This document shows positions 1 through 49,686 of a DNA stretch of 49,686 bases, one piece after another. The position numbers and the translations under genes were made by a program. The DNA is taken from positions 1-49,686 of the forward strand of contig JALGPX010000082.1 of assembly GCA_023515795.1 (NCBI GenBank), given 5' to 3'. A model generated the notes under the pieces. That model was not told the DNA's origin, searched no databases, and was given only the letters and a program-made list of their open reading frames with translations. Each line of letters begins with the position of its first letter. Position 1 is the first letter of the stretch. The DNA comes from Amoeboaphelidium occidentale (taxonomy: Eukaryota).

Positions 1-1870
1 AAATAACGAGTCCATGCAATATTTCTTCAAATCTCCCATCAAAGAGTTGACGACTCCCTCCACAACTCTCTGTAGCGTTTGAGAAAAATGTTTCCACGAC
101 GCCAAACTAGAAATACCAGCAAGCAGCAAAGAATGAAACTTCATTCTAGATTCATTTAGTATGGACCGGTAAAACTGAAAATATTTCTCTACGTAAATTG
201 CAAAATTGAAAGAATTAGCTTCAGTTGAATCAGACAAGTTCTGATTTCGTAAAAATGAAATGTTGTGTGTTTGCTTTAACTCTGGTCGCAAAATATGATT
301 CCAGTCTCCACATCGCAGAGTAAGTTTCTGAAACATTGCCAAATGACGATGATCTTCTTGTTTTGTTTCATTTGGCTTGCGGACGCAGAGCTGGACCTTA
401 GGTGTAGCGGAAGTAGCCACTGCAGCCGGTCTGTCGACCGCTTTTCTGACGAATTGATTGCCAGCATCTGTGATACTTGACTTGAAACTGATGGACTTAA
501 TTGCCCTGTGCTCCGCAATGGCTTTGCGTTGCTTCCTTCTGATACTGTTTGAACTCAAACGAATTTCAATGCCGCTTGTTCTTTGACCATTCAACAGTGG
601 AGCTCCTTCATATTGAGATAAAAGTTTCAATCTGAGGCCAGGCCTCAAAAACGATCCATCTTCCTTTATGGCTCCAACCAATCTATCTTTCAATGAAATC
701 TCAAAGCAATCACTGAAACTCAAACCCAAATGGCCTAGGACAATTTCTGGAGGATCCATATTAAATTCTCTAAGCACATGATCAACTTCAGGGGAGTAAT
801 TGGGAAAAATATCATTCAAGTCTTACATTGAAGTTATGGTTTTCTTATTAAACTCTTTTAACCAATATCGAAAACCCTAGGGTTTAGATTTTAAATGTTC
901 TAAAGACACACCTTTCGAAATGCTACTTGCTTATGGTTATCACATCCGGAAAGTAAATATNCTTATTAAGCTCTTTTAACCAATATCGAAAACCCTAGAG
1001 TTTAGATTTTAAATGTTCTAAAGACACACCTTTCGAAATGCTACTTGCTTATGGTTATCACATCCGGAAAGTAAATATGTACAAGTCAAGACAAACTGAT
1101 CACACTGAAGTTTTTCCAACACATCTTCTTTTTTTAGAATAGAAAAGAACTTTTTCTGCGGCGTAAGAAGCAAGCCAACCGTATTTTGTGCAGAGAGAGC
1201 GATTAAGTCGGCATCGCTGGTAACAGCCACTGTGCAGTATCCGGCCTCTTTGTATGATTTCGCTAAATGTTAGATGTCTCAGTAAAGACATTACCCAAAG
1301 CAATAATCAAACTGTCCGACTCATATATATCAGTAACATATCCATCAAGATAAGAAGCCAATCCCATGATCATTTCTTGACTCAAGCATAAATTCTTCGC
1401 GATCAACCGTCTCCCTTGTTTCTTCTTAGAATCTCCTGAACATGTTAGAGTTTAAATTATAATCTACCTGAAGACAAGTAGACCTTGCGTATACCATTAT
1501 TTATCTGAGATGCCCTTCTAGAAGCTCTCTGACGCCTGGAAATTTTTGAAAATCCTACTCCAGGCTTTTCTAACACATACACAATTGCAAAGTCGCTTGG
1601 GATGAATTGTTCGATATAATCCTTTACTTGAGCACTAAGCAGTCTCAAGGATTTAGTGACATTGTCTCCAGTCCCTTCAAAAAGATCAACAGCCAATTTG
1701 GGATTCACGGCTAGAATTGACCTCAGAATAACCGACACATACACTATACAGACAACTTGCGAAGACGATATCTTGCCTTGTAGCCATTGACAACGACTGA
1801 GCCCACAAGTAGAATCATAGAACTGTCGAGCTGACTTCACTGCTTTCCAAAAAGCTTGGTTGCCGCCCAT
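1..1870 (-). CDS. XPG/FEN1-like (PIN + H3TH) nuclease-domain protein with long C-terminal extension; partial (runs off window), possibly pseudogenised or transposon-borne
   Basis: ATG at 1870 (MGGNQAFWK). GT-AG introns at 1436-1467, 1263-1294 and 995-1029 (duplicated copy at 877-911) join ORF pieces into ...IVYVSVIL...VYVLEK...YESDSLIIAL...VTSDADLIAL...LLSGCDN...KGFRYWLK, matching XPG-N, XPG-I and H3TH motifs. In-frame TAA at 823-825 (premature stop or part of a 57-nt intron), then the frame stays open to position 1. Confidence 0.65.
844..1078. repeat. 117-bp direct duplication flanking a single N (probable assembly overlap/haplotype artefact)
   Basis: 844-960 matches 962-1078 except at 852/970 (a/g) and 881/999 (g/a); N at 961. 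Confidence 0.9.
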
Positions 1871-2620
1871 AGTAATGAAGTACTCCAAGTATAATCTACG
1901 AGTTTCAAGTGTTTTCAATATCAATAGATTTGAAATTTGCACGATAACTATTCAATGAGAAGGTCGGCAAAATTGATCTTTACTGACTTGCGGAGTCGCT
2001 TATCAGATCTGTTGAAGAAAAAGATTGAGAAGACGGATTGAGACTCAACTGTATGCTTAGGTTCATTAAAAGACTAAATAATTAATAAAGTGCATCTATT
2101 ATTGCCAAGAACCATTCATTACTGAAATTGCACTGTATGATCTACTCTTACATCTCTTAACTGAGAGTCAAGCGTCAAACTACGAAAATCTTACTAAAAC
2201 TATCAGGCCTATTCATAATCGTGCACTTATTGCAGTCCACTTATTGCAGTGTGAATTGTATCAACCTCTTTAATGGATACAAAGAAACTAAACCAGTATG
2301 TGCCATTGAATCCTACAGTCGTTTGTGCGTGCCAATACCATTCAGAGACGACGTCTCGTTTCATAAGAATCTTATGCAAACTTCACTGTACAAAATGTTA
2401 AGGCAAGAAGATAACCAACTTCGCAATATGTGCTCCCATGTTGTCCCACCACCACACGAAGTACAATTTGACTTAAACAATTGTAACAGTTGCACTATCA
2501 ACGACTAAAACCTCTTTCAGACCAATAATCCTGCATTAAACTTGATGAAACTACTTTTTCCAACTGGCTGAGGTCGTATAATGCGGCAATTTTGTTGCGA
2601 AGAAGTGAGAAGCTGGAGGT

Positions 2621-2965
2621 TTCGTAAATCACCACTCCATCAATCCCAAAGAGTGTCTAAATTCCAACCCCAACAGTTATCATCTTTAAAAATCAGCTTG
2701 TGGTGATAACAAACCATTAAATAACGAAAACCACAACGAAGTTCATGCACCATGCGGAGTGCCTTCAAGCGTTATGATAGCTGGTTTCCCGGANTTCGTA
2801 AATCACCACTCCATCAATCCCAAGAGTGTCTAAATTCCAACCCCAACAGTTATCATCTTTAAAAATCAGCTTGTGGTGATAACAACCATTAAATAACGAA
2901 AACCACAACGAAGTTCATGCACCATGCGGAGTGCCTTCAAGCGTTATGATAGCTGGTTTCCCGGA
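2621..2965. repeat. ~172-bp direct duplication flanking a single N (probable assembly artefact)
   Basis: 2621-2793 versus 2795-2965 differ only by two A-homopolymer indels; N at 2794. Confidence 0.9.
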
Positions 2966-3447
2966 GAGATCAACATGAATAAGCTTCATCTGACAGCTAC
3001 CTGTGTTGTGGTTAATTGACATAGATAACAGGAGTCGAAGATTATGTTATTCCTTGTAGCTACGCCACTTTTTACTCCGAGGAGGAAAATGTGGCGCTCC
3101 TGCTTAGAAACCTTCTGAATCCCGTTAAGTGAGGTGGAAGTATGTTATCGCATTAGGAGTATTCTTGGGTGTATGTGCCATGATCAATGTTTTCGAGTGC
3201 ATCCCTTCCAAACTCAAGTAATGCTGAGAGTGAGAGACTCTGTACTGTCCCAGTCTACCAATGACTTATTGCATGATCAAGGCTGGTGAGTGCGAAACAG
3301 TAAGGTTCCATCCTCCATTCTCCTTCAGCCTGGAAAAGCAAACATTTTGAAAACCCAGAACTTCTACAGTCTGCTTGGCGAGCGAAATCTTAACGATGCT
3401 TTTCCTGCGACAACAGCTGCCGGTTGTACTCAGTGTGAAGTTCGGCA

Positions 3448-4272
3448 TTACTTGTCGTACAAAGCATAATCGAAATTCCCCAGCATCATTACTCCGTTGG
3501 CCTCTCGTGAACTTCGACAGCTGAAATCCAATTTATCATCAATAATAGCAGCATTATGCTCATCTGTGAAAAAGTCCATCCTATCGATAGTAGCGAACCT
3601 GGTTAACAAAACCACGACGTTATCCAACAATTTACACATCTCGATTATAGATTCATCAACTGCATGTTTCAATGTAAACATTCCTTTGAATCTGGTCCAT
3701 GATAAATCAAAAATCTTACAATTCGGTAACTTCTTGACAATCTCCAGAACATACGGAATATCATCATCGAGCAGATTACAATCCGTAAACTTGATGTATT
3801 CAACTGAATCTCCTTCGCCTTCAATTAAACCCACAACCTTATTTATGGGAACATAACCAGGAATATCTTTAGGGTGTCTACAAGAAGTAACCTTTTTAGG
3901 CAGATGAAGCACGCCGTTCATAACTTTCCATGGTAACTTAGAAGGAGTAGCTTCAGGTGTAATTGATGCAACCGCATAAGCTCTTGCCAGTTCTTCTTTG
4001 ATAAACACAAAAGCTAAAGACTGCAATGCAGCTGGTAAGGAACCGATATTGAAACTTTCCAGGAAGCTATCACAATGTCGAAGTCTTAAGCCACGGAAAT
4101 ATGGTTTAAGAGGTGAATATTACCCACTGCAAAGATCTGTGATCAAAGTATCTCTCGTTAAATCATCATCATTCAAGGAACGGGTCTTTCTTTTAAATTG
4201 GACCCAAAGAATAAAACCCACCAATGAAAATGCAGCGCCAGCAACAAGCGTAATTTTTGTGACAGAAGACAT
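3448..4272 (-). CDS. N-terminally membrane-anchored protein with leucine-rich-repeat-like segment
   Basis: ATG 4272 (MSSVTKITLVAGAAFSLVGFILWVQFKRK, hydrophobic anchor followed by basic residues). A 39-nt GT..AG intron at 4085-4123 removes an in-frame stop and joins to ORF 3448-4026, which contains IKFTDCNLLDDDIPYVLEIVKKLPNCKIFDLSWTRF. Confidence 0.55.
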
Positions 4273-4736
4273 GTTTCAGTCAAAACCTCGCGACGATGAA
4301 GTTCAAGTTCGGCTGGGTTGATAGCAACAGCCCTGAGTACAGTAAAATTGAATGATAAACATGCTAGGTGGTCCCTCTGAATGATGCGTAGCCATGTAGT
4401 CGCTGTGAGAACAACGAAACGACTTATCGCTTTTCTATTCACAATTTTGCATTGTTTGGAAAGTATCGCATAGCAAACTTAACACAAAACTGACTTAGAT
4501 CATCTCCAAGAATTGAACTACAAACTACCCTGCAGCTGCACTATATTTTAATAAGTATGAATGGCAAATTTTGAATTGTAGAAAGCCATATGAGAACTTT
4601 TAATCTTATCCAAACGAGCCAGTTGTCAGCAGGTATTTCTAGTGGCTGAATGTCAGTACCAAGAATCATGCGATACCATCCAGGAAAAGGTTTGTCAGAC
4701 TTGATCTGATCATATGAAACAAACACCAAAATTGAT

Positions 4737-7700
4737 TTATTGCTGCGGAACGGAGCGTTCAATTTCAACTCTTAGGTCATGAATGACTTCAAGGAATGTG
4801 GCCATGCTCCAAGCTTGTGTAGCACAACTGTGAGGGCATAAGGCCCCATTGGAATTAGTAAGTTCCGGCAATCCCGCGAAAGGACTTTCAAACAACACTG
4901 TCTTTTGAGGTCTGGTCCATGAATGAATTTTGTGAGTTAAATCCCAGTCTGGGCTTTCAGTCTTATTGAAAAGATAATAAGCTTTTAGAAAGTACCCTAC
5001 AGGCCATACCCACTCTGGCCCTTGATGATAATTGAAACCTTTTGCAATAGAGGGATCATCAGAATCATTATCGTTGTCATAATCTCCTCTGTAAGACCAG
5101 TCACTTGGGTCAAGAGTTTTCATACCAATCTTACTTAGCAGTCTTTGACGAACAATTTCCAGCGCTTCTCTAGCTTTTACTGGATCGAATAGTTCAGGAG
5201 CCTAGAAATTTAAAGAAAAGTAATATTAAACTTACCAAAGCCATGGCGACAACAAAATTAGGTCTAAGCTGATAATCGGTGTAATGAAGCGAAGATTTGT
5301 ATGTGTCCTTATAAATTCCACGCACATTAACTACCTTGGAATCGATCATGTAATTCGAATCCATCGAAGATTCTTTAGGGATATAAAAGCACTTCTCGAA
5401 ACTTGCTTGCAAAGCGCTATTCCACTGGTCAAACGAGTAAGATTTTCCATTCTGTAGAGTAACAGCAGAAGGGAAAAGATTGTTCTTTGCTAATTTTGAA
5501 ACCCAAAAGACTACAGCTTTGAGCAATCCTATTATTTCAACCGCTGCGCCGTCTCTTGGGGTTGCAGGAAAACCTCGTGTTCCAGCCTTTCCAGAATCTC
5601 CCATTTTATCCATCCATGTTCCGCAATTCATTCTATTGCCGCCAAAAATCAAGCCAGTGTCAGTATCAAACTTAATTTCGATATTAAATCCTTCTGCGGT
5701 CATTGCATGGTCAAGATTAGGTCCAGCATTCCATTCAACAAACCTTATTCCACAAGCATGCCTCTTCAAAATCTCAAACATTACTTCCCTGATAGTGCTC
5801 TTAGTAGAGTAAGCTTTTGAATCTTCATAATCAACAAACTCATCCGAGGGAAATCTGCGCTTAATTGTTTCATTAAGTATCGAAGTACTTTCAGTATACT
5901 CACAATATCTTTTAATCGCATGCAAAAACCACCATGCAGCATCTCTTGCATTGTACCTTGGGCGCCTTCCAGCATCAAGAAGATTTGGAATCAGTCCATG
6001 CTTAACGCATGATGCAAAGTTCAATATATGGGCTTTTGCTATCTCAAAAAGGCCAGTACTTAAAAATAATCCAGGGAGACAAATAAAGATATCTCTGCCC
6101 CAACAGCGCATATGGTGTGTTGTAAAATGAGGTAGACCTGCAGATATTGACGGTGTACTTTCTATGGGCGTTAAACCGGTCGAAGGTACCTTGCCATACA
6201 TTTGAACAGCACCCATTGCCAAAGCTCTCACCATCTTGGATCCCGTTTTAACCATGTTAGACATCTTGCCATAAGAGTAGTATAGTGCTTCTCTATATGC
6301 AGACATAACAATGATATTAAAGTACTTCGGGATTAAGAAGTTTGGAAGTTTTTTCAATGCTTCTAGACGTACTTTTAGCCATTCTGCGAAGTCACTAAGG
6401 TTAGGATAAGTCTTTGTGTATTTTTGAATGCGATGCATAATGTAATCTAATGCCCAGAATCCTGCTCGTAAATTGGCACACAATGGGTGGCCCAAATCAT
6501 TGGATAAGGCGATAGGACGCAGCAATGATGCAAAACCCTGAAGGCCAGCGTAAGGTAAAGGCCCGTATCCAGGAATATCGTACGTTCCATCTCCGCTCGC
6601 GCAGTCTCTTTCTTCGGGATCAGCCTTATAAAGAATCACATTCATTTCTTCTAGACTCAATGCTTCAAAACAATTTCTCAAGCCTGGAATGACACACCTC
6701 ACAATACCGTCAAGGTACCATGCTCCATGGACGTTGAGGTTCATAAGATGTCTAATCTTTTCTAGACTGTTGTAAGCATCATTGTGGATACTTGTCTCTA
6801 GAAGTAAAATGGATCCAGACGGGAAATTCTTGGGTTCTATCTTAATAAATTGACCAAGGTCATCTGATCTCTCTTCGATTTCAACCATTCCATCCAGTGG
6901 CTTTTCGTATGATATTAAAAGCTCACTAGGTAATCCATTGATGTACATCTGGTCTCTGTCGTACTTATCAGCGAACGCGGATAACTTTGCTGCCATCACA
7001 GTTTTAAAAACTTGATTTCTCAATATGATCGGAGAAATTTGGGAATCACAATGATTTCTAAACCCTGTATTTGCAATCAAGACATAGCCGTGGTGTGTGA
7101 ACGGATTTTGCCTATGAACCATGACAAAATCGTTCTCATGATGAACATGCAATTCAGTGTATCCTTTTTGTCCCATCACGTAATGTAAATACATTAAAAA
7201 CTGCTTAGCTTTACATACTCCATCGGATAATTTGGCAACTTTGTACAAGCGAGGTTCATGAACAATGTTTAAGTGATAAGGAACCAATTCGTCGTAACCT
7301 TTTACGCTACCAACAGCACAATTTGCCATAGATACTAATGCAGATGTTGAGAGGGTATCTTCAGCAGTTCTTTTCATGTACGGTGTCTCGTTATCGTGAG
7401 TACAATCCATAAATAATGCATGTGGTAAAGATCCATTCATGGGCAATACGATCTCCTCGTTCGGATCATCATTCATGTGAACTTGAGGAGACGTTTGCGC
7501 TACATGGCGAAGAATGTAATCGCTATTTCCATCCGCCTTTGAAGTCTTCAAAGGAGTTATACTGCGGCCCCTCAGTAAAAAAGGTGTTTTCCTGCCACTC
7601 TCATCCAAATCATTTAATGACAAATGTGAAAACTTGGTGTCAGAGGCATCTTTGTCTACTTCTAACCACTCAACGGGCTTCTCAAAAGCGGAAATGATAG

Positions 7701-9715
7701 GCGACTTCACACTCACTGATCCATGCCCAACTAACTCATATGGAAGATACTCGGCATTTAATGCCATAGAGCCGGCTGGCTGGCCACCATGATGATGAAC
7801 CAAACGGCTCATTTCACCTGCGTTCCAAGCATTCATAGCTTCCCGTATCAGAGAATTTATACCTAATTTTGAGACAAACTTGATATCTTTTTCTTCTGAT
7901 CCCGTAAATAATTCTGCGATAACATACAGATTTGGTTTGATCTGTCGAGCTTTGTCTAAAAAGAATTGCGCCACGTGAATAGGCGTAGAGTGACAATTGT
8001 CAATCCTGAAACCATCAAATGCTGACGCCAGAAGTAATGAATACTTGGTCATATGCTCCCAAAGCCAAGGATTATCTGCCGGTCCTCTTCCATATCGCAA
8101 TTTAACACAATCTCCCCAAGGAATGACTTCTCTTATCAAATACGATTTTGAGTACGGACCAGCAAAATCTACAAGAGGATCAGCATTCCAAATCCATCCA
8201 TTATTTGCAACAATTAATTCCTTCCAGTCAAAGTGTTGATTCTGAGACGTCCTCTCAATTCTTGTAAAGTATGTACTGACAAGAGGTGATTCAAAAGATA
8301 TGCGGCCCATTTTTGGTCCATGGTCTGCCATTCTTTCGTATTTTAAGCGATTGCGTATATTTTCCATAATAGTCACCACGTCTTTATCATACTCTACATA
8401 ATAGAACATATTGATATCTTCCAGTATTCGTTTATACTCCATTATAAGGTTCTCCTTAGGCCAAGCTTCAATATTCAATCCGGCAGGAGTACATAAACTC
8501 AAAATAGACAAAGCATCCTCGGTTCCAATTCTCTTGCCTAAGCGCGTTCCAGGATTCACAGAAATCAAGCCTTCATTCCGAATAATTGAAGATTTCTCTT
8601 TCAAACTAAAGGATGAAAACGTTGTTTTGCTCAACTTTTGGGAAGCAGCAGTAGGTTTGAAATCGCGAATAGAAGCAGCAGAAATCTCGGAAAGATGCTT
8701 CTCGACATCCAGCACGTAAAACTCCCAAAGCTTTAAGTCTACAAACAGCTTCTCCTTGAAAGTATCCATTACATGATTAAGATCAGTTTCACTAGATACT
8801 CTATCGATTCCACAGTAAGACTGAATATTCTTAGAAAACTGCATAATTGCTTCATCCAGAATGTATGCTGACATAAGATGCGGCGAATTCACAAGGTTGT
8901 AACCAGCCTCCGGATGAATTTTCAGCCACTCGCTGTTATTTGCTGTGTGATTCCAGACAATATCAGACATTGTTAGCATTCCCATCTGATGTATGGATGA
9001 TATCTCCTGCCTCAAAATGGAAGTCTTCTTTTCCTCGGTCAATTTTCCGTTCTCTGCGTCTTCAAAGAGGTCATCAGAAAGTGAAAGTTGATCATAAATT
9101 GAGTATGGGGAGTTAGACTCGCCCCTTTTCTGTAACGGGACAAAATGTATCATATTGTAACCCATTGAAGCGAATGACTGAAAATGATGCTTCCATGAAC
9201 TAATAGGGCCCAACCATTTCGGAACAACCGTCAATAAGCATATAGAGTTCAAATTTAGAATGTGTTCTTTTGGTGCAATGCTTGATGCTTCTCTATCAAG
9301 TTTCAAAGGATGAATAGTCAAAGCAGGGTCCACAAGAAAATGACCAGGCAGTAGAGAGGTTTTGACCTGACCCTTATTCGAATACTCTACGAAATATTCA
9401 TATGCGCCGCCTTGATCAATTTGGAACTCGCAGTAGCCATCAGTGATGTAGTCATACCTGAAACTAATGGACGAAAATCGATTTCTTTCGAATGGTCCCC
9501 CATAAACTGGATAGTTCGTCTTCAAGCAGCCATTTATAAGAGCTTCTGAACCTGCTGCCAAGATGAAGCGTAAAGTATAAGGCTTATCAGGATCCGGAGG
9601 AGGTAATCTTTGAAGCTAGACAATTTAACGCTGCCGCTAGTATGAAATCATTTACTTTAGCCTGAGGTGGTGGAGAGCCGTCATCCCCCAGTGCAATTGC
9701 AAAGACGATTTTCAT
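4737..9715 (-). CDS. GDB1: Glycogen debranching enzyme (4-alpha-glucanotransferase/amylo-1,6-glucosidase)
   Basis: Motifs GFRIDNCHSTP, AELFTGSEE, MDCTHDN, WGRDIFI, CGTWMDKMG, YHQGPEWVW, QAWS. ATG 9715; introns ~9617-9656 and ~5202-5235. Confidence 0.97.
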
Positions 9716-9763
9716 GGCTTGCGAAATTGTTTGTGACAAGTGGAAAAGAGCAATCTTTATGGC

Positions 9764-11194
9764 TTAGAGTTTTAACGCGGCACTAACCGAACCAACCAAG
9801 TGCAAAGATCCAGTTACCAATACGGAGCCAACATCTTCATTTTTCAATATTTCTTCCAAACAGTCTTCTATAGAATCTGGAAGCAATGGTTTGGCGTCTG
9901 AGCTAAGCTCATTCAAAGTCTCCACTAGAGTGCTTCTCGCCTGCATCTCCTCTGAGTCTGATACGTTACTGTTAATGAGGTCCGGATAGTCACTGGCAAT
10001 CTTTGATTTGTTTAATGGGAATATGATCTGATCAAATTGACATTTCGATAACACCAATTTCAGAATGGGCATGGGATCTCTCCTGCCAGACATGTAGAAC
10101 ACCAAAACATTTTTCTTTGAATTATTCGATGCATTAGATGCCATGACTTGCTCATACCAGTTCAAACAAGCGGATATGCTCTCCATAGTGTGAGCACCAT
10201 CCAGGTATACTTGCACGTCGGATCCCGAAGAATTCTTGCAAATAATAGACTGACTTCTACCCGCCCATCGCGCTTTAGTCAATCCTTGCTCCAAATCAGG
10301 GAGCTCATATGGTATATCATTCAAGCGAAGCCAATGCAGACATGCGACTAAGGCCAATTCAGCATTAATCTTCTGGTGATTCCCAGGGATACCTGGCTTC
10401 AAAGCGGATGCGCTGATATTCATATCTTTAAGAAAATCTTCAGCAATGATTAAACAGCTTGCCTGCAATTCATCGGCCCTTCGTTTCAAAACATCTAGCA
10501 CACTCACGTTGTCATTCGTGGTTACACAAGGGACATCCGTTTTCATTATCCCAGCCTTGTGCCAGGCGATTTCAGGTAAAGTCTGGCCTAGAATGGCTTG
10601 GTGATCAAAGCCGAGGGACGTAACGACACTAATGTGTGGTTTTTCTACAATATTTGTTGCATCAAACTCGCCACCAATACCAACTTCCACAATTGCAACA
10701 TCTAATTTCTCTCTAATAAAAGTATGAAATGCCATTAATGTGAGAAATCGAAAGTATGACGGAGGTTCTGGAACTGACTTCAACTTATTCCAAACTTCAA
10801 AAAAGTATTCCGAGAACAACGGTTTCTCCAACGGTTGACCATTAATTCTTATACGTTCTCGTACCTCTATCAAATGTGGTGACGTATAAAGCCCGACTTT
10901 AAGTTTCGATCGAGAAAGATTCAGCAATATTGACTCGATGAATGCACAAGTGCTTCCCTTGCCCTTTGTCCCCGCCACGTGAATAATTTTCAATCGATTT
11001 AGATCTGACAGTTCATAGCCAAGCTGCTTCCAGTATTGTCGCATTTCTGGTAGACTCTTTTCGTTCATTTTACCTCTAGAATCGCGCAAGGCAGTTAACA
11101 CTGCGGAATTGGTCTGTAGGCGATTGAGAGTACTCACAGCTTTCTAGATAGATATTAGAGGTATGGATATATTTATTACAATGTAAGAATCCAT
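9764..11194 (-). CDS. MET7: Folylpolyglutamate synthase
   Basis: IHVAGTKGKGST, YTSPHL, EVGIGGEFDATN, YLDGAHT, LVTGSLHLVG. Short first exon MDSYI plus an intron joins to KAVSTLNRLQTN. Confidence 0.93.
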
Positions 11195-11199
11195 AAAAA

Positions 11200-12462
11200 T
11201 TACAGAAAATTGTGTTCTAGCCTAAAAAAATCGGACTTGAGATCCGCAGCTGTGAATTTCTGCTGTGGTTTTCCAGAAGAATCGCGGTTCCGGACTGACA
11301 GTAGTCCAGTCTCAACTTCCTTGTCGCCAATTACAATTGCAAAAATATACTCGTTTAAAGTAGCTGTCTTTATCCTCTTTGGCAATGTTTCATCAAAGTC
11401 TCTATCAACAGTAACTTCGTAATGAGGCGATAAAGGATCTTCTGGATACTTGACAGATAATTCTTGTCTTAAATTTTCTGCATATTCCAAATGGTTAGAT
11501 TTGAGCGGTATAATGATAGCTTGGTAAGGTGAACACCAAAAAGGTATTTTTCCCGCTATGGATTCCAACCAAACAGCAAAGAACCTTTCTAATGACCCAA
11601 GAACAGCCCTATGGATCATCACAGGTCGTTTTAATGACCCATCTGCAGCAAAGTATTTCAATTCAAACCTTTCTGGTAACTGATAGTCCAGTTGCAATGT
11701 GGAAAGCTGATGAGCCCTGTTTAAGGAATCTGTTACGTGAATATCAATCTTAGGCCCATAAAACGCACCATCTTTTTCCTTAATGGAGTAATTGAGACCT
11801 GAATCTTTTAGAACGTTTTCAAGAATACTTTCCGTTAACTCCCAATCCTTCAACGAGCCCAGGAAATTATCTGGCCTCGTAGACAACGCGACAGAATATT
11901 TCTTAAACTTGAAAACGTCAATAAGCACTCTCTGCACAAGCTTAAGGAAGTTCGAAATTTCTTTCTGGACCTGATCTTCTGTACAGAATATGTGTCCATC
12001 GTCTTGATGAAATTGGCGCAGTCTAGTAAGACCTGTTAAAGTATTTCGAAGCTCGTTGCGGTGAAGAGACGTGAAATCAGCAAATCGAATAGGTAAATCG
12101 CGATATGACCTGGATTTGGATGCGTAAAGCAAGCAATGAGCAGGACAATTCATGGCTTTCATTCCCATCGCATTTTCCTCCTCATTGATAAAGAACATGT
12201 TCTCCGCATACTTGTCGTAATGTCCACTCTGTTTCCATAGCTGTGGGGAGAATAGTATCGGTGTAGAGACTTCAGCGAAACCATATTTGTGATATTCAGC
12301 GCGTAATAGTCTCTTAATTTGATGAATAATATGCAGTCCAGCAGGCTGAAAGAATACCGACCCTGGGCTGCTTTCTTCGGCATGAATAAGCTTTAATCGT
12401 GCACCTATCTGCCTGTGGCACAGTTCGTTTATTGCAGATGCAGCAGGTCGAGATTTGAGCAT
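11200..12462 (-). CDS. MST1: Mitochondrial threonyl-tRNA synthetase (no N-terminal editing domain)
   Basis: KAMNCPAHC, LHRNE, FHQDDGHIFC, GAFYGPKID, QLDYQLPERF, MIHRAVLGSLERF; 420 aa with catalytic and anticodon-binding domains only. Confidence 0.92.
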   Translation of the reverse strand: MLKSRPAASAINELCHRQIGARLKLIHAEESSPGSVFFQPAGLHIIHQIKRLLRAEYHKYGFAEVSTPILFSPQLWKQSGHYDKYAENMFFINEEENAMGMKAMNCPAHCLLYASKSRSYRDLPIRFADFTSLHRNELRNTLTGLTRLRQFHQDDGHIFCTEDQVQKEISNFLKLVQRVLIDVFKFKKYSVALSTRPDNFLGSLKDWELTESILENVLKDSGLNYSIKEKDGAFYGPKIDIHVTDSLNRAHQLSTLQLDYQLPERFELKYFAADGSLKRPVMIHRAVLGSLERFFAVWLESIAGKIPFWCSPYQAIIIPLKSNHLEYAENLRQELSVKYPEDPLSPHYEVTVDRDFDETLPKRIKTATLNEYIFAIVIGDKEVETGLLSVRNRDSSGKPQQKFTAADLKSDFFRLEHNFL

Positions 12463-12800
12463 GTATAGTGCAAGATTGTTCAGAGATCAGAAAAGAGAGA
12501 TCAGAATGATTTTGCTCGACAAAGAACTTGTAGGCTATAACAATTGCTGAAAGGATAAACTAATGGTGAATGCAATAGGCCAAGTGAGTGACATATCCAG
12601 TGTTTGACGAAGAATGCTTGTTGTTCGCTCGATCGAAGTTTATGTTACAAACAATGCGCCAAGAATTTTTGCAGATGCATGAGATAACAATATTCAAATG
12701 AACCATCGCCCAATTGGCCATCATTTACAGACTTAAGGTTTATTCGATTCCTAGAGGGTTGCTTTTGAGTGAGTGGTTTTTTGCGATTCGATAGATCCGC

Positions 12801-13524
12801 TCAATACATCTTGTGGATATCACTATCAATACACTCTTCCAACTTATCTAAACGATCCCACCATTTCATGAGGAAGCTATCACAAATCAAAGCAAACCAT
12901 GGAGTTAGCTTTACTTCTCCGCGTTGTGATTTTTTGATCAGCTCCAGCATCTCGTCCTTCGATACGTAACGGTGGTTCATAACTTCATTAGCATTTGTGT
13001 TGTCCAGCAATACGCTCTTTTTGGCAAAAAGGATATAATCGACCTCATGCTCGCCCCATACGGTATCAGATTCAGCTTTGTAGAGTATTTTGGTCAAGAA
13101 CGTCAAGTCATCCGCTTCAATTCCAACGATTCCAAGTTCATGGTTTAGTTTGCGGATGGCAGCGCTCTTTACCCCCTCTACTCCGTCTTTCTCTTCCGGT
13201 AAATTGAACAAAGGATGAGAACAGCACGTATTTGTCCAATATTCAGGGAAGGTGATCTTTTCCTGCGAACGCTGCTGCAGCAGTAATTCTCCTTTATCAT
13301 TGAAGAGGAATACGCTGAATGCACGATGTAGAGCGTTGCCAGATTTTATGTTGGTCATTAAATGGCCTTTTAAATTAGCAACATATGACCGCGTCTAACT
13401 TACAGGCTTTCTTGCTTATTGAGCCTTCAATAACATCTTGCTCATTAACTTTAATGCATACTTCGTTCATCAATTCGACCTGCGTTTGGTCATATTCCTG
13501 CATGACCTGCTCAATTACTGTCAT
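12801..13524 (-). CDS. IDI1: Isopentenyl-diphosphate delta-isomerase (type I)
   Basis: LHRAFSVFLF, KITFP, WTNTCCSHP, WGEHEVDYIL. First exon MTVIEQVMQEYD... joined via intron 13367-13403. Confidence 0.96.
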
Positions 13525-13530
13525 TGTGCG

Positions 13531-15330
13531 ATGAGTTTGATCAGAAAATTGCCGCCTGAAGTTGTTCAGAGGATTGCTGCAGGAGAAATTATTCAACGGC
13601 CGCACAATGCCGTGAAAGAGCTTCTTGAAAACTCGTTGGACGCTGGGGCCACTCATATTCAGATTTCCGTAAAAAACGGTGGATTCTCGTTGCTACAAGT
13701 AAGCGACGATGGATCGGGCATAAGAAAGGAGGACCTGGAAATTGTATGTCAGAGGTTTACAACGAGCAAGATAAAGAGCCTAGATGATCTTATGGATGCA
13801 ACCAGTTTCGGTTTCAGGGGAGAGGCATTATCTGCGATTTCCTCCGTCGCAAACGTTGAAATCACAACGAGAACGGCTGATAGCGAGTGTTCATACAAAG
13901 CAGACTATCGAGAAGGAGTGCTATTGGGAGAGCCACAACCTTTTGCTGGAAACGTGGGGACAAAAATCAAAGTTTCAAACATGTTTCTAGATTTACCGTC
14001 ACGAAGGAATGCAATTGGCGAAAATTACAACGAAGAATTTTTAAGAATAATGAATGTGGTCATTAATTACGCAGTTCAGTTTCACCACGTCTCATTTTCG
14101 TGTCGAAAAGAAGAATCCAGTAATGCCGAAGTCCAAACAATAGCTGGTGACCGGCTTAGCGTTCTGAGACAATTAAATCCGTCAGCTCTTACATCAAGCC
14201 TAAAGAAGATTTGTTTTGAAGGAGATAAAATTTCAATGGAAGGCTTCATATCGGCTCCTGAATATGTCAATAAGAAAACGAATTTAATTCTATTCCTGAA
14301 TAATCGTTTGGTTTCAAATCAAGCGATTAAGAAAACTGTTGAAACTGCGTTCTCAAAGTTCGCGCCGAAGGGATGTCATCCGTGGTGTTTTTTATCTGTC
14401 CAAGTTCCACCGAGAAGAGTTGATGTTAACATTCATCCAACAAAAAGAGAAGTGCGATTACTGGACGAAGATGAGATAACAGCCATACTCGCAAGTGAAG
14501 CATCTACTATTCTCCAAACGTCTTCAGAAGAGAAAGAATTTTCTGTCACGAAATTCTCTCAGACCCAGTTGAAACGATCTTCAAGTGTGGAAGAAACTCC
14601 AAGCACAGCCAAGAAAATTGCAGTCCACAAACTCAAGAGAGTGGATACAAAGGATCAAACCCTAGAAGAGGTTTTAAAAAGGGGGTTAAATTTTCAACCT
14701 AGGACATGGGTAACAGTCAGACTCACATCGGTTCTTCGATTGAGGAAAGAATGCGCTGATAAATCTGATCCTGTTCTTGGGGAAATGTTCAAAGATGTCA
14801 AGTTTGTTGGGAAGTTAAGCGAGAATCATTTATTATTTCAACACAACATTGGATTGTACTGTGTTAATATCCCTCGCATCAGCGAACTCATGTTCTATCA
14901 ACTCTTCTTACACTATTTTCATAATTTAGAGGAGTTTGTGCTAGATCCTCCGATAAAACTCGAAATGAAGTTAGAAAAGCTCCAAATGATGAAAGAATAT
15001 TTTAGCATACACATTGACGAAGATTCTGGACGTTTGGTAAGGCTTCCTGTGGTCATCAAGGGTCACAAACCGAATCTGTCTCGCATTGACCGTTTCATCG
15101 AACATTTGGCTAATCCAGATATCTGGGATGATGAAATGGTTTGTTTTAGGGCAATTATCGCCGCTTTGTCTCAGCTTTACAAGGTCGATGATCTTTCTGT
15201 GTTTAGTGACCTAGACTTCTTAATCGACCAGCTGAAGTTGATCAAAATCCCAAGTCACGTATTTAGTGACGGAGATATCAAGGAACTGGCAAGTTTGTCG
15301 AATTTATACAAAATCTTTGAGCGCTGTTGA
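13531..15330 (+). CDS. MLH1: DNA mismatch repair protein MutL homolog 1
   Basis: RIAAGE, KELLENSLDAGAT, FGFRGEAL, DVNIHPTKREV and the diagnostic C-terminal FERC. Confidence 0.97.
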   Translation: MSLIRKLPPEVVQRIAAGEIIQRPHNAVKELLENSLDAGATHIQISVKNGGFSLLQVSDDGSGIRKEDLEIVCQRFTTSKIKSLDDLMDATSFGFRGEALSAISSVANVEITTRTADSECSYKADYREGVLLGEPQPFAGNVGTKIKVSNMFLDLPSRRNAIGENYNEEFLRIMNVVINYAVQFHHVSFSCRKEESSNAEVQTIAGDRLSVLRQLNPSALTSSLKKICFEGDKISMEGFISAPEYVNKKTNLILFLNNRLVSNQAIKKTVETAFSKFAPKGCHPWCFLSVQVPPRRVDVNIHPTKREVRLLDEDEITAILASEASTILQTSSEEKEFSVTKFSQTQLKRSSSVEETPSTAKKIAVHKLKRVDTKDQTLEEVLKRGLNFQPRTWVTVRLTSVLRLRKECADKSDPVLGEMFKDVKFVGKLSENHLLFQHNIGLYCVNIPRISELMFYQLFLHYFHNLEEFVLDPPIKLEMKLEKLQMMKEYFSIHIDEDSGRLVRLPVVIKGHKPNLSRIDRFIEHLANPDIWDDEMVCFRAIIAALSQLYKVDDLSVFSDLDFLIDQLKLIKIPSHVFSDGDIKELASLSNLYKIFERC

Positions 15331-15376
15331 TACAAAACTCGAATAGAAATTTTTCAATTTTCTTTTTCAAACCAAC

Positions 15377-16133
15377 ATGGATTCAGCAAAAAGAGTACGT
15401 GATATTAGCGTGACTTTCTAATCCTTAGGAAATATTGTTACAAAAAGCTAAAGAGCTCGACCTGAACGCGATAGCTGGCAAAGAGCTCGAATGGATTGAA
15501 AGACTAGATTACACGACTACGCGCTCATGCCCTGATGATCTTAAAGACAATGATATTGAACGCGAAAAGGTTTTTATGGCAATGGCTTTAGAATGCGCGC
15601 TTGAGGCTCAGAAAAGAGTTCTTGCCGCAGGCATTCCGTTCGAGAGACCCGAAGACTACTTCGCTGAGATGATCAAAACTGATGAACAGATGGATAGAAT
15701 CAAGAAAGATTTAGTTGAAGAGGCATCCGTTATCAAGAAGAAGGAAGAAGCGCGTAAGATACGTGAAATGAGGAAGTTCGGAAAACAGATCCAGTCTCAA
15801 AAGATCCAAGAACGTCAAAAGCAAAAGGCAGACACTCTGTCCAAGATTGACGCTATCAAGAAGAGAAAGCGAGAGAATAACAATTTGGACGACGACGATG
15901 AGTTCGATCTTAGCCTGCTTGATAACGAGGATGATCACAAGCAGAATCATAAAAAGAAAGGCAAGAAGTCTCGCGATGCAAGAGACAAACAATTTGGGTT
16001 TGGTGGAAAGAAACGATTCCAGAAGAGTAACAATTCAGATAGCGTTAACGAATTCTCATTCAATGTAAAGAAGAATAAGAAGACATTTAAGAAGAATCGT
16101 CCAGGAAAATCAAAGAGACAAAACAAGAAATAA
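15377..16133 (+). CDS. EBP2: rRNA-processing protein EBP2
   Basis: RPEDYFAEMIKTDEQM, KFGKQIQ, FGFGGKKR, RPGKSKR. First exon MDSAKR followed by a short intron. Confidence 0.93.
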
Positions 16134-16148
16134 GGTTGCATAATAGAT

Positions 16149-17360
16149 TCATTTAGAATTGACAATCGCTTGATAAGCAACTATTTTCTCCTTTGCTGAA
16201 GTAATTTTGGCCTTAGCTTTATCTGAAAGAAAGTAAACTGAACCGGCCTGTCCTTTGAACTCTTCAGTTGAGCTTGAAATATCACATGAACCTTCAACTA
16301 TCAGTAAAATACCAGGCCCAACTGATGATAATTCGATAGATTTTCCCTGCAATACTTCCAAGCGACAAACAGAAAACTCAGGAACAGGAGATCTATACAG
16401 GCGTACACCTGTTGGTAGAGTTTCACCACCAAGAACTAATGAAGACGCAGAATAAGTTTTGAATGTGAGCATGCCAAGCAGTGTTTCAACGTCCTTGAGC
16501 TTTGGAGTTAATCCTGCTCGAACAACATTATCGCTGGTAGCCATACATTCGATGCAATCACCAGAAAGATATGCATGAGGTTCATTAGCACCAAGAAACA
16601 CCGCTTGTGACGGCTTCAAGCAAAGGTAATTCAACAACAAGCAACAAAAGCAGCCAACATCTCCTGGATACTGAGAGTTCAATCTTACAAGTAGCTCTTC
16701 TCTGCTGCCTTTCGAAAATGATTTCCCAGATGCCTTTAACCTCTGAACAGCTTTATCGACTGCTTGCTTGACATTTTCGTCTTTGGATCGCATCAATGCG
16801 CCAAACATGACTTTTAGAGTCTCTTTCGAAGGATTCGATTTGAAGACAGACACAGTATCGTTACCAACCAATTCACCAAGTTCGGGAAATAAAGCGATGC
16901 TTTCCAAGATATCGTGAAACTCCCTGAATCCACACAAAGCCTCAAAGTCAGTTAAAGCTATGGCCATTTCAGGCTTGTGATTATCATCCTTGTAGGCATT
17001 AGGAAACTTCGCATGTAAGACCTTGGCTAATTCCTTGTCGGGATGAGCTTGAATAGACAGCGCTTTGTTGACAGACAAAACTTTGAACAAGAAGGGCAAC
17101 TCACCCTGAAAATCTCCAGCCACTTTGTCAGATAAAATTCTTGAAGGATCTTTGCGTATTCTGTCAGACAGAAGTTCACCTGAAGAGTAGATTTTTGATG
17201 GACCATTAACATGAGTTCCCATCCACAATTCCGCATAAGGTTCGCTTTCTTTAATGGAGCCTTTTTCTGCAGAAGCATTCAATGACAGCTGAGCTACTTT
17301 AGAATCTGAGCCCAATTTTCCCCACGCATAATTCTGCGCCGCACAGGAAAGTCGGAACAT
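16149..17360 (-). CDS. PMI40: Mannose-6-phosphate isomerase (class I)
   Basis: QNYAWGK, YAELWMGTH, LSIQAHPDK, YKDDNHKPE, PHAYLSG, SDNVVRAGLTPK. Confidence 0.97.
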   Translation of the reverse strand: MFRLSCAAQNYAWGKLGSDSKVAQLSLNASAEKGSIKESEPYAELWMGTHVNGPSKIYSSGELLSDRIRKDPSRILSDKVAGDFQGELPFLFKVLSVNKALSIQAHPDKELAKVLHAKFPNAYKDDNHKPEMAIALTDFEALCGFREFHDILESIALFPELGELVGNDTVSVFKSNPSKETLKVMFGALMRSKDENVKQAVDKAVQRLKASGKSFSKGSREELLVRLNSQYPGDVGCFCCLLLNYLCLKPSQAVFLGANEPHAYLSGDCIECMATSDNVVRAGLTPKLKDVETLLGMLTFKTYSASSLVLGGETLPTGVRLYRSPVPEFSVCRLEVLQGKSIELSSVGPGILLIVEGSCDISSSTEEFKGQAGSVYFLSDKAKAKITSAKEKIVAYQAIVNSK

Positions 17361-17490
17361 GCGATTCGCTGAGTTTGTGAAACAACCAAAAAGATTTTCC
17401 TTTGCCATGCGATCTAGCAGTTGCGCACTTTGCATTTTTGCATTCTTTTTCCTGATTTTCATATTCACATTCACAAGAAAGCCTATTGAT

Positions 17491-17937
17491 ATGTCTTCAA
17501 CTTCAAATCAAGGAGCCCCTTCACTTCAAGCTTTGGGGCAGCAGTATCAGAACATGAGAAAAGCACCAAGCCATTTCGGTGCAGATGTCGGACAAGATTT
17601 CAATCCAGAGGTTGATGCTTACGATTCGCCAAAGCATAAGATCATGCAGCAATTGGGCGATCTTTTGGGAGATGGAACAAAGAGCGGTGCAGATGTTTTG
17701 CAAACGATGGGTGAAGCTGATGAGATCACAGCTGATTTGAGCCAACCATTCCAATCGCCCTCATTTATGCCAGGTCCTGTTATACCTGAGGGTGCATCAG
17801 GGAAAGAGGGTGCCGAAGAAGCAGATACGATCTACATGTTGTATTACTGGCGTGGAAGGCACGATTTCCTTTGGTTCAAGCTGAGACAATCAGATGAGAA
17901 AGTTGTTAAACACGGATGGTTCAAAACCAATGAATAA
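17491..17937 (+). CDS. Hypothetical protein (~148 aa), intronless
   Basis: Clean ORF with coding-like composition, a YYWRGRHDFLWF...GWF C-terminal motif, and AATAAA at the stop. Confidence 0.75.
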   Translation: MSSTSNQGAPSLQALGQQYQNMRKAPSHFGADVGQDFNPEVDAYDSPKHKIMQQLGDLLGDGTKSGADVLQTMGEADEITADLSQPFQSPSFMPGPVIPEGASGKEGAEEADTIYMLYYWRGRHDFLWFKLRQSDEKVVKHGWFKTNE

Positions 17938-17956
17938 ATAAAGTATATTTTGATAT

Positions 17957-19876
17957 TCATTCATTATTATCTGATGATAATTCCATCAAGCTTCCCATAA
18001 GTTTGTCTCCGTTGGTCAAATCTGAAGTAAACACGAAGTAATCGCATGCTTCAGTTTGCGGCCGATTATGAGCGAGAAATCTAAGAGCGGATATTTCAGC
18101 CAATGTACACCCACCAATGAAGACTACAAGCCCAGTCTTCTTGCCTTGTTTCTTTGTACCAAATACATCTTGTCTCAAATCGAACGATGGACCAGGAAGG
18201 AAATTACAATATTCCTCCAATGATTTCCATGCATTATTGCCTTCAGCCTTTAGCAAGTTCCGTGTAAGCGCTTCTATAATCCGAACACTTAGAGGGGCAT
18301 ATCCAGAGTAAACATAAGAAATATCCTGAGGATTTTGTTCATCGACTTCATCAACCACAAGCTTCAAATTATTTTTTACAATGGAAGCATTTTGCTTTGA
18401 TAGAATATTCCTCAGCAAACCAACATGCGCCAAAGCATCCAAGTGCTGCAAGTATTCGAATCCATAAGCATGAATAATATCCTGTTTTAATTGCTCCAAA
18501 ACTTTTGGCTTAAAAACATAACCTGTTAGAAATAAAAGACAAAGCAGTCGTAACACTCGTGTGATAGATTGTCTTGCGTATATTGCTTCTTCAACTTGCT
18601 TTAAAACATCAGTCACATCAACGCCATCGAGGATTGTTTGTTGTGCATCCCAATCTCGCAACAATTCAGACCCGATAACATTCTTATTCAAGAATTCTGT
18701 GATATTTGTATGTAATTGTAATGATTGCTTGTCTTGAAGCATGCCACCTAATTTTGACACAAAGTCTTTCAACTCAGTGACAGATTTTGCTTGATGCCGT
18801 GCTTCATCAGTTTGTTTGATGATCTTTGCATTCTTGTTAAGAACTTTGCCAACAACTGATATGTTGCTGTCTCGTATCTCATTAAATAGTCTATCTGATG
18901 AATTCAGAGCGAACTTCTTCTTGTCCTTGACGCCAGAAATCTCATGATTTAGAGAAATGATGCCTACAATTTCAATTAGATTAAGCCAGAAAAGCTACCA
19001 TGGTTGATTCCGAAGTACTCATCCAGAATGCCTTCGTAAGTCAGCTGTGTCAGCATTGGCGTGATCATGTCAACATTTCTGTCGAGAATAATCACGAAAT
19101 CTATCTCGGATTTTGTTGGTATCTTTTCTGGTGGAAAGTCCGCTCTCAGGCGTAACAGGATGTCCGCGAAAACTTTTGCAAAATACCCCTTCCCGATTAC
19201 ACGAGGAATTATCCCGGAGGTCAGCTGAAGTTTCATGACTGCTTTAGCCATCCAATTGATCGTCGTGTAGTCGCCGTCATAAAACAGCTCCCTAAAACTG
19301 TTGCTGTATTCCATTGATATAACATCAGACTCCAAAGGAAACATGTCCAAATGATATTCCCCAATGGTGATATCACCTAAGACACCTTCGTCCTCGAGTA
19401 TTCTCTCGCAAATCGTTTGTCGACATGGCGTAAAGTATAAAAAGAAGACAGTCCTCTGCCCAACAGCCCTTACTCGTTTGACCTGGTCTATAACGCATAT
19501 TTAGTAGAAAACCACAAAAATAACCTGCTATAAGTCCCATGTGTCCAAGTTTAGGCCTGGTAAGGTAAATTACAGTGCCACATTCCGTTTCCAAAGCTTC
19601 GCTGTCCAAATGATAAATCTTATCAACGCCATGCTCCTGAATTCCACGTGAGCCAGTCGAATGTTAAAATTACTTTAAGCAAAGAATACTCTGCGACCAG
19701 GCTCAGGGGCCCAGACAAAGACTTGTCGATAACTAAAGCTTTACCAATTCCAGGGCACTGCAAATGTGAGCCAATAAATGTGAAATTACGGAGTCCAGAA
19801 TGTCTATAAGTTCCTTCCTACTGAATTCTCGAATGTTTAAAGGGTTTATGGGATGGTTGCGAAGGTGTGATGACAT
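17957..19876 (-). CDS. VPS33: Sec1/Munc18-family vacuolar sorting protein Vps33
   Basis: Five exons: KALVIDKSLSGPLSL, LDRNVDMITPMLTQLTYEGILDE, DISYVYSGYAPLSVR, VFIGGCTLAEISALRFL. Confidence 0.95.
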
Positions 19877-20093
19877 TGAGAAATCGATTCAAAGATACGA
19901 CGGGCATCACAGGCAATTCACATTGAAAAGTGAAGCAATACAGAGCGTAAATGTGTTGCTCTTCTTACAAAGAACTTGGAAGATATCTGCCTAATTTGGC
20001 ACAATGATCACCGTGTTTCTTCTACTGACAACCTTTGTAACCGTGCTTTTGTTTCCTATTTCTTCTTCAGCCAAAAATAACTTCTGTTTAAGA

Positions 20094-21089
20094 ATGTGCA
20101 GATTCTTGCTTTACAAAGGAAAAGAGCCAATACTTTTAGCTGACTTACTGACAAGGCCTGAACATTCGATGGTTCACCAGAGTTTCGATTCCAAGCTGAG
20201 GGTGGATAAAAGGAGACCTCTGAACGGAGATGGATTTGGAATTGGATGGTACCAAGAGGAGAGACCTAATGACACTGCGCCTGAGCGACAGAATGAGTTG
20301 CTAAAGATGTACAGCGCTAAAGACGGTCCGTGTATATTCACAAGCATATTGCCAGCATGGACCAATTTCAATCTTATCCGGCTATCTGAGAAGATTCAAT
20401 CTAAACTGGTATTTGCTCATGTTCGCGCCGCGAGCCCTGGTTTTCCTATAACTGAAACAAATTGCCATCCATGGTCGTACGGTCGATTTCTCTTTATGCA
20501 CAATGGTTACATAAGTGGGTTCTCAAAGATCAAACGAAAGTTACAGAGTGTTCTACGTGATGAACTTTACCTTTTCGTCCAGGGCAACACAGACAGTGAA
20601 TGGATATTCGCACTATTTTTAAATCAATTTGATGATCCTTTAAATGGTGATTATGGTGCCGATAAAATGTCCGCTGCGCTACTTAAAGTCATCAACATAC
20701 TGAATCTTTGGTGCAAAGAAGCTGGTGTAATCGAACCTTCGTTGATGAATTTTGCTGTTTCAAACGGTTCTGTGGTCGCAGTTACCAGATATGTAAATTC
20801 CAAGACAATGGATCCTGCTTCTCTTTTCTATTCAACTGGAAGCAAGTTTGAAGCAGTATCTTGCGGTGTTTACAAAATGGTCACGCTTGATAGAAGAGAA
20901 AACCTCATCATTGTTTCATCTGAGCCTTTGACGTATGAAAGAAATGACTGGATTAGTGTTCCTGCTAATTCTCTGTTGGTGATCAATGAGAAGCTGAATT
21001 TGTTGACGTATCCCATCCTCGATGACTTCTACACCGAAGAAGAAAGGGCTCATTCCAGCGCATCAGAGAATCTATTGACGGTAAGTTGA
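20094..21089 (+). CDS. DUG3: Class II glutamine amidotransferase (glutathione degradation Dug3 family)
   Basis: N-terminal MCRFLLYKG, NGDGFGIGWY, FAHVRAA, NCHPW, FMHNG, GNTDSE. Confidence 0.92.
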   Translation: MCRFLLYKGKEPILLADLLTRPEHSMVHQSFDSKLRVDKRRPLNGDGFGIGWYQEERPNDTAPERQNELLKMYSAKDGPCIFTSILPAWTNFNLIRLSEKIQSKLVFAHVRAASPGFPITETNCHPWSYGRFLFMHNGYISGFSKIKRKLQSVLRDELYLFVQGNTDSEWIFALFLNQFDDPLNGDYGADKMSAALLKVINILNLWCKEAGVIEPSLMNFAVSNGSVVAVTRYVNSKTMDPASLFYSTGSKFEAVSCGVYKMVTLDRRENLIIVSSEPLTYERNDWISVPANSLLVINEKLNLLTYPILDDFYTEEERAHSSASENLLTVS

Positions 21090-22701
21090 GATCAGGTCCA
21101 AGGTGTCATATTCTGGAGGAACAGGTGTTTCAGGGACTGGAACCGTGACGGAGTTTTTCAATGCACTGGAACTTTTCGGAATAAACCCAGGTTTTTGTTT
21201 AGGTGCAACTTTGTCCCAAACGAATTTCTTATCGACTTCTACCGGAGAGGTTTGACTGCGCTGTCTTCCTTTTGGAGCACTATAAGGAGTTACAGGCGAT
21301 GAAGTCTCAGAGGCATCATGAGACATATTATCACTAGTAAATTCAGTGGAAGCAGAAAATTCAGCAGAATTTAATCCACTCGGGCTCGATAAAGCCCTTT
21401 CTCGTACATTCACTGCACCTTTCTTCTTATCTTGCGGTTTGGGAACTAAATGTGGATTAGCATTAGCTGTTTCGATCACGTTCAATAAAATATTCATAAC
21501 AGTCAACGCGGAGTCACCAAGAGCCAATTTAATAGGAACTGTTTTGCCCTCGACTTTTGGATTTCTAGTACCGAAATCCAAAGACACAGATTTAGCATCC
21601 AACTTCTCACTCTTCGAAATAAGATTGGAACTTGATTTCAAAGTAGCGGTTTTCCCTAATGCATCATAAAAAGCTTTAGGGACCGCAAACTGTCCTGGAT
21701 TAACAGCAACTCCCTTCAAGTGATACACACCGTACGACCATACAAGATGCTACTGAGGTTAAACTACGTGACTAATAACTTACGAAACGAGAATCTCTAA
21801 GCATCAGCCCGCCTACCAGTCCCACAGACAGATAAGAGCCAACGGATCGATCTCCTACAAGGAAAGAATATTGCTTACAACGTTAAAGATCATGAAATAT
21901 AATACCTTTGATTTCTTGATATTGTGAAACGTAATTTGCCTCATATTACTTAACCAATGCTGCAATTCTGTAGCAGTTTCTATAACATTGAATCAGTAAT
22001 TATAATGCTAGAAAGTACCAAATGCAAGTAAGAGAAACTGTTGACCATCTCGTATCGCAGCGATATGTCTCTTGGTCTTCAAAGCATCATTGTAGCGATC
22101 GATTAGATTTAGTCTTGTCTCAACCAAACTAAATACGTGCTCACATTCCAAAAATTCTTCACCCAATTGAGGAGCTCTTGAAAGAAGCGCCAATTTAGAA
22201 TCCGTCAGAATCGCAAATTTTCGAGACCAGCTAGGTGTGTCTTCAATCCGATTCATGTTCCGCACATGGCACCATCCAATATCCAAAACCTTTCCTTGAA
22301 AATTAGCTTCTGGCTGGAAATCCAATATGGTTTCCCTCTTTATCTTGTCAAGGGCTCTGACATTCGATCGAACCAGCCTAGCCCACTCCAATAGTTCTTC
22401 AGGTGATTCTCCCCTGAACATGACCTGATCAACTCCATCAGAATTGCCTAGCGTAACAGATTTCAGTCCATCATTGTTGTCATTGTACTGAAGTGTGATG
22501 CAGGCCTGTTTCAATGAAAAGGGACCAAGAATATTGGATTGATCATGTCCCTATGATTTAGTTGTGACCTCAGCAGTTGATCGTTACCTTCATTAGCTCC
22601 AATACGTCTGGCTTCAAGATAACAAAGTAATCAGACCACGATTGTAATAACTTATTGAGCCCTTTAGCTTGTAAGCGCATGCTGGGATACTTTTGGCTCA
22701 T
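21072..22701 (-). CDS. Syntrophin-like protein (PH-PH-SU, no PDZ) with low-complexity Ser/Pro tail
   Basis: Five exons: WSDYFVILKP|...FSLKQACIT...EWARLVRSNV...LDIGWC...WSRKFAILTDSKL...FSLVETRL...ETATELQHWL...ITF...LVWSYGVYHLKG. The order matches syntrophin PH1, PH2 and SU motifs. Confidence 0.7.
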
Positions 22702-22726
22702 TTCTGACACTTGATCAAACTTCACA

Positions 22727-23146
22727 ATGAATCTTCTTGACTACGCATTAGTTTTGGACAGCTCTGGAAAAGAAGCTTTCGATGCTAATGGGAATTCAGT
22801 TACTACTGTAGAGTTTTCTGTAAAAGGCGTTACTTTGAAATGCCAAAATATTGAGCACGAGCTCAGCGGAGTTGGCACGTTGATAGTAGGCACGGAAGTT
22901 TTATGTTGGTCCAATGAGGACTCTAAAAAAGGATTTTCGTTAGAGTATCCCCTAATAGCAATTCATGCTATATCACGCGAGCCCAAGCCGTGCGTTTATC
23001 TTCAAATTACTGATAAGGATAATGAGGAAGTGCTTCGCGAGATAAATCTTATCCCCGCAGATAGTTCAGAAGTAGAAGAAATATTTATGGCTTTATCAAA
23101 ATGCTCTGCACTGCATCCTGACCCTTCTGGTAGTGACTCTGAATAA
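22727..23146 (+). CDS. CLNS1A: Methylosome subunit pICln (Voldacs domain)
   Basis: GTLIV, GFSLEYPLIAIHAISR, CVYLQ, IFMALSKCSALHPDP. Confidence 0.9.
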   Translation: MNLLDYALVLDSSGKEAFDANGNSVTTVEFSVKGVTLKCQNIEHELSGVGTLIVGTEVLCWSNEDSKKGFSLEYPLIAIHAISREPKPCVYLQITDKDNEEVLREINLIPADSSEVEEIFMALSKCSALHPDPSGSDSE

Positions 23147-23153
23147 AGAATTA

Positions 23154-24836
23154 TCATGTTAACGATAACAGCTGGTTCGTGTTGTCGTAGATTTCATCAT
23201 CATCTGTATGCATAAGGACAGATCGGGCCTCCACAAATGCAGCAAACTTTAGGAATAATCCCTGTTTTAGTGTGTAAAATTGTGCCCGTCTGAAACGCAG
23301 TAAAGGTTTTGCGGCTTCAAAAAGATCCACTTCTGGATTCAGCTGTCTTCCCAGACCTTCCAGTACCATTATTGATACTACAAGATTTGTAAAGTCACTC
23401 TCAATTTTAACATGGTGGTCCCGAACTAAATTTAAAACGTTGCCCAGAACTTCCGAAATATGAATTGTTGCTAGACTAAATGTCTTTTCCTGTACATTTT
23501 GAATCAATGACTCCATCTCAGCTTCAAATTTGTCATAATTCCTACAAAATAACTTCTTATCCTTATCAGGTACTCCCTCCATCCTTGATCTCTCGACCAT
23601 CAGTCTCGCTATTTCTCTTCCGTCGCCATCGACCAAAGCTGCGAAGAGATCAATAAAGTTAAGCATGTTCTTCTCAGATAATACTGTCACAAGTCCAGCG
23701 TCAACAAACTCAAGTTGTGGATGTGGGGGTTTCAGTAAGTGCAACTCTTTTTCGATCAAACTGTTGGAACTGGTTGGAACCTTCACCAAAATATTCCCCG
23801 GATGCAAATCTGAATGCACAAAATTATCTTCCAGTAGCATTTTTAAAAAAGACTTTAGGCCCAAATCCGCAACTTGCCTTTTTAGATTTTCATCTTTGCA
23901 GTCCAAAATTGATGCCATGGGCAAGGCGTCTGAAAACGTTTCGACGAGCACTTGCTCCGTAACAAGTCCATCAATAGGACGCGGGAAAGTACAATATGGT
24001 ATCGTTTTAAAATTATTCCGGAATTTTTTCAAATTGCGCGCTTCTACCCGCATATCCAATTGTTTCAGCATTAGCGAAGAGAACTCTTGAACCTCTTCGG
24101 GAAAACTTAGCCACTTCATATTAGGAAGCATATCAATAATCCTGGCAGTAAACATCATAATAGCCAAATCAGCTTCTATCAAGGGCTTTATGTATGGATG
24201 CACTACCTTGACTGCAACATCACATTCTTCGGGGTATTTAATTCTAGCTTTGTGAACTTGGGCTATACAGCCACAGCCAATAGGCTTCTCCGTAAACTCT
24301 GTAAATATGTCATCCATCTTCTTATGGAAAGACTTCTCTATAGCTTTCATTGTATACTCGTAGGAATGTGGAGGAACTTGATCATGCAACTTCCTGAGAG
24401 TTACGCAAAGATCCTCCGGAAATATGTCCGGCCTTGTAGATGCCCATTGCCCCAATTTAATAAAGGTCGGTCCACTAAGTTCCAATGAACGTAAAAGTAC
24501 ATCGTACCAGAGCGGATATATCGAAGGCCGTAACATTGAAACAGGCAGCAACAGGATCGAAGGTGTAAAAACCAAAGCCAGATAAGCAGCTCTAGCAGCA
24601 CAAGCAATAGCGAATAAAGGTTTGAATGCAATCCTTTTGGCAACCGATATCACATTTGGTTTCTGCTTCTTCTGTGTAGTTGCTGGAGAATGTGTTACAA
24701 ATGGAAGCAATGCAGTGTAAAAGTTCCTCCTCTTCCATAGAATACTAGTACAGCGTTGTAAAGGGCTTCTAGTATTGAAGCTTTTAGTGTAGCCCAAGCT
24801 GAGCGCAGCAGGCATCCACACAAAGATTCTGATCAT
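23154..24836 (-). CDS. Mitochondrial ABC1/UbiB atypical kinase, ADCK2/Cqd1 subfamily
   Basis: GPTFIKLGQWASTRPD, IGCGCIAQVH, VAVKV, FVHSDLHPGN, DAGL, LEGLGRQLNP. Confidence 0.92.
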   Translation of the reverse strand: MIRIFVWMPAALSLGYTKSFNTRSPLQRCTSILWKRRNFYTALLPFVTHSPATTQKKQKPNVISVAKRIAFKPLFAIACAARAAYLALVFTPSILLLPVSMLRPSIYPLWYDVLLRSLELSGPTFIKLGQWASTRPDIFPEDLCVTLRKLHDQVPPHSYEYTMKAIEKSFHKKMDDIFTEFTEKPIGCGCIAQVHKARIKYPEECDVAVKVVHPYIKPLIEADLAIMMFTARIIDMLPNMKWLSFPEEVQEFSSLMLKQLDMRVEARNLKKFRNNFKTIPYCTFPRPIDGLVTEQVLVETFSDALPMASILDCKDENLKRQVADLGLKSFLKMLLEDNFVHSDLHPGNILVKVPTSSNSLIEKELHLLKPPHPQLEFVDAGLVTVLSEKNMLNFIDLFAALVDGDGREIARLMVERSRMEGVPDKDKKLFCRNYDKFEAEMESLIQNVQEKTFSLATIHISEVLGNVLNLVRDHHVKIESDFTNLVVSIMVLEGLGRQLNPEVDLFEAAKPLLRFRRAQFYTLKQGLFLKFAAFVEARSVLMHTDDDEIYDNTNQLLSLT

Positions 24837-24848
24837 TGATTAGACAAG

Positions 24849-25544
24849 ATGTGGTCGCGTGTTCAATTATTCATGCCACAGCGCACTGCGCCCACAATAA
24901 ACGGAATAGACTTTAGTAGTTTGAAAAGCTTGGGGATAAAAGTGATACTCTTTGACAAGGATAATTGCATTACCGCTCCGCATCGTCCAAATGTTCATGC
25001 AACAGTTTTAGTAACTTTTATCATACGGAGTGGGTTAACAGTGTAGGATCAATGGAACAGGTGCATTGACATATTTGGGCGTGAAAATATATACATTGTG
25101 TCTAATTCAGCAGGATCTAAAGATGATCCTTCATCCACAGACGCTGAAGCTTTTGAACAATTGCACAATGTACACGTATTGAGACATGGCGGAAAGGTAC
25201 AATATGTATTTAAATTAAATGCAATAATATGTAGAAACCATTCGGGGGCGATGATGTTATGAGGATGTTACGCCTAAAGAAACCTGAGTTGCAGCCAAGC
25301 CAAGTCTGTATGGTTGGTGATAGATTAATGACAGATGTGCTTTTTGGGAATCTCAATGGCATGAGTACAATATGGTTGACCAGGCATCTTGAACAAGGAC
25401 TATTTGATGTTTCTAGATACGTAAATATCACATAAGATTGTTTCTAATTTTAAGTTGAGGAACTTCGAAAGGTCTGTACTGTATCCAGCGTTGAAATTGA
25501 TGGGCGTTAAACCAAAAGATTCTATGATATCAGGACAACTCTAA
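24849..25544 (+). CDS. GEP4: Mitochondrial phosphatidylglycerophosphatase (HAD family)
   Basis: Four exons: FDKDNCIT, IVSNSAGS, VLRHGGK|KP, MVGDRLMTDVLFGN; stop at 25542-25544. Confidence 0.9.
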
Positions 25545-25635
25545 ATGATTCTTCTCTGATGGACTTTGTGTGACCAAATCTTGTTTGCTGTGGAGGTTGA
25601 TCAGACGTCTTGAAGTTCTTCTTGACAAACTGAAC

Positions 25636-27314
25636 ATGTTTCAACTGATCTTGGCAATCTGCAACTTCATTTGTGGAATAAAATGCTTAACGTCAGAAGA
25701 AACCTTACCTGGCTCGATTACATTAAGAGGGACAATCAGAGATTTCAGCTTGTTTCATCTTGACTTTGAAGCAAATGTTGATGCAAAACGAGAACAGAAA
25801 GGCTTATTAAGTGCTAATCTGACCAATTCTCCTGATGATAGACCTTCTTTTATACCTCCAAACTTGAGGACCGATGATTCTTTGACCATCTTTTTGGATG
25901 TCAACTCTGATCAGGCTAATTACACAAGATATGCGCTTTCGAATTATGGCCAGTTTTACCATAACGAATACTTTCAGAATATTCCTGGAGTAAATGTCGC
26001 TATTCCAATTAACTTGGAACTGAAACTCATTGATGCTGCGAGATCTCTGTATCAATATGATTCTGGTTTGACTGGGTTCTTTCCCATTGATGAATATGGG
26101 TATCAACGAGAAAATCTTGCATCCGACACTCCACAGAGGCAAGGTGGAAATAATTATTGGTTTACTACCGAGTTCCGTGTCCGATTTTATTACAAAGGCG
26201 GAGAACAATTCGCATTCTCCGGAGATGATGATTTGTGGGTGTTTGTCAATGGAGCACTGGTTTCATCTTGTGATTTAGGAGGTCTTCATGCTCAGAGGTA
26301 AACTTGAAAGTATTTATATTGATATTTTAAGAAATTGCACGGTTGATATGGATTCTTTAGGGTTAACGCAATTCAGCTTGAATGAAATGTCGATTTTCCA
26401 TGCTGAGAGGCATTGGCTTGGAAGCAACTTCAAATTAACGACATCAATTATACCGGAGAATATTCCACCTATTTCAACAAGCTCTGTTGTATCAACTCCT
26501 GAAAATATTCCCGTTTCATTCAACCTTAAAGGTTTTGATCCTGATGAAACAGGAACTCTATTTGCAATGATCACACGTGCACCTTCTAATGGCACATTGT
26601 CTGTTAGCCTAAATACCTGGTTTCCCGTTTCTGAACAAGTTACGTTTTATCCCGATTTATACTTCTATGGAACAAATAATCTGGACTTCATTTTGAGCGA
26701 TGGAAAGGACAACTCAACTTCATCAACAGTCTTTATAGAAGTCTCATTTGTAGATCAGCCCCCAATAACTCAAAATGAGACATTTACGATTGCCATGGGT
26801 GAATCGGTCACAATACAACTGGTTTCCTTCGATCCTGATACACCTAAAGAAAATTTGACGTTTTATCTGGCAAGTAGCCCTGATTATGGTTACTGCTCAA
26901 TTACAGAATACGGCATGTTTACGTATGACTCTGTAAATAGTGGTATCGAGGTGATATTGTGGCAAATTACTGACGACGCAGGAAATTTCGCGACGGGTAA
27001 TGTGACGATTGAAATTTCATCTCCGATAACACAAGAGGGCGGTGTGCTAAAACCTGGAGAAGTTGCTGGCATTGTTGTCGGTTCAATGAGTTTAATAGGG
27101 CTAGTTGGTGTGGCATTAGTATTTTTTCTGTATAATTGGTTCATGGCTGCAAAATTTGAAGCGACGGTAACAGTTTCATTATGATCTAACAGTTTAGTGG
27201 CAAGAAGAGTTTTACCAAACGCAAGCTACTGTCAACCCGCTATACAAGCCGAAATACCAAGAAAAATACAATCCTCTGTACAAAGACAATGTTTTCGAGA
27301 ACAACGCAGTTTAA
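25636..27314 (+). CDS. Type I membrane protein: signal peptide, PA14/fibro-slime domain, two Ig/cadherin-like repeats, GxxxG TM helix, dual-NPxY tail
   Basis: GTIRDF...HLDFE, FFPIDE, NYWFTTE, FAFSGDDDLWVFVNG..DLGGLH, IFHAERH (PA14/fibro-slime). TPEN...DPDE and DQPP...DPD repeats. TM AGIVVGSMSLIGLVGVALVFFL. Introns 26298-26331 and 27167-27197; last exon WQEEFYQTQATVNPLYKPKYQEKYNPLYKDNVFENNAV*. Confidence 0.85.
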
Positions 27315-27337
27315 TAGAAGTTCAAGTAATGCACAAC

Positions 27338-28582
27338 CTATTTGGGAACATACCGATCAACGAAGCGAGATCCCTTCCGACCGTAACTGGTTGATCTGTG
27401 ATCGCTCCTATGCGATCTAGGAGACCTCGATCTACTTCTTTCATATCTTGGACCATCGTAATTTCGTCTTTCGTGAGGAGAATAGCTGTCTCTGTTATGA
27501 TAATCTCTCCGATAAACTGGTCTACCTCTATGATCTCTGTAAGGCCGTTCACCGTAGTTGTCTCGATAAGGAGACCTATTGCCTCGATACCTGTCGTCTC
27601 GATTGTAACTGTCATCTCGATGATAGTATGGCCGTCTGTCATCGTCTTCGTATTCTCGGCGATAGCTTCCTCCTTCCCTGGAGCTATTTCTTTTAGGCGG
27701 CGAATGAATGTCTGAAGCTTTTCTAAATGATGAATTATGCTTATAGCGGCTATTAGAGAGCACGAGTGATCGAAATTCTTCGTAAAGTGCCTTTGATGCA
27801 GGGTTGATTTCCAGACCTTTTTCCAGATGCACAACTGCCTTCTCATAATCCTTTTTATCATGAGCACTAAAAATTGAGCGCGATTTAACCTCATCACATA
27901 GAAATACATTTTAGCAAGTTCCAAGAGACAATTAACGTTGGTTGGGTCGATATCTAACGCATGCTCAAAAGCTTTCACAGCTTTGTCAATAGATTTACGC
28001 TCCAATAGACCCTTTCCGGTATTATAGCTTGCGAAAGTCAGTAGATTAAAATACTATCAGATACCTCGTAATGGCCCAGTCCGCGTTCTGCATATTCCGC
28101 AGTTGTAAATAAGTCTGAGTCTCTGGCACAGCCGGTCGTACAAGAGGATTCTTCATCAAACTAGACCTCATCTGAATATGACAGGCTTCTACGCACAGCC
28201 GTAAAGCTTCCGGATTCTGAATATCGGGATGTTGGCTGGAATAATCCTCTCCAGAATAGTGCCTGTGCCTATCAGCAGAAGCGTAAGGTGCAACGTCGTA
28301 AAACTTCTGCAAGATCATATCGCTCGAGTCTGTACGTGCAGCTTCACTGGGTTCTACTCATTAAAAGGGTTCAGCATATTAATAACCTTTTTCCAAGCCT
28401 GAAGGTACAAAACCTTTCACCAGTGTACATATTCGATCGATGGTTGTGGTTATTCCATTCGTTTCACCATGAGGTAGTTCCCTGCTTAAGAATTTCTGTA
28501 TTAGAGGTTCCAGTAGAGCAGAGTTATTATGATGCACTTTGCTTTTGCTTATAGGACTGGGTTCTACAGGATTTTCAGACAT
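27338..28582 (-). CDS. TTC14-like TPR protein with RS/RD-rich C-terminus
   Basis: QLRNMQNADWA...KAVKAFEHALDIDPTNVNCL...AVVHLEKGLEINP TPR repeats; tail RSRSRSPRS; about four exons. Confidence 0.75.
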
Positions 28583-28635
28583 TCGCTCAACTCAAAGAGA
28601 AAAAGATTGAACGGAATACTTGGTTTAATTTTTTC

Positions 28636-31600
28636 TTACGAGTTCAAGTATTTTGACATGACAACGTTCCTCATAACACTTCGCGGAGGGTTTCTACCAG
28701 TCCACCTCTTGAACTGTTCGAATCCTTGTTCAATTAGAACGTGAATTCCACCGTAAACAGTAAAACCAGATTTTTTGGCGAGTTTCATGAATTCTGTCTC
28801 AGCAGGTCTGTAAGCTACTTCAATAAACACTGATTTCCTTCCAGCTACAGAAAAGGCAGCACCAATGCTGTCTATGCAAGATGCTTGAGCTTCTCCAGGT
28901 ATTGTTGAAATTATAATGTCGAAATGGCTGGCATGAAGGGTTTGTGGATCCAATGAATTAATATTGAATTCTTTGGCCAGCATAGAAGCCTTCTCGGAAG
29001 TGCGGTTCCAAATGTAAACCAGAGACTCTTTTGTTAAGGAACAGGCGGCAAATAATGCAGCTCTTGATGTTCCGCCAGCACCAATAACAAGGATACGGGG
29101 TTGCATAATGGTAGAGCTCTTTTCCAATAATTTCAAGATTCCAAGCCAGTCGGTATTGTCACCAAGAAGTTTTTTCTGCCCTTCTTCCATATAAGGAATG
29201 ATCGTATTGACCGCCTTAATTTTGGAGGCTGATTCAGTTAGTTTATCCAAATGTGGAATGATAGCTTCTTTCAAAGGGATAGTTACAGATGCACCGCCAA
29301 ACTCGTCGGATTCAATTGCTTGAAGTAGATTTCCAGAGACGATATCAGTTTCAAAGATTTCGTACTTGAATTGAGAACCCAAACCAATTTCAACAAATCC
29401 GGTATTATGCAATAGAGGTGACAAAGAATGAGCTATAGGACTTCCAAACAAGTAAAAAATCTTTTTCGGAACATATCCTAGAAGACAGCGAGCTTCTTGA
29501 ATTTCCTTCAAAGACAGTTGACCTGGAGCTGCTTTTTGCTTCAATAGTGGATGACACACAGGAGTCATGAACTTATTCAAAACACGACTAAGCTGTCCTG
29601 CTGGACCCATATTAATTAAAATAATAGGTCCATGAAAAGGCCGAAGCAGCTTTGAAATGCCGTCCGATCCATTGAAAGATTTTGAAATGAGAAAATTATC
29701 TTCCATTTCTGAAGCAGTGCAGACGATTTTTAACACATCCGCGAATTCTGATACCTTCTTTACAGATGCCTCTGTTAGAACTTTTGTCAATTCAGACGGG
29801 TCTTTCCTCGTGTGGAAGGATGCAATAAATTTGCTGTGCCCTTTGATGTTTGTCAGCTTGTCAAGCAAACTTGAAGGCCAATTCAACTCAACATCAATAT
29901 AGTTACATCCCAGGGTGATCCCTTTAGTTATCAAAGACTCCAGCTGTTGAATATCTTCCGTCGGGAACTTCCCTCCTTCTTCTGTTGTCCTTACAGTGAA
30001 TATAATTGGAATCTTTAATTCGGCCAAGCGATACTGCAAAAGTGAAACCTGATGCTCCACAAATTCCAAATCCCAAGATTTCAACAAATCAACTCGTAAT
30101 TCAACAGCGTCAGCACTACAAGAAATTTCTTCTAGATCATTGAGACACTCAACATCTGTGGACGTCAGAGACAAGAAAAAGCTCGAGTTTTGAACATCAC
30201 TCCAAGTTTGAATCACATGCCCATCAAAGCCCACGTGGCATGGATTCTCAGTTATGTTCATCAAAAAATTCGTCCAAGAAAGGTTAACTTTGATCCAATT
30301 GTAATTCCCGTGCTCTTTAATAATAGTAAAGTGGTAATGACTACATTCTTCGTAAAATGTTCTTCTACGATTCCATACAGATTTCATGTCTTCACCCAAT
30401 GATGGACGGTGCAAATCTCGGTTGAGCTCTGAAACGACATCAGTGACATCTCTTTTAACCCAAACGATGAAGAAACCGCCCCTGTTCTTCATTAGCAATT
30501 CTCGGTTTGATTCCGTTTCTACAAGTCCTCCTCCGCAAGATAACACGGTATTATTTTTCTTTGTTAAAATCAGGCCTGAGAAAATTTCTGCCTCTTTGGC
30601 TCGAAACGATTCCCAGCCGTTGTTCTTTATGTATTCAGCAAGCGGCATATTTACGACCTTTTGAATCTCGTCATCAACATCGACGAATTCGTAGTTCAAG
30701 TAACGAGATGCAACCATGCCTAGATTTGTTTTACCAACTCCTCTCAAACCAATAATTATTATGGAGTTCCCTTTGACTTTTGCTTTTACCATTGTCTTGT
30801 TTGAGTCTGTGTCCACAGTTCTGTCTGATACAGCTAATGGAACATCAAGTTTTTGTGAAATGACATCCCACCATTGAGGCCAAGTTTTTTCTACACATTT
30901 CTTCTCTTCGATCAAAACGCCATTTGCAAAACTCATAGCTGATGCCAGGACTGAAAAACTCATTGCAACTCTGTGATCATCATAACAATGAACAGAAATA
31001 GGCTCCTTAAATGAGTCGGGTTTCAATAGGGACTTTCCACATATTTTGATTCCATCAGGTAGCTCTGAACATTCAACGCCGAACTTGGCTAACTCGGTCA
31101 CCATGGCTAATATTCTGTTGCATTCCTTCACTCTTTGATTAGCTATTCCTATGATGGACGTGACAGTGTCATCATACGAGCCAGCGCAAGCAGCCAGAAC
31201 TGAAGCAGTTAGAAAAGCATCAGTCATAGGCATCATGTCAATTATTGGTAATGGTTTCAAGTGGCCAAAAGTGGGACCTTCAACTGTAGTAGCGTAGTCA
31301 TTTTGCTCTACTTTACAACCCATTGGCCTTAAAATATCAACTGCAAATCGAGCATCTCCTTGAAGCGACTTGCATCCCAACCTTGGAACAGTAACCTTAC
31401 ATCCAGTTATAGCAGCAATAGCCAGAGGATATGTCGCAGATGACGCATCGATCTCGACGTGATAATCGGAAGGGTTAGAGTAAACTCCTTTCTTGATGAA
31501 GTACTTGTTAGGATTCTCGGTATCACGAATTACATTCACCCCAAAATCTTTCATCATAGAGATGGTCATGTCAATATAAGGCTGAGAAACAACTTCAGAA

Positions 31601-33389
31601 TCCTTATCACCAAGAACCAGCGTCACATCATTCTTTGCGTAAGGCGCACTTATCAAGATACTTGAAACGTATTGTGAGCTTATGGAAGCAGACAATGATA
31701 TTTCACCACCTTCAAAACCTCTAGAATTTTTGATGCTAAGGGGCAAGCATCCTTCAGACTCCATGTAATTAATAATGCAACCATTGGTTCTTAGTGAATC
31801 CACAAGAGGACCGATAGGTCTTTGCTTCATGCGACTATTGCCAGTTAGAATAGTGCTCCCAGGCCCTGAAGTTAAAGTCGCGGCTGTTGTTAGGAATCTA
31901 GCAGCAGTTCCTGCGTTGCCCAAGTAAAGTTCTTGAGACGTTTCGTAAAAGTTTCCACAAGAACCTTCAATGATTAACACTTTACCGTTATTCTCCCACG
32001 TAAAATTCTTTTGAGAAAGCTTCTGTAAAGCTTGAAGCATTACTTGTGTATCATCAGAATGCAAAAGACCATGAATTCTGCATTTTCCACTACCTAAAGC
32101 AGCCAAAAGAAGAACTCTGTTAGATATCGATTTACTTCCGGGAACATCGATTTCAATGGCTTCTCTCTGGTCATTCAAACTTTTCTTTTGGAATACACAC
32201 AACTCTGGCGAAAGAACTATCTTGATTGCTTCATCGGGAACATAACTTGCCTGCTCCTCCACTGGTTTTCCGATTCTTTCAAGCAATACAATTCTTTTCT
32301 TGTCTCCCTGATTTTTCTTATCAACCCGCATAATATCTAACAGCTGGTGAGTGGTCCAATTCTTTCCAGACTGTTTTGCCAGTTTAATTATAAGAGGATC
32401 ATTTAAATCCGTTGGAAGACCGTATTCTTTTAAACATCGGACTATTCTACCGACATGAATTTGGTTGAGATGTCCTAAATATCTTGATATCTCAGCCTCT
32501 TTGACCATTCCGATAGCAACAGCTTCACCATGTAAAAGTCCAGGAGTGTAAATAGCCTCAATAGCGTGACCAACTGAGTGTCCAAAATTCAGTAAACCTC
32601 TCAAGCCAGTCTCTTTTTCATCTTTGGTCACAACTTCCGCTTTAACCTCAATAGATTTTAGTATAACGTGCTCCAATATTTCCTATACCGTCAGTAAAAG
32701 GCATTGAATATTACCGTATCTTTTTCGTTAGCACAGCCATGTTCAGCGATTCGAACTAAGGCATCTGCACTCTCTTCCAAGTAACAAAACTCCTTCTCAT
32801 CCCAGAAAGCAGCAGTCTTTATGATTTCAGCCATACCATTGATGAATTGCCTTTTTGGTAACGTACGCAAGAGGTCGACATCTACATAAACTGCTGCAGG
32901 TTGCCAAAAAGCACCAATTAAATTCTTTCCATGGTCCGTGTCGACTGCCGTTTTACCACCAATACTCGCATCTACCATAGAAAGCAATGTAGTCGGAACC
33001 TGTACAAACGGCACGCCACGCATAAAAGTAGCTGCAACAAATCCCGTCAAGTCACCAACGACACCACCACCAAGCGCGATCAAACAAGTATCACGATTAC
33101 AAGAGTTAGACAGCAAGAAATCTTCCATTAGAGCTTTAGTCGCTCTATTCTTCGATTCTTCACCGGGAGGTATTTCATAAGTCAGAAAACGCTGACCTTT
33201 TGAGAGTTTCTTCTGGAGTATCCCAGCGATAGTTGTCCCATGCAGACGGGACACTGTGGAATCAGACACCAACACATAAACATGAGTTTTCTGGGTACAA
33301 CTGAGCATGTGGTCGACCCAATTATTTGTCCAATTAGAACCAACGAAGACAGCATCCTTGTTTAGAACTTGTACACGAAAGTTCGCCAT
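28636..33389 (-). CDS. ARO1: Pentafunctional AROM polypeptide
   Basis: DHQ synthase ([12 protein letters not shown]), EPSP synthase ([34 protein letters not shown]), shikimate kinase (GLRGVGKT), dehydratase (ELRVDLL), dehydrogenase (SVTIPLK, NTDWLG); intron 32683-32714. Confidence 0.97.
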
Positions 33390-33404
33390 GATTTTGTGGA
33401 TTCG

Positions 33405-34377
33405 ATGCCTTTCATAACTTCGCTCACAGAACATCACGCAGAAGTTGTTTCAGACACTTTAAAATCTGAGCCGTGCTGTCTTGGTGTAGATGAAGCTGGA
33501 AGAGGCCCTGTGCTTGGGCCTATGGTTTACGGAATTGCGTATTGTCCCGTAGCAAGAAATAAAGAGCTGAAAAGCATGGGCATGGATGGTACACTTATTT
33601 AACAGAAATTCTTACCACATTACATAATTTAGACTCAAAGAAGCTCACTGCTGAGCAAAGAGAAGGCTTGTTTGATAAGATGAAGTCTTTGGGTGAATGG
33701 CTGGGCTGGAGTGTGCGATCAATAAGTCCTGACGATATTAGTGGCTGCATGTTACAACGCTCCAAGTACAACCTTAATGAATTATCTCACGATGCCGCAA
33801 TTTATTTGATACAGTCTGCGTTAAACAGAGGTGTAAATGTTACTGAAGTTTACGTTGACACTGTTGGATCGCCGGAAAAATACCAACAGAAACTAGCGCA
33901 GTACTTTCCAGGGTTAAAAATAACTGTTGCAAAGAAAGCTGACAGTCTTTATCCCTCCGTATCAGCTGCCTCCATCGCTGCAAAAGTTACAAGAGATTTA
34001 CAATTGAAGAATTGGTTGTTTCAAGAGCATTTAGAGGGCAAGATTGATATTGAATTTGGCAGTGGTTATCCTGCAGGTACGGTTTAATTGGAAAGAGTTC
34101 ATGTTTAGATCCTTTGACGAAAAAATGGCTGTTGAATAATATGGATTCTGTATTTGGGTTTCCGCGTTTGATACGATTCTCCTGGCAAACATGTTCTGAT
34201 TTATTAGCCAAAGAGGCTGTAACTGTTGTGTGGCCAGAAGATCTTGAGGATGAGCAACAACAGGGAAAATCGAATAAGAAGCAGAAACAAGTGAAATTAT
34301 CATCTTTAATCAGACCAAAAAGTACTAGGCAACATGTTTATGGAGATTTAGGATTGAGGCATGTAAAAGATTTTTAG
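33405..34377 (+). CDS. RNH201: Ribonuclease H2 catalytic subunit A
   Basis: [59 protein letters not shown]; two introns. Confidence 0.96.
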
Positions 34378-34393
34378 TTATATAAACATGAAA

Positions 34394-35635
34394 CTAATTG
34401 TATCCTAAACCCTTTTTCTTTCCAAGAATTTTCACTGCAATCGGATCAATTAGACCAGCTGACTGGGATGTGCTTCCTAACGCCTCACCTTGAGACCAAC
34501 CCATTAATCGCAGCATTTCATGTCCAACGTTCGATTCTTCAATAGGTTTCGCATTGCGTCCGATAACGGAGCCTTCTTTCATCTTGGAAGAGTCTCTCGA
34601 TTCCATCTTCTTTCCCTGTTTATCTTTGCGCTTTGAGTCTTTACCCTTTCTTTTGCGACCTACATCAGAATCACTATCACTCTTGGTTGGCTTCATTTTT
34701 TCCTGTGCTGCAAGTGCTCTGTCCTTCATTAACTCACATACTTCTTTTGATGGTATTGATGTATTAGGCAAACGATAAATAGTTATAAATCCCTGCTTAT
34801 GTGCGCCTTTGCCTATTGATACTTTAAATGGAGAGACTAATTTTTGAAACAATGCGATATGCTGATGATACAACGCAGGAGTGTAGTACACATCTTCACC
34901 GTCAGAATCTTGAGCCCATCTCATAAACTCCAAAAATACCCGATGAATATTAGCGTATCCTCCTATTCCCTTTTGTTTCTTGTCCTTATTTTTCTTTTCT
35001 TTCTTGCCGGATTGTTTACGTGCTCGCTGTAACCTCGCTGCGAAGCTACCGGATGGACCGATTTCGTCATGTTCGTAATCTCCATCCGTTATTTGATTTA
35101 AAATATTACTGAATAGTTGAATTTCATCAGATTCCAACGTTTCATCGCTCCACTCATCTGAGTCCAACTGATCTGTCCATTCCTCAGAATCATCCGTCTC
35201 GCTGCCATCTTCGTAATTATAATCAGCCTGCCTTTTCATGTGATCCTCTTCCCCGGCCCACACATTCGATATTTCGTAAGCAACTGCAGCAGAGTCGTCG
35301 CCATCCAAACCGATGTTTTCCATGTAATCTCTAATAGCAGAATTATCACTTATATCATCGCTGCTGCCATTTTCTTCAGATTCGTCCTCCAAGAAAGGCA
35401 GCTGCTGCTTTGGCTTTCCACCAGGCGAAGGTTTAACAGGTGCTTTTCCGTTTATCTTCTTTTGTGCCTTCTTTACAAAACTATTAAGGAACGGTATATC
35501 AGCATGTTCTGTAATGATCTGCCCAGAAGTATCCATAACATCATCTTCTTCGCTTTGATATTCAAATGGATTAAAGGCGACTGAACCCGAATATTTTCCT
35601 GCTCCCTTCCGTTTAGCTTTCTTGTTTCGTCCCAT
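34394..35635 (-). CDS. G-patch domain protein (Sqs1/Pfa1-like, possible degenerate R3H)
   Basis: C-terminal SNVGHEMLRLMGWSQGEALG...GLIDPI...KKGLG; acidic and basic low-complexity N-terminus including DYMENI. Confidence 0.75.
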   Translation of the reverse strand: MGRNKKAKRKGAGKYSGSVAFNPFEYQSEEDDVMDTSGQIITEHADIPFLNSFVKKAQKKINGKAPVKPSPGGKPKQQLPFLEDESEENGSSDDISDNSAIRDYMENIGLDGDDSAAVAYEISNVWAGEEDHMKRQADYNYEDGSETDDSEEWTDQLDSDEWSDETLESDEIQLFSNILNQITDGDYEHDEIGPSGSFAARLQRARKQSGKKEKKNKDKKQKGIGGYANIHRVFLEFMRWAQDSDGEDVYYTPALYHQHIALFQKLVSPFKVSIGKGAHKQGFITIYRLPNTSIPSKEVCELMKDRALAAQEKMKPTKSDSDSDVGRKRKGKDSKRKDKQGKKMESRDSSKMKEGSVIGRNAKPIEESNVGHEMLRLMGWSQGEALGSTSQSAGLIDPIAVKILGKKKGLGYN

Positions 35636-35674
35636 TCTCCGCTGAAGTTTTCACAGTTTGAAAAGAATTACGGG

Positions 35675-37122
35675 ATGTTGAGGACACTCTCTTTACCGAA
35701 AGCAGTGGTAACTTCCTTTAATGCCGACCTTTGTGACCGATTGTGACCTTTAGCCACGCAGACTGTTTCATTCTACCAGCAAAGCACTTGGCGCAAAGTT
35801 GAAGCCAGCGCCATGCATTGGTTTTAACTTGACACCTGAGCAAAAGGAGTATCAGGAATTGGCCAGAAAGTTCACAGCTGAGCATATCATTCCAAAGGCT
35901 GCTCATTACGATGAAACGATGGAGTATCCAACTGAAGTTTTGAAGAAAGCATGGGAACTTGGTTTGCTGAATACGCACATTGGACAGGAGTACGGCGGTC
36001 TTGGCTTAGGAGCCTTGGACTCTTCAATTATTACTGAAGAATTGGCTTATGGATGCACTGGAATTCAAACTGCAGCTGAAGCGAACTCATTAGCAGAAGC
36101 GCCTTTGATCTTGGCTGCCAGCGATGCTCAAAAGAAGAAGTATTTGGGCAGAATGACAGAGGAATTCCTCATGGCTGCTTATTGCGTTACTGAACCGTTA
36201 GTCTTTTAAGTTTGATCAACTGAATTCTTTAGTCAAGCTGGAAGTGACGTCGCTGGTATCAAAACGTCGGCTGTGAAAAAGGGCGACAAGTGGGTCATTA
36301 ATGGAAACAAGATGTGGATCACCAATGGAGGTATTTCACTGTCTTTCAGTGCGTTGATTTCATAGGCAAGGCAAACTGGTACTTTGTATTGACGAAGACC
36401 GATGCGTCTGCTCCTGCTGGCAAAGCATTCACCGCATTCATTGTTGATGCCGATACTCCTGGAATCAGTGTTGGTAAGAAGGAAATTAACATGGGACAAA
36501 GATGCAGTGACACTCGTGGTATTGCATTTGAAGAAGTTGTTGTCAGTGATGAGAACAGATTGGGTGATGTTGGTCAGGGCTTCAAGATTGCCATGGGCGC
36601 GTTTGATATCACACGTCCTGCTGTTGCTGCAGGAGCAGGTATGAATATTATGAGAATTAGTATAATTTTTAGTTGGTTTGGCTAGACGTGCTTTGGAAGA
36701 GGCAACAAAGTACTCCATGGAAAGAAAAACAATGGGAAAACCTATTTGCGAGCATCAGGCTATTGCATTCATGCTTGCTGATATGGCTATTGGAGTTGAA
36801 ACCGCAAGATTGATGGTTTACAGGTCTGCAAGAATGATTGACGAAGGTCACAGAAACACATATTTTGCTTCAGTAGCCAAAGCTTATGCTGGAGAAGTTG
36901 CAAACAAGTGTGCTGCAGATGCTGTGCAAGTGTTTGGAGGCTATGGTTTCAACAGCGAATATCCTGTTGAAAAGTTAATGAGGTGAATTTACAATCTGCT
37001 AATTAACAATGTTTAGGGATGCTAAGATCTTTATGATTTACGAAGGAACTTCGCAGATTCAGAGAACAATTATCAGTAGAATGCTTCTAGATAAGGTTGC
37101 AAAGACTGGAAGTTCCCTGTAA
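35675..37122 (+). CDS. ACADM: Medium-chain acyl-CoA dehydrogenase, mitochondrial
   Basis: [71 protein letters not shown]; six exons. Confidence 0.95.
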
Positions 37123-37142
37123 TAAAGACTGTTAATTTCACA

Positions 37143-37892
37143 ATGAGTGGAAAGATTCACGTTGGAAACAACTCTACAGACATCGGCGTTGCCCTGGCAA
37201 AAATTATCGTGCAGAAGTCCAAGGAAGCAATCGCAGACCATGGCGCCTTTTCCATTGCTTTTTCTGGTGGAAGTCTTCCTCAAATCGTGGCAAAGGGCCT
37301 TCTTCAGTCTAAAGAGGAGATCGATTATTCTAAATGGACCATTGTGTTTGCTGATGAGCGCCTAGTGCCTCTTTCAGATGCTGACTCTAATTACAAATTG
37401 GTAAAGGACAATCTGTTAAGTAAAATTGCTAAGCAGCCGCATGTATTGACGATTGATGAGAACCTTTTGAAAGATGCTAACAAATCTGCATTAGATTATG
37501 AAGAGAGACTGAAGAAAGTCGTCTTAACCACAGCGGCTGGTGTTCCCTCTATTGATCTGCTATTACTTGGCATGGGCCCTGATGGCCACACGTGCTCTTT
37601 GTTCCCTGGGCATCAATTGCTAACGGAAACTGATAAGCTAATTGCTTCTATTGAAGATTCCCCGAAACCACCGCCTAGAAGGATCACATTCACTTTAAAA
37701 CTGGTTAATGCTACAAAAGACGCATTATTTGTCGTGACAGGTGATGGGAAGAAGCAAGTTCTGCATGAAGCATTCGAAGTGAAACCAAACAAATACCCTG
37801 TGGAATTCGTCAAAGCAAGGCAGGAGACTTTGTGGTTTCTTGATACACCAGCTGCATCACTACTGTCAACAGCTTCACTGAATAAAGTTTGA
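37143..37892 (+). CDS. PGLS: 6-phosphogluconolactonase
   Basis: SGGSLP, FADER, LLGMGPDGHTCSLFPGH, DSPKPPPRRIT. Confidence 0.95.
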   Translation: MSGKIHVGNNSTDIGVALAKIIVQKSKEAIADHGAFSIAFSGGSLPQIVAKGLLQSKEEIDYSKWTIVFADERLVPLSDADSNYKLVKDNLLSKIAKQPHVLTIDENLLKDANKSALDYEERLKKVVLTTAAGVPSIDLLLLGMGPDGHTCSLFPGHQLLTETDKLIASIEDSPKPPPRRITFTLKLVNATKDALFVVTGDGKKQVLHEAFEVKPNKYPVEFVKARQETLWFLDTPAASLLSTASLNKV

Positions 37893-37981
37893 GCGTGATA
37901 ACAAATTGCTCGACCATCAACCACTTTCCATTTGTCTTGTCAACATCATCATCAAACGCATTCTCTAAACGATCAACCAAC

Positions 37982-38710
37982 ATGGCAGCAACATACAGCA
38001 AAAGCAAGGCAGAAGAAAGTAACATCAACAAAGACGGAGTGTCAGTAATCAAAAGGTTAACCTGAATTATCAAAGAGTTTCTTAATGATATAGATTGCAG
38101 AATGAGCTAATGACTCTGATGGTACATTGACTGTTTCAACTCGCTAGAACTGTATATATAGATGTCTGGTACTCCTGGAATATCTGCATTCCCTGAGTCT
38201 GAGAATCTTATGCAATGGATAGCAACAATTGAAGGGCCTACTGGAACAGTATGATCGTTTTTCCCAGTGGTTAGTACAAACATATTTAGGTCTATGAAGG
38301 GCTATCATACAAGCTCAGTCTTAAATTTGGTCAGAATTATCCTTATACAGCCCCTGTTGTCAAATTTGAGACACCATGTTACCATCCAAATGTCGATCTC
38401 AGCGGGAACATTTGCTTGGACATTTTGAAGGTTCGTTCAAACTTAAATCAAGTATTCACTGTTAAGGAGCAATGGTCAGCTGTTTACAATGTCAGCACGA
38501 TCCTATTGAGCATTCAATCTTTGTTGGGTGGTAAGAACAAAGTCTCTACATGGCGCGACTAACTTTCACAGAGCCTAACAATGATAGTCCTTTAAATGGT
38601 CAAGCTGCTCAGTTGTGGGCTAATCAGTCAGGTAACAATTGATACTCTGTATTGTCTCACTGGTAGAATTCAAAAAAGCCTTGGTAGCTTTCAATAACAA
38701 ACAAAAGTGA
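37982..38710 (+). CDS. UBE2C: Ubiquitin-conjugating enzyme E2-C (UbcH10/Ubc11); 7 exons, absent from the ORF track
   Basis: Spliced product: ...[51 protein letters not shown]...[26 protein letters not shown]...[13 protein letters not shown]. Confidence 0.95.
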
Positions 38711-38886
38711 TATAAGAGCCACAATAAATTCCAATGTACCTTAAATTTTCTGTCGGAATATATTTTATTGATGACGTAGTCGTAAATACGTTGCGTTTGT
38801 TTCACGCTAGAACGTTGTATGTGTTGATCAACATGCGCCTATAAAACAAGGCCATTCTCAGGATTTCAATCTTCATTTCAAATTAA

Positions 38887-39621
38887 ATGGTTCAATTTGG
38901 CGCTTGTTTATTACGAATTACTATCGTACTTCTGCTAGTTACCATCATCTTATCGTTGATCGGTGGTATGGGCTTCGTTGGTGCTAAATCATTGTTCTGG
39001 GTTGGGTTACAGCTGAACATGACAAACACTGATTTAAATCCTCCGCCAACTTATGTTCCTGTCTGGTATGGTCTGTTTGATAAGTGCCATTTGGTTGCTG
39101 GTACTAAGATCAAGTGTTTCCCATTGATCCCTCCAAAAGTGAAGAACTCTACTGAACTGAGCGCTGAAGAAGCAGAGGCTGAAAAAGAAAAATTAACAGG
39201 TGGTTCAATTGGTGTTGTGGCAATTACAGGAGTACCTGCCACTATCATTACATTCATGCCCTATTTATTCGCTGCATCAGCAGCTGTAACACTCGGTGCA
39301 TTGTTTGCGACCTGCTGTTTGAGAGCTGGAGCTTTCTCATTCGTTGCAATTCTGGTGCTTCTGATACAAGCTGCAGCTACTGGCGTTGCGATGTACTTTT
39401 TTGCTACATTAAAGGCAAAACTTAAAGGAAACTATGTGTTTGGTCCTGGTGTATATGCAGCATTTGGAGCAGTCGCGATCGCACTTCTTATTACCATTTG
39501 GTCGCTATGCATATTTACATGCCAGAGAAGACAAGTTTGCATAGACAGCGATTTGGATTACGATCAGAAGGTTGAATTACAACCAAGAAGAAGCTGTTGG
39601 GACAATCCATGCTGCTGTTAG
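38887..39621 (+). CDS. Four-TM claudin/SUR7/PalI-superfamily membrane protein
   Basis: Four hydrophobic segments; first loop carries W...YGLFDKC...C (claudin-type W-GLW-C-C signature); FGPG before TM4; Cys-rich C-terminus. Confidence 0.7.
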   Translation: MVQFGACLLRITIVLLLVTIILSLIGGMGFVGAKSLFWVGLQLNMTNTDLNPPPTYVPVWYGLFDKCHLVAGTKIKCFPLIPPKVKNSTELSAEEAEAEKEKLTGGSIGVVAITGVPATIITFMPYLFAASAAVTLGALFATCCLRAGAFSFVAILVLLIQAAATGVAMYFFATLKAKLKGNYVFGPGVYAAFGAVAIALLITIWSLCIFTCQRRQVCIDSDLDYDQKVELQPRRSCWDNPCCC

Positions 39622-39698
39622 ACTGATACGAAACGACATGTAATCTTGATTTAATTTGATAATATAATGTTTACCAGAGCACCATTTTTATTTCCCAT

Positions 39699-40055
39699 TT
39701 ATTCGACATTCTTGGTAACTAGGCCCTTGAACGAAGTAACAGGGACGAAGGTAGCAACAGTGTACAACTTCTCAGTTGCTTCAGCATCCTCATTACGACG
39801 CCTTTCCAAACGAACACGAATGCGGCGAGGCACATTTCTAATTCCTCTGTTCCATACAGCCTGGTTTAAAGAGGTGTCGACACGGACGTCTTTTGTACCA
39901 AACGCTTTTGTTGCAAATTCCTTGATGCTCTTAATGGCGTGTGGAGCCCTCTTCTTGAAAGACTTTCCATGAACAAGTTTGTGTAAATGGATTGTGTATT
40001 CGCGGGTTATAACATCCTGAGTGGCTGCTCTCTTGGTAGTCTTTTCCTTTGCCAT
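39699..40055 (-). CDS. RPL31: 60S ribosomal protein eL31
   Basis: [44 protein letters not shown]. Confidence 0.98.
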
Positions 40056-40057
40056 AT

Positions 40058-40187
40058 CTACAGAGGGTTAGAACGTGTCCTTCATAAACCAGAAGCAAAG
40101 GCCTCGCGTGATGCCCCAGCGCTATTCATCCACAGTAGCCACTCGAGTATCCATCGCTTTCTGGTTGAGCTTTGATTTCTGTCGTAC
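40058..40187 (-). promoter_or_regulatory. 130-nt structured 5'-UTR intron of RPL31
   Basis: AAAG|GTACGA donor at 40187; CTAAC branch point and TAG acceptor 2 nt before the ATG; internal inverted repeat 40087-40166. Confidence 0.7.
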
Positions 40188-40271
40188 CTTTTTTCTGTGT
40201 AAAAAATTTTTTTCGTTGATTTCCGTGATCGGCTTCGGTTTGGCGGCGATAGTGATTTTTGGAAGATATTG

Positions 40272-41180
40272 ATGAATTCTGAGTTACGATGGCTCAAGGA
40301 AGCAGCATTGGCATACACAAAGAAGCATAAATCATTTATTGGTTTTACTGAACGCTTGAATTTCTACATCAGACAAAGGCGTGCTGGCGCGCCTTTACAA
40401 TATATCCTTCGATCGCAACCATTCTGTGGTTTAGACATGATCACTCGGAAACCTGTGTTGATACCGCGTCCTGAAACGGAAGAATGGGTCTCTGATGTTA
40501 TTAAGAAACTGAATAATACTTTGGATCATAACCGTCAAACAAGATCTTTGCGAATTCTAGACTTATGTACAGGATCTGGTTGTATAGCTGTTTCAGTTGC
40601 ATATCATTTGAAGAAGCACTTTGCTGAAAAGAATCTTTGCTATGATATTAAAGTTGTTGGTGTTGATAACCAGCAGCATTGTGTTCGCTTGGCTTCATTG
40701 AATGCTCGCAAATTTAAAGTGGATGATATCGTTGCAGTGAAATACTGCGATCTGTTTAATGATGATTCTGTGCGAGAAATAGGAAAATTTGGGCCTTACG
40801 ATATAATTCTTACAAATCCTCCGTATATCAGTGACGATGAAGTTCAATTGCTTGAGCCGGACGTAACACAACATGAAGACATGGCAGCATTATCAGGCAC
40901 TAAAGAGAATCACGATGGATTGATTTATTACAAGAGAATCTTAGAAGTTTTGGATCTGCTTGGTTACAAGAAGGTTGGCCGTAAATGTTGCGAAAGGAAA
41001 GTGGAACGAAGTCAGTTTGAATTTAACACGGAAGAGACCTTGAGGATACCTTCAATTGCGATGGAAATTGGTGGTGAGCATCAAATCCCAGGCTTGTTAG
41101 AAATATTCAAGTCCAAATTTAATCACATCAGAATCTATAACGACATGTTTGGCAAAACTAGAGTGCTGCAGCTTCAATAG
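40272..41180 (+). CDS. MTQ1: HemK/PrmC release-factor glutamine methyltransferase (mitochondrial type)
   Basis: PLQYIL, VLIPRPETEEW, LDLCTGSGCIA, NPPYI. Confidence 0.9.
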   Translation: MNSELRWLKEAALAYTKKHKSFIGFTERLNFYIRQRRAGAPLQYILRSQPFCGLDMITRKPVLIPRPETEEWVSDVIKKLNNTLDHNRQTRSLRILDLCTGSGCIAVSVAYHLKKHFAEKNLCYDIKVVGVDNQQHCVRLASLNARKFKVDDIVAVKYCDLFNDDSVREIGKFGPYDIILTNPPYISDDEVQLLEPDVTQHEDMAALSGTKENHDGLIYYKRILEVLDLLGYKKVGRKCCERKVERSQFEFNTEETLRIPSIAMEIGGEHQIPGLLEIFKSKFNHIRIYNDMFGKTRVLQLQ

Positions 41181-41254
41181 AGACTTATCGCGTTTTGATT
41201 TAATGCACGGAAGCTTAGAGGATTTTTCCGTGTTCATACTTTATCTTGTTATTG

Positions 41255-42304
41255 ATGGCAGAGGAGCGAAGACCGTCGCTGCTGAAATTGCTTGATGGAG
41301 TATTAAACGTATTGAAATGGGCAGATTCCACAGTAGAGGACAAAAACGAATTATCACCATCGAAAGATAAAACAGGGGAGCAGGAGGAACTAATCGATCT
41401 CTTTGACAGGAACTTGCGGTTATCAGAAGCCAAGACAGAAGTCAAAGCAAAGGACGCCGTAGAAACGTTATCGTTTACAGAGGGAACAATTAAGGAATTA
41501 TCGGATCTCATTAAATCTGATAAATGCCAGAATATCATCATCATGGCTGGTGCTGGGATATCGACAGCTGCGGGAATCCCTGATTTTAGGTCGCCCGGAA
41601 CAGGGCTTTATAGCAACTTACAAAAGTATAATTTACCTTATCCAGAAGCGATTTTTGATATTGAGTATTTTATGGAGGATCCTGAACCATTCTTCACTCT
41701 AGCAAAGGAGCTTTATCCTGGTCAGTTCTTACCCACACTCTCTCATCATTTCATTCGGTTGCTTCAGGACAAGAAGAAGCTGTCACGGTGCTACACTCAG
41801 AATATCGATACTTTAGAGCGAGTTGCTGGAGTGAATGATGATCTATTGGTCGAGGCCCATGGTTCATTTCACACGGCGCATTGTGTGGATCTTACTTGTC
41901 ATGAAGAGTTTAGCCATGAGGATGTTCGTGAGACTATCCTTAAAGGAAATATACCGAAATGCTCACGATGTGGTGGTCTTGTAAAACCTGATATTGTTTT
42001 CTTTGGAGAGGGACTTCCTGCACGATTCTTTGAGTATCTGGAGAAAGACTTTCCACAATGCGATCTATTGATAGTAATGGGCACATCTTTGGCAGTGCAT
42101 CCTTTTGCATCATTAATAACTAAAGTTCGGAAGAATGTTCCCAGAGTTCTCGTAAATATGGAAGTTGCTGGAACGGAAGTCTATGGAGGGTTTGACTTCT
42201 CGAACAAGAAGCGTGATGTCTTTCTCGAGGGAAAATGTGATGAAATCTTGAAGGAACTCATAGATCATCTAAGTTGGGCTGAAGATTTAGAAAGCCTTAT
42301 CTAG
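41255..42304 (+). CDS. SIRT2: NAD-dependent deacetylase, class Ib sirtuin (SIRT2/Hst2)
   Basis: GAGISTAAGIPDFRS, YTQNIDTLE, EAHGSF, KPDIVFFGE, GTSLAVHPFA. Confidence 0.93.
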   Translation: MAEERRPSLLKLLDGVLNVLKWADSTVEDKNELSPSKDKTGEQEELIDLFDRNLRLSEAKTEVKAKDAVETLSFTEGTIKELSDLIKSDKCQNIIIMAGAGISTAAGIPDFRSPGTGLYSNLQKYNLPYPEAIFDIEYFMEDPEPFFTLAKELYPGQFLPTLSHHFIRLLQDKKKLSRCYTQNIDTLERVAGVNDDLLVEAHGSFHTAHCVDLTCHEEFSHEDVRETILKGNIPKCSRCGGLVKPDIVFFGEGLPARFFEYLEKDFPQCDLLIVMGTSLAVHPFASLITKVRKNVPRVLVNMEVAGTEVYGGFDFSNKKRDVFLEGKCDEILKELIDHLSWAEDLESLI

Positions 42305-42359
42305 AAGAACGGCGAAGATGCTGTTTAGTTATATCCGTTTTTGTTTTAATAATCAAATA

Positions 42360-43667
42360 ATGGTTGCAATTATTGAGTCTTCACCAGAGAACAACGAAGT
42401 AACTTACACATTTAACAAAGAGGGTTCCGTTACAAAATCTTCCAATAATAAAGCAGGGCTGAAACATATCCAGAGATCAAAGTCTTCGATTGTGGGATTG
42501 TTTTATGAGATCTTTCTTCCTGCTGGATATCCACAAACTGTGACTGAAGACTACGCTGCGTATCAAATTTACGATTCACTACAGGCTTTTTGTTCAACCA
42601 TTAATGGTCTTTTATCAACTCAGGCTGCCTTAAAAGAAGCGGGTGTTGGTGATTCTACGGCAACAGCGTTAAGCGCACTCCTGAGTTGGACTATCAAAGA
42701 CGGGACAGGCATGGTCGGGAGTATCTTATTTACTTGGAAGTTCGCTAAAAATTTGGATTATGATGCAAAGACTTGGAGGTTCATGGCTGATATATTCAAT
42801 GATCTCGGAATGGTTTTTGTTCTCTTGTCTCCAATGCTGAACTTTGACAAGAGGATATCGCTAGCTCTCTTGTGTATCGGAACTCTATTCAAATCTCTCT
42901 GTGGTGTATGTGGTGGTGCCACAAAAGGCGCTTTAACTCAGCATTTCGCGAAGAGCAACAACATGGCAGATGTTTCAGCTAAAGACGGATCGCAAGAAAC
43001 GATTATCAATTTGGTATCGATGATATTTGGGTCTTGGTTAATATCTCAACTTGAAACAAAGCTATATGCCTCCAAGCATCTGCTGGAACTATTCGGTTTG
43101 TCATCACAAGAACAATTCAAAATTCTCATGAGCTGGCTGCTCTTTGCTTTGCTCACGATAGGCCATTTATACGCAAACTATCAGGCCTGCAGAAGCGTGG
43201 TATTAGACACGATTAATGCGCAAAGAATTGAAATTCTCCTGAAGAACTACATCAAATCTATTACTGCTTCTGAGCAAATATATATGGTGTGCTCTCCTAA
43301 AGATGTATCAAAAGCAGAAAGTATCATAGTCTGGCATTTTAAACCAAGACGATTGGTCAAGATAGGAGTTTCGGTTGAGAAGTATATTGACAACATCACG
43401 CTAAGAGATCAATTGGAGTCCAATGGGTTCGCAATATTTCCGGACAAGAAAAGCATCCATGTTGTACTTGAAGAAACCTTTTCTGATTATTTGAAACTTG
43501 CGTATCTGTTAAACCTTCACAACGTTTGTGATGATCAAGACGTTGCGCGATATTCGCTGCATTATGACCGCTTCAAAGAGCAGCTGGTTAAAAGGGGCTG
43601 GAACATAAAAAATTTACAGATATCTTTTCGAGACGAAGGGTATCGAGTTAGAGCGAAGCATGAATAG
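42360..43667 (+). CDS. RUS1/DUF647 family protein
   Basis: FLPAGYPQTVTEDY..YQIYDSLQAF, KDGTG, DAKTWRFMAD, HFAKSNNMADVSAKDGSQET. Confidence 0.92.
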   Translation: MVAIIESSPENNEVTYTFNKEGSVTKSSNNKAGLKHIQRSKSSIVGLFYEIFLPAGYPQTVTEDYAAYQIYDSLQAFCSTINGLLSTQAALKEAGVGDSTATALSALLSWTIKDGTGMVGSILFTWKFAKNLDYDAKTWRFMADIFNDLGMVFVLLSPMLNFDKRISLALLCIGTLFKSLCGVCGGATKGALTQHFAKSNNMADVSAKDGSQETIINLVSMIFGSWLISQLETKLYASKHLLELFGLSSQEQFKILMSWLLFALLTIGHLYANYQACRSVVLDTINAQRIEILLKNYIKSITASEQIYMVCSPKDVSKAESIIVWHFKPRRLVKIGVSVEKYIDNITLRDQLESNGFAIFPDKKSIHVVLEETFSDYLKLAYLLNLHNVCDDQDVARYSLHYDRFKEQLVKRGWNIKNLQISFRDEGYRVRAKHE

Positions 43668-43691
43668 AAAAGCATAAAAGTTTTCCGAAGG

Positions 43692-45695
43692 ATGAAACGA
43701 TTGAATCGAGAAGAATCATCAGACTCTTCCGATGATGAGGAAATTGGGCCACAGCCAATTGAAGTTCCTGAGCCTAACGCGGCTAATGAAGATAAATCTG
43801 CGCGATCGCAAGAAGTAGAGGAAGCTCCTGTTAAAGCAGATAAACCTAAAAAGCGGCAAAGAGGTATTCCCGCTGCAAAAGGCTTTAACGCCATAGTTCA
43901 ACTTAATGAGGATATTCTACTTGATGACCTCCCCTCAGCAGAAATGTACGAAAAGTCTTTCATGCACAGGGACCAATTGACATTGTGCGCTGCATCTTCG
44001 AAAACGCACTTCTTCTTTACGGCCTCCAAAGATGGACATTTAAAGCTGTGGAAGCGGACAGAAAAGGGATTTGAGTTTGTAAAGCACTTTAAAGCGCACT
44101 CTGAGTCGATTACCGGACTCGCAGTTTCGCGCGATGGTCGCCGCTTAGTTTCCATCTCGACTGACAAGACATGCAAAATTTACAACGTCACGGCCTTTGA
44201 TATGATAAGCATGTTCAAGTTTGATTATGTTCCTGGATATGTTTGTTGGTACTCGGAAGTGGAGAATGGCGTTGATACATTCTTGGCTATTACAGATAAG
44301 AACTCTAATAAGATTTTTCTATACGATTCTAACGGAGATGGTACTGCATTGCATGAGGTTGAAAGCGTTCACAAGTCTCCTTTAAAAGCTCTTCGATACA
44401 ATCATTCACATCATTGTTTTGTTTCTGCAGACGCAAAAGGATTCTTGGAATACTGGAAGCCAGAGGCGCCATTCACTAAGCCTAAAACTGTCAAATGGGA
44501 ACTCAGATCTGAAACTGATTTGTTAGAACATCTGAAATGCAAAGCTCCGGCGTCTAGTCTTGAAATATCTCCTGACGGCTCCAAGTTTGTTAGTTTCTCT
44601 TGTCAAGACCAAATCTTCAGATTATTCCAATTCGATTCGGGAAAGTTATTATACAAATTGGATGAGAGCATTGATAGTGTCGTTAAGTCTTATCAGAACG
44701 GAGATTCTCCAGTAAAGCTGGATGAGATGGAGTTCGGAAGACGTCTATCTGTAGAAAAGGAATTATTTTCGTCGCCTCAAGCTGATTTCATTAATCCACA
44801 ATTTGATGAAACAGGAAGCTTTCTTCTATATCCGTCTTTATTTGGTATTAAAGTGGTTAGTGTCTTTTCTGGAAGTTTAGTTAGAATTATCGGTCAAGGG
44901 GAGAATTTAAGATTCTTGAATGTTGCATTGTATCAGAATGATCCAGTAAAGCCGCAGATAATTACCGCAGAGCTTGTTGCATCCAATAATCCTGTATTGC
45001 AAAAGAAGACAGAAAGACAGCCAACTATTATAAGCTCTGCATTCAAGAAGAATCGCTTTTATATCTTGACAAGAATTTCACCAGGAACTACTCCAGGGTC
45101 AAGTGTGTCATCAAGAGATGTATTCAACGAAAAGCCATCAAAAGAAGAACAAACTGTTGCAGCCTCTCCGTCAAAATCAAAGATAGCTTCACAAGCAGTC
45201 ATCAGAACATCTCATGGAGATATATTCATCAAGTTCTTTCCGGAACGTGCTCCTAAAACCGTGGAAAACTTTGTAGGTCTTGCCAAGAGAGGGTATTATG
45301 ATAACTTGAAATTCCATCGTGTGATCAAAGGATTTATGATACAAACCGGCTGTCCATTTGGGGATGGAACAGGTGGAGATTCTATCTGGGGAAAACAGTT
45401 TGAAGATGAATTCCATCCTGATTTGAAACACGACAAAGCATTTACTGTAAGCATGGCGAATTGTGGCCCAAACACAAACCAGAGTCAATTTTTTATTACT
45501 ACAAAACCGACGGTAAATTCCATGCTTTTGTTGAATCTAATTCTGTTTTAGCCTTGGCTTGATTCAAAGCACACAGTTTTTGGTCGCGTAACAGCTGGAC
45601 AAGATACTGTAACTGCAATTGAGAATGTAAAGACAGACAAGAAGGACCGCCCATACAACGATGTTAAGATTATTGGAGTGGAAATAAGGAAATAG
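43692..45695 (+). CDS. PPWD1: WD40-repeat cyclophilin (spliceosomal PPIase)
   Basis: [56 protein letters not shown]; one intron near the 3' end. Confidence 0.95.
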
Positions 45696-45715
45696 ATCTT
45701 TTTGTTCAATTTGAT

Positions 45716-46310
45716 ATGACTGTGGAAGCAGAGAAGGCCAACATTCTGATAACAGGCACACCAGGTTGCGGAAAGACCACTTTAGCACAAAAATTAGCAG
45801 AAGCGACAGGATTACGACATGTACACGTTGGTGATCTTATTAAGCGCGAAAAGCTGTATGATGAATACGATGAAGAGTATGATTCTTATATTTTGAACGA
45901 AGATAAGGTAAAACTTTATGCTGTACCATTAATCCGAAAGCTATGCGACGCTGTTGCACCTGAAATCCTTCAAGGTGGCGCCATACTTGACTATCATTCG
46001 TGCGACTTCTTTGGAGAAGATTGGTTTGACCTGATCATAGTCTTACGCACCGAGACTAAAGTGCTCTATGATCGTCTTACTAGCAGGTACCTTCAGCAAG
46101 TATCATGATGACTTAAAATCTTGTAGACAATACTCTGAGCTGAAGATAAAAGAAAACGTGGAATGCGAAATTATGCAAGTTGCTTTAGATGAAGCCAAAG
46201 AAGCTTATCCTGACACCGCAGTTGTAGGACTACAGAGCAACACCGAAGAAGACATGTCGGAGAACATCAATCGTATCAGACAATGGCTTGAGGCCAATGA
46301 TCTTCTGTGA
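45716..46310 (+). CDS. FAP7: Adenylate kinase 6 / Fap7
   Basis: ILITGTPGCGKTT, DYHSCDFF, LYDRL, KIKENVECEIMQV; two introns. Confidence 0.93.
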
Positions 46311-46450
46311 ACACGAAGAGGGAGCACCAGAAAACGCAATAGATAACATTAATAGATTATGCATTAGAAGTTACAACAAGTTTTCTGAATATTCTTCCAA
46401 TGAAAATGGTCTCTTTAATTTCCTGCGACTGATCGCTGGATTCCTCAGAC

Positions 46451-47664
46451 ATGTCGAGCTCAAGCAAAACACAAAAGTAATTGTCGAAATTCCGAATTAT
46501 TCATTCCTGTCGATTTAGAAAGGGCGCTGAATTCCTCTGTAAAGTGCGGTACAAGAATACGCTGCCGGACTTGCCTTTTGGGCCTAAATTACTGCCAACT
46601 GGAGATGCGAGCGATTATGCAATTTTTAAGTATACGGACTGGATGAAGAGCATTCCTTATCCACTCACATTCCCAGGGGACCTTGGAATGCCACTGGACT
46701 TTGTAGATTTACAGGGCCCTCAAATAATGGATAATCCAATAATCGAAGATGAAGATATCATGCTATTAGAACCGTATAAAGAGCAGACTAGCGAGCCAAA
46801 TGGTGTAAAGATGCCCATGGTATCGTGGCTCAGGCGAACGGAGTATATTTCAACAGAGGCAAGTTCCTTTCGCCAGCGGAAGAATGAGACGGTGGATGAG
46901 AAGCGCATCAAACAGCGTCTCAAAGAGAACCCTGAAATATTTGCCACAGACAGAGAGTCTCAGATTAAGGCCATCGAAAAAGGATTCCAGGAAATTCAAG
47001 ATACCGAGAACAATATTATTCATCCTTTGAATCCTAATCTCGAAGCTGTTGAAGTTTATCCCGTGTTCCCTGACTATGATATGTGGTCTCAAGTCTTTGC
47101 ACAGTGCAGCTTTGACGATGATCCAGCCGCAGGCTTAAAGGGTTCAGTAGATGAAAACAAAGCAGAAGATTTAAAGAAGCGCTCTATAATGACTGCATTC
47201 GATGTTGATGGTAAAGACGTTATGGTTTACTATCTTCCGAAAGACAAGGGCTCAAACCCTATGCTTATCGATGGCGAGGAAGATGAGGATGAAGCAGAAC
47301 TTTACGAATACACAAGGCAGCTTGAATTTGTTCCTGTACGTGAAGAAGGCAAATTATTCTTTGTGATCGACCCTGAAAGAAAGATTGCAACGTACAACAA
47401 GGTTGATCTTACATTGAACTTGAAGAGAAAAAGAGAAAAGGTACGTCAGAGTCTATCTTTCTTACTTATGATTAGAGGAAATCACAGAGTGCGAATGGTT
47501 CTTCACAGCACGATATCTCTGCTGCAATTCCATCTATCTTGAGCGTTACACGGAGAGAGAAGACAGAAGAAGAAAAGGAGCGGTATGAAAGTGTTATGCG
47601 TTCGTTTACCAATCCAGATTTGTCCGACGCAGAAGCATCACACGAAAGCATGGATGAATTTTAG
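46451..47664 (+). CDS. PAF1: RNA polymerase II-associated factor Paf1
   Basis: FLCKVRYKNTLPDLPFGPKL, DLGMPLD, VSWLRRTEYIS, QIKAIEKGF, EVYPVFPD; two introns. Confidence 0.93.
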
Positions 47665-47928
47665 CATGTTTCGAATTGTAACATCTTTGCAGAACAGAGA
47701 CTCTGTGTGATAGATAACCTAAGTACATGTATCTTTTTTCGAAGATCGCGAGCTCGATAAAGTGAACTAAGGTTTAATGAGATGAGATTGACTCTCATTA
47801 AAGCCTCAGTAAATCATGTTCCTTTGACTTGGTTAAGCTGAAACATGCGAGTTTAATGCTTAACCGATTCCTACAAGCTCAACGTCATGCTTTATAGCAA
47901 AAAAACACTTCCTGCCAATAATTCTTTA

Positions 47929-48502
<574 letters not shown>

Positions 48503-48692
48503 TTTAAATGAGATTTACTTTCTTTAACAACTCAAAAGTTATTTTGAAGATGAGATTCGAGAGTTGCTTGTTGCGCCTCAGTTTGCCAACAACACACATG
48601 GCTTGTTTGAACTCGAGATAACGCTTTAATCGAAGTAAATGAAGGATTGATGTTATATTGTACATATTTATTCATGCGATGTAAGAAGTAAT

Positions 48693-48805
48693 ATCGTTTA
48701 TTTGGTACCAAACTTAAAATAATCCTATTTTATAATTATTGTCATAATGATATAATGAAAATGATCATACTTTTTCAGTACACTTTTTGGTACCAAATAA
48801 ACGAT
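48693..48805. mobile_element. MITE-like element with 20-bp perfect terminal inverted repeats
   Basis: ATCGTTTATTTGGTACCAAA (48693-48712) and TTTGGTACCAAATAAACGAT (48786-48805) enclose an AT-rich noncoding core. Confidence 0.6.
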
Positions 48806-49007
48806 CTTTAAATATGCCTCGAAAATGTTCAAACAGTTCTTAAACACGCCTTAATATTCTTCACTTGTGACTTTGCTCTGCAGTTCTCTATTGGATCGTT
48901 TTGTGATGAGTCTTGGTCATGTCTAACACATGTCTAGAATGAGCATGATGATCTCGCATCAATGATGATATAAAGCTCTCACCAGATGCACTTGATAGCT
49001 TTCACAT

Positions 49008-49325
49008 TTCACCTTTGCAGATGTTCAGGTTTGATGTTTGTTCTTTGATGACTCTGATCTTTGACACTTGACCTTTGACACCTTAAACCTTTGAGCCTTT
49101 GATGTTTCACTTGGTCTTCAATTGAAACTTCAACATTTCAAATTATCTATATATATCACGAGATATTTTTTAAAATAAATTAATTAATCAAAGGTGAAGG
49201 GTAAAAGGTGAAAGGGAAAAGGGAAAACATCAAGGGTGAAACAAGCAAAGGTCGAAACACCAAAGGTAAACTAAAGGTGCAAAGGTACAATGCTACAAAG
49301 ATATAAAGGTACAAAGGTGCAAAGC
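49008..49325. repeat. Inverted arrays of a degenerate ACCTTTG/CAAAGGT motif around an AT-rich spacer
   Basis: Left arm has repeated (A)CCTTTG/CTTTGA; right arm has repeated (C)AAAGGT; spacer ~49130-49188. Confidence 0.7.
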
Positions 49326-49686
49326 TATTAATTATTTAATTTCAGAATTTTAATAGTTCCCTATATATACATGTCTCATGGTCAAAACCAGTCGGATTTC
49401 CTTTAATGAGCCCAAGAGGCTTCCATCCTTGGACTATCTCATTGATGAGTTTGATCTTGTCTTTGATGTGAAACCCCTGTGTCTCAAGAAAAAATTGAAG
49501 AATTCTTCCCTATTATTATTTATTGCAGGAGCTCACCTATTCTTTAAACGACTTAACAAGAGATTATTATGAGTTGGAATTTCAGATCTTCAAAGGTAAA
49601 GTTGAACATTTATTGCAATGTAAAGTCAATGATACTGGTTATCTTATTGGTCGAAATGAACTTTTGCCAATAAGGGATCTAGTGTA

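What the first reader, a model, noticed from the sequence alone, without database searches (positions are those of the whole stretch)
25636..27314. Hidden integrin-beta-like adhesion receptor: PA14/fibro-slime + Ig/cadherin-like ectodomain, GxxxG TM and double-NPxY tail
Seen in sequence: removing a 31-nt intron (27167-27197, GTAACA...CTAAC...TAG) adds an exon that the ORF track misses. The cytoplasmic tail then reads YNWFMAAKFEATWQEEFYQTQATVNPLYKPKYQEKYNPLYKD after a GIVVG (GxxxG) TM helix. Established: integrin beta tails have the layout AKFE...NPxY-(8 residues)-NPxY, and those motifs bind talin and kindlin PTB/FERM domains. Dictyostelium Sib adhesins also combine GxxxG with two NPxY motifs. 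Fungi are regarded as lacking integrins. PA14/fibro-slime domains occur in Dictyostelium PsiA-type and Fibrobacter proteins, and many PA14 domains bind carbohydrate. Inference: this is a non-integrin, lectin-like receptor coupled to an integrin-type adhesome, possibly used in host attachment or phagocytosis by an early-diverging fungus.
Basis: partly seen in the sequence, partly recalled or inferred. Interest (0 to 1): 0.88.

Follow-up and report, generated by a model that had tools for sequence, protein, structure and literature searches.

The report
Candidate fungal stand-in for integrin
A spliced gene conserved across algal-parasitic aphelids and swimming-spore fungi encodes a surface protein with a predicted sugar-binding head and an integrin-beta-like inner tail, so it is likely the missing anchor that would let these integrin-less fungi grip surfaces through talin.

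Summary
Observation confirmed. Transcript-type contigs of a related strain skip the 31-nt intron (3 runs, one study) and a second, 34-nt intron. The 537-aa protein has a signal-like start, a PA14/fibro-slime head, two Ig/cadherin-like repeats, a GxxxG helix and two NPLY motifs 8 residues apart.

It belongs to a conserved, apparently undescribed family in aphelids, Blastocladiomycota, Gonapodya and Sanchytrium. 11 of 18 relatives found through the ectodomain carry the double motif. Eight database ORFs stop at the same unspliced intron. The helix-plus-tail profile's top 7 of 14 PDB hits are integrin beta chains.

It is not an integrin: it has no vWA head, no HDRxE clasp and no Trp(-5), and it scores below the PF08725 cut-off.

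Talin binding is inferred. Fungal talins keep the NPxY pocket, and co-folding gave weak support only. I could not show talin in this genome or in any genome with a named receptor; only a paper implies it for Allomyces. Saprotrophs keep the gene, so general spore adhesion fits better than phagocytosis.

The scan has noted other NPxY-tailed receptors elsewhere, but not this family.

The parts
25636..26297 (+). Exon 1: signal-like N-terminus and most of the PA14/fibro-slime head
   Evidence: First in-frame ATG after the stop at 25546-25548; TIGR02148 E 1.2e-13, 51.3 bits, above the cut-off of 45; covered by transcript-type contigs from about 25639
25636..25692 (+). Predicted signal peptide (aa 1 to about 19)
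   Evidence: Hydropathy 1.8 over aa 1-19; relatives also have hydrophobic starts. No signal-peptide predictor was run
26221..26232 (+). GDDD motif (aa 196-199), likely the D-cis-D calcium/sugar site of PA14 lectins
   Evidence: G, D, D invariant in 117 of 117 rows of A7; lies at the turn between two strands in the model. Equivalence to D-cis-D is inferred
26298..26331 (+). Intron 1, 34 nt, GT..AG (not listed in the finding)
   Evidence: Skipped in X2, X3, X6 and X5
26332..27166 (+). Exon 2: end of the head, two Ig/cadherin-like repeats, transmembrane helix, start of the tail
   Evidence: Big_9 E 1.5e-17 and Cadherin_4 E 4.1e-16, two stretches each
26450..27013 (+). Two Big_9/bacterial-cadherin-like beta-sandwich repeats (about aa 261-448), the stalk
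   Evidence: Pfam; ortholog model at pLDDT about 90 here; Foldseek hits to cadherin and Ig arrays; KIAA0319L PKD domains E 3.8e-9
27056..27130 (+). Transmembrane helix (aa 463-487) with tandem GxxxG
   Evidence: Hydropathy up to 2.5; GxxxG in 21 of 26 helices long enough to score in A5
27167..27197 (+). Intron 2, 31 nt, phase 0, just before the conserved Trp; position conserved across the family
   Evidence: Skipped in X2, X3 and X4; 8 of 9 truncated database ORFs inspected run F-x-x-x-V and then diverge or stop at this column
27198..27314 (+). Exon 3 (38 aa plus stop): rest of the membrane-proximal helix and both NPLY motifs
   Evidence: Translation; best Pfam hit PF08725 at E 0.028, 14.5 bits, below the cut-off of 23.4
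27234..27245 (+). Membrane-proximal NPLY (aa 512-515), predicted talin F3 site
   Evidence: N and P in 29 of 29 rows of A5, Y or F in 29 of 29
27270..27281 (+). Membrane-distal NPLY (aa 524-527), reader unknown
   Evidence: N, P, L in 29 of 29 rows, Y in 28 of 29, Glu three residues before it in 28 of 29

Best explanation
This is a spliced single-pass surface receptor, conserved in aphelids and zoosporic fungi, whose PA14-fold head is predicted to bind sugar with calcium and whose double-NPxY tail likely recruits talin, so that it would link a glycan surface to the actin cortex in place of the integrin these fungi lack. Shown: the gene model, domains, family and tail conservation. Inferred: (1) the signal sequence and 8 N-glycosylation sequons put head and stalk outside; (2) the invariant Asp-Asp pair binds calcium and a polysaccharide such as an algal wall or plant debris; (3) the two Ig/cadherin-like repeats hold the head off the membrane; (4) GxxxG may cluster the helices; (5) a helix continuing from the membrane and the first NPxY dock on talin F3, and the talin rod passes force to actin, as with Dictyostelium SibA and TalA. 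The likely stage is the wall-less zoospore or amoeboid cell as it crawls, settles and attaches before encysting.
For: Splicing. Family: 11 of 18 relatives found through the ectodomain end in two NPx[YF] motifs with a spacer of 8 (9 in one); the other 7 are models that stop before a tail; 0 of 124 other fibro-slime hits have the double motif. The helix-plus-tail profile ranks integrin beta chains as the top 7 of 14 PDB hits, beta-1 at E 0.0014. Among 1.84 billion representatives it gives 42 hits; three of the non-family ones carry PF08725 above the cut-off, including Capsaspora integrin beta at E 3.4e-4. The head model (pLDDT 91) matches PA14 sugar-binding domains best: Z 10.3, rmsd 2.9 over 123 residues, and Z 9.9, rmsd 3.0 over 138. 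Full-length FERM talins are named from 10 chytridiomycete species, Piromyces and Fonticula. All 14 fungal rows keep the pocket residues equivalent to vertebrate R358, W359, A360 and I396, and 13 of 14 keep Y377 (the role of these residues is recalled). Co-folding of the aphelid tail with Spizellomyces talin F2-F3 gave weak support: score 0.45, best of 3 controls 0.20, runs agreeing in at least 1% of contacts, partner pLDDT at least 48. That mark was reached by 51 of 78 solved complexes and 2 of 108 mismatches, but at 0.60 or under by only 5 of the 78 and by all 4 mismatches that passed; like complexes are solved, so it may be from memory. Papers: basal fungi have the scaffold proteins but no integrin, and an unidentified functional homologue is proposed (PMC5042518); talin is found in the chytrids examined except Rhizoclosmatium, a set that includes Allomyces macrogynus (bioRxiv 2020.06.12.142943), which has this receptor (P0032, P0153); SibA with two NPXY motifs carries TalA force (PMC12686525).
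Against: Talin was not shown in this genome. No named aphelid, blastoclad, Gonapodya or Sanchytrium talin was among the 120 listed of 1901 hits, which animals crowded. No named chytridiomycete or neocallimastigomycete receptor was among the 120 listed of 391 hits. So in my own calls the named receptor genomes and the named talin genomes do not overlap. The Trp five residues before the first NPxY, present in the three protist integrin-type tails checked, is Thr, Ser or Ala in the three family tails printed beside them and Ala or Ser in 24 of 29 rows. The Leu equivalent to talin L325 is kept in only 2 of 14 fungal rows. The integrin hits are driven largely by the motifs themselves, so they do not prove a shared partner. 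In Orpinomyces the scaffold genes were not induced by an attachment substrate (PMC5042518). Both Sanchytrium models lack helix and tail.
Confidence: 0.6

Rival explanations
1. It is a cycling lectin or uptake receptor: the NPxY motifs are sorting signals read by a PTB or FERM trafficking adaptor (SNX17-type, clathrin adaptors, or a MyTH-FERM myosin), not by talin.
For: NPXY is a general PTB recognition sequence (PMC9197732). The distal motif, which sorting adaptors read in animal integrins (recalled), is the more invariant one. The integrin Trp(-5) is missing. Some chytrids keep the MyTH-FERM myosin Myo22.
Against: The tail is neither FxNPxY nor the fungal NPFxD signal (signals recalled; the consensus is NP[LM][YF]). 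The paired layout with an 8-residue spacer and a long membrane-proximal helix matches integrin beta. Myo22 is absent from Allomyces macrogynus, which has the receptor. Presence of SNX17 or PTB adaptors in these fungi was not tested.
Confidence: 0.2
2. It is a surface or wall sensor that detects polysaccharide and triggers encystment or germination through signalling; the tail is a docking or phosphorylation site and bears little force.
For: The top structural match of the head is a PA14 biomass-sensing domain of a clostridial anti-sigma factor (6qe7, Z 10.3, tied with 6m8m). The gene is kept in parasites and saprotrophs alike. Scaffold genes rise at sporogenesis and germination in Orpinomyces.
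Against: The tail is short, with no catalytic domain, and its nearest matches are adhesion receptors. Sensing and talin coupling are not exclusive.
Confidence: 0.13
3. It is specifically a host-recognition or phagocytosis receptor of a parasitic aphelid.
For: The window's protein groups with the Amoeboaphelidium protococcarum ortholog (support 93/77, not starred). Aphelid cysts attach to algal walls (PMC6299283). Fibro-slime proteins are tied to cellulose adhesion in Fibrobacter (PMC4668043).
Against: Orthologs with intact tails occur in Allomyces, Blastocladiella emersonii and Gonapodya sp. JEL0774, which do not phagocytose (recalled). The gene is low-copy and conserved, unlike a fast-evolving host-range factor (15 of 22 listed strain differences are synonymous).
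Confidence: 0.07

Closest known systems
Integrin beta subunit, transmembrane helix and tail (Pfam PF08725; human beta-1, -2, -3, -7; Capsaspora integrin beta P0191)
   Same: Single pass, membrane-proximal helix, two NPx[YF] motifs 8 apart. The family profile finds these first in the PDB. The Capsaspora spacer scores against the family spacer above 99.9% of random 8-mers (biased, since it was found with that profile).
   Different: No vWA/MIDAS head, PSI or EGF stalk; no HDRxE clasp; no Trp(-5); below the PF08725 cut-off; no alpha partner known.
Dictyostelium SibA-E (similar to integrin beta)
   Same: Non-integrin adhesion receptor with two NPXY motifs and GXXXG that couples to talin (PMC12686525; bioRxiv 2020.04.29.069435; PMC9197732).
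   Different: Sib has a vWA domain and was seen only in dictyostelids. Here the ectodomain is PA14/fibro-slime plus Big_9, in a 537-aa fungal protein. No Sib was identified among my hits.
Acanthamoeba mannose-binding protein and Entamoeba lectin
   Same: Lectin ectodomain with an integrin-like tail, proposed to use talin (PMC12686525 Discussion).
   Different: Amoebozoan; that passage mentions one NPXY motif for the mannose-binding protein; no sequence link was found or tested here.
PA14 lectins (MpPA14, MhPA14, yeast Epa/Flo/Cea1) and fibro-slime proteins (TIGR02148)
   Same: Same fold (Z 7-10), Asp-Asp pair, and TIGR02148 above the cut-off.
   Different: Yeast adhesins are wall-anchored (GPI) with no cytoplasmic tail. 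None of the 124 other fibro-slime hits has a double NPxY. The head has long insertions (aligned 123-148 of 237 residues).

Membership tests
Integrin beta | vWA head with metal sites and cysteine-rich EGF stalk | tested here: not met
   Pfam gives PA14, Big_9 and cadherin-like only; 6 cysteines in all; criteria from bioRxiv 2020.04.29.069435
Integrin beta | Tail reaches the PF08725 gathering score (23.4 bits) | tested here: not met
   Window exon 14.5 bits; 6 of 11 orthologs match, best E 0.005, first member 15.8 bits; P0165 22.3 bits
Integrin beta | Two NPx[YF] motifs about 8 residues apart | tested here: met
Integrin beta | HDRxE-type alpha-subunit clasp and Trp five residues before the first NPxY | tested here: not met
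   Alignment to beta-1; column counts
Integrin beta | Heterodimer with an alpha subunit | not testable with these tools
   No genome held; papers report no integrin in basal fungi
Sib proteins | vWA-containing ectodomain | tested here: not met
   model of the ortholog
Sib proteins | GxxxG helix and two NPXY motifs | tested here: met
   GxxxG in 21 of 26 helices; both motifs in 29 of 29 rows (18 of these rows were selected by the tail profile)
Talin-coupled non-integrin adhesion receptors (works-like class) | Tail binds talin F3 | tested here: inconclusive
   Weak co-folding support, 0.45 against best control 0.20, with another species' talin
Talin-coupled non-integrin adhesion receptors (works-like class) | FERM-bearing talin in the same genome | not testable with these tools
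   one search lists none from receptor-bearing taxa among 120 of 1901; implied for Allomyces macrogynus (figure and supplement not seen)
Fibro-slime domain (TIGR02148) | Score above the curated cut-off | tested here: met
   51.3 bits from exon 1 alone, cut-off 45
PA14 calcium-dependent lectins | PA14 beta-sandwich fold | tested here: met
   Model of relative P0161's head, pLDDT 91; Z 10.3 and 9.9 to PA14 sugar-binding domains; Pfam PA14 itself is below the cut-off
PA14 calcium-dependent lectins | D-cis-D calcium site and sugar binding | tested here: inconclusive
   Invariant Asp-Asp at a strand turn; cis bond, residue equivalence and ligand not checked; definition from PMC6650083

The most novel reading that the evidence does not exclude
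Early fungi did not lose the business end of integrin beta. They kept its transmembrane helix and double-NPxY tail and swapped the head for a bacterial-type PA14/fibro-slime lectin on an Ig stalk. This family would then be the unidentified integrin functional homologue that anchors talin in aphelids and zoosporic fungi, present in their common ancestor and lost with talin in later fungi.
Probability: 0.3. Interest if true: 0.92.

Novelty: new variant of a known kind. Interest (0 to 1): 0.78.

Why it matters
Zoosporic fungi keep talin, vinculin and paxillin but no integrin. [quoted passage not shown] This family is the first concrete candidate I could find, and it occurs in culturable saprotrophs such as Allomyces and Blastocladiella, so the question becomes directly testable. 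It also bears on how integrin-type tails evolved by ectodomain swapping, and on how aphelids and Paraphysoderma attach to algae. The tail is often hidden from ORF callers by a conserved intron, which may explain why it was missed.

Tried and rejected
- Whole-genome search for talin, kindlin, vinculin and paxillin: no genome is held.
- Talin through metagenomes: 82 loci whose translations read as talin F3, none assignable to this organism (codon-usage comparison uninformative). The top 120 of 1901 were crowded by animals, so the lack of aphelid or blastoclad talins there is no evidence of absence.
- Runs X1 (a single 192-nt contig), X5 and X6 do not cover intron 2; this shows nothing either way.
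- My first Pfam and NCBIfam scans of exon 3 used the wrong frame and are void. Pfam was redone; NCBIfam was not.
- The window's exon 3 alone finds nothing in the PDB at E up to 10; the integrin signal needs the family profile.
- The full-length ortholog model had a poor head and tail (pLDDT under 50 in parts); the head was refolded from relative P0161. The wide VIA search was busy twice, so only the re-ranking of Foldseek hits was run.
- Atlas search with P0027 gave only scores of 0.75.
- Names were sought for 20 of the 37 new tail-profile hits; only 2 carry one, so chytridiomycete members cannot be excluded. P0175 is a spurious repeat hit.
- Rejected: artefact or pseudo-exon (splicing, conservation); true integrin (membership table); NPFxD-type fungal endocytosis signal (motif differs).
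- Literature: ten searches listed no paper on a fungal NPxY adhesion receptor or a fungal fibro-slime receptor; most were seen as listings only. The aphelid genome paper and the original SibA paper are not held, and preprint supplements are closed; either could mention this family.

Full report
Setting. The window is a compact eukaryotic genome, GC about 40%, with 31-41 nt introns and fungal-type housekeeping genes such as a pentafunctional AROM-like ORF (that name is my reading of the translation). No whole genome is held. The spliced protein's best hit among 20 relatives is Amoeboaphelidium protococcarum (42% over 519 aa). In a tree of the head it groups with that protein and five unnamed environmental ones at 93/77 support, not starred. 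An aphelid source is therefore likely but inferred.

Gene model. Exons are 25636-26297, 26332-27166 and 27198-27314, giving 537 aa. Intron 2 (27167-27197) is skipped in contigs of X2 and X3 and X4. These are 3 of 6 runs laid, all of one study and of a strain about 98% identical; the other three do not cover the site. Intron 1 (26298-26331) is skipped in X2, X3, X5 and X6, from two studies. Library kind is not on record, but X2 and X3 skip 7 canonical introns in 4 kb, so I infer they come from RNA. Of 22 listed strain differences in the coding sequence, 15 are synonymous. Independent support comes from truncated database ORFs: 8 of 9 inspected read F-x-x-x and then Val exactly where the family has its conserved Trp, as a GT donor in phase 0 would give. 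One of them, P0187, is nearly identical to this gene. The intron is thus old and often hides the tail.

Anatomy. The start is hydrophobic. The head matches TIGR02148 above its cut-off, in register across intron 1, and PA14 weakly. Two Big_9/Cadherin_4 repeats follow. There are 8 sequons outside and none in the tail. The helix is aa 463-487 with tandem GxxxG, and the tail has NPLY at 512 and 524. A model of the aphelid ortholog shows one helix from 460 to 507, so the helix continues past the membrane; the motif region is low-confidence. A model of the head of relative P0161 reached pLDDT 91. Its best structural matches are PA14 sugar-binding domains: 6qe7 at Z 10.3, rmsd 2.9, 123 aligned, and 6m8m at Z 9.9, rmsd 3.0, 138 aligned; yeast Epa/Flo heads score about 7 (a re-ranking of Foldseek hits). 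G-D-D is invariant in 117 of 117 aligned heads. PA14 lectins bind sugar through calcium held by a D-cis-D pair (PMC6650083, passages); that this pair is the equivalent is inferred. Fibro-slime proteins are linked to cellulose adhesion in Fibrobacter (PMC4668043, passages).

Family. A search with exon 1 alone, which has no tail, returned four close relatives; three end in a double NPx[YF] and the fourth stops at the intron. A profile search (120 of 391 listed) and cluster look-ups name members in Amoeboaphelidium protococcarum, Coelomomyces, Catenaria, two Blastocladiella, Sorochytrium, three Allomyces, Paraphysoderma (two genes), two Gonapodya and Sanchytrium (two genes). Of 18 such relatives, 11 have both motifs (spacer 8 in ten, 9 in one); 7 are fragments or models that stop before a tail, including both Sanchytrium proteins. 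None of 124 other fibro-slime hits has the double motif. The eukaryotic heads form one group apart from these at 99/99 (P0192 falls outside on a long branch). No chytridiomycete, neocallimastigomycete, Rozella, Fonticula or Dikarya name appeared among the listed hits.

The tail against integrin beta. A profile of helix plus tail from 11 orthologs returns 14 PDB sequences at E up to 10, and the top 7 are integrin beta chains (beta-1, E 0.0014). Six of 11 members match PF08725, none near its cut-off; the window's exon gives 14.5 bits against 23.4. Against 1.84 billion representatives the profile gives 42 hits. Most are family members or fragments. The outsiders are three integrin-beta-type tails including Capsaspora's (E 3.4e-4), a few unnamed proteins with EGF or cysteine-rich stalks, and one spurious repeat. 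In a 29-row alignment N-P is invariant in both motifs, with a conserved Tyr, Phe, Trp and Glu before them and a Glu three residues before the second (18 rows were selected by the tail profile, so this count is partly circular). The likeness is largely the motifs plus the helix, so it cannot separate common descent from convergence.

Is there a talin? Not testable in this genome. A motif scan gave 82 talin-like loci. A profile from some of them retrieved full-length FERM talins named from 10 chytridiomycete species, Piromyces, Fonticula, Capsaspora and many animals (120 of 1901 listed). None is from a receptor-bearing taxon, which may only reflect crowding. Fungal F3 keeps the residues that I recall as the NPxY pocket (14 of 14 rows for R358, W359, A360, I396; 13 of 14 for Y377), but L325 in only 2 of 14 (the query was seeded by a motif containing W359 and A360). 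A preprint reports talin in the five chytrids examined except Rhizoclosmatium, which implies Allomyces macrogynus (bioRxiv 2020.06.12.142943, passages; figure and supplement not seen). That is the only overlap I have. Co-folding the aphelid tail with Spizellomyces talin F2-F3 gave weak support: 0.45 against a best control of 0.20, contacts agreeing in at least 1%, partner pLDDT at least 48. The mark was reached by 51 of 78 solved pairs and 2 of 108 mismatches, but at 0.60 or under by only 5 of the 78 and by all 4 mismatches that passed. Like complexes are solved and peptides are untested. It moves my odds little.

Mechanism. Most likely (0.6) the head grips a glycan surface, the stalk spaces it, and the first NPxY recruits talin to pass force to actin, as SibA does with TalA (PMC12686525, passages and Discussion; PMC9197732, passages). 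NPXY/F-dependent talin recruitment also holds for Capsaspora tails (PMC6450878, passages). Retention in saprotrophs points to wall-less spore crawling and settlement, not phagocytosis; in an aphelid the same receptor could serve attachment to the algal wall (PMC6299283, passages). Rivals are a sorting receptor (0.2), a polysaccharide sensor (0.13) and a host-specific phagocytic receptor (0.07). Against adhesion, Orpinomyces scaffold genes were not induced by an attachment substrate (PMC5042518, passages and section 12), though I found no receptor of this family named from that lineage.

Novelty. Non-integrin receptors with integrin-like tails are a known kind in Amoebozoa (Sib, the Acanthamoeba mannose-binding protein, the Entamoeba lectin, and PMC10846614, passages). 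I found none described for fungi or aphelids in ten searches, and PMC5042518 names the missing anchor as an open question. A nucleariid genome preprint has no mention of talin or integrin. The library lacks most subscription papers, including the aphelid genome paper. Earlier notes of this scan hold no look-alike of this family but report other NPxY-tailed receptors, including doubled motifs in prokaryotes, a caution that the motif alone does not name the partner. Verdict: real feature, new variant of a known kind, interest 0.78.

Noticed in passing
window:21072-22690 (-): Multi-exon PH-domain gene that by recall resembles animal syntrophins. Pfam gives only PH at E 0.0019, the PDB nothing, and the Atlas generic PH clusters under 0.9, so the resemblance is unsupported so far.
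   Followed up: partly
window:27322-28500 (-): TPR gene with an Arg/Asp/Ser-rich end converges on the receptor. One 2781-nt contig in X2 and X3 joins both spliced messages, suggesting overlapping 3' ends. The other strains carry an 18-nt insertion at 27440.
   Followed up: no
window:24769-25545 (+): Small multi-intron gene ending about 90 bases before the receptor's ATG; by recall it reads as a HAD-type phosphatase. Two of its introns are skipped.
   Followed up: no
P0192, P0179: More distant PA14 plus Ig plus helix protein with a double-NPLY tail of a different helix pattern, on a long branch outside the fungal group. It may mark the family outside fungi, or a second fusion.
   Followed up: partly
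P0163, P0035, P0169: Members with longer stalks (P0163, 1258 aa, has about nine profile matches) but the same tail, so stalk length varies.
   Followed up: no
P0173, P0174, P0181, P0185, P0188: Unnamed proteins with EGF or cysteine-rich stalks and related NPLY tails, some with a degenerate second motif: further non-integrin receptors of this kind.
   Followed up: no
L008:228-7826 (+); P0199-P0201: Full-length anaerobic-fungus-type talin with a complete FERM head (88% to Piromyces), whereas the Orpinomyces talin in PMC5042518 lists no FERM domain, its middle domain starting at residue 100; that model is probably truncated.
   Followed up: partly
P0038, P0039 (Sanchytrium tribonematis): Both models end without helix or tail; either mis-annotated or secreted forms.
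   Followed up: no
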